Assembly: GCA_015055905.1 (NCBI GenBank)
Contig: SVHI01000003.1
Coordinates: 12,942-76,941, forward strand
Origin: Clostridiales bacterium
Lineage (GTDB): Bacteria > Bacillota > Clostridia > Christensenellales > UBA1242
Reading direction: 5' to 3'
Length of the DNA stretch: 64,000 nt
Shown one piece after another: positions 1 through 64,000 of the stretch. The notes under the pieces were generated by a model that was not told the origin of the DNA, did not search any database, and was given only the letters and a program-made list of their open reading frames with translations. A program made the translations under genes and the position numbers. Positions within the stretch are counted from its first letter, which is position 1. Every line of letters starts with the position of its first letter.

Positions 1-1
1 C

Positions 2-1363
2 CAAGATTTAAACCTTCGTGAAAAATTGAGAAAGTTTAACGAAGAGATAAGTGAATATAGAAAATATGCGCGAGTTTTGTCGCTTAAGTGTTTATGCAAA
101 AAAATTATTGATGATTTTGACTTAAGGCAAATTAATGATGCAAGCGAAGAGTGTGACAAGGCAAACAATGAAATAAATAAACTCATTGATGTTTTGCCGG
201 ACACAGATGCGTTTGATTTTTCATTTAACTATGAAAATTTTTCTCTTGAACTTGAAAGTGAAGGTGGAAGTGAAGATTCAGTTCAACTTATGACCATTCA
301 CAAGTCAAAGGGAATTGAGTTTAAGTATGTTTTTGTGATTAACACATCAAATGAGTTTAATTTTAAATCAACATTTGGAAATGTTATATTCAACAAAGAC
401 TATGGTGTTGGAGTTGATTATTTTGACACTGTTAACAGAACTCAAATTGAAAGCATCGCTAGTTCTGGAATAAAACTTTTAGAAAAGAGAAAACTGGTTG
501 AAGAAAAACAAAGAGTTTTGTATGTTGCTTTGACCCGTGCAATCGAAAGGCTTTATGTTGTTTGTTCAAAACCTGAAGAAAAGGTTAGGGCGAGCCTTAA
601 GGAAAGAAAAACCTGTTTTGCAGATTGGTTTGATGTTATGATTTATAATGAACTTTTTGGAAGACATAATCCTATTATTAATTTTGAAAAGTTTGATTTA
701 GCAGACCTTGCGGAACAATCAAAGATTGAAACTAGAGCGTTTGATGTGAAATTTAGCGAAGAGCAAGAGCCTGAATGGTTTAAATATGAGTTTTTGGACG
801 CGGTTAAGATTCCGCTTAAAAGTTCAATTTCAAAGATTTTAAAAGATAGAAAGAACGGGGAAGAAATCACATATAGTGGTTCATCTTCAGCTGAAAGGGG
901 AACTGCATATCACAAGTGTTTGCAACAGGTTGATTTTGTGAGCGGTGAAGACTTTGAAAAACAGGTTGAAAAGATTTATGAGGGTTTAACTCAAGAAGAA
1001 AAAGAACTTGTTGAAAAGGATAGGCTTGTTGAAATTTTAAAAGAACCATTTTTTGAAACATTAAAAGGTGCAGAAAAGATTTATACCGAAAGAGAATTTT
1101 ATGCAAAGGTGTCATCAAAAATCATAACAGGAAAAGAAACTGATGATAGTTTTATCTTGCAAGGTATTGTCGATTTGATTGCGATTTTTGACGACGGAAT
1201 TGTGGTTGTTGACTATAAGACAGGAAAATATAATTTGCAGAAATTTGAGGACTATAGTTTCCAAATTCAAAATTACGCTGAAATTGTAGAAAAAACTTTC
1301 AAAAGAACAATAAAAAACAAGTTCATTTATTTTATTGATGAACAAAAATTGCTCGAAATTTAA
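2..1363 (+). CDS. addA: ATP-dependent helicase/nuclease subunit A (AddA, UvrD/PcrA family), C-terminal part; the 5' end lies outside the window
   Basis: The reading frame is open to the left edge. Late helicase motifs are present (TIHKSKGIEF, VLYVALTRA), followed by a RecB-type nuclease motif (GIVDLI...VVDYKTGK). Confidence 0.8.
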   Translation, partial: QDLNLREKLRKFNEEISEYRKYARVLSLKCLCKKIIDDFDLRQINDASEECDKANNEINKLIDVLPDTDAFDFSFNYENFSLELESEGGSEDSVQLMTIHKSKGIEFKYVFVINTSNEFNFKSTFGNVIFNKDYGVGVDYFDTVNRTQIESIASSGIKLLEKRKLVEEKQRVLYVALTRAIERLYVVCSKPEEKVRASLKERKTCFADWFDVMIYNELFGRHNPIINFEKFDLADLAEQSKIETRAFDVKFSEEQEPEWFKYEFLDAVKIPLKSSISKILKDRKNGEEITYSGSSSAERGTAYHKCLQQVDFVSGEDFEKQVEKIYEGLTQEEKELVEKDRLVEILKEPFFETLKGAEKIYTEREFYAKVSSKIITGKETDDSFILQGIVDLIAIFDDGIVVVDYKTGKYNLQKFEDYSFQIQNYAEIVEKTFKRTIKNKFIYFIDEQKLLEI

Positions 1364-1466
1364 TTAAAAAAATAATAAATTTTTAAAAATTTGACTCATT
1401 TTCGTTAGTATTCTTCATAATAATATGATATATTATTATTGAAAAAGAAGCGGAGGATTTTTTATC

Positions 1467-3626
1467 GTGCTTTATGAATATTTAATAACAATTTATAAAA
1501 TTATCATTGGGCTTATCACACCAGAACTTTTGGTTGGTGTTGCTCTTGGAACTTTTGGGTTCTATTTGATTTGGATTTGTGTGGCATTATTCTGCTCATT
1601 CCAAAGAAAATTTAATGCAAAGTGTCACTCACTTGTGGGTGATATTAGAAAGAATAGAATAACCTCTGCTAACATTAGAGAAATCGATGAGAGAATCGAG
1701 AAGATTTCTGGTGGATTTTATCACGGTTGGAGAAAGTTTAAAACCAGTTCAAATGGTAAACCTTCTGATTACATCACCCGTAGAGAAAGCTTGGACGTAG
1801 AAATCAATGGCGGTGCGCTCAACCAAGGCAAGTCGGTTATGCGTGGTTTTATTGGGCTTGTTACATTCGTAATCTTCCTTTTAAACATCGCATATATTGG
1901 AAATGAAAAAACAATCACATTTATTGTGCTTGCTGAATCAATGGTGTTGCCATTCGTTTTCCACGTTGTTATGAAACTTTTCTATTTCTTGCAAAACTCA
2001 CTCAAACAAAGACTTTATAAACTTTCAGTTGAAAGTTTTTATGAATGTATTGACCTTTTAGACGATATGTTTGGTGCAAGTGCTGTTAGAGACCTTTCTT
2101 CTAACGCTTTGCCTGAAAATGTTGTAATTCAAGAAAGCATTGCTGTTGTTCCTGATGGTCCTGCTCCTGACATTGAAGACGGTGCAGAAAAAGCAGAAGG
2201 TGAGGGACAAGAACAGGTTGAAGGTGAAAACCTTGAAACAGCAGAACTCAAAGAAGAGGAAGAACCAGAAAACCTTTTGGATAAATATGACGTTTTCAAA
2301 AAGAAAAACATTGATATTGACAAGCTTATGAATGAGACTCCAAAGTCTGGAACAACTCTTCCATACATCGACGTTGATAGTGACTATGTTATTAAAGACG
2401 ACGATGAAGTTGGTGCTAAAATTGTGACCGACTCAGATAGTGCAACATCAATCTTAGGTGGAATGATGCAAAACACTAGTGGTCTTAAAAAAGGCGGTTC
2501 AAGTTTTATTGATGTTGACAAAGAAGTTGCTCAAATTGACAATGAAAAACTTGACGAACTCAAGAAGGCTGAAGAAGAAAAAGATGCTAGTTTTGAAGAC
2601 ACATTCAAGGCATTTGAAGTAAACCAAGAAGAGGAAAAGGTTGACGAAACCCCAGTTGATGAGACACCCTTAGAGGAGCCAACTTCGATTGAGGAAGTTG
2701 AACCAGAACCTGTTCCAGAACCAGTTGTTGAGCCAGAGCCAGAACCAGTTGTTGAAGAACCTGAAGAAGATATTGCTGCACAAGAAGCAGCAAATATTGC
2801 AAACGTTGTTAGCAACTTTAAGGCAAATAGACCAAAAATTGGTGGCGTTGTTATTGAAAGAAATGAGCCTATAGCTAGACGTGAAAGACGCGAAATGAAC
2901 TTGACAGAACAACCTTTGGTTGAAGACCTTGTTCCAAGTTATGACACAACTCCAGAGATTATTCGTCCAACTGCAGAAGTTGATGCAGATTCTATTTTGA
3001 ATTCTGTTAAGTCATCTGCTGGTGGCTATGACCCTTATGCTCAATATAATCCACAACCAACTTATTCTGCACCAGATTATAGCCAACAATATAGCGGCTA
3101 TGGTGCAATGCCAAACACATCATACACTCAACCTGTTCAAAATCCAGGTTATGCTGGTACTGATATGCAAGGCTATCAAGGTTACAACCAAACAGGTTAT
3201 GGCGTGAATAATTATCAAGGCTACAACCAAAACCAAAATGTTTATGGCGCATCTGAACAATATCAAGACTATAGTGCAGACGTTGAGGAAGAGGAAGCGT
3301 TCGAAGAAGAAGTTGTTGAAGAACAACCAAAGAAAAAGACTGTTCGAACAAAAGAAAACGAGCCAAGACCAAGAAACTTGAGAACAAAAACAAAACAAAC
3401 AACTGCTAAGGAAGAACCTATGGAAAAACGTGGAAGACCTAGAAAACAAGAAGTTAGCGAAACAATGACAATCAAGAGCGAAAAGGAATTCGATGAAGTT
3501 CTTGCTCGTGCTGAAAAATTGATGCGTAAGAGCGAAGAAGGCTTGTCTGAAAGTCAATCAAAGAGAATTGAAAAAGAACTTAAGATGTTGATGGACGCTA
3601 TGAACCGTTATAAGGAGAGTAAGTAA
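1467..3626 (+). CDS. Hypothetical membrane-anchored protein with a long disordered acidic/PEPV, Q/N/Y-rich and basic AT-hook tail
   Basis: GTG start 8 nt after GGAGGA. About four hydrophobic helices occupy the first 200 aa. Low-complexity segments follow, with KRGRPRK at nt 3426-3446. No family recognised. Confidence 0.6.
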   Translation: MLYEYLITIYKIIIGLITPELLVGVALGTFGFYLIWICVALFCSFQRKFNAKCHSLVGDIRKNRITSANIREIDERIEKISGGFYHGWRKFKTSSNGKPSDYITRRESLDVEINGGALNQGKSVMRGFIGLVTFVIFLLNIAYIGNEKTITFIVLAESMVLPFVFHVVMKLFYFLQNSLKQRLYKLSVESFYECIDLLDDMFGASAVRDLSSNALPENVVIQESIAVVPDGPAPDIEDGAEKAEGEGQEQVEGENLETAELKEEEEPENLLDKYDVFKKKNIDIDKLMNETPKSGTTLPYIDVDSDYVIKDDDEVGAKIVTDSDSATSILGGMMQNTSGLKKGGSSFIDVDKEVAQIDNEKLDELKKAEEEKDASFEDTFKAFEVNQEEEKVDETPVDETPLEEPTSIEEVEPEPVPEPVVEPEPEPVVEEPEEDIAAQEAANIANVVSNFKANRPKIGGVVIERNEPIARRERREMNLTEQPLVEDLVPSYDTTPEIIRPTAEVDADSILNSVKSSAGGYDPYAQYNPQPTYSAPDYSQQYSGYGAMPNTSYTQPVQNPGYAGTDMQGYQGYNQTGYGVNNYQGYNQNQNVYGASEQYQDYSADVEEEEAFEEEVVEEQPKKKTVRTKENEPRPRNLRTKTKQTTAKEEPMEKRGRPRKQEVSETMTIKSEKEFDEVLARAEKLMRKSEEGLSESQSKRIEKELKMLMDAMNRYKESK

Positions 3627-3627
3627 T

Positions 3628-3840
3628 ATGAAAAAGAAAAAAATTGCTGTAACAAAAACAATGCAAATTGGTGAAGTTTTGAGAATTAATCCAAATGTTA
3701 AAGATGTTTTAATGGGATTTGGTTTGCACTGCTTTGGTTGTCCAATGAGTCAAATGGAAACATTAGAAGAGGCTGCTGCTGTTCACGGTGTTGATGTTGA
3801 CCTTATGATTGAAAAAATCAATGAGTTTTTAAACAAATAA
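3628..3840 (+). CDS. DUF1858 / hybrid-cluster-protein-associated redox disulfide domain protein
   Basis: 70 aa with a GLHCFGCPMS...TLEEAAAVHGVD pattern typical of this small family. The ATG lies 2 nt after the upstream stop, and a terminator follows. Confidence 0.7.
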   Translation: MKKKKIAVTKTMQIGEVLRINPNVKDVLMGFGLHCFGCPMSQMETLEEAAAVHGVDVDLMIEKINEFLNK

Positions 3841-3844
3841 AAAT

Positions 3845-3868
3845 AGTAGGGGAGACCCTACTTTTTTT
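3845..3868 (+). terminator. Intrinsic terminator
   Basis: Hairpin GTAGGG-gaga-CCCTAC followed by T7. Confidence 0.7.
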
Positions 3869-3889
3869 ATGCAAGAATGGAGGCAGATT

Positions 3890-4402
3890 ATGTTTGAATG
3901 TAAAATCGCCACAACTAGCGATATGCTTGAGAAGTGGGACTATGAAATAAAAAGACACCCAAACGACAACAGGTGGGTGATTTGGAAAGAAACCGCAATA
4001 AACAATGTTAAGGCGGGCAATAGAATATGTTTCTACGGAGAACTTGACGGCGAGATTATTGTCGAAACGACCGCCATTATTAGTCGCAAAGACACCGGAC
4101 TTGAGAGAATGGAACTAGTTGACAGTAACGGGGCTTATTTGGAGGCTTTTAGAGTTAAAAAGGAGTTTGAAGGTCAGGGCTATTTTTCAAAAGTCTATAG
4201 GTTTATGGAAGAGTATTTGAAAAACCTTGGATTCGAAAAACTTACTTTAGGTGTTGAGCCAACCGAAGAAAGAAATAGGCAGATTTATTTTTATTTGGGG
4301 TTCACGAATTTTCTTTTCACTGCAACGGAAAAATACCCACCAAAAGAGGAGGGTAAAGAACCTGAAGAGATAGTTGTCAACTATTACTCAAAAGAAATTT
4401 AA
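3890..4402 (+). CDS. GNAT family N-acetyltransferase
   Basis: Motif-A-like FRVKKEFEGQGYFSK. GGAGG lies 6 nt upstream of ATG 3890, whereas the track ORF starts at 3869. Confidence 0.65.
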   Translation: MFECKIATTSDMLEKWDYEIKRHPNDNRWVIWKETAINNVKAGNRICFYGELDGEIIVETTAIISRKDTGLERMELVDSNGAYLEAFRVKKEFEGQGYFSKVYRFMEEYLKNLGFEKLTLGVEPTEERNRQIYFYLGFTNFLFTATEKYPPKEEGKEPEEIVVNYYSKEI

Positions 4403-4407
4403 ACAAC

Positions 4408-4438
4408 AAAAAAACTCAGCATTTAGCTGAGTCTTTTT
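4408..4438. terminator. Bidirectional intrinsic terminator between convergent genes
   Basis: ACTCAGC-attta-GCTGAGT flanked by an A-run and a T-run. Confidence 0.7.
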
Positions 4439-4439
4439 A

Positions 4440-4715
4440 TTAGTTGATTGTTTCTTTGAAACTCTTACCAAATTTAAGAGCTGGAACTTTGCAAGCAGCA
4501 ACTTTGATTGTTTCGCCTGGTTTTTGTGGATTTGGACGAACACAAGCAGCCTTTTGTCTTGCAACAAATGTGCCGAAGCCAACTAATGTGATTTTGTCAT
4601 TAGCTTTCATAGCTTCTTGAACTGTTTCAACAAATGCTTCATAGAATGCGTTAGCATCTTTGATTGTTGCTTCAGTTTTGTCAGCAATTGCTCTTAAAAA
4701 TTCATTTTTATTCAT
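4440..4715 (-). CDS. hup: HU family DNA-binding protein
   Basis: 91 aa with an HU signature (LVGFGTF...R.....NP..P.....V...KVPALKFGK). A strong AGGAGG Shine-Dalgarno (SD) is present. Confidence 0.9.
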   Translation of the reverse strand: MNKNEFLRAIADKTEATIKDANAFYEAFVETVQEAMKANDKITLVGFGTFVARQKAACVRPNPQKPGETIKVAACKVPALKFGKSFKETIN

Positions 4716-4931
4716 AAGTAATACCTCCTATTTTTTGCTCTTTTAAAGCTTACTTACTACAACCACTATATCACAATAAAAATCTATTTCAAAATAAAAA
4801 ATGGCTTTTTTACAAAAATTTTTCAAAAAATGTGATTTTATCGTGCTTTAGGGGCATATATAGTAATTTTTTTATGACTGTTTTGGCTTGAACATTAATT
4901 TTTTTGACTCATAACATAAGGGTATGGAGAC

Positions 4932-5258
4932 GTGTTTATGGATTATGTTTTGATAGATAAAAAGTCTACGTTTATTGATAAGGAAACAAAAATTGGCAAA
5001 AACGTTATAATTTATGAAAATAACCGCATTGACGGCAGGTCGGTAATTGAGGATAATGTGACAATTTTCCCTAATTGTTATATCGCCAATTCAATTATTG
5101 GCAAGGGTTCAAAAATTTATACATCTGTCATTGAAAACTCAAATATTGGCAGGTGTGCGTTTGTCGAGCCGTTTTCGCTTATTAAGGGTTCGATTGTTAG
5201 GGAAAAGTGTAAGGTTCAAGCGTTTTCGAAGTTGAAAAATGCGAAAATTGATAGTTAA
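4932..5258 (+). CDS. Short hexapeptide-repeat (left-handed beta-helix) protein resembling only the middle of GlmU; possible gene remnant
   Basis: 108 aa with [LIV]-G-x4 hexapeptide periodicity. It ends at ...VEPFSLIKGSIV...FSKLKNAKIDS, which parallels GlmU GPFARLRPG...FVE.KN, i.e. before the acetyltransferase catalytic part. Confidence 0.45.
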   Translation: MFMDYVLIDKKSTFIDKETKIGKNVIIYENNRIDGRSVIEDNVTIFPNCYIANSIIGKGSKIYTSVIENSNIGRCAFVEPFSLIKGSIVREKCKVQAFSKLKNAKIDS

Positions 5259-5368
5259 ATTGAAGTTTCTTTCAAAAAAAGACGGATTAGTTCGTCTTTT
5301 TTTATTGAAATTGAGATAATAAAGTGATAATATAATACATATTATTCGCAAATAGAGAGGACAAATTT

Positions 5369-6655
5369 ATGATTGATATTAACATTATTAGAAACAACCC
5401 TGATGTTGTTAAAGAAAACATTAAAAAGAAATTTCAAGATAGCAAACTTGTTTTAGTTGATGAAGTTATTGCTCTTGATAAAGAAAACAGAGCACTTAAG
5501 CAAGAAGGCGACGATTTGAGAGCTCAAAGAAACAAACTTTCTGGTGAAGTTGGAAAACTTATGAAAGAAAAGAACTTTGAAGAGGCTGAAAAAATCAAGG
5601 CTCAAGTTAAAGCAGGTGCTGAAAGAATTGTTCAAATTGAAGCAAAACAAGCAGAGATTGATGCAGAAATCAAAAATCGTATGATGATTATTCCAAACAT
5701 CATTGACGAGTCCGTTCCTATTGGCGAAGATGATACTCACAACGTTGAAGTTGAAAGATTTGGTGAGGCAAAAGTTCCTGAATATGAAATTCCTTACAAC
5801 GCTGACATTTTGGAGGCTATTAATGGTCTTGACAAAGAAAGCGCTGGAAGAACTTCAGGTGCAGGATTCTATTATTTGCTTGGTGATGCTGCGCGTCTTC
5901 ACGAGGCTATGCTTGCTTATGGCAGAGACTTTATGATTGACCAAGGGTTCACATACGCAATCCCTCCATTTATGATTCATAGCGACGTTGTTACTGGCGT
6001 TATGAGTTTTGCTGAAATGGACGCTATGATGTATAAGATTGAAGGCGAAGACCTTTATTTGATTGGAACTAGTGAACACTCTATGATTGGTAAGTTCAAA
6101 GACCAAATCATTCCAGAAGACAAACTTCCTATCTGTATGACATCTTATTCACCTTGTTTTAGAAAAGAGGGTGGTGCTCACGGTTTGGAAGAAAGAGGAA
6201 TCTACAGAGTTCATCAATTCGAAAAACAAGAAATGATTGTTCTTTGCAAACAAGAAGATGCTCTTGACTGGTATAACAGAATGTGGAAATACACAGTTGA
6301 AATCTTTAGAAATCTTGAAATTCCAGTTCGTCAACTTGAATGTTGTTCAGGTGACCTTGCAGACCTTAAAGTTAAATCTTGTGACATTGAGGCGTGGAGC
6401 CCAAGACAACAAAAATTCTTTGAAGTTGCATCTTGTTCAACACTTGGCGACGCTCAAGCAAGAAGACTTAATATTCGTGCAAAAGGCGCAAACGGAAACT
6501 ATCTTGTTAACACTCTTAACAACACAGTTCTCGCAAGCCCAAGAGCGCTTATTGCGTTCCTTGAAAACCACTATATGCCAGACGGCTCAATCACAATTCC
6601 TGAGTGTTTGAGACCATATATGGGTGGCAAGGCTGTTATTGAAGCAAAAAAATAA
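5369..6655 (+). CDS. serS: Serine--tRNA ligase
   Basis: 428 aa with an N-terminal coiled-coil arm (MIDINIIRNNPD...) and class II core motifs (FRKEGGAHG, RVHQFEKQE, GDAQARR). Confidence 0.95.
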   Translation: MIDINIIRNNPDVVKENIKKKFQDSKLVLVDEVIALDKENRALKQEGDDLRAQRNKLSGEVGKLMKEKNFEEAEKIKAQVKAGAERIVQIEAKQAEIDAEIKNRMMIIPNIIDESVPIGEDDTHNVEVERFGEAKVPEYEIPYNADILEAINGLDKESAGRTSGAGFYYLLGDAARLHEAMLAYGRDFMIDQGFTYAIPPFMIHSDVVTGVMSFAEMDAMMYKIEGEDLYLIGTSEHSMIGKFKDQIIPEDKLPICMTSYSPCFRKEGGAHGLEERGIYRVHQFEKQEMIVLCKQEDALDWYNRMWKYTVEIFRNLEIPVRQLECCSGDLADLKVKSCDIEAWSPRQQKFFEVASCSTLGDAQARRLNIRAKGANGNYLVNTLNNTVLASPRALIAFLENHYMPDGSITIPECLRPYMGGKAVIEAKK

Positions 6656-6661
6656 ACAAAC

Positions 6662-6694
6662 AAAAAACACACTTAACTTAAGTGTGTTTTTATT
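6662..6694. terminator. Bidirectional intrinsic terminator
   Basis: ACACACTTAA/TTAAGTGTGT palindrome flanked by an A-run and a T-run, between convergent genes. Confidence 0.7.
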
Positions 6695-6701
6695 TTGCAA
6701 A

Positions 6702-7322
6702 TTATTTCTTTGAATAAGCTCTGCTTTCGCCGTGGATTTCAAAACCATAGATAACCCATTGGAAGTCTGCTTGACCGTTGTCTGTGTCAAAAAGTTCAAG
6801 TGAGTTTAAAATATCAATAGTAATTGTTGCGCCAGTTGCTTTTGCTACGGCTTTTCCAATATTGAATGTGCACTTTGTTGCTTTTCCTGCTTCAGGAATG
6901 AATGTGCATTGTTCACTAGCAATGTTGGTTGGTGGCTCTTCAGAAGAAGTCTTTTTAAGTGATTCTTCATCTGCCATATTTGTCATTGAAACGTTAACAA
7001 TCATTTCGCTTGTGCTTGATGCTGTGGTGTAAACATAGAAAGAAATTGATTCAACATACATTTTATACATCCAAACGGTGTTTGCAGTGAGTTCAAACTT
7101 TACATACTTTCCAAGTTTTTCTTCATCAAATTTTGTGTCGGTTATAAATGAAACGTCTTTTGTGCTCTTTGCTTCAAGTTGATAATATGAAACAGTCATT
7201 TCGCTGTTTAGGTAAGTTGCAAGGTCAATGGCAGGGAGTGGGTCAGCTTTTTTGCAACCTGCTAAAAACAGCACAGGAATGAGCAATATAGCAAATAATG
7301 ATTTTAGTAGTTTGTTTTTCAT
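6702..7322 (-). CDS. Hypothetical lipoprotein
   Basis: Signal peptide with lipobox LFLAGC. No recognised domain. Its start overlaps the lepB stop by 4 nt. Confidence 0.6.
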   Translation of the reverse strand: MKNKLLKSLFAILLIPVLFLAGCKKADPLPAIDLATYLNSEMTVSYYQLEAKSTKDVSFITDTKFDEEKLGKYVKFELTANTVWMYKMYVESISFYVYTTASSTSEMIVNVSMTNMADEESLKKTSSEEPPTNIASEQCTFIPEAGKATKCTFNIGKAVAKATGATITIDILNSLELFDTDNGQADFQWVIYGFEIHGESRAYSKK

Positions 7323-8173
7323 AGGTTTTCCTTTAATTGTAGATTATATGAACCAAATAATGATTCTTTTAGACTTCTAAGTAATGCTATCCAAACGTTT
7401 TCGCCGTTATAGACAACAACTCTAACGTTTCCACAAATATCTTCATAGGCAATTTGACCGATATGTCGGCTGTCGTTTGAGTGGTTTCTGTTGTCACCCA
7501 TAACGAAATATTTGTTTTCACTTACTTTGATTGATGTTTTTCTTTGTTCGTCAGGCAATGTATCATTTTCAAGGTTTGGTGCAATGTAGTTAAAATAGCC
7601 GCTTGAAGAACCTTTTATAAAAAACATTGGTTCAAGTGTGTTTTCTTCTTCATTAAGTTCAACAGGGTTTCCATTTGGGTCCTTAACTGAAATTATATAA
7701 AAAATTTTATTTCCGTCAATACCTGAATAGTGAAATGTTATTGTGTCACCAGGACGTGCCACAACTCTTTTTATGAAGAAATCAACTTCTTGGGTTGGAG
7801 TTTTTGGGATATATTGGTCTTTTTCATTTGAAACAATAACGACGTCGCCAATATTATAACTCGATTTTTTTCGATATAAAACCGTGTCGTTGTTTTGGTC
7901 GTCAGTTTCACTCAAAACCTTAGCGTTTATTGTTGGTTGCATACTCGTTCCAAGAACGGCGATTGGGGAGTAGTAGACTCCACAAAAAAACAAAAACAAT
8001 AAAAACACAATTCCAAAGGTATGCAAGAAATGAAACTCCCAACGATTTGTTCTGTAAGCCGATTTTTTAGGCTGCTCAAGTGATTGGGTTTCTTCTTGTT
8101 CCAGGTTTGAATTATCTAATGGCTGAGCCTCTTCAGGTTCAATTTTGGTTTCGTTTTCCTCAAAATTCTCCAT
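7319..8173 (-). CDS. lepB: Signal peptidase I (S26 family) with an acidic N-terminal extension
   Basis: Catalytic boxes GTSMQPTI and GDNRNHSNDSR, with one TM helix upstream. Confidence 0.9.
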   Translation of the reverse strand: MENFEENETKIEPEEAQPLDNSNLEQEETQSLEQPKKSAYRTNRWEFHFLHTFGIVFLLFLFFCGVYYSPIAVLGTSMQPTINAKVLSETDDQNNDTVLYRKKSSYNIGDVVIVSNEKDQYIPKTPTQEVDFFIKRVVARPGDTITFHYSGIDGNKIFYIISVKDPNGNPVELNEEENTLEPMFFIKGSSSGYFNYIAPNLENDTLPDEQRKTSIKVSENKYFVMGDNRNHSNDSRHIGQIAYEDICGNVRVVVYNGENVWIALLRSLKESLFGSYNLQLKENL

Positions 8174-8179
8174 ATAACA

Positions 8180-8185
8180 ATTATA
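8180..8185 (-). promoter_or_regulatory. -10 hexamer TATAAT placed 6 nt before the lepB ATG (candidate leaderless transcript)
   Basis: The minus strand reads TATAAT-tgttat-ATG. There is no SD, and the -35 is poor. Confidence 0.4.
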
Positions 8186-8290
8186 TTATACTATTTTTCA
8201 TTTTTAATCAATATTTTTTTTGATTTAGATGTCTCTATTGTGTCAAAAAAGAGATTTTTTTAAAATTAAGTGGAAATAACATTTCATTTA

Positions 8291-8299
8291 TGATATAAT
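8291..8299 (+). promoter_or_regulatory. Extended -10 (TGaTATAAT) 6 nt before ATG 8306 (candidate leaderless transcript)
   Basis: TGATATAAT-ctgctt-ATG, with no SD. Confidence 0.5.
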
Positions 8300-8305
8300 C
8301 TGCTT

Positions 8306-9277
8306 ATGAAAAAGTTATATTATGCAACATTTGAAAAAGGATTTGGCGAAGTTGTTAAGTCCATTATTAAAAAATTAGATAAAAATTCGAGAATAAAAAC
8401 ACTCTATGACAATGCAGTGTTGTTTTTTGCTGACGAGCATTTCAAAATGAGAAACTCTTGTTTTGATTCGGCTTTTGTTGTGCTTCATAACACCCACAAA
8501 CAAGGCGTTGGTGCAATCAATATTGAAATGAAAACACTCTTAGAGAAAAAAGACCTAAAAATTAGTCTTCCAAGAGAGACTTCAAGTTTCAAACTTTCAA
8601 TCTTGAAAGAAAATGAAAGGGTAATGGTTGATAATCATTTGAAAACCGCTTTTGAAACAATGCTTAAACGTGTTACAAAGAAAACAATTAGTTTCTTTGC
8701 AGAAACTGAACTTGTGCTCCTTGCAAAAGAAGACGGCGAAACAATGTTTATGAGAGCCGTTGACACTGGCACAGAATTTAAGAAAATTACAACCAAATTT
8801 GGCTTGAAACCACAACTTGCATACTTAATGAACTATCTTTCAAATCCTGCAACAAATGAGGTTTCACTCGATGCTTTTGCGGGTAAGGGAATTGTTTCAA
8901 GTGTGAGAGCGATTGCGTTTAACAAAGCAAATGTTATCGCAGCGAACGAAGAGGAAGAAGAGGCAAAGGCACTTAGAAAACTCTCAAAGACATTAAAACC
9001 CGCTGGCTTTTCTGTTTTGAACTATGACTTTTTAAGCGAAGAGTTCCCAATCAAGTTTATTGATAAAATTGTAACCGATTTAACAAACATCGGTTTTGCA
9101 CAAGTTGAAACATATAGAAGATTCTTTGAAAAGTGCTTTGCATTGGGAGTTAAAACAGTTGTTGTTGCCATTGGCAAAAACTATGACGTATCAAGGTTTA
9201 TTTCAGGGAAATATGATATTGAGTGTGAAATAGAAGCTCAAAAATTAAATGTTTACAAATTAAAAATAAGGGGTTAA
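8306..9277 (+). CDS. THUMP/N6-methylase-like protein with degenerate SAM and catalytic motifs
   Basis: The architecture and the LKPQLAYLMNYL...DAFAGKG segment parallel L.P.LA..M..L...DPFCGSG of RlmL/YpsC-type enzymes. The NPPY position reads DLTN. Confidence 0.4.
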   Translation: MKKLYYATFEKGFGEVVKSIIKKLDKNSRIKTLYDNAVLFFADEHFKMRNSCFDSAFVVLHNTHKQGVGAINIEMKTLLEKKDLKISLPRETSSFKLSILKENERVMVDNHLKTAFETMLKRVTKKTISFFAETELVLLAKEDGETMFMRAVDTGTEFKKITTKFGLKPQLAYLMNYLSNPATNEVSLDAFAGKGIVSSVRAIAFNKANVIAANEEEEEAKALRKLSKTLKPAGFSVLNYDFLSEEFPIKFIDKIVTDLTNIGFAQVETYRRFFEKCFALGVKTVVVAIGKNYDVSRFISGKYDIECEIEAQKLNVYKLKIRG

Positions 9278-10008
9278 CCCTTATTTTTTTCTTCTTTTTC
9301 TTTCTCTTCAGCAAGTTCTCTTTCGAGGTCTTTGAAAATTTGTTGTTTTTCTTTTCTTGCGTTCATATCATTGTATTTTTTAGAAAGCATTTTGCCTTGT
9401 GATTCAACATAGATTCTTGGAATTAAAAATAAAACTACAAAAATTGAAGACTCAACAATGATTTGATGAACAAAAACAAATACGATTGATGTGATAAACA
9501 TAAAAAATCCAACAACCATATAGCCGTGATTGGCTGAAAAGTGTGATTGACGCCAAATAAACTCTGTTGTAATTGTTCGTTTTGAATAGATGCCAAGTTT
9601 GTGTTTATAAGGCATTGTTTTGAGTTTTATGCCATAGAAGAACACAAGCAGTGATATCGGCAAGAATAACGAAAGCGATGTTGGGATAAGGCTTTTTGCG
9701 CCGAGCACAAATGTTGTTTCGGTGCAGAAATAACTGTAGCCCAACATATTTTCATATAGGAACAGGATGACAAGTTCAGTCATTATGATTTTTACAGATT
9801 CCTTTTTTGTTAAAACGAAGAATGTGGCAAAAACCAGTGGCAAACAGATTCCAATTAAAAGGAACCATTTTGAACCCAAAACTGCAATGTTTCCGTTTGG
9901 GTGAGTGAAATAAGGAACTTTGTCTGGAACCAACAAAAACAAAAGTGTTAGGCACACTGCCAAATTTAATATAGATACAACTATGATTTTTATATTATTT
10001 TTTTTCAT
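9274..10008 (-). CDS. DUF1648-like integral membrane protein with a Lys/Glu-rich C-terminal tail
   Basis: N-terminal TM helix followed by VPDKVPYFTHPNGNIAVLGSKW, resembling the DUF1648 (P..iP.H.n..G) motif. Multiple TM helices are present. Confidence 0.5.
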   Translation of the reverse strand: MKKNNIKIIVVSILNLAVCLTLLFLLVPDKVPYFTHPNGNIAVLGSKWFLLIGICLPLVFATFFVLTKKESVKIIMTELVILFLYENMLGYSYFCTETTFVLGAKSLIPTSLSLFLPISLLVFFYGIKLKTMPYKHKLGIYSKRTITTEFIWRQSHFSANHGYMVVGFFMFITSIVFVFVHQIIVESSIFVVLFLIPRIYVESQGKMLSKKYNDMNARKEKQQIFKDLERELAEEKEKEEKNKG

Positions 10009-10014
10009 AGATTT

Positions 10015-10043
10015 ATGGTAGTTGATAAAATTTTTTTTGTCAA
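10015..10043 (-). promoter_or_regulatory. Promoter TTGACA-17-TACCAT with the -10 placed 6 nt before ATG 10008 (candidate leaderless)
   Basis: The minus strand reads TTGACA aaaaaaattttatcaac TACCAT aaatct ATG. Confidence 0.5.
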
Positions 10044-10072
10044 CAAAAACCAGACCTTTTGAAGGGTCTGGC
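10044..10072 (-). terminator. Intrinsic terminator of veg
   Basis: CCAGACC/GGTCTGG stem followed by a T-run on the minus strand. Confidence 0.65.
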
Positions 10073-10077
10073 TGTTT

Positions 10078-10320
10078 TTAGTTTGTGCTGAGTTTGTTGA
10101 TTACGACGTCGCCGCAAAGCACTTCGGTGTATGAGTAGGAAAGAGGGTTTTTGCCTCCGCCAATATTCACTGTGAAAATGCTTGGATAGACATTTTCAAT
10201 CACGCCTTGATATTTTTCAATTTTTCTTCTGCCTTTGTTTATTTCCATTGAAATACTAGAACCTTTTAGTTTTCCAATTTCTTCAATAACCGTTGAAACA
10301 TTTGTGTTTACTTTTCTCAT
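10078..10320 (-). CDS. veg: Veg family protein (DUF1021)
   Basis: GRRKIEKYQGVIENVYPSIFTV...SYSYTEVL matches the B. subtilis Veg pattern (GGRRK...YPSVF...SYSY). A GGAGA SD favours ATG 10320 over 10326. Confidence 0.85.
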   Translation of the reverse strand: MRKVNTNVSTVIEEIGKLKGSSISMEINKGRRKIEKYQGVIENVYPSIFTVNIGGGKNPLSYSYTEVLCGDVVINKLSTN

Positions 10321-10425
10321 AGTCATCTCCTCTAAGTTTGATTTTTTCCGTAAAATTAAAATTTATTCAAAAAATGTAATATTTCTTATTTTGGCATAAT
10401 AGACTATTGCTAGTGGGGGATTTGT

Positions 10426-11895
10426 ATGGAAAATTTGGCAATTGGTGCTAGAAAAAAGATTACTTTAGATAAATATTTTTCAAGTGTAAAAGTTGTCGTT
10501 GCAAATGGTATTAAAGACATTGTAAAAACTTCAGTTAGGGCAGATGTTTTGTCGAATGAAATCACTAATAACTTTGTGGTTTTGACGGGCAAACTTTTTG
10601 TCGATTTGGTTTATTTGAGTGAGGAAAACGTGGTTGAATCTTCAAGCAATGTCATTGATTTTGTTGAGAGACAAAAGTTTGATTTTTCTCTTGCTGACCT
10701 TTCGGTGACAGATGATGTAAATGTTGAAAAAATCGCGTTTTCTGGCAGCGAAGTGGTTTGTGACATTGCTCATAAAACTGAAATTTTTGGAATTCAAAAA
10801 TATATGGTTTGCAAGGTTGATGACAATGAAAAAGAACTCGTTTTCAAGAAAAAGACAATTGAGTGTTTAAACTTTATTGCAGCAGGGGAAGATAGATTTG
10901 TTGTTGCTGAAGAAGTTGAGTCAAACTTAAAGACTCCTGTGATTTTGTCTAACAGTGCAAAACTTGTGATTAGTGAAATCGTGCCAGCGGTTGACAAAAT
11001 TGTTATCGATGGAAAGGTTATTGTTTCGACTTTATATAAAGACGAAGACGATGTTGGCGAAACGCAAAAAGATATTGAGTTTAGACAAGAAATTGAGGTT
11101 AAGTCGGCATCGCTTTCAATGGTTGCAGACGCACTTGTTAGAACTACAAACATTTCAGTTGTTGCAGACGAAAAAGACGGGAAAACAACAATTTCTTATG
11201 TTGTTGACCTTTATGCAAAAGCCTATTTATTTGAAAATGTTAGTGTTTTAACTTTTGATGATGTGTTTTCACTTAAAAATGAAATTGTTCCAACCTATGA
11301 TTATTTAGAACTTTCTAGTGAAGACGGCTATAAGTTTGACACTGATATGATGCTTTTTCAAACCGATATTTCAGGGCTAAGTGACTTTGATGATATGATT
11401 GGTGTTTATATGCCAAGACTTGAGAGTGTTGAGTTTGTTGACGGCGGTGAAAATGTTGTGATTAACTCGAAAATTTCCGCTATTGCGCTCTATAAAACAT
11501 TGAATGGAATTCAAAAACTTGACCTTGTTTATGATGCGAAATTTGAGACTGACAAAGATATTTCAAAGGCAGTTTCAAAGATTGTTCCAACAATTTCAGT
11601 TTCATCATTTAAAGTTAAGGCAGGAAAGGACCTTGAAACATCGTTCTCGCTTGGCTACAAAATTTTATATGAAAAAACTCAGGTTGAAAAATATGTTAAG
11701 TCTTTTGAAATGAAACAAGAAAAACAACAAGATGATTCAGCGGTTAGAGTTTATATTTTAAAAGAAAGTCAAGACCTTTTTGAAGTGGCTAAAGTTTTAA
11801 ATGTTAAGCCTGAAATTATCGCTGAACAAAATGAAGTTGACGGGGTGCTTGAATCTGGTCAAAAAGTTTATATTTACTCGCCATTAAATAATTAA
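10426..11895 (+). CDS. DUF3794-like repeat protein with a C-terminal LysM domain
   Basis: C-terminal VRVYILKESQDLFEVAKVLNVKPEIIAEQNEV...GQKVYIY has the LysM pattern. The beta-rich N-terminal region is typical of SpoVID/SafA-type neighbours of veg. Confidence 0.5.
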   Translation: MENLAIGARKKITLDKYFSSVKVVVANGIKDIVKTSVRADVLSNEITNNFVVLTGKLFVDLVYLSEENVVESSSNVIDFVERQKFDFSLADLSVTDDVNVEKIAFSGSEVVCDIAHKTEIFGIQKYMVCKVDDNEKELVFKKKTIECLNFIAAGEDRFVVAEEVESNLKTPVILSNSAKLVISEIVPAVDKIVIDGKVIVSTLYKDEDDVGETQKDIEFRQEIEVKSASLSMVADALVRTTNISVVADEKDGKTTISYVVDLYAKAYLFENVSVLTFDDVFSLKNEIVPTYDYLELSSEDGYKFDTDMMLFQTDISGLSDFDDMIGVYMPRLESVEFVDGGENVVINSKISAIALYKTLNGIQKLDLVYDAKFETDKDISKAVSKIVPTISVSSFKVKAGKDLETSFSLGYKILYEKTQVEKYVKSFEMKQEKQQDDSAVRVYILKESQDLFEVAKVLNVKPEIIAEQNEVDGVLESGQKVYIYSPLNN

Positions 11896-11959
11896 CCAAA
11901 GCAATAGACAAAACTGTTCAAATGTGTTAAAATTGGGTTAGTTTATTTTGGAGAGTAAT

Positions 11960-12934
11960 ATGGATAAACGATATGTGAGTTCAAAGGAAAAAGAAAACCT
12001 TTACAATGAAAGAAATTTGTTTTTGCTCAACATTAGGGAACTTAGAGATATTGGCAGAAAGCTTGGTGTTGTTTCGCCAACAACAATGAAAAAAGAAGTT
12101 CTTGTTGATAGCATTTTAAAAATAATTTATGGCGAAGTTAAAACCGAAGTTAGAAGTGCTTATGGCAGACCTAGCGTTCGCGAGTTTGACATTAATCATT
12201 ATTTAGAAAAAATCAAGAAAAGGTCACAGCTTTCGCCTGATGATGTTGACTCGGTTTTCAAGGTTGCTAGCCACGAAGAAAAAGACCTCACAAACGAGGT
12301 TGTTCAACGCATTTTTGTTGAAGATAATGGCAAATTCTTTATTAGAGAAAGAGGATTTGTTGCATCTAAAACCGACATTGAAGTTTCTCGCGAGACCGTT
12401 GAAAAGTTTGGCTTAGAGAACTTTGACGTTGTTGAGGTTATTGTTGAAGCAGAAGTGTTTAAAATTATTTCTGTTAATGGGGAAATGGTTAATGACCTTA
12501 ATTCAACCATTAAGCAAACCGCTAAGTCTGGTCAAAAACAGGTTTTTAATTTACGCACAAAAGAAGAAATACAAAAAGAAATTAGAGATTTAGAAAAAAG
12601 TTGCGAAGACAACAATGTTCATTTGATGGTGTTCTCAAGCGATGAATATTTTGGAAAGAACACACACTGTGTAGTTGTTGAAAATGATGAACAACCAAAC
12701 AAGGTTTACAAAAAACTTGTTAGTTTTGTTGATGCTTGTGAAAAGTGTGTTTTTGAAAATAAAAACATTGTTGTTGCAGTTGATGTTTTCGACTTTGTTA
12801 ATGACGCTATTGATTCGTTTGGAAATGAGTCTTCTGCAAGAATAAAAAAACATCTCCAACAAAAGTTTGAAACACTTTTGAAGCTTGGAAATGCTTTGAA
12901 TATTTACAAAATTGAAAATGAAAGAAAATATTAA
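11960..12934 (+). CDS. Hypothetical protein with an N-terminal Rho_N/SAP-like helix-hairpin; no ATPase motifs
   Basis: LNIRELRDIGRKLGVVSPTTMKKEVLVDSIL resembles the Rho N-terminal domain. GGAGAG SD precedes ATG 11960, whereas the track uses TTG 11948. No Walker A motif. Confidence 0.5.
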   Translation: MDKRYVSSKEKENLYNERNLFLLNIRELRDIGRKLGVVSPTTMKKEVLVDSILKIIYGEVKTEVRSAYGRPSVREFDINHYLEKIKKRSQLSPDDVDSVFKVASHEEKDLTNEVVQRIFVEDNGKFFIRERGFVASKTDIEVSRETVEKFGLENFDVVEVIVEAEVFKIISVNGEMVNDLNSTIKQTAKSGQKQVFNLRTKEEIQKEIRDLEKSCEDNNVHLMVFSSDEYFGKNTHCVVVENDEQPNKVYKKLVSFVDACEKCVFENKNIVVAVDVFDFVNDAIDSFGNESSARIKKHLQQKFETLLKLGNALNIYKIENERKY

Positions 12935-13197
12935 TTTGATAGAGTTGCGTTTTCGATTATAAACCTATCAAAGTCAATAGATTCAACAAAGTCTCTTGGG
13001 AGAAATGTTGTGTTATTAAAGTCCACATAATTCGTTATGTGGCTTTTTAATATAAGGGGAGTTGGAATGTCGAGTTCGTGGCAAATTTTCTCGAGATGCT
13101 TGAAAAGTGTTGCTTCCGAAAAATTGTCTATGCTTTCATAGATGTATGACCTTGTTATTTTTCCTTCAAGGGTTGTTCTTGCCCAAATTCTAATCAT
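12931..13197 (-). CDS. Hypothetical protein (88 aa)
   Basis: AGGAG SD 8 nt upstream. Its stop overlaps the convergent gene's stop by 4 nt. No recognised domain. Confidence 0.5.
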   Translation of the reverse strand: MIRIWARTTLEGKITRSYIYESIDNFSEATLFKHLEKICHELDIPTPLILKSHITNYVDFNNTTFLPRDFVESIDFDRFIIENATLSN

Positions 13198-13275
13198 AAC
13201 TACTCCTAAAAAATTTATAGGCTTATAATAACAAAAATAAAAAAATATAGCAACTAAATCATTTTCAAAATTAGA

Positions 13276-13303
13276 TTGACAAATCTAAAAAATAGTATAT
13301 AAT
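13276..13303 (+). promoter_or_regulatory. Sigma-70-type promoter of greA
   Basis: TTGACA-16-TATAAT. Confidence 0.6.
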
Positions 13304-13341
13304 ACTAATGTAATTTTTATATTTGCTTAGGGAGGCAAAAT

Positions 13342-13809
13342 ATGGCAGAGTTATTTATAACAGAAGAGGGAAAAGCTGAAAAAGAAGAAAGATTGAGATA
13401 TTTGAAAAACGTTAAAAGACCAGAAGTTCTTGATAAACTCAAAGTTGCTCGTGACTTTGGTGACCTTAGCGAAAACTCAGAATATGACGCAGCAAAAAAA
13501 GAACAAGCATTTGTTGAAACTGAAATTGCTCAAATTGAAGAAACACTTAGAAAAGCAAAAATCATTTCTGCAAAAGAAGTTAAAAATGATGAAGTTAGTG
13601 TTGGAAACAGCGTTGTAGTTTTCGATATGGATTTTGAAGAAGAAGACACATACAAAATTGTTGGTGTTATTGAAAGTGACCCAAACAAAAACTATGTTTC
13701 AAATGAATCTCCAATCGGCAAAGCGCTTTTAGGAAAGAAGGTTGGTGAAATCGCTGACATTGAAACTCCAGAAGGTGTTATTCAAATGAAAGTTTTGAAA
13801 ATCTTTTAA
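13342..13809 (+). CDS. greA: Transcription elongation factor GreA
   Basis: 155 aa with RDFGDLSENSEYDAAKKEQ in the coiled-coil finger and a C-terminal FKBP-like domain. Confidence 0.95.
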   Translation: MAELFITEEGKAEKEERLRYLKNVKRPEVLDKLKVARDFGDLSENSEYDAAKKEQAFVETEIAQIEETLRKAKIISAKEVKNDEVSVGNSVVVFDMDFEEEDTYKIVGVIESDPNKNYVSNESPIGKALLGKKVGEIADIETPEGVIQMKVLKIF

Positions 13810-13810
13810 A

Positions 13811-13837
13811 ATATGGCATTCGTGCCATATTTTTTTT
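13811..13837 (+). terminator. Intrinsic terminator
   Basis: ATATGGCA-ttcg-TGCCATAT followed by T7. Confidence 0.75.
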
Positions 13838-13897
13838 GTAACAATTAATATTCTTGACTTTAAACCAGATTTTAATTAAAGTATTATTAGGTGGATT

Positions 13898-14884
13898 ATG
13901 CTGAATTTCGATAAACTAATTTTTTCAAGCAATGCATATAATATATTGTCTCTTGACTGCAAGTCAAAGAGGATTTCTCACGCCTATTTATTTGCGAGCA
14001 AAGATGAAAACCTCTTAAAGAGATTTTGCGAGGTTTGTGCAAAGCTTTTTATTAATCTTGACCCAAGCGCAAACGAAGAAAAAAACAATCTCAGGATTGA
14101 CAAGGGTGTCCACCCAGATGTTAAGTTTTTTGGACTTGATAAAACCATTAACACTGAAACAGCAAAAGACATTGTTGAGCAGGCGAGTTACAGCCCGTTT
14201 GAGAGTGACAAAAAAGTGTTTGTTTTGTGGAATGTTGGTTCAATGAATGAGGCGTCACAAAACAAGATTTTAAAAACTATTGAAGAACCACCAGAAAACA
14301 CATTCTTTGTGCTTGCTGCAAACAGTACAGTTAAACTTTTGCCAACAATTTTGTCAAGAATCAAACTTATTGAAATTGATGAGTTAAAGGCAGAACAAAT
14401 CTATGAGATGTTAGTGGAATCTGGGGTTGAAAAAACCAGAGCAGAAATTTGTTCAAGCTCAGCAAGGGGAAATGCAACCTATGCAGAAAAACTTGCGACT
14501 GATGATGGATTTTTAGATTTTTATAATCAAATTGTTTCTGCGTTTTTTGAGATAAACGGAAGCCGTGATGTTTTGAAATTTTCTAACATTTTCAATGCAA
14601 AAACAATAAACAAAAGAGAGTTTTTGGACATATTTATGATGATTGCTAGAGACGTTTCAATGATTATTGCGAAAAATGACGGCTTGGTGGTTAATAAAAA
14701 CTTGATTTCAAAATTAAAAGTTGTGGCGTCAATGCTTAACTTTGACGCTGTTAGTGAAGTTATAAAAGAATGTTTGGAACAAAAGAAAAACCTTGACTAT
14801 AACGTTAATGGAACTAGTGTTATTGATAGCGTTCTTTTTAAACTTGCGGAGGTAAAGGTAAAATGCAGAAGATTATTGGCTTAA
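13898..14884 (+). CDS. holB: DNA polymerase III subunit delta'
   Basis: ISHAYLF, FVLWNVGSMNEASQNKILKTIEEPP and LPTILSRI motifs, with no intact Walker A. Synteny with ricT. Confidence 0.8.
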   Translation: MLNFDKLIFSSNAYNILSLDCKSKRISHAYLFASKDENLLKRFCEVCAKLFINLDPSANEEKNNLRIDKGVHPDVKFFGLDKTINTETAKDIVEQASYSPFESDKKVFVLWNVGSMNEASQNKILKTIEEPPENTFFVLAANSTVKLLPTILSRIKLIEIDELKAEQIYEMLVESGVEKTRAEICSSSARGNATYAEKLATDDGFLDFYNQIVSAFFEINGSRDVLKFSNIFNAKTINKREFLDIFMMIARDVSMIIAKNDGLVVNKNLISKLKVVASMLNFDAVSEVIKECLEQKKNLDYNVNGTSVIDSVLFKLAEVKVKCRRLLA

Positions 14885-15879
14885 AGAAAAATGGCGACAA
14901 CTCAATCTATTATGTTGCAAACAATGGCGAGTATAAGGTTGGTGACAAGGTTGTTGTTGATATGGACGATTTTTTGTCGGTTGCAACAGTTGTTCGTGAT
15001 GATGTTAACTTGAAAGAGCAAGTTGATGATGTTAACAAAATTGTGAGACTTGCCAGCGACGCTGATGAGAAAAAATATATTGAACTTCAAGGCAAAGCAA
15101 AAACACATATTCCTGCAATCAAGAAAAAATCACTTGAACTTGGGCTTATGATGAAGTTTGTGAGCGCCGAGTTTAGTTTGGATAATTCAAAAATAATGAT
15201 TGTGTTCTCAAGTGAGGAAAGAGTTGACTTTAGACAACTTTTAAAAGACCTTGCAACACTCCTCAAAACAAGAATCAAACTCAAACAAGTTGGTCAAAGA
15301 GATGAAGTGAAGATGATGGGCGGTGTTGGACCTTGCGGAGAGCCTTGCTGCTGTGCAAGATTCTTGAAAGGTTTTGAACACGTAACTGTAAAAATGGCAA
15401 AGGTTCAAGGTTTGTCACTTTCTCCAACAAAAATTAATGGTGTTTGTGGCAGACTTATGTGCTGTTTGGGTTATGAATCAGAAATGTATGAAAAAATCTT
15501 GGCGAAAATGCCAAAGATTAACAGTGAAGTTGTTTGTCCAAACGGAAAGGGAACAGTTGTTTATAATGATATTTTGAGAGAAAGAGTTTCGGTTAAACGC
15601 CAAACAGAAAGTGATAGCATTGTTGTTGAGGACTTTGACCTTTGTGAAATTGAAGGTTTCGGTGACGGGAAAAAGAAAGAAAAGCACGAAGAAAAACCTC
15701 AAAATGACAAAAAGGATAAGCCTTTCAAAAAGGAAAACAGAGAAAACAAAAAGCCTGAAACTAAAAACGAACCTGAAGTTATTGAACTTGGATTAAAACA
15801 AGGTGAAAAGAAAGAAAATAACTTTAAAAACAACCACAAGAAAAAATTTCATAAAAATAATAAAAACAAACCTCAATAG
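14863..15879 (+). CDS. ricT: PSP1-domain regulator RicT (YaaT) with a Lys-rich C-terminal tail
   Basis: PSP1 core (KFVSAEFSLDNSKIMIVFSSEERVDFRQLLKDLA) and a Cys cluster (GPCGEPCCCARF...CGRLMCC). Confidence 0.85.
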   Translation: MQKIIGLKKNGDNSIYYVANNGEYKVGDKVVVDMDDFLSVATVVRDDVNLKEQVDDVNKIVRLASDADEKKYIELQGKAKTHIPAIKKKSLELGLMMKFVSAEFSLDNSKIMIVFSSEERVDFRQLLKDLATLLKTRIKLKQVGQRDEVKMMGGVGPCGEPCCCARFLKGFEHVTVKMAKVQGLSLSPTKINGVCGRLMCCLGYESEMYEKILAKMPKINSEVVCPNGKGTVVYNDILRERVSVKRQTESDSIVVEDFDLCEIEGFGDGKKKEKHEEKPQNDKKDKPFKKENRENKKPETKNEPEVIELGLKQGEKKENNFKNNHKKKFHKNNKNKPQ

Positions 15880-15941
15880 GTTGAAAAACATTTCAAAAGT
15901 TGTATAATAAAAATGTATAAAAAATTTAGGAGATGAAAAAT

Positions 15942-16118
15942 ATGGCATACAAAATTGATGAAGAAAAATGTGTAGGTTGTGCAGCTTGCGTAGACGCTTG
16001 CCCAGCAGCAGCAATCACTCTTGGTGATGACGGAAAAGCTCACATCGACGCTGAAAAATGCATTTCTTGCGGAACTTGCGCAGCAGTTTGCCCAGTAGGT
16101 GCACCAGTTGAAGAATAA
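15942..16118 (+). CDS. 2x[4Fe-4S] ferredoxin
   Basis: Two CxxCxxCxxxCP motifs in 58 aa. An AGGAG SD lies 9 nt before ATG 15942, whereas the track start 15933 abuts the SD. Confidence 0.85.
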   Translation: MAYKIDEEKCVGCAACVDACPAAAITLGDDGKAHIDAEKCISCGTCAAVCPVGAPVEE

Positions 16119-16845
16119 TCTGGTTCACGAGGGTGAAAGACTTGATGACCTTGAATATAATGATTTGAAACTTATTCAAAATATAAAAGGCTACAAGTTT
16201 TCAACCGACTCGGTGATACTTGCAAACTTTGGTCACGCAAGACCAAACGATGTATATGTTGATTTGTGTAGCGGCTCGGGTGTAGTCGCTATACTTTTTT
16301 CGTGTAAGAATAATTTGAACAAGGCTTATGCTTTGGAACTTCAGCCAGCACTTGCTGATATGGCAAAAAGGTCGATTGAGTTTAATGGCCTTGAAGAAAA
16401 AATTGAGGTTATCAATGATGATTTGTTGAATCTTGACAAGGTTTTTGGCTGTGAAAAGGTTGATGTTATCACAGTTAACCCACCATATAATGAGGTGGGC
16501 GAGACTTCGGTTACTGACGAAATCGCAATAGCCACTCACGAATTGAAAACTAATCTTGAAACCATTGCAAGAGTTTCAAGCCGTGCGCTTAAGTTTGGTG
16601 GGAAACTCTATATGGTTCATAGAGCCGACAGGCTTGCTAGCATTATTTACGAATTGAAAAAAAATAAGCTTGAACCAAAGGTTATGAGGGTTGTTTATCC
16701 AAAAGTGGGAAAAGAACCAAACCTTGTTTTGATTGAAGCAAAAAAGGGTGCCAAACCTGGTTTAAAGATTATGCAACCCTTAATTTTGAATAATGAAGAC
16801 GGAACCGAAACTGAAGAACTTAAAAAAATCTATTCAAGAAAATAA
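16099..16845 (+). CDS. tRNA (adenine-N6)-methyltransferase-like (YabB/TrmN6 family); start uncertain
   Basis: ERLDDL...FSTDSVILANF, a SAM motif (DLCSGSGVV) and the catalytic ITVNPPY. It occupies the yabB synteny position. The start could be GTG 16099 or TTG 16108. Confidence 0.75.
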   Translation: MHQLKNNLVHEGERLDDLEYNDLKLIQNIKGYKFSTDSVILANFGHARPNDVYVDLCSGSGVVAILFSCKNNLNKAYALELQPALADMAKRSIEFNGLEEKIEVINDDLLNLDKVFGCEKVDVITVNPPYNEVGETSVTDEIAIATHELKTNLETIARVSSRALKFGGKLYMVHRADRLASIIYELKKNKLEPKVMRVVYPKVGKEPNLVLIEAKKGAKPGLKIMQPLILNNEDGTETEELKKIYSRK

Positions 16846-17376
16846 TCAAATTATTCTGCAGACTGCGCACGAAATCACTGCGCCAATCAATGCAGATAGC
16901 AAACAAACTGGGATAACATATCTCAGTTTTTTTATTTTGGTTGTCGAAAAGTATACCGCAATAACATAAAAAGTTGTTTCAGAACAACTCATAATGACGC
17001 TTGCACATTTTGAAATGTAACTATCGGGACCATAGATTGAAAATAGGTTTGATAACATTCCAATCGAGCCAGAGCCTGTGAAAGGTCTCAAGATTAAAAA
17101 TTCAGTCAGTTCACTGGGAATTCCCAAAAACCCGAATACGGGGGAAGTTAGTTTTGAAATTTCACTTGATAGTCCGCTGGCTTCCAAAAGTTCAACGATT
17201 GAGAAAATTGCCACAAGATATGGAAAGGTGTTGATGCAAAGGTCAATGGCGTTTCTTGCGCCAGAAACAAAGCAATCATAGGCGTTTATTTTTTTAAATA
17301 GGCTATAAACCAAAATTAAGACAATGAAAACAGGAATAATATAATTAGCCATTTGTTTTGTCCTTTTTTCTGTCAA
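16846..17376 (-). CDS. spmB: Spore maturation protein B-like nucleoside-recognition membrane protein
   Basis: 176-aa polytopic membrane protein paired and overlapping with the spmA-like gene. Confidence 0.7.
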   Translation of the reverse strand: MTEKRTKQMANYIIPVFIVLILVYSLFKKINAYDCFVSGARNAIDLCINTFPYLVAIFSIVELLEASGLSSEISKLTSPVFGFLGIPSELTEFLILRPFTGSGSIGMLSNLFSIYGPDSYISKCASVIMSCSETTFYVIAVYFSTTKIKKLRYVIPVCLLSALIGAVISCAVCRII

Positions 17377-17941
17377 AAATAAAGTGGAATAAATAAACCA
17401 ACAAAATTGCGATGGCGGTTGAGATTATTGAGCATAAAATCGATGGAAGAATTATTGCTGTTGGCTCTTTGCTGCCAGCACTTGCTAGCATACCGATGAT
17501 TGATGTTGGCAGAAGCTGAACGCTTGAACAACTGATTGCAATTAGCATTATCATTGGAAAGGTTATTGTTGATTTATCTTTGTTGTCTTTTTGCATAGAT
17601 TCGATTGCTTTGATGCCCAGAGGCGTTGCCGCGCCGCCCATTCCTAAGAGATTTGCTGAGATGTTCATTGATACGTATTGTTTACTTTCATTTGAAAGGT
17701 TGCACTTGCCAAATATTTTGTTTATAATGGGTGATAGAAATTTGGATAATTTTTGTGATAGTCCGCTCTTTTCGAGAATCATAAAAAGACCCATCCAAAT
17801 TGCATAGATTGCACAGAGACTAAATGACAGTTTTACGGCGCTGTTTGACGCAGTTAAAAGACCTGACAAAACTTGTGTTGGGTCGCCAAAACACAATGCG
17901 ATTATGCTTATAACAAATAGAAAAATCCAAATCTTGTTCAT
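17345..17941 (-). CDS. spmA: Spore maturation protein A-like nucleoside-recognition membrane protein
   Basis: The MNKIWIFLFVISI... N-terminus and LGMGGAATPLGIKAIE motif are typical of SpmA/Gate-domain proteins. Confidence 0.7.
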   Translation of the reverse strand: MNKIWIFLFVISIIALCFGDPTQVLSGLLTASNSAVKLSFSLCAIYAIWMGLFMILEKSGLSQKLSKFLSPIINKIFGKCNLSNESKQYVSMNISANLLGMGGAATPLGIKAIESMQKDNKDKSTITFPMIMLIAISCSSVQLLPTSIIGMLASAGSKEPTAIILPSILCSIISTAIAILLVYLFHFIFDRKKDKTNG

Positions 17942-17982
17942 ATTAAAAAATATGAATAAAGTTTTAAATTTATGAGGTTAAA

Positions 17983-18738
17983 ATGATAGATACTCACGCA
18001 CACCTGAATTATTTTGACGACTTAGACTCGCTTGTTGAAAAAATGAGCGAAGACGGGCTTGATTATATTGTCAATATCGGCACAACAGTCAAAGATTCAA
18101 TTCAAGGTGTTGAACTTGCAAATAAATATGAAAAAGTATACACAACTGTAGGAATTTATCCTGAATATTCGCTTGATGTGACAAAAAATGACCTTGACAC
18201 TATCAAAGACCTTGCAAAAAACGAAAAGGTTGTTGCTATAGGTGAAATTGGGCTTGATTATCACAGAGAAGATTATGACAAAATCACACAGCGTGAAATT
18301 TTGATAAAACAACTTGAAATTGCTGACGAAATGGGGATTCCGTTTTGTATTCATTGCAGGGGAGCGGTCCAAGACCTTTATGAGATATTAAGTTCACATA
18401 AGCATTTGATTAATCATTCGGGGCTTATGCACTGCTACAGTGAGGGTACTAAGTGGGCAATGAAGTTTGTTGAACTTGGGCTCTATATCAGCCTTGCGGG
18501 GAACATAACTTACAAAAAAAGCGATAGGGAGTTTTTGAAAGATTTGCCGCTTGATAGGATTTTGTTTGAAACTGATTCGCCATATCTTTCGCCAGAGCCA
18601 CTTAGGGGCAGAAAAAATGAGCCAAAAAATGTTAGGGTTACAATGGAAAGAGTTGCGAAAGAAATTGGCATTTCAAGTGAAGAACTTGAGAAGATTTCAA
18701 CTGAAAATGCTAGAAGATTTTATTTTAGAATAAAATAA
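17983..18738 (+). CDS. tatD: TatD family metal-dependent DNase/hydrolase
   Basis: MIDTHAHLN start, EIGLDYH, FCIHCR and ETDSPYL motifs. Corresponds to the yabD synteny position upstream of ksgA. Confidence 0.9.
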   Translation: MIDTHAHLNYFDDLDSLVEKMSEDGLDYIVNIGTTVKDSIQGVELANKYEKVYTTVGIYPEYSLDVTKNDLDTIKDLAKNEKVVAIGEIGLDYHREDYDKITQREILIKQLEIADEMGIPFCIHCRGAVQDLYEILSSHKHLINHSGLMHCYSEGTKWAMKFVELGLYISLAGNITYKKSDREFLKDLPLDRILFETDSPYLSPEPLRGRKNEPKNVRVTMERVAKEIGISSEELEKISTENARRFYFRIK

Positions 18739-18751
18739 AAAAGGAAAAATT

Positions 18752-19549
18752 ATGGGAAACTTTACATTCAAAAAGAAATTTGGTCAAAACTTTTTGTCAG
18801 ACAAAAATTTGCTTAACGAAATTGTGGCAAAGGCTGGCGTTACAAGTGATGACGTTGTTGTTGAAATTGGTGCAGGAAAAGGCGCGCTCACAGAGGCGAT
18901 TTCTGCCGCAGCAAAAAAAGTTTATTCCTTTGAGGTTGACAAGGAGTTAATTGATTATTTAACCGAAAAATTTGACGGAACAAATGTTGAATTTGTGTTT
19001 AAAGATGTTATGGATATTAGCGATAAAGAACTGCACGAGATTGTTGGTGGGAAGTTTAAACTTGTTGCAAATTTGCCATATTATATAACCTCGCCAATTC
19101 TCACAAGATTTTTGCAAAATGAATATTTGGAATCGGCAACAGTTATGGTTCAAGAAGAGGTTGCTGACCGCATTATTGCTGGGCCAAGAACAAAAGATTA
19201 TGGCGTTTTGACTGTAATGTGCCAACTTTTAGGCGAGACAAAAAAGGTTTTGAGAGTTAACAGAAAAATGTTCTATCCTGTGCCAAATGTTGATTCAGCG
19301 GTTGTCAAAATTGAAAAATATAAACATAAAGAAGAAATTGATTACAATAAACTCATTGCGTTTGTTAAAAAATCATTCACAATGAGAAGAAAAAAACTCT
19401 CTGCCAATCTTGAAACTGCAAGGTTTTCAAAACAGGCAATAGAAGAGGTTTTGGTGGACAATGGATACCTTGCCACAACCAGGGCAGAGGAACTTTCAAT
19501 TAATGACTTCAAGAGATTATATTGGTTGTTTTTGGATATAATTGGCTAA
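18752..19549 (+). CDS. rsmA: 16S rRNA (adenine1518/1519-N6)-dimethyltransferase
   Basis: KKFGQNFL, VVEIGAGKGALT and ANLPYYITSPI motifs. Confidence 0.95.
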   Translation: MGNFTFKKKFGQNFLSDKNLLNEIVAKAGVTSDDVVVEIGAGKGALTEAISAAAKKVYSFEVDKELIDYLTEKFDGTNVEFVFKDVMDISDKELHEIVGGKFKLVANLPYYITSPILTRFLQNEYLESATVMVQEEVADRIIAGPRTKDYGVLTVMCQLLGETKKVLRVNRKMFYPVPNVDSAVVKIEKYKHKEEIDYNKLIAFVKKSFTMRRKKLSANLETARFSKQAIEEVLVDNGYLATTRAEELSINDFKRLYWLFLDIIG

Positions 19550-19587
19550 AGTGGCATAAATTGTTTAAATTGAACTATTTAAACATC

Positions 19588-19615
19588 TTGACAAAGGCTA
19601 TTAAAAATTTATAAT
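19588..19615 (+). promoter_or_regulatory. Sigma-70-type promoter
   Basis: TTGACA-16-TATAAT upstream of the lipoprotein gene. Confidence 0.6.
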
Positions 19616-19648
19616 ATAAATCATATTACAATGGAATTAGAGGGCTCT

Positions 19649-21154
19649 ATGAAAAAATTACTTAAAAGTTGTTTGGCTGTAGCACTTGTGTTCATCACAG
19701 CATTTAGCTTTGTTGGATGCGGAACAAAACTTTCAGCAACAACAGTTGACACTTCAAAAGTTAAGGTTGTAAACGGCGTTTCAACAAATGGTGGAATGAC
19801 CGCAATTTATGACGGATATTTATACTTTATCAACGGAACAAAAACCAATGATGGAACAAACTTAAAGAAAAACACAAAATCTGCAATCTGCAAAGTTGCT
19901 TATAACGAGGCAACAGGTGAGACATCTGGTGATGTTGAAGTTGTGGTTGATGGTCTTGTTGGTTTTGAAGACGGTTCTATTAGATTTTATGGTGACTTTA
20001 TGTATTATGCTGTTCCTTGCAGTGACAAAAACTACAAGGGCGATGTTTTGTATAACAAGACAACATTTATGAGATATGACCTTGTTAACAAAAAGGCTTA
20101 TGAAGTTTACACAACTGAACTTAACAGCGCAGATGAAAAGATTTCTTATGCATACTATGTTGTTGATAGCACTCTCAACTTGGTTGTTTATGAAACAAGC
20201 AACAAAACAATCACAAGTTTGAAAGTTGACAAAAAGGTTGCTCAAAATTATCAAATTGCTAATGTAACTGGCTGTGTTATGAGTGAAAACAATGGCGTTG
20301 TTGTTACACCAAACGCTACTATTGACGCAAACTCTTATGTGTTCTACACAAAAGCACCTGAACAATATGAAGCAGTTCAATCAGGTTCAAAGGTTTATAG
20401 AACATCTTCAGTTAAAGACAATAGTTTCTTGCTTTCAACAGGTCACACTGTTACTCTTGATTCAATTATGGCTGGAAAACTTATCACAACATCAAATGAT
20501 ATGGTTTATCTCCACGAAATCAAAGGTTCAACAACCGATACACTCAAGTTTGAAGAAAACTGTATTTCTTATGCAGTTTATGACAATGCAATTTTCTTGG
20601 AAAACTATGCTATTGAATACACAACTGATGCTGAACCAGTTGCACAGCTTGTTAAAAAACAAGGCAATGTTTGTGTTCTTTACATCTCAAATGAAACATT
20701 CTACTTTATGATTATGGACTGGACTTCTGGTCACGAACTTCCAGCAGAAAAAATCACATCTCTTCACGATGTGAAAGATGTTGTTCTTTATGCTATTGCT
20801 CAAGTTGAAGAAATTGTTGTTGAAGACGACGCATCAACAGAAGATGTTAATGAAGAAGAAAAGAGAACAGTTCTCTTTGCAATCTATTCAGTTGAAAGTG
20901 TTATGTATAAGGTTGAAATTGCAGAAGTTAAAGACGAAAACACTCTTGTGATTTCACACTGGACAAACCCAATCAAACTTGCATCAACAAAGATTGCTGC
21001 TGCAACAGGTCTCTTGGTTCCTGAAGTTATTGGTGAATATTTATTCATTATGTCAGAAGATTCAAGCAAAAATGTTTATATGTATAAGATTGCTTTGAAT
21101 AACAAAGAATCAAGCACAAAAGAAGCAACAAAAATCTGGCTCGAAGAAAAATAA
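19649..21154 (+). CDS. Hypothetical lipoprotein (beta-propeller-like repeats?)
   Basis: MKKLLKSCLAVALVFITAFSFVGC signal peptide and lipobox. ATG 19649 follows a GAGGG SD. Confidence 0.6.
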   Translation: MKKLLKSCLAVALVFITAFSFVGCGTKLSATTVDTSKVKVVNGVSTNGGMTAIYDGYLYFINGTKTNDGTNLKKNTKSAICKVAYNEATGETSGDVEVVVDGLVGFEDGSIRFYGDFMYYAVPCSDKNYKGDVLYNKTTFMRYDLVNKKAYEVYTTELNSADEKISYAYYVVDSTLNLVVYETSNKTITSLKVDKKVAQNYQIANVTGCVMSENNGVVVTPNATIDANSYVFYTKAPEQYEAVQSGSKVYRTSSVKDNSFLLSTGHTVTLDSIMAGKLITTSNDMVYLHEIKGSTTDTLKFEENCISYAVYDNAIFLENYAIEYTTDAEPVAQLVKKQGNVCVLYISNETFYFMIMDWTSGHELPAEKITSLHDVKDVVLYAIAQVEEIVVEDDASTEDVNEEEKRTVLFAIYSVESVMYKVEIAEVKDENTLVISHWTNPIKLASTKIAAATGLLVPEVIGEYLFIMSEDSSKNVYMYKIALNNKESSTKEATKIWLEEK

Positions 21155-21161
21155 GACAAAC

Positions 21162-21193
21162 AAAAAGGTAAACAGAAATGTTTACCTTTTTTT
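21162..21193. terminator. Bidirectional intrinsic terminator
   Basis: AGGTAAACA-gaaa-TGTTTACCT flanked by an A-run and a T-run. Confidence 0.75.
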
Positions 21194-21208
21194 GTGTTTA
21201 AAAAATTT

Positions 21209-21454
21209 TTAATGGTTTGCTTTATATTCTTTCAAGGCTCTTGCGAGTTGGTCAGGACAAGATGTTCCTGCTCTGCATTGAATTCCTTCTAAGAGGGAAA
21301 TGACTTCGTCAACAGGTCTGCCTTCAGCGAGTTTTGCAACGCCTTGAGTGTTTCCCATACAGCCGCCATTGAATTTAACGTGTGTAACGATGTTGTTTTC
21401 AACTTCAAAGTCGATTGTTCTTGAGCAAACGCCACTTGTTCTATAAGTTTCCAT
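21209..21454 (-). CDS. TSCPD-domain protein (TIGR03905-like)
   Basis: GVCSRTIDFEV...KFNGGCMGNTQGV...IQCRAGTSCPDQLA four-Cys pattern. A GGAGA SD favours the METYR start at 21454. Confidence 0.8.
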   Translation of the reverse strand: METYRTSGVCSRTIDFEVENNIVTHVKFNGGCMGNTQGVAKLAEGRPVDEVISLLEGIQCRAGTSCPDQLARALKEYKANH

Positions 21455-21458
21455 TTGT

Positions 21459-21977
21459 TTAATCTCCATCAATTAAAATTCTATAAAGTTCGCCGTAAAC
21501 CTCACCAGCGCATTTGTTCCATTTATTGAAAACGGTTTTTGCTTCGGCACGGTTTGCAACGTTCAAACTAAGTTCGAGTTTTGTTCCAAGAGGTTCCAAA
21601 ATTTTAAGCCTAACGGTGTAGGTTCCGTCTGGGTTTTGATAATAGTCTTTGAAATATTCTTGTTTTCTTTTATATTCTTGGCGGTTCTTTTTGATAAACA
21701 AGCCAATTTCTTTTCTTGTTGAAGATGGAATCTTCATAAAGAAATAGTTTAAACAATCTCGACCTTCTTGAGTAATTTTGTAATATTCGGTTTTTGAAGT
21801 AACTGTTGAAAAAATAAATCTTGCTTGAACGAGGTCAGGGAGTATTTCAGTGAGGGTCATATATGTTAGCCAGTCATTTTGGCTGCAACACATATCGTTC
21901 AGCGTTTCTTTGGTTATTGGAATTTCCATTTGGTCGAAAACATATAATAAAATTAATTTACTAACTGTTGTGTCCAT
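21459..21977 (-). CDS. DUF4364 family (PadR-like winged-helix) protein
   Basis: The N-terminal KLILLYVFDQMEIPITKETL pattern and pairing with a TSCPD gene are typical of Clostridia-type genomes. Confidence 0.6.
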   Translation of the reverse strand: MDTTVSKLILLYVFDQMEIPITKETLNDMCCSQNDWLTYMTLTEILPDLVQARFIFSTVTSKTEYYKITQEGRDCLNYFFMKIPSSTRKEIGLFIKKNRQEYKRKQEYFKDYYQNPDGTYTVRLKILEPLGTKLELSLNVANRAEAKTVFNKWNKCAGEVYGELYRILIDGD

Positions 21978-22130
21978 ATTATACCTTTATAAAAAATTCT
22001 ATAAACATCATAACATATGTTCAAGAAAAAAGAAATACAATATGACGATTTTCGTAAAAATTTTAGACATTAGTTTGAGTTTAGTTGTTTGAATAATTTT
22101 TATATGCTAAAATTTAAGTGTAGGTGGACT

Positions 22131-22859
22131 ATGGCCAAAAATAACACAAACATTGAAATTGATAACTTCCTCAATGCTATTAGTAGTATGTTGGAGTCGA
22201 AATATATATTAATTGATAGAAAAATTTCCGATATTTTGTATGCTATTGCAAACACCGAAGCGGTATATCACGTGATTGCAAAAAGTATGATTAACTTTGA
22301 TTTTAGACAGTCTTGGAATAGGGCGGTTAACTCAACATTTATAAAACTCCCTGAAAAAGATGCTGACAGAATTGCATTTATATTCTGTTTTTTGAATAAC
22401 ATTGACGATAAAAATCTTGACATAACAATGGTTTTGGATAAATATTTCTCTTATGATGCTGAAACAAAGCCTTATGAACTTTTTTGCAAAAACATCATTG
22501 TTGAGTTCAAGATGCTTATTTTGAAAGAACTTGGGCTTGGCTATCAAAAAGAAGTGGTTTTTGAGGGTGAGCCTGAAAATGTTGACGAGTTTGAAATGCT
22601 TTCAAATCTTTTAAGAGATTTTGCGCACATTGTTATTGTTAAGAAAAAAGTTAAGGTTGTGGGAATGAAAAAAGACAATCTCATTGACATTGCGTTAACT
22701 TTTTCAAAGGTTGCATTAGACAGAAATGCAGAGTATTTTGGAGCATTTTTGTTAATGATTAACTCAGCGATATCAAAAAATAAAGAATTGAAAGAGAAAT
22801 TTAAACCAATAAATAATTTAGCAAACGATATAATGGAGAAGTCAAATGAAACACGTTAA
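22131..22859 (+). CDS. Hypothetical protein (242 aa)
   Basis: AGGTGG SD before ATG 22131 and an extended -10 (TGcTAAAAT) at 22105-22113. No recognised domain. Confidence 0.55.
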   Translation: MAKNNTNIEIDNFLNAISSMLESKYILIDRKISDILYAIANTEAVYHVIAKSMINFDFRQSWNRAVNSTFIKLPEKDADRIAFIFCFLNNIDDKNLDITMVLDKYFSYDAETKPYELFCKNIIVEFKMLILKELGLGYQKEVVFEGEPENVDEFEMLSNLLRDFAHIVIVKKKVKVVGMKKDNLIDIALTFSKVALDRNAEYFGAFLLMINSAISKNKELKEKFKPINNLANDIMEKSNETR

Positions 22860-23238
22860 AGATTTTGATAAGGAAAAAATTGCCGAATATACAGATGAAG
22901 AACTTAAAATGTTCATCAACCAAATCATAATGCAAAGAAGTGTTTTGCAACAAAAATGCGCTGATGAAATGCAAGTTTATCTTGGAAACGAAAAGTTTGA
23001 TATCTATTCTAGGTCAGGTGAGAGAAAGATTAACAAAATCTCTGAAAAATATGCAGGATATTTTGCTGGTGCAGACTATTTGGAAGAAATCATTAACACC
23101 GAACTCAAAAAGAGAGAAAAATATAACGAAGAGCAAAAATATAGCGGCAGAAGCATCGTTAGAAGAGAGATGTCAAAAGAAGAGTTCTTGGAAAAAGAGC
23201 AAGACAAAACTTGGGCGTATAAATCTAAAATTGAGTAA
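22846..23238 (+). CDS. Hypothetical protein (130 aa, helical and charged)
   Basis: Overlaps the upstream gene by 14 nt, suggesting translational coupling. No recognised domain. Confidence 0.5.
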   Translation: MKHVKDFDKEKIAEYTDEELKMFINQIIMQRSVLQQKCADEMQVYLGNEKFDIYSRSGERKINKISEKYAGYFAGADYLEEIINTELKKREKYNEEQKYSGRSIVRREMSKEEFLEKEQDKTWAYKSKIE

Positions 23239-23255
23239 AATTTTATAAAAAATTA

Positions 23256-23284
23256 TTGCAAAAACAAACTGTGTATGCTATACT
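23256..23284 (+). promoter_or_regulatory. Promoter of tRNA-Glu
   Basis: TTGCAA-17-TATACT, with TG 1 nt upstream of the -10. Confidence 0.55.
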
Positions 23285-23303
23285 TTGTGAGTGAACAAAA
23301 TAT

Positions 23304-23378
23304 GGCATCATAGTCTAGCGGCTAGGACGCACGCCTCTCACGCGTGAGACCGGAGTTCGATTCTCCGTGGTGCTACCA
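23304..23378 (+). tRNA. tRNA-Glu (anticodon CTC), CCA encoded
   Basis: The cloverleaf was folded by hand. The acceptor stem GGCATCA/TGGTGCT has 2 G-U pairs and the D arm is GTCT..GGAC. The anticodon stem CACGC/GCGTG closes the loop CT-CTC-AC. The T arm is CGGAG-TTCGATT-CTCCG, followed by ACCA. Confidence 0.85.
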
Positions 23379-23387
23379 ATAAAAAAA

Positions 23388-23416
23388 AGGAAGAACGAAA
23401 GTTCTTCCTTTTTTTA
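23388..23416 (+). terminator. Intrinsic terminator after tRNA-Glu
   Basis: AGGAAGAAC-gaaa-GTTCTTCCT followed by T7. Confidence 0.8.
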
Positions 23417-23419
23417 TTT

Positions 23420-23840
23420 GCACCACAAGAAAATGCGAACTTGACGAGGAATGAAATGACGAGCAAGTTCGATGGCGTAGCCCACGAGTGAACGAGCAGA
23501 GTGGGCGAGAGAAAATGAAGACGGCTGGCGGGAGGCGGGCGGAATAGAAATTCGCGAGTATTGTCCGTGGTGCAAGTGGGTTTTTGTTTGTTCACACCAC
23601 AAGAAAATGCGAACTTGACGAGGAGTGAAATGACGAGCAAGTTCGATGGCGTAGCCCACGAGTGAACGAGCAGAGTGGGCGAGAGAAAATGAAGACGGCT
23701 GGCGTTGCGGGCGGAAGAGAAGTTCGCGAGTATTGTCCGTGGTGCAAGTGGTTTTTTTATTTGTTTGCACCACGAGAGAATCTCGAACTTGACGAGGAGC
23801 AGAGAGACGAGCAGGTTCGATGGCGTAGCCCACGAGTGAA
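23420..23840 (+). repeat. GC-rich tandem repeat of 2.4 copies (units 23420-23593, 23594-23766, and truncated 23767-23840); candidate structured RNA or tRNA-derived element
   Basis: Direct alignment of the three copies gives periods of 174 and 173 bp. Each unit contains conserved hairpins and a TCCGTGGTGC motif identical to the tRNA-Glu 3' end, and full units end in a T-run. Confidence 0.85.
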
Positions 23841-23871
23841 TTAAGAAATTAGGAAAAAAGATTAAAAATAA

Positions 23872-23898
23872 TTAGCACTCTATGCTTGACAGTGCTAA
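23872..23898 (+). promoter_or_regulatory. CIRCE operator (HrcA binding site) upstream of clpB
   Basis: TTAGCACTC-N9-CAGTGCTAA versus the consensus TTAGCACTC-N9-GAGTGCTAA (1 mismatch). Confidence 0.8.
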
Positions 23899-23914
23899 AA
23901 AGTAGTGGTATATT
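23886..23914 (+). promoter_or_regulatory. clpB promoter overlapping CIRCE
   Basis: TTGACA-17-TATATT with an extended TG. Confidence 0.65.
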
Positions 23915-23970
23915 TTTATGTGCTAGGGGATAGAATTTAACTTGAAGCCTAGCAAAGAAGGAGAAAGATT

Positions 23971-26559
23971 ATGAATTTTGAAAAATATACTGAGAAATCA
24001 CTTTCGGCTGTTCAAAGTTCGCAAAGACTCGCGACCGAAAATGGAAACAGCCAAATTGAGCAGGTTCATTTGCTTTATAGTCTTCTTGTTCAAGAAAATG
24101 GGCTTATTCCAGAGATTATTAAGGCAATGAGCATCGATTTATTAAAATTAACCGATGAAACCAAGGCAAAGATTGACAGGCTTTCGAGAGTGTCGGGACA
24201 ATCTGGCACCTATGCGTCAAACGAACTTGGAAATGTGTTTGCGGAGGCTGAAAAGCAAGCAAATTCAATGAAAGACGACTATGTTTCAGTTGAGCATTTG
24301 TTTTTGGGACTCATCGCAAAGGCTGATAGAGATGTGAAAGAAATTTTCGCAAATCACAAAATTACAAAAGATGCATTTTTGAAAATACTTATGAATGTGA
24401 GAGGTAATCAAAGAGTGTCAAATCAAAACCCAGAAGAAACTTATGATGTTCTTAAAAAATATGGTCAAAATCTCACTGATATGGCGAGAAAGAACAAACT
24501 TGACCCGATTATTGGAAGAGACGACGAAATTCGAAATGTTATTAGGATATTGTCGCGTAAAACAAAAAACAATCCTGTTTTGATTGGTGAAGCGGGTGTT
24601 GGTAAAACCGCAATCGCTGAAGGTCTTGCAATTCGTATTTTTAAGGGCGATGTTCCTTTGTCGCTCAAAAACCGCGAAGTGTTCTCGCTTGATATGGGAA
24701 GTTTGGTTGCTGGTGCAAAATATCGTGGTGAGTTTGAAGAAAGACTCAAAGCGGTTTTGGCTGAAGTGAAAAAGAGTGAAGGCAAAATTATTTTGTTTAT
24801 TGACGAACTTCACCTTATTGTTGGTGCAGGAAAGAGTGACGGTGCAATGGACGCTGGAAACATCTTAAAACCACTCCTTGCGCGTGGTGAACTTCACTGT
24901 ATTGGTGCAACAACTCTCGACGAATATAGAAAATATATTGAAAAAGACCCAGCACTTGAGCGTCGTTTTCAACCTGTTATGGTAAATGAACCAACCGTTG
25001 AAGACACAATCACAATTCTTCGTGGAATTAAGGAAAGATATGAGGTTTTCCACGGGGTTAAGATTGCTGACAATGCGCTCGTTTCAGCTGCTATGCTTTC
25101 AAATAGATACATCACTGACAGGTTCCTTCCAGACAAGGCGATTGACCTTGTTGACGAGGCTTGCGCAAACATTAAGACTGAAATCGACTCAATGCCAACT
25201 GAAATGGACGAGATTAATAGAAAGATTATTGGTCTTCAAATTGAAGAGGCAGGGCTCAAGAAAGAAACTGACGATATTTCAAAATCAAGGTTAGCCAAGA
25301 TTCAGGCGGAACTTTCAAAATATAAAGATAAATATGACCAAATGACCGCAAAATGGCAAAACGAAAAGAAAGCGATTGAACAAATCAATAAACTCAAAGG
25401 CGAGATTGAAGATGTTAAGTCACAAATTGAGCACGCGAAAAAAGAATATGATTTGAACAAGGCGGCAGAACTATCTTATTCAACACTTCCTAGTCTTGAA
25501 AAAGAACTTTCTAAAGCAGAGAGCGAGTATGAAAAAACAAAAGGCAACAATCTTTTGAGAAACAAGGTGACCGAAGAAGAAATTTCAAAAATTGTGTCAC
25601 GCTGGACGGGAATTCCTGTTTCAAAACTAAACGAAAGCGACAAAGAAAAACTTTTGAGATTAGAGGAAATCTTGCATAAACGCGTTATTGGTCAAGACGA
25701 GGCAGTGAGCAAGGTTGCTGATGCAATTTTGAGGTCTAGAGCGGGTATTGCTGACCCAAACAAACCAGTTGGTTCGTTCTTGTTCCTTGGACCTACAGGC
25801 GTTGGTAAAACTGAACTTTCAAAGGCACTTGCTGAAGCACTTTTTGATGACGAAAAAAACATTGTTCGAATTGATATGAGCGAGTATATGGAAAAATTCT
25901 CGGTGTCAAGGCTCATTGGTGCGCCTCCTGGATATGTTGGCTATGACGAGGGCGGGGAACTAACCGAAGCAGTGAGACGTCACCCATATTCAGTTGTTTT
26001 GTTTGATGAAATCGAAAAGGCACACCCAGATGTGTTCAACATACTTCTTCAAATGCTTGATGACGGCAGAATAACCGACAGCCAAGGCAGAACAGTTGAT
26101 TTTAAGAACACAATTATTATTTTAACATCAAACCTTGGTGCAAACGCCATTTTGGACGGGGTTCGTGAAGACGGAACAATCAAGGCAGAGGCAGTTAATG
26201 AGGTCCACAAAACACTCAAACGCTCATTTAGACCAGAACTTTTGAATAGACTCGACGAGATTATTATTTTCAACCCTCTCACTAAAAATCAAATTGGCAA
26301 TATTGTTGATTTGTTACTTCAAAATGTTAGGGGTAGACTTGAAGAAAAGAACATTGGTTTGGAAATCACAAACACTGCAAAAGATTCAATTATTGAACAA
26401 GGCTATGATGTTGCGTTTGGTGCAAGACCACTTAAAAGGTTTATTTCAAGCACTCTTGAAACGCTGCTTGCAAAAGCAATTATTTCAGGTGGCGTTAAAC
26501 CAAACTCAACCATTGTTGTTGACGCAAAAGACGGCGAATTTAAAATTAGCAACAAATAA
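23971..26559 (+). CDS. clpB: ATP-dependent chaperone/disaggregase ClpB
   Basis: 862 aa with two AAA+ modules (GEAGVGKTAI, GPTGVGKTEL), a long coiled-coil M-domain between them, and a Clp_N repeat N-terminus. Confidence 0.95.
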   Translation: MNFEKYTEKSLSAVQSSQRLATENGNSQIEQVHLLYSLLVQENGLIPEIIKAMSIDLLKLTDETKAKIDRLSRVSGQSGTYASNELGNVFAEAEKQANSMKDDYVSVEHLFLGLIAKADRDVKEIFANHKITKDAFLKILMNVRGNQRVSNQNPEETYDVLKKYGQNLTDMARKNKLDPIIGRDDEIRNVIRILSRKTKNNPVLIGEAGVGKTAIAEGLAIRIFKGDVPLSLKNREVFSLDMGSLVAGAKYRGEFEERLKAVLAEVKKSEGKIILFIDELHLIVGAGKSDGAMDAGNILKPLLARGELHCIGATTLDEYRKYIEKDPALERRFQPVMVNEPTVEDTITILRGIKERYEVFHGVKIADNALVSAAMLSNRYITDRFLPDKAIDLVDEACANIKTEIDSMPTEMDEINRKIIGLQIEEAGLKKETDDISKSRLAKIQAELSKYKDKYDQMTAKWQNEKKAIEQINKLKGEIEDVKSQIEHAKKEYDLNKAAELSYSTLPSLEKELSKAESEYEKTKGNNLLRNKVTEEEISKIVSRWTGIPVSKLNESDKEKLLRLEEILHKRVIGQDEAVSKVADAILRSRAGIADPNKPVGSFLFLGPTGVGKTELSKALAEALFDDEKNIVRIDMSEYMEKFSVSRLIGAPPGYVGYDEGGELTEAVRRHPYSVVLFDEIEKAHPDVFNILLQMLDDGRITDSQGRTVDFKNTIIILTSNLGANAILDGVREDGTIKAEAVNEVHKTLKRSFRPELLNRLDEIIIFNPLTKNQIGNIVDLLLQNVRGRLEEKNIGLEITNTAKDSIIEQGYDVAFGARPLKRFISSTLETLLAKAIISGGVKPNSTIVVDAKDGEFKISNK

Positions 26560-26590
26560 AAAAAGGATTCTATTTTTAGAATCCTTTTTT
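26558..26590. terminator. Bidirectional intrinsic terminator
   Basis: AAGGATTCTA-tttt-TAGAATCCTT flanked by an A-run and a T-run. Confidence 0.75.
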
Positions 26591-26814
26591 CATCTATCAA
26601 AATCAAATAGTTCATTTGGGCAAGTGTCTAAAAGTTTGCAAATGTCATAGAGTTGTTTGTAGTTAAGTTCAAATTTTCCGTTTTCAAAACGGCTGTATTG
26701 TTGTTGGGTCATAAAAAAGGTTTGTGCGATTTGCTTTTGTGTTAAGCCCTTTAGTTTTCTCGCAACTTTTATATTTTCACCTATGGTTTTTGCTAAATCA
26801 TTATTATTTTTCAT
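26590..26814 (-). CDS. XRE family helix-turn-helix transcriptional regulator
   Basis: 74 aa with LKGLTQKQIAQTFFMTQQQYSRFENGK, a classic Cro/C1 HTH. Confidence 0.85.
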   Translation of the reverse strand: MKNNNDLAKTIGENIKVARKLKGLTQKQIAQTFFMTQQQYSRFENGKFELNYKQLYDICKLLDTCPNELFDFDR

Positions 26815-26837
26815 TGTTATAGTATTTATACCACAAA

Positions 26838-26879
26838 ATGATGTAAAATATTTGACAATACATCACAAAGTGATGTAAA
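26838..26879. promoter_or_regulatory. Putative XRE operator: perfect palindrome plus an upstream half-site, overlapping a divergent promoter
   Basis: TACATCAC-aaa-GTGATGTA at 26859-26877. The related half-site ATGATGTAAA at 26838-26847 resembles GTGATGTAAA at 26870-26879. TTGACA lies at 26852-26857. Confidence 0.55.
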
Positions 26880-26913
26880 TTAATTATATAAAAATATAAA
26901 AAAGGAGAAAAAT

Positions 26914-27915
26914 ATGAAAAAGAAATTTTTAAGTGGTCTTATGGCACTTGCTATTGCCATTCCTTGCGCATTTGGCTTGGTTGGTTGTGGCGAAGACCCA
27001 GCAGACCCAACAACACCACCTGCAACACCTACTCATACCCATTCATACACATCATATGAATATAAGGTGGAAGATGGCAAGGCATACAAGGTTGAAACAG
27101 GTTGTAGTTGTGAAGTTGACACAAAAACAGAACTTCAAAACTATGTAATTGCAACAACTGATAATGTTAATGAAGTCATTGCAGATGCAACTGATGGTTT
27201 AACTATTGTATTAGATGCTGGTGATTATGGTGTAATCAATATGCATAATACTTTAGAAGATGTAACTATTATAGGAACTACAGCAACTGTTGAAAAAATT
27301 GATATTGCCGGACATACTAATGCAAACATTACTATTGACAATATTACATTTGATGGCACAGCCGAATGGAGTGGCGTATATGTTGGCTCTATTGGTTTAG
27401 ATGGCTTAACTGTTCGTAATTGTTCTTTTGTAAAGAATAGTTACATTTTAGGTGGTGGAAGCCAACCTGACCATATCTCTATTATGAATCTTCTTGTTGA
27501 AGGCTGTTCTTTTGATATGACTGATATGGAAAACAAAGATTCAGTTAAATTATCAGCAATCAATATTTGGGGAAGTGATGGTGTAACAATTAAGAACAAT
27601 ACTTTCAAAAATGTAGATTATAACGCAATTCAACTTGCAGGTGAAATCAATGGTGCTGTATTAATTGAAGGTAATGATATTGATGGAACAGCAGATAGAG
27701 CTTTGCGTTTCAATAATGTAAATGAAACTATTACAATTAGAAATAACACTATTAAAGGTGTTCAAGAAGAAGATGGTGAATTGTTAAAAGCAACTTCTGT
27801 TACTGCAGAAGGAAGTTTAGTTTTTGAAAACAACACTTATGATGGCAATGCTTGGGCTCCAGAAAATGTTACAACAGAATCTACAAATGTAATTTACACA
27901 ATTACACTTGCTTAA
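26914..27915 (+). CDS. Lipoprotein with right-handed parallel beta-helix (pectate-lyase-like) repeats
   Basis: Lipobox GLVGC and a Thr/Pro linker. Periodic repeats are present (VRNCSF, VEGCSF, IKNNTF, IRNNTI, FENNTY). Confidence 0.55.
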   Translation: MKKKFLSGLMALAIAIPCAFGLVGCGEDPADPTTPPATPTHTHSYTSYEYKVEDGKAYKVETGCSCEVDTKTELQNYVIATTDNVNEVIADATDGLTIVLDAGDYGVINMHNTLEDVTIIGTTATVEKIDIAGHTNANITIDNITFDGTAEWSGVYVGSIGLDGLTVRNCSFVKNSYILGGGSQPDHISIMNLLVEGCSFDMTDMENKDSVKLSAINIWGSDGVTIKNNTFKNVDYNAIQLAGEINGAVLIEGNDIDGTADRALRFNNVNETITIRNNTIKGVQEEDGELLKATSVTAEGSLVFENNTYDGNAWAPENVTTESTNVIYTITLA

Positions 27916-27972
27916 TTTGTAATATAAAACAGCATAAATAATTCCGCATTTTTGCTATTCGCTAAACAGAGA

Positions 27973-28000
27973 CACTCTTTTTTAAGAGTGTTTTTGTTTT
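27973..28000 (+). terminator. Intrinsic terminator
   Basis: ACACTCTT-ttt-AAGAGTGT followed by TTTTTGTTTT. Confidence 0.7.
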
Positions 28001-28024
28001 GCTAAAATTTTTTTAAAAAATATA

Positions 28025-28053
28025 TTGACGGTCTTGAATTTGTGTGATATTAT
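28025..28053 (+). promoter_or_regulatory. Promoter of the ABC-2 transporter leader
   Basis: TTGACG-17-TATTAT with an extended TG. Confidence 0.55.
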
Positions 28054-28074
28054 GATATAAGTGGTGAAATTCGT

Positions 28075-28127
28075 ATGCATTAAAATATTATCAGAACTAG
28101 TTGATATATTTTAGTGCATTTTTTTTG
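28075..28127 (+). terminator. Terminator-like hairpin inside the 5' leader (candidate attenuator)
   Basis: ATGCATTAAAATAT (28075-28088) pairs with ATATTTTAGTGCAT (28106-28119) with one G-U pair, followed by T8. It lies between the promoter and ATG 28194. Confidence 0.55.
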
Positions 28128-28193
28128 CCAAAATTTTTAAGGAGGTTAAATTTTTTTACAACTGAATAGCAAAACAAATTTTTAGGAGGAAAA

Positions 28194-29174
28194 ATGATTA
28201 AGCTTGAAAATATTTCAAAAACCTACAAAGTGTTTTGTAGGGAAAAGGGTCTTCGAGCAGCGTTTAAGAGTTTGTTCAAAAGAAAATATAAGACTATTGA
28301 GGCTCTAAAAAACGTTTCTTTCGAAGTTGAAGAAGGCGAAATTGTTGGGTATATTGGTCCAAACGGCGCAGGAAAAAGCACTACAATCAAGATTATGACC
28401 GGTATTATTTCACCAACCTCTGGCACTTGTCTTATTAATGGGCTCAACCCAGTCAAAGACAGGAAAAAATATGTTAGTCAAATAGGAGCAGTGTTTGGGC
28501 AAAGGGCGAACCTTGCGTGGGACGTGCCTGTTATTGATTCCTATGAACTCTTAAGGGATATTTACAAAATCCCAAATTCAGAATATGAAAAAAATTTACA
28601 AAATCTAACCGAAAAACTCGACCTGGCGGAACTTTTGCACTTGCCGATTAGGCAGATGTCGCTGGGGCAGAGAATGAGATGCGAAATCGCTGGTGCGCTT
28701 TTGCACTCACCAAAGATATTGTTTCTTGATGAGCCGACAATCGGGCTTGATTCAATATCTAAACTCAAAGTGCGTGAATTTATTAAGCAAATGAACAAAG
28801 AAACCAAACTAACGGTTATTTTAACAACTCACGATATGAACGATATCGACGCACTTACAAATCGTATTATTTTGATTGGAAAGGGTCAAAAACTTTATGA
28901 CGGAAGTTTTGAGAAAATCAAAGAAGAATATTCAAAGAGTGTTCTTGTTAAGGTTCAAATGGCTGAAGTTTATGACAAAGTTGAAATCAAAGGCTATGAA
29001 ACACTTTCAGTTAATGGCATTGAGGTGGAACTTAAAAATCTTCCTGAAACAACCTTTTCTTATGTTAAACTCGTTCAAGAACTTGAAAAGAAATATAAAA
29101 TCGTTGACATCTCAACAACTGCTCTTGAACTCGAAGAAGTGATTTATAACTTATACAAGGAGTATGAGTTATGA
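28194..29174 (+). CDS. ABC transporter ATP-binding protein (ABC-2 exporter type)
   Basis: Walker A GPNGAGKST, signature LSLGQRMR and Walker B ILFLDEPT. Confidence 0.9.
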   Translation: MIKLENISKTYKVFCREKGLRAAFKSLFKRKYKTIEALKNVSFEVEEGEIVGYIGPNGAGKSTTIKIMTGIISPTSGTCLINGLNPVKDRKKYVSQIGAVFGQRANLAWDVPVIDSYELLRDIYKIPNSEYEKNLQNLTEKLDLAELLHLPIRQMSLGQRMRCEIAGALLHSPKILFLDEPTIGLDSISKLKVREFIKQMNKETKLTVILTTHDMNDIDALTNRIILIGKGQKLYDGSFEKIKEEYSKSVLVKVQMAEVYDKVEIKGYETLSVNGIEVELKNLPETTFSYVKLVQELEKKYKIVDISTTALELEEVIYNLYKEYEL

Positions 29175-29971
29175 GAACCTTTAATTCAATTTTGAAAATG
29201 AACCTCAAAAAAGAGTTTCAATATCGAACTGCGGCTCTTTCTGGGGCGATTACACAGTTGTTTTTTGGGTTTATGTATATTGCCTTATATAGACAATTTT
29301 TGGTGGGCGATTCAGGTGATTTTTCAATCGCTCAAATGGCAAGTTATATTTGGCTTGGACAAATATTCTTTGCATTGTTTAAATATTTTGATGTCTGCAA
29401 ATTTGAAATAAGCGACAAGATTGTGAACGGCGATGTAGGGTATCAATTAATTAGACCTATGAACCTTTATTCTTATTGGTATGCAACAATCTTTTCAAAG
29501 TCGCTAGGGCAGATGTTAATTCGTGGTATTCCGCTTACGCTTTTGGTGTTCATTTTGCCAAGCGGTTGGAACCTTTTGCCACCTGTTTCGTTTGAAGCAT
29601 TTTTGTTATTTTTGTTCTCAATTACGATTGGTGCGTTTCTAGTTTCAAGCATCAATATGATTTCTTACATTATTGTCTTGCACACATTGTCGCCAAGCGG
29701 AGTTTTCAGTTTTGTTGTGGCGATTGCAATGTTTTTGGCGGGAAGTATTATACCAATTCCAATGATGCCTGAGGGCGTTCAAGCGGTGTTAAATTTCTTC
29801 CCATTTAGATATGTTTCCGATTTGCCTTACAGGATTTATATTGGCAATATCACCGGAAGCGAAATGTTTATTCAACTTGGAATTCAACTTGCGTGGCTCA
29901 TTGGACTTGTTGTTTTGGGCAAGGTTTTAATGAATAAAAAACTCAAAAAAATGGTTGTTCAAGGGGGATAG
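29171..29971 (+). CDS. ABC-2 family transporter permease
   Basis: Six-TM protein that overlaps the ATPase stop by 4 nt. Typical partner of this ATPase class. Confidence 0.7.
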   Translation: MRTFNSILKMNLKKEFQYRTAALSGAITQLFFGFMYIALYRQFLVGDSGDFSIAQMASYIWLGQIFFALFKYFDVCKFEISDKIVNGDVGYQLIRPMNLYSYWYATIFSKSLGQMLIRGIPLTLLVFILPSGWNLLPPVSFEAFLLFLFSITIGAFLVSSINMISYIIVLHTLSPSGVFSFVVAIAMFLAGSIIPIPMMPEGVQAVLNFFPFRYVSDLPYRIYIGNITGSEMFIQLGIQLAWLIGLVVLGKVLMNKKLKKMVVQGG

Positions 29972-29974
29972 ACG

Positions 29975-30754
29975 ATGAAGATGTATTTTAAATATTTATC
30001 AATTCAAATGAAGTCTGCATTTGAATATCGTGGGTCAATGGTGTTCTCAATGATTTCATCAGCCTTAACTACAGTTGCAACATTTTTTGGAATTTTGTGT
30101 TTGTTTGAAAGGTTCAACACCATTGGTGGTTACACCATAAATCAGGTGCTAATAACATATTCAATTGTGACGTTTTCGTTCGCATTTTCGGAGTGCTTTT
30201 TCAGGGGGTTTGACCAATTTGACAAACTCGTTCGAAACGGCGAACTCGACAGACTTTTGATTCGTCCACGCAGTATTTTCTTGCAGGTTTTGGGGTTCAA
30301 AACTGAATGGAATAAACTCGGCAGAATGGTGTTTTCGGGAGGCATAATTATTTATGCACTCATCGCTGCAAACATCGAGTGGACGCTTTTAAAAGCCGTT
30401 GTTATTGCCTTGATGATTGTTGGAACTGTTGTTATGTTTGCGGGTATATTTTTGATATTTTCGAGCGTGAGCATCTTCACAGTTGAGGGTGTTGAGGCGG
30501 TGAATATTATCACCAACGGAGGCAGAGATTTGTGTTATTATCCACTTGATATCTATGCAAATTTCTTTAAAAAATTCTTCACTTTTGTGATACCATTTGC
30601 GTGCATAAACTATCTTCCATTAAGGTTCGTTTTAGGGTTTGAAAACACAGGAATTTTCCACGCGCTTTCACCACTTCTTTCAATCGTTTTCTTTGGAATT
30701 TGTTATTTAATTTTTCAGTGGTCACTCACAAAATATAAGTCAACAGGAAACTAA
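29975..30754 (+). CDS. ABC-2 family transporter permease (second subunit)
   Basis: Polytopic membrane protein that starts 3 nt after the upstream stop. Confidence 0.7.
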   Translation: MKMYFKYLSIQMKSAFEYRGSMVFSMISSALTTVATFFGILCLFERFNTIGGYTINQVLITYSIVTFSFAFSECFFRGFDQFDKLVRNGELDRLLIRPRSIFLQVLGFKTEWNKLGRMVFSGGIIIYALIAANIEWTLLKAVVIALMIVGTVVMFAGIFLIFSSVSIFTVEGVEAVNIITNGGRDLCYYPLDIYANFFKKFFTFVIPFACINYLPLRFVLGFENTGIFHALSPLLSIVFFGICYLIFQWSLTKYKSTGN

Positions 30755-30823
30755 AAATCAGCCGTTTGGCTGATTTTTTTGCGGAATATTTTTTGGTCAA
30801 ATTATATTTTAATGCGGAATTTT

Positions 30824-30852
30824 TTGACAAAGTTTTGCATATTATTTATAAT
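30824..30852 (+). promoter_or_regulatory. Consensus promoter TTGACA-17-TATAAT, with the -10 placed 6 nt before ATG 30859 (candidate leaderless)
   Basis: Read directly from the sequence. No SD lies between the -10 and the ATG. Confidence 0.65.
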
Positions 30853-30858
30853 CAAAAT

Positions 30859-31479
30859 ATGGAAAAAATTGAAGTAATAAAATCTAAGTTTTTAATGAAT
30901 ATGTTTGACCAAAACACCTATGTTGTTTCAAATAAAAAAGAGGCGATTATTGTTGATGCTGGGGCAGAACTTGAAGACGTTTTAAAGGTGACCGAAAACA
31001 AAAAAGTTCTCGCTGTTTTGATGACACATTTGCACTTTGACCACATCTGGAATTTGGATAAATATTTGGAGCAGTTTTCTTGCCCAGTTTATATTGTGAG
31101 TGGTCACGAAAAAAAGTTCGAAAATGGCGAATTAAATTGCTCAAATATTGTTCGAATAAACCTTACAAAAAACATCAAAAAAGAACAAATTAAATATTAT
31201 GAAAATCACTTAAAAATTGGTTCATTTAATATTGATGTTTTCTTCACGCCAGGGCACAGCGCAGACAGTGTTTGCTTGCTTATTGGTGACACTTTATTTT
31301 CGGGTGACACGGTGTTTGCTGATGGCATTGGAAGAACTGACCTTTATGATAGCAGTAACAATCAAATGGCGGATTCGCTCGAGAAAATTAAAGCAATAAA
31401 TTATAAGAATTTATGTTCTGGACACTACGAAAATTCAACAAAAGAAAAGATAGATAAATTAATTAATTATTATTTATAG
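30859..31479 (+). CDS. MBL-fold metallo-hydrolase (glyoxalase II-like)
   Basis: THLHFDH motif, plus later GHS and D/H ligands. The start was chosen at MEKIEV; the upstream part of the track ORF covers the promoter. Confidence 0.75.
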   Translation: MEKIEVIKSKFLMNMFDQNTYVVSNKKEAIIVDAGAELEDVLKVTENKKVLAVLMTHLHFDHIWNLDKYLEQFSCPVYIVSGHEKKFENGELNCSNIVRINLTKNIKKEQIKYYENHLKIGSFNIDVFFTPGHSADSVCLLIGDTLFSGDTVFADGIGRTDLYDSSNNQMADSLEKIKAINYKNLCSGHYENSTKEKIDKLINYYL

Positions 31480-31531
31480 ACTTTTTCATAATTAAACCTG
31501 ACTTAGCATATTCATTAATGAGGGTTTAGTT

Positions 31532-33031
31532 ATGAAAAAGTTTTTTATTTTGTGCATTTGTGCGGTTTTTGTTTGTTTTTCTACATTTTCACTCACAGGT
31601 TGCTCAAAAAATGAAATTGATAAAATTTCTAAAAATTTAAATACATATTCAATCGCAATGAGTCTTGATGATGAAACTAAACAAATTTCTGCAACTGAAA
31701 AAATTGTGTTTTATAACAACACCGAAAAAGAACTTGAATATGTTTGTTTTCATTTGTATCCACGAGCCTTTCGTGAGGGTGCAACAGTGAAACCTTATAC
31801 CGCACTAACCGAGGCAACTTGCTTTCCAAACGGAGTGAGTTTTGGAGACATTGTTGTTTTGAGTGTTAAGGTTAATGCTCAAACAAAAGACTTTGAACTT
31901 GTGGGTGAAGATGAGGACATTTTGAAGATTTATTTTGGGTTTAAATTAACGCAAAAAAAATCGGTTGAAATTGTCATTGAATTTAACCTTATTATTCCAA
32001 ATTCAACACACCGATTTGGGTGGTTTGATGGCAACATAAATTTGGGGAATTGGTATCCAGTTTTAGCGGAATTTGATGGCGAAGATTTTGACCAGTCACC
32101 ATACTATGCAACTGGTGACCCGTTCCACTCGAGCGTGGCAAATTATGATGTTGAATTTTCGTTTCCGCAAGACTATCAAATTGTGTCAACTGGACAGTGT
32201 GAACTCACCACATCGGGCGGCTTGACTAAAGCAAAAATTTTGGCAAGGGCTGTTCGTGATTTTGCAATGTGTTTGTCGAGTGATTCAAACCTTGTTTCAG
32301 CAAAGACGAGCGGAGGGGTGCAAGTGAATTATTTGGCTAGCACGCTCGACCTTGAACTTAATAAATTTTTGGATATTTCAAAAGAGGCAGTTGAGTTTTT
32401 TTCGAAGACGTTTGGTGAGTATCCATATAAGTCAATTTCAGTTGCAAAGACTCCGTTCATTTATGGAGGAATGGAATATCCAAATTTGGTTTTTGTTTCC
32501 GACTCGGTTGACGACGAAAATGAATACCTGAAAGTTATTGTTCACGAGATTGCACATCAGTGGTGGTATGGTTTGGTTGGCAACAATGAAATCAAAGAGG
32601 CGTGGCTTGATGAGTCGGTTGCAGAATATTCGACCGCGCTGTTTTTTAAGTCGCACGAAAAGTATGGCATCAGCTATGACGACCTTGTGGGCGATGCACT
32701 ATCAAGTTATGTTTTGTATGTTGATGTGATAAAGACCTTGCGGGGTGAGGTGAACACTCAAATGAACCTTGCAGTTAATGAGTATCAAAACGACTATGAG
32801 TATTCGTATATGGTTTATGTTAAGGGTGTGATTATGTTCGATTCGCTTGCTGATATGGTTGGCGAAAAGAATGTGGTGCTGGGTTTGAAAAAATATTATC
32901 AAGACAACAAGTTTAAGGTGGCTACGGCTGAAGACTTCTTTGCGGCGTTTGAAAAGGCGTGCCACAAAGACCTTAGAGAATTTTTCAATGGGTTCCTTTC
33001 TGGCACAACAATAATTTCTTCTATTAATTAA
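31532..33031 (+). CDS. M1 family metallopeptidase lipoprotein
   Basis: Lipobox SLTGC, a GxMEN-like YGGMEYP, and the zincin HEIAHQWWY...WLDESVAEY. Confidence 0.85.
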   Translation: MKKFFILCICAVFVCFSTFSLTGCSKNEIDKISKNLNTYSIAMSLDDETKQISATEKIVFYNNTEKELEYVCFHLYPRAFREGATVKPYTALTEATCFPNGVSFGDIVVLSVKVNAQTKDFELVGEDEDILKIYFGFKLTQKKSVEIVIEFNLIIPNSTHRFGWFDGNINLGNWYPVLAEFDGEDFDQSPYYATGDPFHSSVANYDVEFSFPQDYQIVSTGQCELTTSGGLTKAKILARAVRDFAMCLSSDSNLVSAKTSGGVQVNYLASTLDLELNKFLDISKEAVEFFSKTFGEYPYKSISVAKTPFIYGGMEYPNLVFVSDSVDDENEYLKVIVHEIAHQWWYGLVGNNEIKEAWLDESVAEYSTALFFKSHEKYGISYDDLVGDALSSYVLYVDVIKTLRGEVNTQMNLAVNEYQNDYEYSYMVYVKGVIMFDSLADMVGEKNVVLGLKKYYQDNKFKVATAEDFFAAFEKACHKDLREFFNGFLSGTTIISSIN

Positions 33032-33088
33032 TTGTTTTGATTTTTGGCTGCGGTTGTGATAAACTACTCCTTGTATTAGGAGAGGTTT

Positions 33089-33898
33089 ATGAGAATTGTT
33101 AATCTATCATCAGGGAGCAAGGCGAATTCAACTTTTGTGTGCCACAATGACACCAAAATTTTGATTGATGCTGGGCTTAATGCAAAAACTCTTAAAACCT
33201 CACTTTTGGAAATCGGTGAACGACTTGAGGATATTAATGCGGTGTTTGTCACTCACGAGCACAGCGACCACGTCAAAGCCATTGAAACCTTGGCAAAAAA
33301 ATATGACATTCATTTTTATGTGAGGGAAGAGGTTGCTGGTTCTGGTGCGTTTGCGGATATTTGTTTTAAAGAAGGAAGACTTCACACATTTACTCATAAT
33401 GTGGTGAATGTTGGAGATTTGCAAATTACTCCATTTGATGTTATGCACGATGCGGCGGCTCCTGTTGGGTTTGTTGTAAATGTGTTTGGCAGCAAGGCAA
33501 GAGCAGGGTTTGTGACTGACCTTGGTGTGGTGACCGAAACCGTAAAAAATAGTCTTGCAGGCGTGAAGATGGTTTTTATTGAGTCAAACTACGATGAAGA
33601 TATGCTTGCTGGCGGAAAATATCCGTTCCTTTTGAAAAAGAGAATCGCGAGCGAAAAAGGACACCTTTCTAACACGCAGTCGCTGGAACTTGCAAAGTTT
33701 TTGTATGGAACTGGAACAAGGTGTTTTGTGTTGTCTCATATTTCAGAAAACAACAACACCTATGAACTTGCGTTCTCAAATTATGTTGACTACTTTGAGA
33801 AAAATAATATAAAATTAAACGAAGATGTTTATGTGCGCGTTTCTTTTCAAGGAAAGCGTGGAAATAATTTTAATTTGAAAGAGGAGTATGATGGATAA
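33089..33898 (+). CDS. MBL-fold metallo-hydrolase (YycJ/WalJ-like)
   Basis: VFVTHEHSDH motif in a 269-aa protein. Confidence 0.75.
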   Translation: MRIVNLSSGSKANSTFVCHNDTKILIDAGLNAKTLKTSLLEIGERLEDINAVFVTHEHSDHVKAIETLAKKYDIHFYVREEVAGSGAFADICFKEGRLHTFTHNVVNVGDLQITPFDVMHDAAAPVGFVVNVFGSKARAGFVTDLGVVTETVKNSLAGVKMVFIESNYDEDMLAGGKYPFLLKKRIASEKGHLSNTQSLELAKFLYGTGTRCFVLSHISENNNTYELAFSNYVDYFEKNNIKLNEDVYVRVSFQGKRGNNFNLKEEYDG

Positions 33899-35003
33899 TA
33901 TTTTTGAAAATGTAAAGCCTCCAGAACCTAAAAAGTTAAGCAGGTCAAGATTCGATATTAATGATTCGGCTCTTGCGGTTGTTATATTCATTGCGCTCAA
34001 TATCGCCTTTACTTTTGTTATTAGTGGGGTTAATTTTGGGACAATCTCTGGGACAATCTGGTATTATTTGTTGCAAGTTGCAGTTGAGGTGGTGTTTATT
34101 TTGGCTGCGTTTATTGTTGCTAGAGTTCGAAACCTTAGTTTTATTGAAGACACTGGAATGAAAAACAAAGTTAGTTGGAAGATGGTTGGCTGGTGCTTTT
34201 TGGTGTCGCTTGTCAGCATTATCTTCTTTGGAAACTTAACAAATGTATTCATTGCGTTTATTGAACTTTTGGGTTATGAATCAATCTTGGGTAGCATTGA
34301 AGTTAGCACTTTTGGGCAATACCTTGGAATGTTTTTCTCAACCTGCGTGGCTGCGGCATTCTGCGAAGAACTTCTCTTTAGAGGCGTTATTCTTTCAGGA
34401 TTTAGAAAGTATGGCGCGAAAGTTGCAATCTTTGCATCGGCGTTCATTTTTATGATTATGCACGGAAATGCAGAACAGACTGTTCACCAATTTATTGTTG
34501 GTTTGATTGTTGGTGTGATTTTTTATAAAACTGGAAACCTTTGGATTGGTGTGCTTGTGCATTTCTTCAATAACCTTATTCCAGTGACACTTACATATTA
34601 TATAAACACAGCTTATGAAATGCCTGCTGAAGTTGCAGCAGAAACAGCTGCAGCAACCGAAGTTGGTTTTGGTAGTTTGCTTTTAGACTTTGGAATTGCT
34701 GTGCTTGCTGCTTGGTTTGGTTATCAACTTTTGAAATGGTTGTTTGATAAGATTTTTGCAGAAAACAAAAAACTCAATGGGGAATATGAGGTTGTTGGTC
34801 AAAAGACAGAAGTTGTGATAGATGGCAAGCAAACAACCGTTGATATAACCATTGACGGTGAGCCTGCTAATGTTCAAGAACAAATTACTGAAGAGAAAAA
34901 AGTTGAGCCAATGAGCAGGGCTACACTTATTATGTTCATCATTTCAGGTGTTTATTTGATTGGAACTTGGCTTATGAACACCATAACAGGATTTTTGATT
35001 TAA
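33888..35003 (+). CDS. CPBP family intramembrane glutamic endopeptidase (CAAX protease-like)
   Basis: FCEELLFRGV, MIMHGN and HFFNN motifs in a polytopic protein with an extra C-terminal TM helix. Confidence 0.8.
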   Translation: MMDNIFENVKPPEPKKLSRSRFDINDSALAVVIFIALNIAFTFVISGVNFGTISGTIWYYLLQVAVEVVFILAAFIVARVRNLSFIEDTGMKNKVSWKMVGWCFLVSLVSIIFFGNLTNVFIAFIELLGYESILGSIEVSTFGQYLGMFFSTCVAAAFCEELLFRGVILSGFRKYGAKVAIFASAFIFMIMHGNAEQTVHQFIVGLIVGVIFYKTGNLWIGVLVHFFNNLIPVTLTYYINTAYEMPAEVAAETAAATEVGFGSLLLDFGIAVLAAWFGYQLLKWLFDKIFAENKKLNGEYEVVGQKTEVVIDGKQTTVDITIDGEPANVQEQITEEKKVEPMSRATLIMFIISGVYLIGTWLMNTITGFLI

Positions 35004-35860
35004 TGAATTACAACCAAATGTTGTCGGCATTAACCAAATTGCCAAAAGAATACAAAATAAAAACTATTGGAAAAACAAAATTCAAAAGAAAAATTATTGC
35101 AGTGGAGAGGATTTTGAATAAATCTTTCGACACTGCAATTTTTTTGTCGAGCATTCACGCAAGGGAAAACATCACAACAGACCTTGTTTTGGAAATGATA
35201 AAAAGGGGTTGTTTTGATAAACTGGATAACATTAATTTGTCATTCATTTTAATGGCGAATCCAGACGGGGTTGAACTTGAGAGTTTTGGTCTTGAAAAGT
35301 TTCCTAAAATACATCACAAAATGCTGTGCGAGGCAAACGGTGGATCAAGTGATTTTTTGATGTGGAAAGCGAACGCGCGGGGAGTTGATATCAATAATAA
35401 TTTTGATGCGAGGTTTGGGACAAATGTCGGCTCAAAAAAGCCTGCAAGCCAAGGGTTTATAGGAAGGAATTTTGAGAGCGAAAAAGAAACCAAGGCTATT
35501 GTGCGTTACACAAGAAAAATTAAGCCTTTTATAACAATTTCATACCACTCAAAAGGCGAGGAAATTTATTATAATTTTTTCCAGTGCGGTGCAAGGCTTG
35601 AAAGGGATAAAATTATTGCAGAAAAGTTTGCTGAAATAACTGGCTATAAAATTAAAAATGTGGAAAAGGTTAGTAGTGGTGGTTATAAAGACTGGTGCGT
35701 TGAAAAATTAAAAATCCCAGCGCTGACCATTGAGGTGGGTAGCGACGAACTATTGCATCCGATTGGCAGAGAAAATCTAGAAGAAATTTTTGAGAAAAAC
35801 AAAAATGTTGCAAAGGCGGTTTCATTTGCTTATAATGAATTTAGAAAAACAAAAGTTTAG
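35003..35860 (+). CDS. M14 family zinc carboxypeptidase (gamma-D-glutamyl-meso-DAP peptidase-like)
   Basis: SSIHARENIT (HxxE) and SYHSKGEEIYY motifs. ATG 35003 overlaps the upstream TAA as TAATG; the track start 34967 lies inside the upstream gene. Confidence 0.75.
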   Translation: MNYNQMLSALTKLPKEYKIKTIGKTKFKRKIIAVERILNKSFDTAIFLSSIHARENITTDLVLEMIKRGCFDKLDNINLSFILMANPDGVELESFGLEKFPKIHHKMLCEANGGSSDFLMWKANARGVDINNNFDARFGTNVGSKKPASQGFIGRNFESEKETKAIVRYTRKIKPFITISYHSKGEEIYYNFFQCGARLERDKIIAEKFAEITGYKIKNVEKVSSGGYKDWCVEKLKIPALTIEVGSDELLHPIGRENLEEIFEKNKNVAKAVSFAYNEFRKTKV

Positions 35861-35868
35861 GGTGAAAT

Positions 35869-36315
35869 ATGGGTTACGAAGAGAAGTTTATGAATAGGGC
35901 AATTGCACTTGCAAAAAAGGCTGAAGCACAAGACGAAGTTCCTGTTGGTGCGGTGATTGTGAAAGACGGAAAGGTTTTGTCTTATGCGTTCAACAAGAGG
36001 GAATCAAAAAAAGACGCAACTGCGCACGCTGAGATTATGGCGATACAAAAAGCCTGCAAAAAACTTGATGACTTTAGGCTCATTGGCTGTGACCTCTATG
36101 TTACACTTGAACCTTGTGTTATGTGCACTGGCGCAATCTTGAATTCTAGGCTTGAAAATGTTTATTTTGGGGCATATATTTCAAACGGCTCAATCTCGGC
36201 TGAAGAGCTTGCTGAGCGTGCGGAACTTAATCATAAAACTCATTTTGAGGGTGGGTTTAAAAAGGAAGAATGTTCCTCTTTGGTGACAAATTATTTTAAA
36301 AATAAAAGAAAATAG
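35869..36315 (+). CDS. tadA: tRNA adenosine(34) deaminase
   Basis: HAEIMAI and PCVMCTGAI zinc motifs in a 148-aa protein. Confidence 0.9.
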   Translation: MGYEEKFMNRAIALAKKAEAQDEVPVGAVIVKDGKVLSYAFNKRESKKDATAHAEIMAIQKACKKLDDFRLIGCDLYVTLEPCVMCTGAILNSRLENVYFGAYISNGSISAEELAERAELNHKTHFEGGFKKEECSSLVTNYFKNKRK

Positions 36316-36334
36316 ATAAATTAAAACTTCAGGC

Positions 36335-36364
36335 TTGACAAAATATATTAAAAAAAGATAAAAT
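36335..36364 (+). promoter_or_regulatory. Promoter TTGACA-18-TAAAAT, with the -10 placed 6 nt before ATG 36371 (candidate leaderless)
   Basis: TAAAAT-tttagt-ATG, with no SD. Confidence 0.55.
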
Positions 36365-36370
36365 TTTAGT

Positions 36371-37456
36371 ATGGAAATGGTAGAACAAATTGAAAATTTG
36401 CTCATTGTTAATGATGAGCCAGAATTTAGTGTTAGCGATGATACAAAAGTGTCAGCTGAATTTTTTATTTTGTGTGAAGAAAATGCTCAAAATGAACTCA
36501 GCAAAGATGTGTTCGATTGCAAACTTTGCGGTATGTCAATTTTGAACTGGGTGGTTAGGTCTTGTCTTTCACAGCCAAAGGTTTTGAGAGTTGAGATTGG
36601 TGCAAATGCACTTGATGCAATTAGACCTTACATTAGCAGAGATGTTGACTACTCAGTCGTTTTGTATGGTAGCACACCGCTTCTTAACAGAACACATATT
36701 CAGGACCTTTTGGGATTCATTAGCAGAAAAGGGCTAAACGCTTGTAAACTCAAAAAAGGCTATGTTGTTAAAAACGACTTCCTTAGAGTTAACAATAAGA
36801 TTTTTTCGATTGATACCTATGATTTCTCATCAAATGACTTTTTTGAAGTAAAGTCTCACGATGACCTTGCTTATGCGAGAGAAATTTTGAGTGAGAAAAT
36901 TATGTCATACCATAGAAAAAATGGTGTGTATTTTGAAAATGAAAAGAACCTTTCAATTGACGCAAACACCGATATTGGTTTTGCGTGCGAAATTTTTAGT
37001 AATGCAACTATTGCAAACGGAACAAAGATGGGTGAACATACCCTTGTTGGAAAAAATGCAACAATTTATGGTTCAAATATTGGAAACAATGTTAAACTTG
37101 GTGTTCAAACCACTGTTATCAACAGTATTATCAAAGACGGAGCGCTCATTGAAAATGGTGCATATGTAATCAACTCTGTTATTGGCGAAAATAGCAGGGT
37201 GGGTTGGTCTTCAAAGATTGTTGAATCAAGCGTTAAAGATAATACAGTTATTGAAAGATTGGTTCTTGCTGATAACGCGAGAATTGGCGAGAAATGTGTG
37301 ATTCGCAAAAATTGTGAACTTGTTGGAATCAAAAACAAGGTTGTTATTGGAAATGGAACCGAGATTGGTGCAAAGTCAAACATTATTGATAGCACCGTTG
37401 GCGCAAATAACAATATTCCACCAGTTACTATGATAAAGGGTAAGGTGGCTAAATAA
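36371..37456 (+). CDS. GlmU-like protein (nucleotidyltransferase-like N-domain plus LbH) with degenerate active-site motifs
   Basis: It occupies the gcaD/glmU synteny slot before pth-mfd. YGSTPLL parallels YGDVPLI, but LAAGKGTRM is replaced by LCEENAQNEL. The C-terminus has hexapeptide repeats but no NYDG segment. Confidence 0.55.
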   Translation: MEMVEQIENLLIVNDEPEFSVSDDTKVSAEFFILCEENAQNELSKDVFDCKLCGMSILNWVVRSCLSQPKVLRVEIGANALDAIRPYISRDVDYSVVLYGSTPLLNRTHIQDLLGFISRKGLNACKLKKGYVVKNDFLRVNNKIFSIDTYDFSSNDFFEVKSHDDLAYAREILSEKIMSYHRKNGVYFENEKNLSIDANTDIGFACEIFSNATIANGTKMGEHTLVGKNATIYGSNIGNNVKLGVQTTVINSIIKDGALIENGAYVINSVIGENSRVGWSSKIVESSVKDNTVIERLVLADNARIGEKCVIRKNCELVGIKNKVVIGNGTEIGAKSNIIDSTVGANNNIPPVTMIKGKVAK

Positions 37457-38013
37457 TGAAACTTATTGTTGGACTTGGAAATATTGGCAGTGAATATGAA
37501 AAGACAAACCATAATGCAGGATTTATGGTTGTTGATAGGCTTGCTGAAGAATGTGGTTTCACTTTTAAAAACAGAGGCTGTGAAAGCGATTATGCAGAAC
37601 TAAGAAACACAACCGACAAGTTTATTGTTGCAAAGCCAAGAACTTATATGAACGAAAGTGGAAAGGCAGTAAAGAGCCTTATGAAAAAATTTAACATTGA
37701 CATTCACGATGTTGTTGTGATTTGTGATGATATTGACCAAGAACCTGGCAAGGTTAGGCTTAGAAAGGCTGGTTCTGCTGGCACTCATAATGGGCTTAAA
37801 AGCATTATTGCAGAAACTGGTTCACAAGAATTTAATAGGCTTAGGGTTGGCATTGGCAGACAAGCAGAGCATCAAGACCTTGCAAACTTTGTTTTGTCGA
37901 GAATGAAAAACACTGATGAGCAAAAGAGGGGGCTAGAAAAAGCATTTGAGGCAATACTTGATTATGTTAATGGCGAAACCGTTGACAGAATTATGACAAA
38001 ATATAACGGATAG
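37456..38013 (+). CDS. pth: Peptidyl-tRNA hydrolase
   Basis: MKLIVGLGNIGSEYEKTNHNAGF and GTHNGLKSI motifs. Confidence 0.95.
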   Translation: MKLIVGLGNIGSEYEKTNHNAGFMVVDRLAEECGFTFKNRGCESDYAELRNTTDKFIVAKPRTYMNESGKAVKSLMKKFNIDIHDVVVICDDIDQEPGKVRLRKAGSAGTHNGLKSIIAETGSQEFNRLRVGIGRQAEHQDLANFVLSRMKNTDEQKRGLEKAFEAILDYVNGETVDRIMTKYNG

Positions 38014-38018
38014 TTATT

Positions 38019-41000
38019 ATGAAAACTTGCGAGATTTTAGATTTTGAAAACTTAAGTCCAAATTTTGGACAAATGATTAAAGAAATTAGAGCCGGAAATT
38101 CCTGCTCTATTTTTGGTATACAAAATTCTATGAGACCTGCAATTTGTGCGGGACTTAAACAAAAGTTTGTTTTTGTTGTGGCTGACGGAATGACTGGTGC
38201 AAACGCGGTTTCTTGCTTTGAGATGATGGGGCTTAAAACCGTTTATTTTCCAGCGGTTCAGGATAGTTTTTTATTTAAAAGAGCACAATCAAATGAGTTT
38301 TATGTTGAAAGGACTCTTGCTCTTTTTAGAATTTTGAATAGAGACTTTGATGTGGTTGTTGTTCCAGCAAGTGCGCTCTATTCATTTTTGCCATCGGTTG
38401 AAGATTTTAAGAAAAACACATTGAAACTTTCGGTGAATCAAAATATCACTATTGAAACACTAGAGAGACTATTGGTTCAAGCGGGTTACAAAAGGGAAGA
38501 AATGATTTCGGAAGCGGGACAATTTTCAAGACGCGGCGAAATTGTTGATGTGTTTCCACTTGGCGAAAAGAACCCATTTAGGATTGATTTTTTTGACACG
38601 GTTATTGAGACTATCAAAATTTTTGACGTGGCTCAACAAAAGGGAACAAAGCCAGTTGATGAAATCAAGATTTGTCCATTTAGTGATTTATTTTTAACTG
38701 ATGAAGAAATTGACCATTTAAAACATCAAGTGACAAAATTAAAAAAGCCTGCGGCTGAAAACGGAAGTGAAGAGTCAATATTTAATAATGCGATTGATGA
38801 TATTATTTCTAGGCTTGAACTTAAAGACAGAAGTTATTCAATGGACTCGCTCGCGCCATATTTAGATGATTTTAGGTCATCAATTTTTGATTATTTAAAC
38901 GCAGGAACAAAGAATTATTTTGTTGTTATTGATGAATGTAAACAAGTTTATGATGCAATGGAATCATTCTCGAAAGAAACAAGTGAAAGAGTTAAAAACT
39001 TGAGAACTTCAGGAACTCTTATTGCTGGAAATAATGAGTGTTTTTTCCAAACAAAAGACATTCTTTCAAACTTTGAAAACAATGTTTGTTTGGCGTTTTT
39101 GAAAATCACAAACTCAAACAGATTTTTTAAATCTAAGGCTGTGTTTAATTTTAAAACACAACCAGTTCATAGATACACTCACAATCTCAAAGACTTGGTT
39201 TTAGATGTTAGAAACTATTTGGTTTCGGGAAGCAGAGTGTTTATTTTTGCGGGCGAAAAAGAACAGGCAGACTCGATTTCAAGACTGCTTGCGTCTCACG
39301 ATATTGAATTAGAAAAAAACAACAATGTTGTTATTTCTGGTGGAAAGTCTGCGATTTTAGAAAAAGGCTATAACTCAGGGTTTGTTTTGCCTGAAGAAAA
39401 GGTTGTTGTTCTTGGAACTTATGACCTTTTTGCAAAGAAAAGACAAGACGGAAAATTGTCGGCAACCAAGTCGAATGTTTTTAGTGTGCCAAAAGTGGGG
39501 GACTATGTTGTTCACCAAGTTCACGGCATTGGTGTTTGTGAGGGTGTAACGCAACTCACTGGAAACCTTGGAACAAAAGACTATGTGGTTATCAGGTATC
39601 GTGATAATGACAAACTCTACATTCCAACAACCCAGATGGATATGCTTGAAAAGTTCACTGGTGCAGATGTTCCAAAGAAACTCAGCAAGATTGGTGGTCA
39701 AGACTTTTCTGCGGTTAAGGCAAAGGTTAAAGAGTCGGTTAAAAAACTGGCGTTTAATTTGATTGAACTCTATGCAAAGCGTGAGAGCATAAAAGGTTTT
39801 GCATTCTCTGAAGATAATGATTTGCAGCGAGAGTTTGAAAACTCGTTCCCATACACAGAAACTGAAGACCAACTTATTTCGATTGAAGAAATTAAGCAAG
39901 ATATGGAAAAACCAAAAGTTATGGACAGGCTTGTTTGTGGTGATGTTGGTTTTGGTAAGACTGAAGTTGCACTTCGTGCAATGTTTAAGGCGATAATGGA
40001 CGGGAAACAAGTTGCGTTTATTGCGCCAACAACAATTTTATCTGAACAACACTACAACACTGCAAGGGCGAGAATGTATAATTTTGGAATCAATATTGAG
40101 GTTCTAAATAGGTTTAAAACCAAATCTCAAACTGACAAGATTTTGGCTGGTGTTGCCACTGGCGAAGTTGACCTTTTGTGCGGAACTCACAGAATTTTGA
40201 GCGATGATGTGTGTTTTAAAAGCTTGGGACTTATTGTGCTTGATGAAGAACAAAAATTTGGTGTTGAAGACAAAGAGAAACTTAAGGTGAAATATCCAAA
40301 TGCTGACGTTTTAACGCTTTCAGCAACACCTATTCCAAGGACGCTTAATATGTCGCTTACGGGAATTCGTGATATTAGCATTATTTCAACTCCACCAAGC
40401 GAGAGACTTGCGATTCAAACCTATGTTGCGGAATATAGCGAGACAATGGTTAAGGACGCAATCAACAGAGAACTTGCAAGAGATGGTCAGGTGTTTATTC
40501 TTTTTAACAGCGTTGAAAAGATTTATACCTATGCTGAAAAGGTTAGAAGACTTGTTCCAGATGCTAGAATTTTGGTTGCTCACGGTCAAATGGGTGCAAA
40601 GGAAATGGAAAGGGTTATTTATGACTTTTATCATAGGCAAGGTGACATTTTGATTTGCACAACCATTATTGAAAATGGCGTTGATATTGAAAACGCAAAC
40701 ACGCTTATTGTTTGTGATGCAGACAAACTTGGACTTTCGCAACTCTATCAAATTAGGGGTCGTGTTGGAAGAGGTTCAAGGCTTGCTTATGCATACTTTA
40801 CCTATGAGGGTGGAAAGGTGCTTGGAGACGAGGCTTACAAGAGGCTTGATGCAATGAGCGAGTTCTGTGAGTTTGGTAGCGGATTTAAACTTGCTATGAG
40901 AGACTTAGAGATTCGCGGTGGCGGAAATGTTTTGGGTGCAGAGCAAAGCGGACACTTGCAAAAGGTTGGTTTTGATATGTATTCAAAACTTCTAAGCGAG

Positions 41001-41516
41001 GCGGTCAAAGAACTTCGCGGTGAAAAAGTTGAAAAACTCAATGACGTTTTGGTTAAAATTGCAATCGATGCGTATATTCCTGAAGAATATATTGCAACAA
41101 GCGAAGAGCGAATGATTGCTTACAAGAGAATTTCGTCGCTTATGGGCTTGGAAGAATGTGAAAAACTTAAAGTTGAACTCGTTTCAAACTATGGACCGAT
41201 TCCAAATGCGGTTCTGTCACTTATGGAAATCGCGCTTGTTAGAAAAATGGCTCAGGCGTTTGGTGCGGTTGAAATCTCTTCAATCGGGGCAGAGGTGAGT
41301 ATTATTTTTGACGATAAGGAAAAAATTACTGAGAGCGAAATTTTGGGCGAGGCGATTTATAAGTTTAGAATGAACTGCAAATTAGATATGTCTTCAAGAC
41401 CGATGATTACATTCTCAGGTGCTAGACTTTGCAGAGAAAATTTTGAGGAAATGAAGAAATTCTTGCTCATCGCAATGAAAATTAAGGCTAAAAATGAAGA
41501 AAATCTCAAAAAGTAG
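38019..41516 (+). CDS. mfd: Transcription-repair coupling factor
   Basis: 1165 aa with a UvrB-like N-terminus, an RNAP-interaction domain, SF2 translocase motifs (GDVGFGKTEVA, VLDEEQKFG) and TRG/CarD-like regions. Confidence 0.95.
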   Translation: MKTCEILDFENLSPNFGQMIKEIRAGNSCSIFGIQNSMRPAICAGLKQKFVFVVADGMTGANAVSCFEMMGLKTVYFPAVQDSFLFKRAQSNEFYVERTLALFRILNRDFDVVVVPASALYSFLPSVEDFKKNTLKLSVNQNITIETLERLLVQAGYKREEMISEAGQFSRRGEIVDVFPLGEKNPFRIDFFDTVIETIKIFDVAQQKGTKPVDEIKICPFSDLFLTDEEIDHLKHQVTKLKKPAAENGSEESIFNNAIDDIISRLELKDRSYSMDSLAPYLDDFRSSIFDYLNAGTKNYFVVIDECKQVYDAMESFSKETSERVKNLRTSGTLIAGNNECFFQTKDILSNFENNVCLAFLKITNSNRFFKSKAVFNFKTQPVHRYTHNLKDLVLDVRNYLVSGSRVFIFAGEKEQADSISRLLASHDIELEKNNNVVISGGKSAILEKGYNSGFVLPEEKVVVLGTYDLFAKKRQDGKLSATKSNVFSVPKVGDYVVHQVHGIGVCEGVTQLTGNLGTKDYVVIRYRDNDKLYIPTTQMDMLEKFTGADVPKKLSKIGGQDFSAVKAKVKESVKKLAFNLIELYAKRESIKGFAFSEDNDLQREFENSFPYTETEDQLISIEEIKQDMEKPKVMDRLVCGDVGFGKTEVALRAMFKAIMDGKQVAFIAPTTILSEQHYNTARARMYNFGINIEVLNRFKTKSQTDKILAGVATGEVDLLCGTHRILSDDVCFKSLGLIVLDEEQKFGVEDKEKLKVKYPNADVLTLSATPIPRTLNMSLTGIRDISIISTPPSERLAIQTYVAEYSETMVKDAINRELARDGQVFILFNSVEKIYTYAEKVRRLVPDARILVAHGQMGAKEMERVIYDFYHRQGDILICTTIIENGVDIENANTLIVCDADKLGLSQLYQIRGRVGRGSRLAYAYFTYEGGKVLGDEAYKRLDAMSEFCEFGSGFKLAMRDLEIRGGGNVLGAEQSGHLQKVGFDMYSKLLSEAVKELRGEKVEKLNDVLVKIAIDAYIPEEYIATSEERMIAYKRISSLMGLEECEKLKVELVSNYGPIPNAVLSLMEIALVRKMAQAFGAVEISSIGAEVSIIFDDKEKITESEILGEAIYKFRMNCKLDMSSRPMITFSGARLCRENFEEMKKFLLIAMKIKAKNEENLKK

Positions 41517-41548
41517 ACGCTTTTGACAAAGTTTATTTCATAAAAGGG

Positions 41549-41577
41549 TTGATTTTTTGATATGAAATAATTATAAT
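41549..41577 (+). promoter_or_regulatory. Sigma-70-type promoter
   Basis: TTGATT-17-TATAAT. Confidence 0.55.
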
Positions 41578-41616
41578 TTGCTAGTGAAATGATATTTATG
41601 CTCGGAGGATTATATT

Positions 41617-43884
41617 TTGAAAAAGAAAATTTTTAGTTTGTTTTTGGGACTCTGCCTCATTTTTAGTGGGTTATTCTCATTCTCAGGCTGCTCACTCGTG
41701 AAAGAAGACAAAAACAAAATCAATAGCAATGTCGTTATGAAGATTGGTGACACAGAGCTTACAAAAAATGATATTATCAATGCTTTTTACACATATTACC
41801 AAAACAACAGTTCATACTTTTCATATTATGACAATGAAGTAATTGAACAATCTTTCTATACTTGGCTTACAGTTAAGACCCTTGTTGAAGATATGTCTAT
41901 CAACGTTTTGTATGACGCTGAAACAAACCCAAATGGCTACATCTATTACACTACCGATGATGCTGAAACAGTTTGGGAATCTATCGAGGATTATTTCTAC
42001 AACCAAATTAGTTCTTATGAAAAAGCACTTTACACACAAGATGGTTATGAAGAAACAGATATGCCAATTTGGCTTCAAACAGAAGAAGCTGAAGAAGACG
42101 CTAGTTCATTCAAAGAATATTCATCTGCTGCTGGCGAAGTTGTTTTAGAAAACAGAAAAGAGAAGGTTGCTTTGAAACTTACTGACAATGAAGTTTATTC
42201 AAAGATTGCTGCTCTTGAACAAAGAATGTTTAAATATGTTTCAGAAACAAATGAAGATGGTGAAGAAACACTTGGAAACATCAGCGATGTTGAAAAAGAC
42301 TATGTTGATGGCAGAAGAAACCAAGCATACACTAACTATATGCAAACTCTTGTTTTGAACGCTAAGGCAAACGGAAATTCAACAAAAGAAGAAGATGTTT
42401 TAAAAGCAGAAGTTTTGCGTATTTATAACGCTTACTATGAATCACAAATCAGTGTAATCTTCCAAAATTACTATACACAAGAATATTTGCTTAACTATCA
42501 AGGTAGAGGTGACTCAACAACCCTTAATGACACCGCAGTAGTTAAAGAATTCTTGAAACAACACAAAATTGACAAACAAACTTATCAAATTGAAGACGAC
42601 TATGTTAAAGTAATGACCGATACAGAAAAAGGCGCAAGCTTACTTATGTATCACTATGCTGGAAAGAACTATTACTTCACAGTTCAACACATCTTGCTTA
42701 AGTTTACAAGTTATATTGAAGAACAAGTTAAAGAACTTTATGGTTACTCAGCATCTGGAGACTTAGATGCTTCAATCAGTGGACCATATATCACTGAAAG
42801 AAACAAAATTGCAACAGACCACGAACTTTCAATGCTCACTGCTGTTAACGAAGACAATTTAAAAGATTCAATCGTTGCAATCGGTGACTATTATTACTAC
42901 GACGAAACAAAAGAAGAAATTTACGAGCCTGCAAACAATATTTTCAATGGATATGTTAAGGTGGCTAAACATCACTACAACGAATCAACAGGTGAGTTGA
43001 CATATAAAGCAGTTGCTGCTATTGGAGACATCGAAGTTGATGAAGTTGTGACAAAAGAACAACTTGAAGAGGCTTATGAAGATAAAGAAATTAAGCACTT
43101 AGCAAATGTTGAAAATGTTAAAGATGCTTATGATTACTCATTCAAACTTTGGTTTAAAGAAGCTTCTGCAATTTATACTGACCCAACAAAACTTGCTGAT
43201 GTGACAGGTGAAAATGCAACAGATTTGCAAAAAGACCTTGAATACATCTACAAAGTTGCTGCAAATATGAAAGAAACTGAATCAACTGAAGCTGAACTTA
43301 AAGCAAAACTTGCTTCACTTCTTTTCATTGAACTTGAATGGATTTATTCATCAGATTCACTTGGAAACGAAATGTCAAACAAACTTGGTTATGTCATTGC
43401 AAGTCACCCAGATGACAATGGTTCTTGGGTTCACGACTTTGCTGACGGCGCAAGAGCGTTGCTTTCTTCATTATCAGAACAAGACATTGCTGATGCTTTG
43501 TCAACAGGTTTTGTTTCTGAACTTACAAGCACTGTTACAACAAACTATGGTTTCCATATTTTGAAAATCGAAGATGTTTATAACACAAACACAATCGTTG
43601 ATTTAGAAAACGTTGTGGCTGATTATGACACATCTGCAAATTCAGCATATATTCAAGAGGTTGCAAAACTTTTGAAAAAGAACTATGTTTGCAATGGTTC
43701 AAACCAAACAGTTTATGACTATTTCTATGATAGTTTGTATACAACACTCGTTGGTAATTCACAAACTTCAGGAACATATTTCTTGTCACTTGAATATCAA
43801 TGGCTTCATAATTTGAACGAACAAAACAAAGTTGAAATTGTTGAAAAAATTGATTATGACACATTGCTTGCATCGCTTTCATAA
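41617..43884 (+). CDS. Large lipoprotein with a parvulin-type PPIase domain (PrsA/SurA-like foldase)
   Basis: TTG start after a GGAGG SD, and lipobox SFSGC. The parvulin signatures FTVQHILLKF and NYGFHILKIEDV are separated by a long insertion. Confidence 0.6.
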   Translation: MKKKIFSLFLGLCLIFSGLFSFSGCSLVKEDKNKINSNVVMKIGDTELTKNDIINAFYTYYQNNSSYFSYYDNEVIEQSFYTWLTVKTLVEDMSINVLYDAETNPNGYIYYTTDDAETVWESIEDYFYNQISSYEKALYTQDGYEETDMPIWLQTEEAEEDASSFKEYSSAAGEVVLENRKEKVALKLTDNEVYSKIAALEQRMFKYVSETNEDGEETLGNISDVEKDYVDGRRNQAYTNYMQTLVLNAKANGNSTKEEDVLKAEVLRIYNAYYESQISVIFQNYYTQEYLLNYQGRGDSTTLNDTAVVKEFLKQHKIDKQTYQIEDDYVKVMTDTEKGASLLMYHYAGKNYYFTVQHILLKFTSYIEEQVKELYGYSASGDLDASISGPYITERNKIATDHELSMLTAVNEDNLKDSIVAIGDYYYYDETKEEIYEPANNIFNGYVKVAKHHYNESTGELTYKAVAAIGDIEVDEVVTKEQLEEAYEDKEIKHLANVENVKDAYDYSFKLWFKEASAIYTDPTKLADVTGENATDLQKDLEYIYKVAANMKETESTEAELKAKLASLLFIELEWIYSSDSLGNEMSNKLGYVIASHPDDNGSWVHDFADGARALLSSLSEQDIADALSTGFVSELTSTVTTNYGFHILKIEDVYNTNTIVDLENVVADYDTSANSAYIQEVAKLLKKNYVCNGSNQTVYDYFYDSLYTTLVGNSQTSGTYFLSLEYQWLHNLNEQNKVEIVEKIDYDTLLASLS

Positions 43885-43890
43885 ACTTAA

Positions 43891-43926
43891 AAGAGAAAAG
43901 TTATTTTGGCTTTTCTCTTTTTTTTC
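43891..43926 (+). terminator. Intrinsic terminator
   Basis: AAGAGAAAAG...CTTTTCTCTT followed by T6. Confidence 0.75.
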
Positions 43927-43955
43927 TTGTCAAATATTGTTTGAAAGTCTATAAT
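43927..43955 (+). promoter_or_regulatory. Promoter TTGTCA-17-TATAAT, with the -10 placed 6 nt before ATG 43962 (candidate leaderless)
   Basis: TATAAT-agcact-ATG, with no SD. Confidence 0.6.
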
Positions 43956-43961
43956 AGCACT

Positions 43962-45245
43962 ATGAAAAAACTGGAGACAGAAGAAACAAAAGAGGTTATT
44001 TTGACTGAAAAAGAGGAGAGCGAGGGCTCTCTTGTTTCTGCTGAAAAAAAGAAACCTAATTTTTTTGATGATTCTCCAAAAGATGTTGAAGTTTCTGAAG
44101 AACTTGCACAAAAAAAACTTGAGGAAGCAATTTCTACTCAAAAACCACAAAAAAAGAGAAAGAGCACAATAGTTAACATTATTTTGCTTTTAATCAACGT
44201 CCTTTTTATGATTTTTATTGTTAAAGGACTTGTTGCAAACATTGGAGACCAAACCCTTGGCGAATACATAAAACAGCAGGGCAGTAGGTTATGGTGGCTT
44301 GCTGGTGGTGTTGGTTGTTATATTGTTTATATTTGCGCGCAAATGTTGATGTTTCACGCGCTCATCAAAAAGACAACTGGAGAGTCTCGCTGGAAACTTT
44401 CATATAGTGTTGGTTTAACCGGCAAATATTATGACAACGTTACTCCATTTGCGGTTGGCGGACAACCTATGCAGATTGTTCTCTTGTCAAAGAGTGGAAT
44501 TTCACCAGGTGTTTCAACCAGTATTCCGCTTATAAAAATGCTCATCAACAGTATGGTTAGCACAATTATTGCTTTGCTATTCTTTATCTTTGGATTGCCA
44601 AGAATCCCTATGGTGGGGGGTCTTTATGACTTCTTGTTAGTTGTTTTAGAGGTTTTGGGCTTTATTGGGCTTGCAATAACACTTTTGGGTGTTTTGTTTA
44701 TGATTGTTATTTCGACGGGTGGTTTGTTTACTCGTTCGCTCGTGTCTGGAATTGTTAAGTTTGGATATAAAATCAAGCTTGTAAAAAACTTTAGAGCAAC
44801 ACTTAAAAAATGGCTTACTCAAGTTGAGGAATATCGTTCTTCAATGGGTTATTTGGCTAAAAACAAGTTATTGCTTTTGAAAATGATTTTGTTTAGCGCG
44901 TTAGAAACACTTTCTTATGCTTGCATATCATTCTTCGTTGTTATGGCGTTTGCAGATAGCATTGAAATTAGCCCAGCACTCTTGCTTTTGACCTGTGTTG
45001 TGAAATATTATATTTGCGCGATGGCTGGCTCATATATCCCGCTTCCTGGTGCTACTGGACTTATGGAAATTGCGTTTATTTCACTCTATAGTATGTATGT
45101 TGGTGATGCTATTGTTTGGGCACTTTTGTCTTGGAGAATATTATCATATTATTTGATTCTTATTCACGGGTTTGTTCACGAGGTTGTTTCAATTTCAAAA
45201 GGTATTGCCAAATCAAGAAAATTAAAGAAGAAAGGAGAAATTTAA
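43962..45245 (+). CDS. UPF0104/LPG-synthase-TM-like (flippase-like) membrane protein
   Basis: Charged N-terminus followed by about eight TM helices. The TPFAVGGQPMQIV motif is typical of the YbhN/MprF-TM family. Confidence 0.6.
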   Translation: MKKLETEETKEVILTEKEESEGSLVSAEKKKPNFFDDSPKDVEVSEELAQKKLEEAISTQKPQKKRKSTIVNIILLLINVLFMIFIVKGLVANIGDQTLGEYIKQQGSRLWWLAGGVGCYIVYICAQMLMFHALIKKTTGESRWKLSYSVGLTGKYYDNVTPFAVGGQPMQIVLLSKSGISPGVSTSIPLIKMLINSMVSTIIALLFFIFGLPRIPMVGGLYDFLLVVLEVLGFIGLAITLLGVLFMIVISTGGLFTRSLVSGIVKFGYKIKLVKNFRATLKKWLTQVEEYRSSMGYLAKNKLLLLKMILFSALETLSYACISFFVVMAFADSIEISPALLLLTCVVKYYICAMAGSYIPLPGATGLMEIAFISLYSMYVGDAIVWALLSWRILSYYLILIHGFVHEVVSISKGIAKSRKLKKKGEI

Positions 45246-45261
45246 AATTTCTCTTTTTTTT
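45235..45261 (+). terminator. Intrinsic terminator overlapping the stop codon
   Basis: GAGAAATTT/AAATTTCTC stem followed by T8. Confidence 0.55.
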
Positions 45262-45311
45262 GTATAAAACTAAAAATTTGTGTTCATTATTTTAGTAATT
45301 AAGGGGGATTT

Positions 45312-45992
45312 ATGAGAACTTTTTTACTAAAAGCGAAACATTTTTTTAAGAGGAATATTTATCCTATTACAGTCAGTGTTTGCACGGTGCTAGTGCTTGG
45401 AATTGTCACTATTTCGGCATACTCATCAATAAAGAATAGTGAGGGCAATGAAATTGTTGTTGAAACGGTGAAAAATGACGAACAAAAAGAGCCTGGCGGG
45501 GAGGTTGAAAACACTGGGCAGGGTAATGACGAAAACAAAGAAGATGAGGTTGTAAAACCAACAGTTTCAGCAGACCCGATTATTTTTGGGTTGCCATTTG
45601 ATGGAGCAGTGGTGTCAAAAGAGTATACAGACTTGTCGCTTTTGTATGACGCAACAACAAAACTTTGGTGCACACATCAAGGACTTGATTTTGCCTGTGA
45701 AAATGGCAAAAAAGTAGTTGCTGTTTTTGGCGGGAAAATTGAAAAAATCGAGAATTCAATGATGAATGGAACGGTTATACATTTGAAAATAAACAATGAA
45801 TTAACAGTGGTTTATAAGGGGCTTTCTTCTAATGTTTCGGTTAAGGAGGGTGACACTGTCACAAAGGGTCAGGTGCTTGGAACGATTACTAGTTTTTTAG
45901 CGGAAAAGGCTGATGGAATTCACTTGCATTTAGAACTTGTTAAGTCTGGAAAACTCATTGACCCAACAAATTATTTTTCTTTTAACAAATAA
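45312..45992 (+). CDS. M23 family metallopeptidase (membrane-anchored)
   Basis: HQGLDFA ... GIHLHLEL motifs (HxxxD / HxH) and an N-terminal TM helix. Confidence 0.85.
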   Translation: MRTFLLKAKHFFKRNIYPITVSVCTVLVLGIVTISAYSSIKNSEGNEIVVETVKNDEQKEPGGEVENTGQGNDENKEDEVVKPTVSADPIIFGLPFDGAVVSKEYTDLSLLYDATTKLWCTHQGLDFACENGKKVVAVFGGKIEKIENSMMNGTVIHLKINNELTVVYKGLSSNVSVKEGDTVTKGQVLGTITSFLAEKADGIHLHLELVKSGKLIDPTNYFSFNK

Positions 45993-46082
45993 AAGGTGCA
46001 AGCCTTTTATTTTTGTTTGCTTTTTGTTTTATTTATTAATATAATAATGATGTATAGTTATATAGTTGTGAGGTTTTTATTT

Positions 46083-47516
46083 ATGAAAAATAAAACAAAA
46101 ATTGTGTGCACAATAGGTCCTGCTTGTGCAAACGAAGATATCCTTAGAGAAATGATGCTCGCGGGTATGAATGTTGCGAGATTCAATATGAGTCACGGAA
46201 CACACGAAAGTCACAGAGAACTTATGAATATGGTGAAAAAGGTTAGATTTGAACTTGGTTTGCCTGTTTCAATTATGCTCGACACAAAAGGTCCTGAAGT
46301 TCGCATTAAGCAGTTCAAAAAGGGAAAAGTTAACCTTGTTGAAGGCGAAAAGTTTGTTCTCACAACTGAAAACGTTATTGGTGACGACTCTATTGTTGCT
46401 GTTACTTATGACAGACTCCCTAGCATTGTGAAAAAAGGAACAAGAATCCTTTTAAACGATGGTCTTATCGAACTTGTGGTTGAGAGCAAGTCCGAAAAAA
46501 TGATTTATACAAAAGTTGTTTCTGGTGGTGAACTTTCTAACAACAAATCAATCAATCTTCCAAGCGTTGAACTCAATATGGATTATTTGAGTGAAAACGA
46601 CAAAAAAGACCTTGCGTTTGGTGTTAGTGAAGAAGTTGAAATTTATTCAATCTCGTTTGTTAACCACGCACAAGATGTTGTTGATGTTAGAGAGTATTTA
46701 GCATCTCTTGGTGCAGAAGAGGCATATATTATTTCAAAAATTGAGTCAGATAGAGGCGTTGAAAATCTTGATGAGATTATGGACGTATCTGACGGTGTTA
46801 TGGTTGCTCGTGGTGACCTTGGTGTTGAAATTGATTTTGAAAAGATTCCTCATATTCAAAAGGATATGCTCCAAAAGGCGAGAGAAAAAGGCAAGTATGC
46901 CATCACTGCAACACAAATGCTTGAATCAATGGTTTCAAACCCTAGACCAACGAGAGCCGAAATTTCAGACGTTGCAAACGCAATTTATGATGGAACTTCT
47001 GCAATTATGCTTTCAGGTGAAACAAGTGCGGGAAAATTCCCAGTTTTGGCTGTTAAAACAATGCAAAAGATTGCTCAAGAAACTGAGAGCAACATTGAGT
47101 ATAAAAATAAGATGTCTCACTATCCTCACACAAATGACACAACTTGCGCGGTGGGTTATGCATCTTGCGCACTTGCAAGTTCGCTTAATGCAAAGGCAAT
47201 ACTTGTTACTTCAAACTCAGGAAGGTCTGTTGAAGACATAAGCAGATTTAGACCAGCTTGCGAAATTATTGCACTCACTCCAAACTTTGATGTTTATAAC
47301 AGGCTTGGAATGATGTGGGGTGCAACTCCACTCCTTGACAAGAAACATTACAACACCGATGCTCTTTTGAGGTCATCAAGACAAAGAGCTCTTCAGGCGG
47401 GTTTAGTGAAAGAGGGTGATGTTGTTATTCAAACCGCAGGCATTATGACTGGTTCAACAGGTTCAAATATGCTTGTTGTTTCTGAAATAAAGAAAGAGGA
47501 GGCTGACAGTGAATAG
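46083..47516 (+). CDS. pyk: Pyruvate kinase
   Basis: KTKIVCTIGPA, MNVARFNMSHG and MVARGDLGVE motifs. The start ATG 46083 follows a GAGG SD; the upstream part of the track ORF is AT-rich promoter sequence. Confidence 0.95.
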   Translation: MKNKTKIVCTIGPACANEDILREMMLAGMNVARFNMSHGTHESHRELMNMVKKVRFELGLPVSIMLDTKGPEVRIKQFKKGKVNLVEGEKFVLTTENVIGDDSIVAVTYDRLPSIVKKGTRILLNDGLIELVVESKSEKMIYTKVVSGGELSNNKSINLPSVELNMDYLSENDKKDLAFGVSEEVEIYSISFVNHAQDVVDVREYLASLGAEEAYIISKIESDRGVENLDEIMDVSDGVMVARGDLGVEIDFEKIPHIQKDMLQKAREKGKYAITATQMLESMVSNPRPTRAEISDVANAIYDGTSAIMLSGETSAGKFPVLAVKTMQKIAQETESNIEYKNKMSHYPHTNDTTCAVGYASCALASSLNAKAILVTSNSGRSVEDISRFRPACEIIALTPNFDVYNRLGMMWGATPLLDKKHYNTDALLRSSRQRALQAGLVKEGDVVIQTAGIMTGSTGSNMLVVSEIKKEEADSE

Positions 47517-48558
47517 AAAGTTTAGAAAATTATTTATATGCTTTTTAATGACTATCTTGATGCCTTTAACTATGGTTCTCTCAGGTTGTGGAGCGACTCC
47601 AAAAAACATAGTTTTGGGTGTTGCTTTTGAATCAATGACTTATGATGAGGAAACAGGATATGCCATTTTTGAAGTTGATAAGAACTTAGAAACCACTCTT
47701 GAATATAAGGTTTACCCATCAACTTGCACAGGTTATAAGGTTTACTTTGACCCTGTTGACAAGGGAACTGCTGAAAACTCTTCAAGATTTACTTTTGAAA
47801 ATGGAAAGATTATTGTAAATTCAGACTCGTTTGAAGAAGTTACTTATAAGGTTAGAATTGGCGACCATACTGATACTTGCATTGTTAGACTTAAAACCTA
47901 TCCAGTTAGTATTCGTCCAGAACAATCAACAATGACCATTGGTGCCTATGAAACCGCATCAATCAATGTTATTGCAACATTTATGAACCCAAATGGTTTG
48001 ACTTATTCAAGAAATCTTAGCGAAAATGACTTTGGATTCTTGGTTGAGCCAGAAGATGAAACCATTATTGGTGTTCCAGACCCAAATAGATTGAAATTCC
48101 GTTCAATTAGAGGAAATGCGGCTGAAACAAAACTTAGAGTAACCCTTTTGAATGGTGCAGGCGAAAAAACCTCTTTAACCTTTGAAATTGACGTTATTAT
48201 TACTCAAAATCCAAACACAGCCTATCTGTTAATGGAAAAGGGTTATAGCAAGATTATTAGAAATGACCAAACCATTCAAGTTAACTATGACGAACTCGAA
48301 ACAGAGGGAAGTTATAAGGCAATTAAATTTGATGTTTATGTTGTTTCAAACACAAATCTTTGGATTGAGGAAGATTGTGGTCTTTCGTTCCAACTTTCAA
48401 ACAAAAAACTTGCAAAAGTTAGTGACGATGGAAAATATCTTCTTTTGACAGATGGAATTGTTAATGGATATAAATTGGACGTTAGCATTTGCACAAATCT
48501 CACAATGGAAGACGGTTCATTGTTTATTATTAATTTGACAATGGAATTTGTTAGATAA
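47509..48558 (+). CDS. Hypothetical lipoprotein (Ig-like beta-rich)
   Basis: GTG start after a GGAGG SD overlaps the pyk stop. Lipobox VLSGC. Confidence 0.55.
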   Translation: MNRKFRKLFICFLMTILMPLTMVLSGCGATPKNIVLGVAFESMTYDEETGYAIFEVDKNLETTLEYKVYPSTCTGYKVYFDPVDKGTAENSSRFTFENGKIIVNSDSFEEVTYKVRIGDHTDTCIVRLKTYPVSIRPEQSTMTIGAYETASINVIATFMNPNGLTYSRNLSENDFGFLVEPEDETIIGVPDPNRLKFRSIRGNAAETKLRVTLLNGAGEKTSLTFEIDVIITQNPNTAYLLMEKGYSKIIRNDQTIQVNYDELETEGSYKAIKFDVYVVSNTNLWIEEDCGLSFQLSNKKLAKVSDDGKYLLLTDGIVNGYKLDVSICTNLTMEDGSLFIINLTMEFVR

Positions 48559-48571
48559 CAAAATCAGTCAA

Positions 48572-48598
48572 ACACCCACTAAAAGTGGGTGTTTTTTT
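48572..48598 (+). terminator. Intrinsic terminator
   Basis: ACACCCAC-taaaa-GTGGGTGT followed by T6. Confidence 0.8.
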
Positions 48599-48745
48599 AA
48601 TGAAATTTTCCAAGGGGTATTGAAATTTGGCATAGGGTGTGTTATAATATAGTTGTGAGTTATAAAAAAATAAATTAATTTTTTTGTTAAACTCCGATAA
48701 ATTAAGGTTTCACAAGTTTTGATTGTGAAAATTTTTAGTTGACTA

Positions 48746-48774
48746 TTGACATTTTTATGCAAAAAGAGTATAAT
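48746..48774 (+). promoter_or_regulatory. Consensus sigma-70-type promoter
   Basis: TTGACA-17-TATAAT. Confidence 0.65.
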
Positions 48775-48803
48775 ATTTACAAGACAAAGGGAGGTCTGTA
48801 AAA

Positions 48804-50549
48804 ATGAGAAGAAAAAATTTATTTTTATCTTTAATTTGTAGCGTTTTAGTAGCTGTTACAATGATTAGCTTTACAGTTTATTCATTAGTTTCAACTAAGC
48901 CAAACAAAGGACAAAACGATAATGCTGGAACAAATGTATCTATCGTTGGTGATGGCAATGTTGACCCAGGTGATGAAATTGTAATCGATGAAAACATTAA
49001 TGAACTTAGAGATGGTTCAGAAGAATTGCCATATGTGCTTTTCAGTGCTGATAATTTCGCTGAAATGCTTTCAACTTATGGTTCAGAAACTCAACCAAAG
49101 AGAAAAGTAGTAAAAGAACAAGTTATGGTTGAAGACGAAACTGGTGCTCTTGTGCCAAAATATGATGAACAAGGCGAACCTGTTCTTCAAAACAAAATTG
49201 ATGAAGATGGCAACCTCGTTTATGAATATGAATTAGATGGACAAGGCAACAAGATTTATGTTCCATATTGTTTTGAACTTGGCAAAAACATTGATTTTGC
49301 TGGTGCAAATGTTGAACCACTTTTTAACAATGGCAAAAAATTTATTGGAACAATCGATGGTAATGGTTTCAAACTTAAAAACATTTCAATCAGTGTTAAC
49401 GCTGAAGAATTTGAAGACAAATATTCACATACAGTAGGTGACTATAGAGTTGCTCACATCGCACTTTTTGGTGATGTTGAAGGTGCAACAATCACTGATA
49501 TCGCTGTTGAAGATATGAGCGTTACTGTTGAAGAATCAGTTTACACTTATGTTAGAGACGTTCAATATGATGCAAGCAAAGGTTTCTATAAAGAAATCAT
49601 TGTTGGAACATTTGCTGCAAATGCTGCTGACACAACATTCGAAAAAGTTTCTGTAAAAGCAAGCGTTAACGGTTTTGCTTATGCAATCTATGAACAAAAC
49701 AAAGCTGCTGGATACAATGCACTTGGTGGACTTGTTGCAGTTGCTGACGGCGTTGAAGTTAAAGATAGCACAATCGATGTAGATATCGTTGCAAACACTG
49801 GTCTCAACTTCTATGTTGGTGGTGTTGCTGCTTATGCTTATGAAACAAGCGTAGAAAACACATTTGTTGATGTTTCAGTTAAATCAAACTTTGCTCAAAG
49901 ATTAACTGTTGCTGGTATGTTTGTTAAGGCTGACACACTTACTGTTGTAGATTCAAATGTTGAATTTGTTTTGGCTGAAAAATCTGCAACTGCTGAACAA
50001 AGAGCAGAGTATGTTGAAGGTCTTGGAACAACAGCTCATAACAACAATCTTGGAAAAGCTGCTGGTGTTGTAGTATTCTTGACTGCAAATGATGACACAC
50101 AAAAATCTGTATTTAACAATGTTTCAATCGTTGCTAATGTTGACTATGATTGCATCTATGCTGGTGTTATTATGGACGTTGATACAACAAGCAAAACAAA
50201 TATGGAACTTGTTAAACTCACAAATGTTGATGTTAACTCAAACGTTAATGTTTTAGTTGCTTATGGTTATGCTAGACAACTTATTGCTGCAACTGTTGTA
50301 TTTGATGAAAACACAACTGCTGCAAACATTACTCTTACTGGTAACACAAAACTTGAAAAATATATCGTTTCAGGTTCAACACAACAAAACTATTCTGCTA
50401 CACTCTTCACATATAAAGATAACTATAGATACTTAACAGTTGATATTGGAACTCTTCGTTTCAAAATCACAACAGCTATTGCTGAGAAGTTAGGTTCAAC
50501 AGACAACCTTAGAATTAAAAATAAAACTTATGGTGCTGTTGAATACTAA
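48804..50549 (+). CDS. Membrane-anchored surface protein with GLUG-like repeats
   Basis: N-terminal signal anchor and repeated G-G-L/V-(V)A motifs (IALFGDVEGATITDIAV, LGGLVAVADGVEVKDSTI, YVGGVAAYAYETSVENTFV). Confidence 0.5.
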   Translation: MRRKNLFLSLICSVLVAVTMISFTVYSLVSTKPNKGQNDNAGTNVSIVGDGNVDPGDEIVIDENINELRDGSEELPYVLFSADNFAEMLSTYGSETQPKRKVVKEQVMVEDETGALVPKYDEQGEPVLQNKIDEDGNLVYEYELDGQGNKIYVPYCFELGKNIDFAGANVEPLFNNGKKFIGTIDGNGFKLKNISISVNAEEFEDKYSHTVGDYRVAHIALFGDVEGATITDIAVEDMSVTVEESVYTYVRDVQYDASKGFYKEIIVGTFAANAADTTFEKVSVKASVNGFAYAIYEQNKAAGYNALGGLVAVADGVEVKDSTIDVDIVANTGLNFYVGGVAAYAYETSVENTFVDVSVKSNFAQRLTVAGMFVKADTLTVVDSNVEFVLAEKSATAEQRAEYVEGLGTTAHNNNLGKAAGVVVFLTANDDTQKSVFNNVSIVANVDYDCIYAGVIMDVDTTSKTNMELVKLTNVDVNSNVNVLVAYGYARQLIAATVVFDENTTAANITLTGNTKLEKYIVSGSTQQNYSATLFTYKDNYRYLTVDIGTLRFKITTAIAEKLGSTDNLRIKNKTYGAVEY

Positions 50550-50567
50550 TTCAACGCACGCAAAGGG

Positions 50568-50599
50568 AAAAGAGAAGTGAAAATTCACTTCTCTTTTTT
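50568..50599 (+). terminator. Intrinsic terminator
   Basis: AGAGAAGTGAA-aa-TTCACTTCTCT followed by T6. Confidence 0.8.
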
Positions 50600-50683
50600 T
50601 GTTGTTTCAAAACCTTATTTCGTTTGACATACCAAGAATAAATATTATATATTTATTATGTATAATAATATAGGGAAGGATTT

Positions 50684-52156
50684 ATGAAAAATACTTTCAA
50701 ATTACTTTTTATATTTATGGGTGGCTTGACAGCGATTATTATCATCACTATAGCAGGCTTTATTCTTATTGAAAAGAATAAAACTTTCTATATTTATGAT
50801 ATTCGTTTTGTTGTGCCTGTTGAAGAAGAAGTGGGTTATGTTTACTCCTATGTCCCTACGGGTGAAGAGGGTGAAGTAATACCAGGGAATGATTATGAGA
50901 GAATTAAAAACACAACTGTTTATATGTATAGTGATTCTCAAAACTTGTTCCCAATCGCTGTTTTTGCAGCAACATCAAATGATTCAAAAGATATCAAAAT
51001 CACATCATCTGACACAAGCATTGCAAAAATCGTTCTCATTGATGGACTTTGCTATGTTAAGTATCTCAAAGAGGGTGAAGTAACCATTACTGGCGAAGTT
51101 GGTGGGGTTACTGACAGCTTTGTATTGAAAGTTCTTGATATGGTTCCAAGCGATTTCCAAGTGTTTGACCACGCATACTATGGCGACGAATATGTTGGTT
51201 TGTTCCCAAATTCAATAGTTGGTTATGCAGACGGAATGGAATATAGATATTCATATAAACTTGGTGACATCACTGGGGCAGAAGATATTTCAAAGATTGA
51301 TGGTGACCTTATTCGTATTGACGAAGCAAACCTTGATGCAACTATTTTTGACAAGGTTGTTATTGATTCTGCTAACCACGAACTTGTTGTTACTTGCAAG
51401 GTTCCAGATAGCGCACAAACTGAAAACATCAATACATCAATAATTCTTCAATCTTTCACTTATGGAAAAGATGGTGAACAAATCATTCAAGACAACTATA
51501 TTGTTAATGTTTATGTTGTTTTGGAAATTCCTGAGTTTTTGCAAATTGAAGTTTCAAAGAGTCCTGACTTTGAAGAGGGAACTGTTTTCACTGACACACA
51601 CAAAATTGACATTTCGTCTTACACTGACGAACAAATTTTGGCAAATCCATCTTTGTTAGACGGATATCTTTCAGCGGAAAAGGCTGAAAACTATCTTGCT
51701 GAAAATGAAGAAAAGGCAACATATAATGTTTACTTTACTGAAAAAGTTAGCAAACTCTATGTTAGATTTAGAGTTGTTTATACAAACGGCAAGATTGAAT
51801 ATTTGGTGAATGGTGACAATGTTGGGTTGAAATTCAATGGTCTTGACAGTGACTCATATTGCACACTCGCACCTATGGATAACTATTATATTTTGAAACT
51901 TTCAACTGATGATTATTTTGTTGAAAGTGCTGGCGATTATAATGACTATGAAGTGAGTGTGTCACTTAAGAACTTTATTTTTGACACTTATACATTCAAG
52001 TTTGAATATCTTGAGCAAACCACTGAAAACATTGAAAAATTATATGACTATAATGAAGAAACAAAAGTCTATACATTTAAGTATTGGGACGAAAGAGCCA
52101 GATTCACAAACGAGGTTTGTGATGAAGAGGGCAACATTATAGGGTTTGGTGCATAG
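50684..52156 (+). CDS. Membrane-anchored protein with a Big_2-like Ig domain
   Basis: N-terminal TM helix. The segment KITSSDTSIAKIV...GEVTITGEVGGVTDSFVLKV fits the bacterial Ig-like group 2 pattern. Confidence 0.5.
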   Translation: MKNTFKLLFIFMGGLTAIIIITIAGFILIEKNKTFYIYDIRFVVPVEEEVGYVYSYVPTGEEGEVIPGNDYERIKNTTVYMYSDSQNLFPIAVFAATSNDSKDIKITSSDTSIAKIVLIDGLCYVKYLKEGEVTITGEVGGVTDSFVLKVLDMVPSDFQVFDHAYYGDEYVGLFPNSIVGYADGMEYRYSYKLGDITGAEDISKIDGDLIRIDEANLDATIFDKVVIDSANHELVVTCKVPDSAQTENINTSIILQSFTYGKDGEQIIQDNYIVNVYVVLEIPEFLQIEVSKSPDFEEGTVFTDTHKIDISSYTDEQILANPSLLDGYLSAEKAENYLAENEEKATYNVYFTEKVSKLYVRFRVVYTNGKIEYLVNGDNVGLKFNGLDSDSYCTLAPMDNYYILKLSTDDYFVESAGDYNDYEVSVSLKNFIFDTYTFKFEYLEQTTENIEKLYDYNEETKVYTFKYWDERARFTNEVCDEEGNIIGFGA

Positions 52157-52419
52157 TGGTTCCTGACGCATTTATTGAATATTATTATGGAAAATATAAG
52201 GTTGTTGATTTGCACAGGCTCACAAAAGAAGATGCCAAGATTCAACTTTTATATGAAATGAATAGTTATGACGCGGGTATAAAGTGCTTGGTTGTTGTTC
52301 ACGGCTATCACGGTGGAACAACCATAAAAAACCTTGTTAGAAAAGAGTTTTCTCACGAGTCGATTGTTGAGAAGATTAATCTTGATGCTGGCAGAACTAT
52401 TTATAAATTAAAAAATTAA
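52156..52419 (+). CDS. Stand-alone Smr-domain-like protein (87 aa)
   Basis: VDLHRLTKEDA...CLVVVHGYHGGTTIKNLVRKEF parallels Smr LDLHG.T..EA....v.iIHGkG.G.Lr..V. Its GTG start overlaps the upstream TAG as TAGTG. Confidence 0.5.
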   Translation: MVPDAFIEYYYGKYKVVDLHRLTKEDAKIQLLYEMNSYDAGIKCLVVVHGYHGGTTIKNLVRKEFSHESIVEKINLDAGRTIYKLKN

Positions 52420-52497
52420 AAGAATTTTTTGAAAAGTATAGAAATATAATATTTAATATGATAAAATACAATTATCAAATATAAAGGTGGTTAGATA

Positions 52498-52686
52498 ATG
52501 GATATTTCAAGAAAAACATTACTTATAACATTTATTGTTAATATTCTCCTTATTGCTATCGCTGTTACTTGTATGATTGTTACAAAGTTCAACACAGTTG
52601 TTTTATGGCTTTCAGTTGCAACTGTTGCTCTTGTGCTTTTCTCATCATATATCATTTGGAGATATGCAAGAGAAATGAGAGGTTAA
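52498..52686 (+). CDS. Small two-TM membrane protein
   Basis: 62 aa with an AGGTGG SD and two hydrophobic helices. A terminator follows. Confidence 0.5.
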   Translation: MDISRKTLLITFIVNILLIAIAVTCMIVTKFNTVVLWLSVATVALVLFSSYIIWRYAREMRG

Positions 52687-52694
52687 CTACAAAA

Positions 52695-52718
52695 AGGAGT
52701 GGAAATCCACTCCTTTTT
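52695..52718 (+). terminator. Intrinsic terminator
   Basis: AGGAGTGG-aaat-CCACTCCT followed by T5. Confidence 0.8.
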
Positions 52719-52771
52719 ATTTTGCTGTTTAATACTTGAAAATTTGTTCATAATTATCCATAGAGGTGTTT

Positions 52772-53365
52772 ATGGATAAAAAGTCAGTTTCTGCAACGAT
52801 ATTAGTTTTGTTTCTCGCGTTGTTTTTCTCAGTTGTTGGGGTTTGTTTTTCAACGTTTGTTTATGCAAAAACACGAACGTTGGTTGAAAAGGTAGCAATA
52901 AAAACTGCAAGTGCTGTTAAGGTTTTTAATGACAAGAAAAAGACAAAGTCTGCCACTCAGTTGAAGCTATCAAATATGGATGTTGGGTTAAAACCCGCAA
53001 CAGGCGAAGTTGATGGTGAAACAAAGATTCCTTCAACGATAACAGATGAGGGGACGAGTGAGGGGTATTATTCAACAGTTTATGTTGATGCGAGTGCAGG
53101 GTTTAAGGTTGTTGTTAAAGATATAAACATTGATTCCAAGCACGATACATTGCTTGTTAAAGAAGAGCGAAAGAATATTTTTGTTGCAATCAAAGATGTT
53201 AAAGGCTCTGCTAAGTCATTGGAGAATGATGAGGTTGAACTTGCACAGTTTTCAAACACTCAAGAACTTGACAAAATAACGTTTTTTGTGTGGTTATCAT
53301 CATTTGCAACCGATGAACTTGAGGGGGCAAAAATTAGTTTTACGATTGAATTCGTTTTAATTTAA
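52772..53365 (+). CDS. Secreted/anchored hypothetical protein (weak TasA/camelysin-like beta-sandwich resemblance)
   Basis: ATG 52772 after a GAGGTG SD, and an N-terminal hydrophobic signal. The resemblance rests only on the LSNM..LKP and C-terminal KISFTIEF patterns. Confidence 0.4.
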   Translation: MDKKSVSATILVLFLALFFSVVGVCFSTFVYAKTRTLVEKVAIKTASAVKVFNDKKKTKSATQLKLSNMDVGLKPATGEVDGETKIPSTITDEGTSEGYYSTVYVDASAGFKVVVKDINIDSKHDTLLVKEERKNIFVAIKDVKGSAKSLENDEVELAQFSNTQELDKITFFVWLSSFATDELEGAKISFTIEFVLI

Positions 53366-53399
53366 GTATTTTGTCAAAAAAATTTCACATACTATTTTT

Positions 53400-54941
53400 A
53401 TGAAGAACGGGTTTGTGAAAGGTGCGGTGGTTTTGGTTATCTTCAACCTTATTGGAAAGGTGTTAGGGGCGATATATCGCATACCACTTGCCAATTTGTT
53501 GGGATTAGAGGGAATGGGGGAATATCAACTGATATTTCCTCTTTATTCGTTGCTTTTGGCGGTCTCAACTTCTGGCATACCTGTTGCGATGTCTAAACTG
53601 GTTGCAGAGTATAATTCACAAAACCGAAAAAAAGACTCCAGAAGGCTTTTGTGGTCGGCGGTTTTCTATTTGGCAATAATATCTTTTATTTGCAGTGCGA
53701 TTGTTGTTTTTGGTGCAAAATTAATCGCTGGGCTTCAGGGTAATAAGGGTATTTATTTTTGTTATTATGGAATTGCTCCTGCAATCTTCTTTGTTGGATT
53801 GCTTTCGGCTTTCAGGGGGTATTTTCAGGGCAATTTAATGATGATGCCAACGGCAATCTCTGGGCTTGTTGAGCAATCTTCAAAATTATTCTTTGGGTTG
53901 TTTTTTGCAAGCAAATTATTAAAATATGGAGTTTCTTTTGGGGTTCTTGGTGCACTGGTTGGAATTTCGATTAGTGAGTTATTTGCGTTAATATTTATTT
54001 TTTTATATTATTTATTTTCAAGAAAGAAAAACAATATCAAAACAGAGCAGGGTGTTAGTACCTATAGCACGCTATCAAAACAACTTTTGTCTATGGCTTT
54101 GCCGATAACCTTTGGTGGGCTTGCATACCCAGTTGTTTCAATAATTGATAGCGTTTTGGTTGTGAATCTGTTAATGAACATTGGATATTCGTCAACCGTT
54201 GCAACGGCGATGTATGGTATTGAGTTTGGTGTGGTTGACCCGCTCATTAATATTCCTATCATTATAGCGGTTGCTGTTTCCTCGTCGATACTTCCAAACA
54301 TTAGCAAAGTGTCGGCTATTGGTGATAAACAAGAGCAGAAAAGGCTTGTTGAAAAGGCTCTGCAAATAACCCTAAGTGTGTCGCTTGCGTGTGCGATTTG
54401 TTACGTTGTTTTTGGAAAGCAAATCTTAAGTTTTTTGTATGGTGGAACTCTTACGGCAGAGACTTTGAAAATGGCAACAATTTTATTGTTTTTGGGTTGC
54501 ATAAATCTAATATTTATGTCGCTAGTTCAGGTTTCTTCAGGAATTTTGCAGGGGTTAGGGAAACATAAAAATGCAGCATCTGCAATAGGTGTTGGTGCGC
54601 TCATTAAAGTAGTTTTAACTATTGTTTTGGTTGGAAACCCAAGAGTTAATATTTATGGGGTTATGATATCTGGTGGGGTGTCATATTTGGCGGTGTTTGT
54701 GGCTAACTATTTGAGAATAAAAAAAGAAACATCATTGAAATTGCAAAATATTTATTTTGGGGTGTCTATTCAAGAGTGTGCGGTGTGTTTGGTGGCATTC
54801 TTTTCGAACTATTTTTTAGGGCTTGTTTTTGGCGGTAACATTGCACTTTTTGGCGGGGGATTTATTGCTGTTATGATTTTTGCTGTCTCTTATTACATTT
54901 TGTTTGTTTTAAAAAGCAAAGGTGAAGATTATTCAACTTGA
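53400..54941 (+). CDS. MOP-superfamily flippase (MurJ/SpoVB/YabM-like polysaccharide or lipid II flippase)
   Basis: 513 aa with about 14 TM helices. The N-terminal GAVVLVIFNLIGKVLGAIYRIPLANLLG is typical of SpoVB/MurJ-like proteins. Confidence 0.75.
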   Translation: MKNGFVKGAVVLVIFNLIGKVLGAIYRIPLANLLGLEGMGEYQLIFPLYSLLLAVSTSGIPVAMSKLVAEYNSQNRKKDSRRLLWSAVFYLAIISFICSAIVVFGAKLIAGLQGNKGIYFCYYGIAPAIFFVGLLSAFRGYFQGNLMMMPTAISGLVEQSSKLFFGLFFASKLLKYGVSFGVLGALVGISISELFALIFIFLYYLFSRKKNNIKTEQGVSTYSTLSKQLLSMALPITFGGLAYPVVSIIDSVLVVNLLMNIGYSSTVATAMYGIEFGVVDPLINIPIIIAVAVSSSILPNISKVSAIGDKQEQKRLVEKALQITLSVSLACAICYVVFGKQILSFLYGGTLTAETLKMATILLFLGCINLIFMSLVQVSSGILQGLGKHKNAASAIGVGALIKVVLTIVLVGNPRVNIYGVMISGGVSYLAVFVANYLRIKKETSLKLQNIYFGVSIQECAVCLVAFFSNYFLGLVFGGNIALFGGGFIAVMIFAVSYYILFVLKSKGEDYST

Positions 54942-54966
54942 TTAATTGATTAAAATTTGATAGAAT
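54938..54966 (+). promoter_or_regulatory. Promoter TTGATT-17-TAGAAT (extended TG), with the -10 placed 6 nt before ATG 54973 (candidate leaderless)
   Basis: TGaTAGAAT-atttct-ATG, with no SD. Confidence 0.55.
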
Positions 54967-54972
54967 ATTTCT

Positions 54973-55908
54973 ATGAGTATTTTTATTAAAAATGTTGAGT
55001 TGAAATCGAACTTGATTTTAGCGCCAATGGCGGGGTATACAGACATTGCTTTCAGGCATATGTGTTTGGAATATGGTGCGGGTTTGGTTTGCACTGAAAT
55101 GGTGAGCAGCAAAGCACTTCATTACAAAAACAAAAAGACTGAAGAACTTTTGGCTTCTTTTGAAAGTGATAAGCCAACAGCGGTTCAAATTTTTGGCCAC
55201 GAGCCTGACATTATGGCTGAGGCTGTTCAAAATCCGCTTTTGTCAAAGTTTGATGTGATTGATATTAATATGGGTTGCCCAGCAAGAAAGATTATTTCAA
55301 ATGGCGATGGTTCGGCGTTGCTTAATGACATTGAACTTGCAAGGCAAATTATTGAGGCGTGTGTTAAAGCAACAAATAAGCCAGTGACTGTCAAGTTTAG
55401 AATTGGTTATAGCGACGATAAAATCATTGCTGCTAAATTTGCAAAGATGTGTGAAGAGGCAGGGGCTGCCGCTATCACGGTTCACGGCAGAACAACGTCG
55501 CAAGGCTACGCCGGAAAGGTTGATTATGAAACAATTAGGCTTGTGAAAGAGACTGTTTCAATTCCTGTGTTTGCAAATGGTGATTGTAGAACAAAAGAAG
55601 ACTATGAAAACATTTTGAAACTCACTGGCGCGGACGGAATTGCAGTGGGTAGGGGTGCTGTTGGAAAACCCGAGGTGTTTTCACAAATGCTTGGGCTTGA
55701 ATATAGCGAAAATAAACTTGAGCAAATCAGGTTCCATTATGAAACTTTGATGGAGTTTTTTCCTGAAAAATATGTGGTGAAATATATGCGTTCACACCTT
55801 GCAGGATACTTATCGGGAAGATATAAAAATACGACCGCGCTCGTTTCTGTTCTTAAAATGGAAAAATATAGCGAAATTATTGAATTTTTAGCAAAAATAG
55901 TGGTGTAA
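54973..55908 (+). CDS. dusB: tRNA dihydrouridine synthase
   Basis: LAPMAGYTD, DINMGCP and VHGRT motifs. Confidence 0.9.
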   Translation: MSIFIKNVELKSNLILAPMAGYTDIAFRHMCLEYGAGLVCTEMVSSKALHYKNKKTEELLASFESDKPTAVQIFGHEPDIMAEAVQNPLLSKFDVIDINMGCPARKIISNGDGSALLNDIELARQIIEACVKATNKPVTVKFRIGYSDDKIIAAKFAKMCEEAGAAAITVHGRTTSQGYAGKVDYETIRLVKETVSIPVFANGDCRTKEDYENILKLTGADGIAVGRGAVGKPEVFSQMLGLEYSENKLEQIRFHYETLMEFFPEKYVVKYMRSHLAGYLSGRYKNTTALVSVLKMEKYSEIIEFLAKIVV

Positions 55909-55933
55909 TTTAGGAAAATATAGGCTGTTATGT

Positions 55934-55963
55934 TTGACAGTCTATATTATTTTTTTATATAAT
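55934..55963 (+). promoter_or_regulatory. Sigma-70-type promoter of pgk-tpiA
   Basis: TTGACA-18-TATAAT. Confidence 0.5.
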
Positions 55964-56012
55964 AATTATGTGTTTATGGGCACATATAATTTTATTATGA
56001 GGTGTAAGTTTT

Positions 56013-57341
56013 ATGAAAAAGAAAACTTTTAAAGATATTGATGTTGCAGGCAAGAGAGTTTTTGTCCGCGTAGATTTTAACGTTCCACAAGATGATAACG
56101 GAAAGGTTACTGATGACACTAGAATTAGAGCAGCGCTCCCAACCATTAATTATTTGGTTAAGCAAAACGCTCGCGTTATTCTTTGTTCTCACCTTGGTCG
56201 TCCAAAGGGTGTTGTGAATGAAAAATATTCACTCGCTCCAGTTGCTGAGCGTTTGTCAGAACTTATTAACTTGCCAGTTGCTATGGCTAAAGATGTTGTG
56301 GGCGAGAGTGCAAAATCTCTTGTTAAAGAAATGAAAGACGGCGAAATTGTTTTGCTTGAAAATGTTCGTTTCCACGCAGAAGAAGAAAAGAATGAAGACA
56401 CATTTGCAAAAGAACTTGCTAGTTTAGCTGATATTTATGTTAATGATGCTTTTGGAACAGCTCACAGAGCACACGCTTCAACAGCAGGCATTGCTAGATA
56501 TCTTCCAGCAGTTGCAGGCTTTTTGATGGATAGCGAAATTATGGCACTTTCAAACGCTGTTGAAAATGCTGAAAAACCACTCGTTGTTATCCTTGGTGGT
56601 GCAAAGGTTTCAGATAAGATTAACGTTATCTCAAAACTTATGACAAAAGCAAACACCATTTTAATCGGTGGTGCTATGGCTAATACATTCCTTGCTGCAA
56701 AGGGTTATAATGTTGGCTTCTCTAAATATGAAGCAGACAGAATCGATGTTGCAAAAGAACTTATGGAACAAGCTGAAAAACTTAATGTTAACTTGATTTT
56801 GCCAGTTGACGTTTTGTGTGGAAGCGAGTTTGCTCAAGATGCTAAACGCAAGACTTTTGCTGCAGACAAGATTGCTGATGGTTATCAAGCAATGGATATC
56901 GGCAAAAAGACAAGAAAACTCTATGCTAGCGAAATCAAAAACGCTAAAACTATCATTTGGAATGGTCCTATGGGCGTGTTTGAGTTTAAAAAATTCAGCA
57001 AGGGAACACTTTCAATCGCTAAGGCAGTTGCTAAATCTGGTGCTGTTTCAGTTGTTGGTGGTGGTGACTCTGCTGCTGCTCTTCAACAACTTGGTTATGC
57101 AAACAAAGTTACACACCTTTCAACAGGTGGTGGTGCAACTCTTGAATTCTTAGAAGGAAAAGACCTTCCGGGCGTTGCAATGCTTGAAGACAAAGAAACT
57201 GAAAAGAAAGCAAAGACTATGGACTTTAGTTCAATCGACCTTAGAACAATCAACAAAGGCAAAACTGCTAAGAAAACTGAGGCTAAAAAAGAAGAAAAGA
57301 AGCCAGTTGTTAAGTCAAGAACTAAAACAACAAAGAAATAG
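56013..57341 (+). CDS. pgk: Phosphoglycerate kinase with a C-terminal Lys-rich extension of about 45 aa
   Basis: [15 protein letters not shown] and GGGDS motifs. The canonical end ...[15 protein letters not shown] falls near nt 57190, and the ORF continues to 57341. Confidence 0.9.
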
Positions 57342-57351
57342 GAAGGGTTAT

Positions 57352-58068
57352 ATGGATAAAATTATTGCCGCTAACTGGAAAATGAATAATACTTTCGCTG
57401 ATATTAAACCATTTGTGAAATATATTAAGAAAAACCAAAAGAATAAGAACAACTTGGTTGTTTGTGTTCCTTCTGTTATGCTTAGCGAATTTGCTAAGCA
57501 AGCAAAGGGTGTTTGCGAAACAGGTGCACAAAACTGTTATTTTGAGGCAAAAGGCGCATACACTGGCGAAATTTCTGCTAGTATGGTGAAGAGCACTGGT
57601 GCAAACTACACACTTGTTGGTCACAGTGAAAGAAGACAACTTTTTGGTGAAACCAACGAAATGCTCAACAAAAAACTTGTTGCTGCACTCAAAGAAGGTT
57701 TGAAAGTAATCTTCTGCATTGGCGAAGTTTTGGAAGAAAAATCAAAATATAAATCAGTTTTAAAGAAACAAATCGTTGAAGGATTTGCTGGAATTACTGA
57801 TTTTTCAAACATTGTTGTTGCTTATGAGCCAGTTTGGGCTATTGGAACAGGAAAGGTTGCAACAACCGCTGACATTAAAAAAGTTCACGCTTTTGTTAAG
57901 CAAACATTCAAAGAAAACTTTGGTGTTGATATGCTTGTTTTGTATGGTGGTAGTGTTAAACCTTCAAACAGCAAGGAAATCTTGGCTTTAGACGAAGTTG
58001 ACGGCGTTTTGATTGGCGGTGCAAGCCTTAAAGCTGAAGATTATATTGCTATTGCACAAAGCAGATAA
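57352..58068 (+). CDS. tpiA: Triose-phosphate isomerase
   Basis: MDKIIAANWKMN, VGHSERR and AYEPVWAIGTG motifs. A GGAAGG SD precedes ATG 57352. The track ORF begins at TTG 57175 inside pgk. Confidence 0.9.
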   Translation: MDKIIAANWKMNNTFADIKPFVKYIKKNQKNKNNLVVCVPSVMLSEFAKQAKGVCETGAQNCYFEAKGAYTGEISASMVKSTGANYTLVGHSERRQLFGETNEMLNKKLVAALKEGLKVIFCIGEVLEEKSKYKSVLKKQIVEGFAGITDFSNIVVAYEPVWAIGTGKVATTADIKKVHAFVKQTFKENFGVDMLVLYGGSVKPSNSKEILALDEVDGVLIGGASLKAEDYIAIAQSR

Positions 58069-58078
58069 GGAAAATGTT

Positions 58079-58306
58079 ATGTGGATTGAAATTTTTCAAA
58101 TATTAATGCTTGCTCAAACCGAGCAAGAGAAGAATATAACACGATTTGGCTTAATTTTTCTTGGCTTATTTGTTGGTGTTTTGCTTCTTGACGCGTTTTC
58201 AAAAGGCAAACTCATTTCAACAAAAGGGCATCTCAAGAAAATTCTTATTGTGGTTTTCGTGTTGATTTTTCTTGTGTTATTTGTGATTAAAACTTTCAAT
58301 AATTAA
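58079..58306 (+). CDS. Small membrane protein (75 aa)
   Basis: AAGGA SD 7 nt before ATG 58079. Two hydrophobic helices. Confidence 0.45.
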   Translation: MWIEIFQILMLAQTEQEKNITRFGLIFLGLFVGVLLLDAFSKGKLISTKGHLKKILIVVFVLIFLVLFVIKTFNN

Positions 58307-58375
58307 AATAATTTATAAATGACTTGAAATATAAAACTCTATGTGATATAATTTGCGTAGTTTTTTGGAGGATAT

Positions 58376-58702
58376 ATGAATATTTACGCATTGATGTGTG
58401 CTGATGAAAATGTATCAAGAGCAACTTGGGTTGTTGAATCATTCCCAATCATTAAAATTGTTATTATGTGTATGCTTTTATTGCTTTCTATTGCAATGAT
58501 TGTTTTGGTTCTTATGCAAAAGAGCAATAATAACGGTTCTGCTGCTCTCACTGGTCAAACTGATACATTTTATAGCAGAAACAAAAAATCAACATTACAA
58601 GGCAAAATCAAGGTTATGACAATCGTTGTTGCAGTGGCAATGATGGTTCTTTGTGTTACATTTATGATTTTGTCACAAATCTACGCAGGAACTATTGCTT
58701 AA
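58376..58702 (+). CDS. secG: Preprotein translocase subunit SecG-like (with an N-terminal extension)
   Basis: Two TM helices with ...LVLMQKSNNNGSAALTG... (the SecG LLQ.gKg.G.s pattern). This is the usual position after glycolytic genes. Confidence 0.6.
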   Translation: MNIYALMCADENVSRATWVVESFPIIKIVIMCMLLLLSIAMIVLVLMQKSNNNGSAALTGQTDTFYSRNKKSTLQGKIKVMTIVVAVAMMVLCVTFMILSQIYAGTIA

Positions 58703-58710
58703 GATTTTAA

Positions 58711-58736
58711 AACACAGAGAAATCTGTGTTTTTTTT
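58711..58736 (+). terminator. Intrinsic terminator
   Basis: ACACAGA-gaaa-TCTGTGT followed by T7. Confidence 0.8.
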
Positions 58737-58788
58737 GTGCATAATTTTCTCTTTTTAGCAAAGACTATTAGTAAAAGGAGAGGTGATT

Positions 58789-59016
58789 ATGATTTTAATA
58801 AACATTATTGCACTTAGCGTTTTAATTTTAGGGGCTCTAAATTGGTTTACCGTTGGCGTTTTCTCTTGGAACCTTTTGAGTTGGATGTTTGGTGTTGGAG
58901 TTTTTGTTAGAATTCTTTATGCCATTGTTGGTATTGCGGGTATTTGGATGCTTATTCAACTTATCGTTAGAAGAACAAGACTCTTTAGTAAAGACGAAAC
59001 AATGAAAAGAGGATAG
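58789..59016 (+). CDS. DUF378 family membrane protein
   Basis: The LILGALNWFTVGVF..NLLSWMFG pattern is characteristic of DUF378. ATG 58789 follows an AGGAGAGG SD. Confidence 0.7.
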   Translation: MILINIIALSVLILGALNWFTVGVFSWNLLSWMFGVGVFVRILYAIVGIAGIWMLIQLIVRRTRLFSKDETMKRG

Positions 59017-59094
59017 GATATTTCCTATCTTTTTTTACTATTTATTTTGACTTTAAGTTCGCTAAGAGTATATACTTTATTAGAGGTGACATAA

Positions 59095-60849
59095 ATGAAT
59101 ACTACTTGGGATTTATCAAAAATTTATAACTCAAATGATGCGTTTTATAGCGACCTAGAAAAGGCTAAAAAAATGCTTGTAAACCTTGAAAAATTCAGGG
59201 GTAAACTCAATAATGCAGATGACATTATTGCTTATTTTTTGGCAGAAAGTGAACTTTCAATAATAATTGAAAAACTTGCTGTTTTTTCATTCTGTAAAAA
59301 AGACGATAATGGCAAAGATAACGACAATGTGAAAAATTATGCAGTTGCAGACAATTTTATTGCTGAAGTTAATGAAAAACTTGCTTTTTCAAAAACCGAA
59401 CTTGCGGCGCTTGAAACAGATTTTCTTTCTGGGTTAAAAAATGATGAAAGATTTAAAGACTACGACAGAGTTTTGGAAGATATTATTAGGTTTAAAGCGC
59501 ACACATTAACTGAAAAAGAAGAGCAAAATATTGCACAAATTTCGGCTTTTAATAACACCAATGATATTTTTAGTGTTCTTAGCAATTTGGAAATGGAACA
59601 CGGAAGTTTTATTGATGAAAATGGTAAGGAAGTTAAACTTAGTCCTCAAAACTATAATCTTTGTATGAACTCACCAGATGCGAGAGTGAGAAAAGATGTT
59701 ATGGAGGCTTATTATGGCGAATATGGCAAGCTTAAACAAACTTATGCTGGTCTTTTGTCATCACACATAAAATATCAAAACTATTTGGCAAAAACTTATA
59801 AATTTAATTCGGTTTTGGATATGAAGTGTTATGGGGAAGAAGTTGAGCCTGAAATTATGATGGTTAACATCAAAAATGTAAGTTCTCATAAAGACCTTCT
59901 TCATAGATATTTTAAGGTAAAAAAGAAGATTCTTGGGTTAGATGAGTTTTATACTTCAGATATCAGCACAGCAATTTTAAATGAAGACAAGAAAAAAGTT
60001 ACTTATGAAGAGGCTGTTGAAGGAATTAGAAACTCGTTGGTTGTGCTTGGTGAAGACTACGCACAAATGTTTGAAGAAGCCGTCAAAAATGGCTGGATAG
60101 ACGCTTATCCTAGAGAAAATAAGACAAGTGGGGGATACACCACAGGAACTTACCACGAACACCCATATATTCTCTTAAATTTTGATGGAACAAGAGAGTG
60201 GGCATCTGCGTTAACTCACGAATTTGGACACGCAATGCATTCTTATTATTCAGCAAAAAATCAACCTTATCCAAAATATGACTATACTTTGTTTGTTGCT
60301 GAGGTTGTTTCGCTCACAAACGAAATTTTATATAATAAATACCTAATTTCAAAGGCAGAAACAAGAGAAGAAAAAATGAAACTCTTGGCTGAATTTTTGC
60401 AATTATTTGAACTTAATGTGTTTGATTCGAGTATGCTTGCAGAGTTTGAACTTTTCATTCACGAAAAGCATCAAGAAGGCGAATCACTCACTGCGGAAGA
60501 CTATTCAAATAAGTTCAAGCAGTTGGCGGAAAGTTACTTTGGAAAGGGTGTGAAGCTTTGCAAAAATTATGAATATGGTTGGTGCAGAAAATCACACATT
60601 TACAGAGATTATTATCTTTATAAATACTCAATGGGCTTGTGTTGTGCGTGCACAATAGCGTCAAATCTGCTTGAAGATAAATCTGGTGAGAGCCTTGCTA
60701 AATATAGAAAATTCTTGACTTTAGGTGGCTCTCTTGACCCAATTTCTTCACTTAAAGTTGCGGGAATTGATGTTAAGTCTAGCGAGATTTATGAAAAGGC
60801 ATTTGCAATGTTTGAGAGTTATTTAAATGAACTTGAAAAATTATCATAA
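59095..60849 (+). CDS. pepF: Oligoendopeptidase F (M3B)
   Basis: 584 aa with the zincin motif HEFGHAMH and M3B-type length and architecture. Confidence 0.85.
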   Translation: MNTTWDLSKIYNSNDAFYSDLEKAKKMLVNLEKFRGKLNNADDIIAYFLAESELSIIIEKLAVFSFCKKDDNGKDNDNVKNYAVADNFIAEVNEKLAFSKTELAALETDFLSGLKNDERFKDYDRVLEDIIRFKAHTLTEKEEQNIAQISAFNNTNDIFSVLSNLEMEHGSFIDENGKEVKLSPQNYNLCMNSPDARVRKDVMEAYYGEYGKLKQTYAGLLSSHIKYQNYLAKTYKFNSVLDMKCYGEEVEPEIMMVNIKNVSSHKDLLHRYFKVKKKILGLDEFYTSDISTAILNEDKKKVTYEEAVEGIRNSLVVLGEDYAQMFEEAVKNGWIDAYPRENKTSGGYTTGTYHEHPYILLNFDGTREWASALTHEFGHAMHSYYSAKNQPYPKYDYTLFVAEVVSLTNEILYNKYLISKAETREEKMKLLAEFLQLFELNVFDSSMLAEFELFIHEKHQEGESLTAEDYSNKFKQLAESYFGKGVKLCKNYEYGWCRKSHIYRDYYLYKYSMGLCCACTIASNLLEDKSGESLAKYRKFLTLGGSLDPISSLKVAGIDVKSSEIYEKAFAMFESYLNELEKLS

Positions 60850-61007
60850 AATAGAAGAAAAATATAAAAAAATATAAAAAATAGGTAATTTTTTGCCTAT
60901 TTTTTTATTATTTTATTTTTATTTATTAAACTGCGAAATTAAATTTGACCTTGATAAGCAAAATAACTATAATAAAGTTGTATTAGTATATATAATAGGA
61001 GCGAGTT

Positions 61008-62612
61008 ATGAGCAAATTTGTTATTGTGACTGGTGGTGTTATATCAAATTTAGGAAAGGGAATTACCGCAGCAGGTCTTGGTAGACTTCTCAAAAATAGA
61101 GGGGTTAGAGTTACTATGCAAAAATTCAACCCATATTTAAACGTTGACCCAGGAACTATGAGTCCTTATCAACACGGGGAAGTGTTTGTTACTGATGACG
61201 GGGCTGAAACCGACCTTGACATTGGTCACTATGAAAGATTTTTGGATATGAACCTCACTAGAGTTAGTGATATTTCAGGTGGAAAACTCTTTTCATCAGT
61301 TATCAATAAAGAAAGACTTGGAAAATATGTTGGTTCAACAGTTGGCATTGTTCCTCACGTTACAACAGAAGTTAAAGAGAGTATGATGGCTCTTGCATCT
61401 GCTGATTTTGATGTTGTTATTGTTGAAATTGGTGGAACAATGAACGATATGGAAACTAACATCTATTTGCAAGGTGTTAGACAACTTATTTCAGAAGTTG
61501 GAAACGAAAATGTGTTCATTTTGCACGTTGACTACTTGCCACACTTGGAAGTTACTGGTGAAACAAAGATTGAAACAGTTCAAAACTCAATTCAAAAACT
61601 TAATAGTTACGGCATTAACGCTGATGCTATTGTTTGTAGAACCACAAAAGACGCTGAACTTAATGGGGACACCAAAAAGAGAATTGCTAGACGTTGCTTT
61701 ATGAATTCTGAAAAGTCTATTATTCAAGTTCCTGACCTTGACACTGTTTATGAAATTCCAGTGGTTCTTCAAAAAGAAGGACTTGATGATTTGATTTTGC
61801 AAAAGTTTAGATTAAACTTGCCAAAAGCAGACCTTAAATCTTGGGAATTTATGCTCACAAACTTCAAAGGTGATTATCCTGAAATTAGATTCTGTATTGT
61901 TGGAAAATATACAAAAGTTTCTGACGCATACATTACAATCGAAGAGGCAATCAAGCACGCCTGCACATACAACCAAGTTAAAGCAAAAATTGAGCTTATT
62001 GATGCTGAAGACGTTGAAGAGGTTGGTGTTGAAAGATTCCTTAAAGGTGCAAAGGCTATTATTGTTCCATCAGGTTGGGGAAGCCGTGGCTTGAATGGTA
62101 TGCTTATGGCAATTAACTATGCTAGAATTAACAAGATTCCATATCTTGGAATTGGTCTTGGTATGCAACTTGCAGCGGTTGAAGTCGCTAGAAATGAACT
62201 TGGTATGATTGGTGCAAACACCACTGAAATTGACCCTAACACAGACTTCCCAGTTGTTGATGTTATGGCAGAGCAAAAGGCTGTTGTTATGAAGGGTGGA
62301 ACAATGAGACTTGGTTCTTATAAATGCGTTCTTGACCCATCATCTCAGGTGTCAAAATTGTATGGTAAAGAGCTTATTGAAGAGCGTCATAGACATCGTT
62401 ATGAATTTAACGGAAAGTTCTCTGAAAAGTTCGAAAAAGCGGGTATTTTAATGGCTGGTATGAACCCAGAAAGCAAGCTTGTTGAAATCATCGAGTTTAA
62501 AAACCACCCATTCTTCATTGGAACAATCTTTGAGGTTGGAAATAAGTCTAGACCAAACAGACCACACCCATTATTCTTGGGACTCGCAAACACTGCAAAG
62601 AGTGTTAGATAA
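61008..62612 (+). CDS. pyrG: CTP synthase
   Basis: FVIVTGGVISNLGKGITAA N-terminus and a C-terminal GATase with GIGLGMQ and HRHRYEFN. Confidence 0.95.
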   Translation: MSKFVIVTGGVISNLGKGITAAGLGRLLKNRGVRVTMQKFNPYLNVDPGTMSPYQHGEVFVTDDGAETDLDIGHYERFLDMNLTRVSDISGGKLFSSVINKERLGKYVGSTVGIVPHVTTEVKESMMALASADFDVVIVEIGGTMNDMETNIYLQGVRQLISEVGNENVFILHVDYLPHLEVTGETKIETVQNSIQKLNSYGINADAIVCRTTKDAELNGDTKKRIARRCFMNSEKSIIQVPDLDTVYEIPVVLQKEGLDDLILQKFRLNLPKADLKSWEFMLTNFKGDYPEIRFCIVGKYTKVSDAYITIEEAIKHACTYNQVKAKIELIDAEDVEEVGVERFLKGAKAIIVPSGWGSRGLNGMLMAINYARINKIPYLGIGLGMQLAAVEVARNELGMIGANTTEIDPNTDFPVVDVMAEQKAVVMKGGTMRLGSYKCVLDPSSQVSKLYGKELIEERHRHRYEFNGKFSEKFEKAGILMAGMNPESKLVEIIEFKNHPFFIGTIFEVGNKSRPNRPHPLFLGLANTAKSVR

Positions 62613-62621
62613 AAGCAAAAT

Positions 62622-62657
62622 AAAAACGGATTTGATAATTCAAATCCGTTTTTTTTA
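62622..62657. terminator. Bidirectional intrinsic terminator
   Basis: AACGGATTTGA-taat-TCAAATCCGTT flanked by an A-run and a T-run, between convergent genes. Confidence 0.8.
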
Positions 62658-62667
62658 TTGATTAAAT

Positions 62668-63480
62668 TTATTGTTCACGTTTGATTGCAATGATGTGCAA
62701 GCGGTTAACGTCTTCAATGTTTGAAATAGGGGATAAACTTGCGTCAGTTGTGATTAAATATCTATATCCTGCAGCCTTTAATTGATTCAAGATTTCTTGG
62801 TTTTCAAAGTAATATTCAACTGAAGTATTTTCTGTTTTCTTGAATTTGTTTTCATAGTTGTTCATTCCGTATTCTCTATCCATCGCAAATGTGGTGGTAT
62901 CTTTTTCCTTGCTCACAATGTTGATGTAATAGATGTTTGAAATTGAAGTTGTTGTTTTTCCGTCGCTAACGATGTTTTTGATATAATCAAGTTTGTCGTT
63001 GCTGTCAAAAACTGTTTCATTCCATTCTTGAAGTTTTCTTTTTGTGTAAAAGTCAAAAAGGAAAATGCCACCATTATTTAAATGTTTGTAAACATTTTTG
63101 AAGAAATTGCCCCAAGATTCAAGGGTAGGGAGCATATTAACAACGTCGTGGTTGCAAGAAATAAGGTCATAAGTTCCAAGATTTTCAAGGTCGTCAATGC
63201 CTTCAGTCTTTATGAACTTAATGTCTTTGAATTTGTTTTTATCATATTCAATATAACTATCTAAAAACTCAGTTCCTGTGCAGTCTAAACCATTGTCTCT
63301 CATATATTCAAGGAAGTTTGCTGAACCGCAGCATACGTCGAGAACAGAGTGGACTTTAAGACCTTGAAGTTTAATGAAGTTTAGAACTTTTTTTGCAAGG
63401 GTTGCAGAATAGTTTCCTTGGTTTTCGCTCCAAGCTATCGCAAATGCTTCACTGAAATTTGAATCACTGATATTATTCAT
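62668..63480 (-). CDS. Class I SAM-dependent methyltransferase
   Basis: Motif I VLDVCCGSANF and the post-motif YDLISCNHDVVN...NNGGIFLFDF. Confidence 0.75.
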   Translation of the reverse strand: MNNISDSNFSEAFAIAWSENQGNYSATLAKKVLNFIKLQGLKVHSVLDVCCGSANFLEYMRDNGLDCTGTEFLDSYIEYDKNKFKDIKFIKTEGIDDLENLGTYDLISCNHDVVNMLPTLESWGNFFKNVYKHLNNGGIFLFDFYTKRKLQEWNETVFDSNDKLDYIKNIVSDGKTTTSISNIYYINIVSKEKDTTTFAMDREYGMNNYENKFKKTENTSVEYYFENQEILNQLKAAGYRYLITTDASLSPISNIEDVNRLHIIAIKREQ

Positions 63481-63489
63481 AATAACTCC

Positions 63490-64000
63490 TTATTTTTTTG
63501 ATGCTAAAACATAGATTCTTTCAACATAGTTGAGAGATTCAAGTGGATTGAGGTTCTCGTCAACAAATTGAACATTTTTGAATCCTGCTTTAATGAGTGC
63601 TTCTTTAACTTGCTCTGCTTCATAATAACATTCAGTTACCACGTCTTTAGTTTTGATGTAGAAGTTTTCGTAGTTAATATAGTATTGATATGTTATCATT
63701 GTCTTGTCAAAAATACCAGACTTAACAGTTGTTAAGCAGTCTAAGTGTGGGGAAGATGTATATTTTGTTTCGTTCCAGTTTGCAAGTTTATACTTTGAGT
63801 AGAAGTCAAACATAAACAAACCGTGTTTATTTAAACGTTTTGAAACATTTTTAAACAAAAGTTCCCATTCACTAAAGTCTTCTAGGTAGTTAATGATGTC
63901 GTGAGTGCAGGTGATGAGGTCAACTTTCTCTTTTCCTGGCATTTCATACATCTTTTTTGTTAAGTAATATGTTGCTGAAGGAATCTTTTCTTTTGAATAT
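63490..64000 (-). CDS. Class I SAM-dependent methyltransferase, paralog of the downstream gene; the 5' end lies outside the window
   Basis: The frame stays open from 63951 to the window edge. VDLITCTHDIIN...NKHGLFMFDF aligns with the neighbouring gene. Confidence 0.7.
   Translation of the reverse strand, partial: YSKEKIPSATYYLTKKMYEMPGKEKVDLITCTHDIINYLEDFSEWELLFKNVSKRLNKHGLFMFDFYSKYKLANWNETKYTSSPHLDCLTTVKSGIFDKTMITYQYYINYENFYIKTKDVVTECYYEAEQVKEALIKAGFKNVQFVDENLNPLESLNYVERIYVLASKK

Follow-up and report, generated by a model that had tools for sequence, protein, structure and literature searches.

Directly 3' of the tRNA-Glu(CUC) gene and its terminator, the 64-kb stretch of DNA analysed here (the window), which comes from an uncultured Clostridia bacterium of gut type, carries a GC-rich tandem array that is real, and that probably represents an undescribed structured RNA rather than mobile-element insertion debris. 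The reading that we prefer, with a probability of about 40%, is that of a lineage-specific, tRNA-derived module that was tandemly amplified from inside tRNA-Glu(CUC) and acts as a structured RNA of the plus strand. This reading draws on the observed anatomy of the units, their homology to the tRNA, their conservation, compensatory and wobble changes, and a polymorphic copy number; transcription, processing and binding are its putative steps. Tandem Repeats Finder reported a single array, at 23409-23840, with a period of 174, 2.5 copies, 90% matches and a score of 691. Over 23400-23850 the GC fraction is 0.50-0.53; the upstream flank has 0.26-0.34 and the DNA just downstream 0.29. The genome as a whole has about 30% GC, compared with 50-53% for the array. 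In a MAFFT alignment of the three copies, a 2-nt indel separates copies 1 and 2, and the homology of copy 3 stops at about 23840. These three analyses confirm the array described in an earlier note on this DNA, all coordinates of which agree with the sequence.

The core blocks have no second site within the 64-kb window (0 expected by chance), and further copies of the unit were found neither there nor in about 400 kb of related loci and fetched flanks. A pattern scan with block B4 of 185,579 species genomes gave 0 matches, a BLAST comparison of the array with phage and plasmid collections gave none either, and scans of viral contigs with exact or degenerate patterns returned nothing, or chance matches within coding DNA. 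The B3 pattern had six single matches in the JGI metagenomes, five of which, in GC-rich DNA, were plainly due to chance. The sixth, on a contig of 39% GC (L027), was also rejected, having no further similarity and no tRNA nearby.

As listed in Table 1, the repeated segment begins inside the tRNA gene and comprises x, a terminator, a mirror-image copy of x termed x', the long hairpin P2 with its CGAG/CGAG box, the conserved block B3, and a purine-rich spacer (V2) of 63-66 nt. By sequence comparison, x is the source of the direct and the mirror-image copies that every unit contains. Pairing of x' with x closes each full unit with a stem that copies the acceptor stem of tRNA-Glu; in the window lineage this stem has U at -1, G1-C72 and discriminator A. 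As had been noted before, the units start with GCACCAC (ACACCAC in copy 2) and end in the complement GTGGTGC, which is found at 23567-23573 and 23739-23745 within TCCGTGGTGC, a sequence identical to tRNA positions 23364-23373. These two strands form P1, which pairs in all full units and varies by G·U-type changes only. The T-runs behind both full units are present as well, and the A-to-G change at 23814 in unit 3 creates a U·G pair and keeps P2 paired, as claimed. The proposed 6-bp hairpin stood only in part: GCCCAC (23480-23485) can pair with GTGGGC (23501-23506) in unit 1, but the hairpin is missing from several relatives and is not conserved.

Table 1. Coordinates of the tRNA-Glu(CUC) gene, the repeat units and the flanking signals (window positions)
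Feature	Position	Strand	Basis or remark
Promoter-like site of tRNA-Glu, TTGCAA-17-TATACT with TG	23256..23284	+	Promoter scan
tRNA-Glu(CUC) gene, CCA encoded	23304..23378	+	ARAGORN; Rfam tRNA 61.1 bits
Segment x of the tRNA, ATTCTCCGTGGTGCT: T-loop 3' half, 3' strands of T-stem and acceptor stem	23360..23374	+	
tRNA terminator: A-run, GGAAGAAC-GAAA-GTTCTTCC, T-run	23381..23419	+	
Unit 1, full	23420..23593	+	
Unit 1 P1 5' strand, GCACCAC	23420-23426	+	
Unit 1 P2 5' strand, CGAACTTG	23436-23443	+	Pairs with 3' strand
Unit 1 P2 3' strand, CAAGTTCG	23464-23471	+	Pairs with 5' strand
Unit 1 CGAG box	23445-23448 and 23460-23463	+	
Unit 1 block B3	23467-23488	+	
Unit 1 purine-rich spacer V2, 66 nt	23489-23554	+	
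Unit 1 B4 and x copy, CGAGTATTGTCCGTGGTGC	23555-23573	+	
Unit 1 T-rich spacer	23574-23593	+	
Unit 2, full	23594..23766	+	
Unit 2 ACACCAC	23594-23600	+	
Unit 2 P2	23610-23645	+	
Unit 2 B3	23641-23662	+	
Unit 2 V2, 64 nt	23663-23726	+	
Unit 2 B4 and x copy	23727-23745	+	
Unit 2 T-rich spacer	23746-23766	+	
Unit 3, terminal copy without 3' part	23767..23840	+	Homology stops at about 23840
Unit 3 GCACCAC	23767-23773	+	
Unit 3 P2	23784-23819	+	
Unit 3 B3	23815-23836	+	
CIRCE operator, TTAGCACTC-N9-CAGTGCTAA	23872-23898	+	Composite with clpB promoter, 23872..23914
clpB promoter, TTGACA-17-TATATT	23886-23914	+	Overlapped by CIRCE

The suggestion that the element is tRNA-derived was borne out, since its 3' end copies the T-loop, T-stem and acceptor 3' strand of tRNA-Glu and its 5' end is the reverse complement. 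The 3' end of the unit is identical to the tRNA 3' end at 13 of 14 positions in the window and at 18 of 19 in the relative L035. When the tRNA was locally aligned with the 3' end of the unit, 0-2 of 500 shuffles reached the score in four of five lineages, so by this measure the resemblance exceeds chance; a test of the same type in L010 gave 25 of 500 (p = 0.05). The 5' end of the unit matches the reverse complement of the last 20 nt of the tRNA in every lineage. In L060, where the T-stem of the tRNA is altered, pairing is re-established by a single matching change in the unit 5' end, and a G·U pair is tolerated.

In the related metagenome contigs the gene order is conserved: a 130-aa ORF, tRNA-Glu, a variable region, and CIRCE/clpB. 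In all relatives the variable region has a fixed right-hand edge formed by CIRCE and the clpB promoter, which lie outside the repeat. The contigs, from a clade of uncultured Clostridia, carry the unit at this one locus, in 0 to more than 3 copies; when related loci were sought through the 130-aa family, a single MAG came up, labelled 'Clostridia bacterium'. Even within the species the copy number ranges from 1.5 to more than 3.3, and contigs break inside the array. Most lineages retain at least one full unit together with a partial one, and because tandem duplications are normally unstable, this persistence suggests selection. The element was lost or cut to a stump in L023, L038 and L022 and is thus dispensable; the truncated copies that persist in L022 keep only x', P2 and B3. 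The blocks CGAACTTG-N-CGAG, CGAG-CA(A)GTTCGATGGCGNAGCCCACGAG and CGAGTATTNTYCGTGGTGC are retained where the neighbouring 130-aa protein is only 52-60% identical, and the spacers between them have diverged. GATGGCGNAGCC, the CGAG boxes and CGCGAGTATT, for which the tRNA has no counterpart, are almost invariant in lineages whose neutral intergenic sequence is randomised. V2 measures 63-66 nt in 13 distinct units, with a GC fraction of 0.25 to 0.58, and the 5' domain comes in two length classes, 65-72 nt and 119-120 nt. Like the conserved blocks, these constant spacer lengths point to a structured RNA of the plus strand. T-runs or full terminators follow the units on the plus strand, including those of relatives, and favour this strand; in the window lineage, the terminators inside the array are decayed.

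The earlier note had regarded the 8-bp inner hairpin as structured, and P2 is indeed conserved: 19 distinct copies, drawn from about 10 lineages, retain it, and compensatory changes occur in its distal part. It is paired in 86.8% of cells, versus 17-38% with slid partners. Three of its pairs have changed on both sides, and 5 of 500 shuffles gave a covariation score as high as that observed; at the tip, pairs have changed from C-G to U-A and from A-U to G-C. Since most helices do not vary, the covariation comes from a few pairs in about 10 lineages. Pairs were counted in an alignment of the 5' domain and by script. RNAalifold, applied to the MAFFT alignment of full units, in which the 5' ends are misaligned, proposed GCCCACG/CGTGGTGC rather than P1, and this pairing is one of several alternatives that compete. 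Within the otherwise complementary P2 stem, the CGAG/CGAG tandem G·A box stays non-complementary, with a change to CGAA/UGAG in L022; were the element a palindrome of the DNA only, such a box should not be kept. The stem states include 12 G·U against 3 A·C (binomial p = 0.018), an excess that favours an RNA read from the plus strand. The high GC content of the array and unit folding z-scores of -1.6 to -3.4 also speak for a structured RNA, whereas the similarity of these z-scores on the two strands speaks against it.

To identify a known RNA family, we ran cmscan against Rfam 15. At the gathering score, the window and eight related loci gave tRNA matches only, and permissive searches (E<=10 over 23200-24000, E<=1 over the L035 unit) again found only the genuine tRNA, which agrees with the earlier view that this is no standard RNA family. 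The Rfam models for tRNA, tmRNA and Y RNA did not match the units, ARAGORN found one tRNA and no tmRNA, and a convincing T-arm was not found in the units. The unit ends do form a 7-bp acceptor-type stem, the 3' strand of which is homologous to tRNA-Glu; a cloverleaf, or an acceptor stem with T-arm that covariance models recognise, was not found in the units. Readings as a K-turn, T-box specifier, hammerhead or group II intron were dropped, as the defining motifs are absent. A literature search found no description of such an element.

The only candidate plus-strand promoter upstream of the array is that of the tRNA gene. A promoter scan, together with a reading of the flanks of relatives, found no sigma-70-type promoter before any unit; expression of the units would therefore need read-through of the tRNA terminator, which looks strong. 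The strict rule of our terminator scan missed even this obvious terminator.

In the reading that we prefer, a segment made up of x, which spans the final 15-20 nt of the tRNA, the terminator, x', P2, B3 and the purine-rich spacer of about 65 nt would have been amplified in tandem, with one or more copies retained behind this single tRNA gene in the clade of uncultured Clostridia. Transcription from the strong tRNA promoter would continue past the tRNA terminator into the units, where x' and x may fold into a closing stem of 7-10 bp per unit that copies the tRNA-Glu acceptor stem. RNAs of unit length could then be set by tRNA end-processing enzymes and by the T-run or terminator behind each unit. 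The function would reside in the invariant CGAG/CGAG box of P2 and in B3, probably as a platform for protein binding, and unequal recombination between x copies would shift the copy number and so alter only the dosage. A more specific version, which we consider a long shot, places the unit in a new class of tRNA-end mimics. A plus-strand RNA from the tRNA-Glu trailer would reproduce the tRNA-Glu acceptor stem at its ends and would therefore be excised and finished by RNase P, RNase Z and the CCA-adding enzyme. Either the GA-motif hairpin, B3 and the fixed-length purine-rich linker would bind a cellular factor, or the x' arm would base-pair to the tRNA-Glu(CUC) 3' end. In both cases an enzyme or toxin that recognises the acceptor end of tRNA-Glu might be decoyed or regulated by the RNA, with the dosage set by copy number.

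Two explanations would make the array either a gene or the trace of a mobile element. There is next to no chance that it encodes a minus-strand repeat protein, the 139-aa ORF at 23414-23833. This frame is open through all three copies, and the annotation of several contigs lists it as a gene, but stop codons are scarce on the minus strand because it is C/T-rich. The frame-breaking indel between copies 1 and 2, pointed out earlier and seen in the MAFFT alignment, leaves the 'repeats' to be read in different frames, there is only one sub-threshold Pfam match, and the AT-rich spacers and indels of the relatives are incompatible with a conserved frame, which together effectively refute it as coding. 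Whatever its nature, the array accounts for the assembly breaks that metagenomes show at this locus and for the false calling of a 139-aa 'gene' there. Tandem accretion of cis-mobilisable elements is a known concept, and the earlier note had considered stacked remnants of an integrative element; that the units are att scars or miniature cis-mobilisable elements, left by elements that target the tRNA-Glu 3' end, is nevertheless very unlikely. In favour of it are the direct tRNA 3'-end copies downstream of that very tRNA and the changing genes of the tRNA-clpB interval (NUDIX, methyltransferase, and ORFs without assignment), and according to PMC9897764 tRNA fragments are a common footprint of integration. 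However, no integrase, excisionase, phage-like or other mobile-element gene was found by Pfam and PHROGs among the flanking and variable ORFs, or in precomputed Pfam annotations of about 40 contigs. Direct repeats of att origin would be expected to restore the whole tRNA 3' end, discriminator and CCA included, and are typically tens of bp long. The identity to the tRNA covers only 10-18 nt and in all lineages ends either on the final base of the acceptor stem or on the base preceding it, before the discriminator and CCA, and the bases that follow differ from ACCA in all of them. The absence of an integrase nearby, and an identity that does not extend to ACCA, make att-site debris unlikely. Moreover, L022, L035 and L037 lack an x-like sequence between the variable genes and clpB, site-specific integration cannot produce inverted copies, the phage, plasmid and viral collections gave nothing, and the unit, with its conserved non-tRNA blocks, sits at the same place in distant lineages.

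It is rather unlikely, though by no means far-fetched, that the array is a non-functional by-product at the DNA level, in which a terminator hairpin beside a highly transcribed tRNA gene causes fold-back and template-switch errors of replication and unequal crossing-over, giving first mirror-image and direct copies of the tRNA 3' end and later a minisatellite, while gene conversion or quasi-palindrome correction refreshes the tRNA similarity, so that the 'structure' is palindromy. The tRNA end, terminator and x' do form one near-perfect palindrome in all lineages (z -7.0 to -9.7), folding z-scores of the units (-1.6 to -3.4) are similar on the two strands, and the unit terminators are copies of tRNA terminators found in other lineages. 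The last copy of every array lacks x, as a duplication starting inside the tRNA gene would give, and the polymorphic copy number with its contig breaks, the missing unit promoter, and the loss in L023 and L038 fit as well. Such a process leaves unexplained why blocks without tRNA counterpart are almost invariant, why spacer lengths are conserved, and why a high GC content is kept in an AT-rich genome; palindrome correction would also have turned the G·A box into Watson-Crick pairs, and the G·U over A·C excess argues against it too. The same palindrome bears on a cis-acting extension of the terminator, an 'anti-tRNA' arm, which we regard as improbable. Here x' of a read-through transcript would pair with the T-loop, T-stem and acceptor 3' strand of the tRNA across the terminator, and the resulting double-stranded hairpin of about 35 bp would block maturation of read-through precursors or mark them for RNase III; it may also be a strong insulator before clpB that works in both directions, further units being duplicates of the junction. 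In the window, x, the terminator and the first GCACCAC form one long hairpin (23356-23432, -31.4 kcal/mol, z -8.5), x' invariably starts where the T-run behind the terminator stem (10-12 nt) stops, its sequence matches the altered T-stem of the L060 tRNA, and truncated x'/P2/B3 copies persist in L022. On the other hand, x' is made only after the tRNA has folded, and in the window lineage most of the extension past GCACCAC is decayed. An arm of this kind explains neither the conserved P2 box, B3, B4 and fixed spacer lengths nor why most lineages retain a full unit with another copy of x to close it.

If the RNA reading is true, the unit would be a new bacterial non-coding RNA family that arose out of the 3' end and the terminator of a tRNA gene. 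It would indicate that tRNA trailers can become tRNA-mimicking RNAs whose dosage is tuned by duplication from inside the tRNA gene. If instead the DNA-level by-product is the true explanation, the locus would be a clear example from nature of how a terminator hairpin seeds the extension of a palindrome and the formation of a minisatellite. The array is also a counter-example to reading every tRNA 3'-end fragment behind a tRNA gene as an integration scar.

REP, REPIN and BIME sequences are dispersed in tens to hundreds of copies. Like the units, they are imperfect palindromes behind terminators, often as inverted doublets, but the module described here occurs at one locus (in the 64-kb window and all fetched flanks) and derives from the neighbouring tRNA. 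With the attL/attR tRNA fragments of PMC9897764, where one repeat pair is 44 bp, the array shares repeated tRNA 3' ends behind an intact gene and an adjoining variable gene set, whereas its identity is very short and lacks ACCA, mirror-image copies occur, and there is neither an integrase nor an island between the repeats. Type III toxin-antitoxin arrays (ToxI and relatives; PMC3401426) have repeats of about 36-45 nt followed by a toxin gene. Here too, tandem repeats would give a repetitive RNA and then a terminator, but the period of 174 nt, and ClpB downstream under its own CIRCE-controlled promoter rather than a toxin endoribonuclease, do not fit an antitoxin array. Small RNAs also arise from tRNA 3' external transcribed spacers, such as 3'ETS-leuZ of E. 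coli. The units resemble them in their tRNA trailer position, the lack of a promoter of their own, and a release that would depend on the tRNA promoter and processing. They differ in following the terminator instead of preceding it, in being 155-200 nt long and tandemly repeated, in being built from direct and inverted tRNA-end copies without an obvious Hfq-type seed, and in that their expression is putative. Larger RNAs closed by tRNA-like domains include tmRNA with its TLD, the bacterial Y RNA YrlA, and mascRNA. Unlike these, the unit has no canonical T-loop or T-arm, no encoded CCA, and no SmpB or Rsr context; in common with them, its ends can pair into a 7-bp stem of acceptor sequence, with the rest inserted between, and its 3' strand copies the T-stem and acceptor strand.

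The GC-rich tandem array that the earlier note had described behind tRNA-Glu(CUC) was recovered by Tandem Repeats Finder as one strong array (period 174, 2.5 copies, 90% matches, score 691), with a GC content of 0.50-0.53 compared to ~0.26-0.34 in the flanks, and its position after the tRNA was confirmed (see table). The plus strand of the array has more G than C and an excess of purines. In a three-copy alignment, copies 1 and 2 differ by a 2-nt indel, and the homology of copy 3 stops at ~23840. The details that had been read from the sequence, i.e. GCACCAC, GTGGTGC, two inverted repeats (8 bp and 6 bp), the A-to-G change at 23814 and the T-runs, were all found in place, and TCCGTGGTGC is indeed common to the unit and the tRNA. 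The conserved cores do not occur a second time within the 64-kb window. A minus-strand ORF of 139 aa, which several public metagenome contigs list as a gene, spans the array on the C/T-rich strand. Since the repeat copies fall in different frames, the ORF is almost certainly spurious, an artefact of gene calling. The genes upstream of the array are housekeeping genes or of unknown kind, and no integrase or phage gene was found near it.

Features of the window, parts of the unit and state of the locus in relatives
Feature	Position or relation	Content	Remark
Upstream genes		TatD, KsgA, 507-aa ORF; TSCPD, DUF4364 (minus strand); 256-aa ORF, 130-aa ORF
tRNA-Glu(CUC)	23304-23378		ARAGORN, Rfam
Tandem array	23409-23840
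139-aa ORF	23414-23833 (-)		rejected
G-tracts in V2	23531-23550 and unit 2 equivalent	GGCTGGCGGGAGGCGGGCGG
CIRCE (HrcA) operator	23872-23898	TTAGCACTC-N9-CAGTGCTAA	overlaps -35 of clpB promoter; read from sequence
clpB promoter	23886-23914		strong; clpB downstream of array
B1	5' end of unit	GCACC(AC)
B2		CGAAYTTG-N-CGAG
V1	after B2	11 nt or ~60 nt	variable hairpin tip
B3		CGAG-CA(A)GTTCGATGGCGNAGCCCACGAG
V2		63-66 nt in every lineage	purine-rich spacer, GC 0.25 to 0.58
B4	3' end of unit	CGAGTATTNTYCGTGGTGC
L002, L009	window's species	1.5 copies
Most contigs, including divergent L001	window's species	2.5 copies
L018	window's species	>3.3 copies
L010	window's species	strongly divergent unit
L021	ClpB 94%	2.4 copies
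L031	130-aa protein 88%	2.8 copies
L022	ClpB 90%	first ~105 nt of unit alone	then two unknown ORFs
L023	ClpB 87%	no unit	NUDIX gene in place
L035	130-aa protein 60%	one full unit and stump
L037	130-aa protein 58%	one full unit
L060	130-aa protein 56%	unit start	contig ends
L055	130-aa protein 52%	one full unit and stump
L038	130-aa protein 53%	25-nt remnant

Exact-protein look-ups and two protein searches yielded ~40 contigs of related loci (L-numbers), the sole named source being 'MAG: Clostridia bacterium', and all share the order 130-aa ORF, tRNA-Glu(CUC), variable interval, CIRCE/clpB. The CIRCE operator is kept in every relative and is the constant right-hand boundary of the variable interval. 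The distance of a lineage from the window's species was expressed as identity of the 130-aa protein encoded upstream of the tRNA, or of ClpB where marked. Copy number is polymorphic within this species, and several contigs break off inside the array. Between tRNA-Glu and clpB, L022, L023, L035, L037, L038 and L055 carry small gene sets that differ (NUDIX, SAM methyltransferase, several ORFs without family match), thus this interval is a gene-turnover hotspot; no mobile-element genes were found in it in these contigs. In L037, a publicly annotated gene (4369-4971, minus strand) is interrupted by a stop codon when translated with table 11, which may reflect pseudogene formation, recoding or an error in sequencing. 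Two distant relatives contain, upstream of clpB, a GC-rich 51-nt tandem repeat of 3.3 copies (GGGGGATTTCTC...TCGAAATGACA) that is unrelated to the unit, absent from the window and without Rfam match (L038, 4397-4562; L055, ~3330-3450, opposite orientation). When a unit profile was run over the window and every fetched flank, it picked up no additional copy. Outside this clade, neither viral contigs nor the collections of phages and plasmids contained a true match to the element, the B4 pattern gave none in 185,579 species genomes, and a JGI metagenome scan yielded chance matches only. A 21-nt exact match to B3 (GTTCGATGGCGTAGCCCACGA) in an unrelated metagenome contig of 39% GC (L027, 8780-8802, minus strand), with neither a nearby tRNA nor further similarity, is probably also due to chance.

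The conserved blocks (B1-B4) and variable parts (V1, V2) of the unit were delimited by comparing 14 distinct full units, together with several incomplete ones. Depending on V1, the 5' domain measures 65-72 nt or 119-120 nt. V2 of the window lineage contains a series of short G-tracts, which are replaced by A-rich sequence in the same-length spacers of other lineages and strain L010. The 6-bp GCCCAC/GTGGGC hairpin, previously listed as an element of the unit, is present in the window but not conserved across relatives.

The suggestion that the unit is a tRNA-derived element was borne out. By local alignment, B4 reproduces the 3' end of the tRNA (identity 13/14 in the window, 18/19 in L035), and the score was reached by 0-2 of 500 shuffles in four of five lineages and by 25/500 in L010. 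The stretch from B1 through B2, judged in the same way, corresponds to the final 20 nt of the tRNA in reverse complement, with GCACCAC-AAGAAAATGCGAACT of the window unit aligning to GCACCACGGAGAATCGAACT. On the reverse strand, the tRNA of L010 aligns best with the latter half of B3 (AGCCCACGAGAGAACGAA), apparently a second mirror copy of greater age. Because the 5' end of the unit is the reverse complement of the tRNA end, the 3' part of the tRNA, its terminator and this 5' end make up one giant hairpin (z-score -8.5 in the window, -8.8 in L035, -9.7 in L060 and -7.0 in L055). The tRNA T-stem of L060 is CAGGG/CCCTG instead of CGGAG/CTCCG and its unit has CGGGG in the 5' end, pairing being regained by one change and a tolerated G·U. 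The unit terminators read as copies of tRNA terminators of other lineages: that of L010 (6720-6790) is near-identical to the tRNA terminator of L055 (3030-3075), and that of L055 (3230-3280) to the tRNA terminator of L031 (3540-3575), indicating either that lineages have exchanged parts of the array or that the polymorphism is ancestral. In the simplest history, a segment consisting of the tRNA 3' end (x, 23360-23374), terminator, mirror-image copy of x and body would have been duplicated in tandem. The first x of this segment would be the tRNA's own 3' end, which would account for the absence of x from the terminal copy of every array.

Hardly any variation was seen in the blocks that have no counterpart in the tRNA, in contrast to the diverged spacers and tRNA promoter region. 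The module shows signs of purifying selection. The 8-bp hairpin described earlier (P2) proved to be conserved, with 86.8% of cells paired versus 17-38% when partners were slid, and three pairs with changes on both sides; its covariation score was reached by 5/500 shuffles. The two 11-nt tip types of P2 share their register (C-G, A-U, A-U, C-G versus G·A, A·G, A-U, U-A), and in the L010 tip an A-U has become G-C. P2 also contains a bulged base followed by CGAG opposite CGAG (C-G, G·A, A·G, G-C), a box that 16 of 18 inspected copies share. The remaining two deviate: L022 has CGAA/UGAG, with the flanking G-C swapped for A-U, and copy L031_c2 has CGAG/CGAA, resulting in an A·C mismatch. Variation in the closing stem P1 (GCACCAC/GTGGTGC) is limited to G·U-compatible changes, and in L009 two changes lengthen it to 10 bp. 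The stems together gave 12 distinct G·U versus 3 A·C states, the L031_c2 mismatch included (one-sided binomial p=0.018, the states not all being independent), a bias that favours the plus strand. On the plus strand, the units are followed by T-runs or complete terminators. Folding z-scores of the unit range from -1.6 to -3.4, and are similar for the minus strand.

Thus, the module is real, lineage-restricted and derived from tRNA-Glu. We tentatively propose, with a probability of about 0.4, that read-through from the tRNA promoter would yield a plus-strand structured RNA, closed by the acceptor-stem copy, with the conserved GA-box hairpin and B3 as its functional core, and that recombination between the tRNA-end copies would shift the copy number. 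Several observations speak against a functional RNA: neither a promoter scan of the window nor inspection of the other lineages' sequences revealed a promoter in front of the units, the tRNA terminator appears strong, some lineages can do without the element, the majority of helices show no variation, and competing pairings exist. It is conceivable, if rather unlikely, that the array is a non-functional outcome of fold-back and unequal crossing-over at the terminator; retention of a non-complementary box within a palindrome would fit an RNA motif and not DNA palindrome correction. Less probable still is an 'anti-tRNA' extension of the terminator that acts in cis. The remnants of an integrative element suggested in the earlier note, i.e. 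att-site debris, are very improbable, and this reading failed every test run. Neither the Pfam domains of the relatives' contigs nor other domain searches included integrase or mobile-element domains, and no repeat was found between the variable genes and clpB in L022, L035 or L037. The identity between unit and tRNA ends before ACCA, and its length falls well below the 44 bp of the att repeat pair given in PMC9897764. Moreover, site-specific integration cannot produce mirror copies.

The module falls outside every described RNA family, Rfam searches of the window and eight related loci having matched tRNA only. In its mode of working, the structured plus-strand RNA proposed here would come closest to a combination of a tRNA-trailer sRNA and a tRNA-like closing domain.
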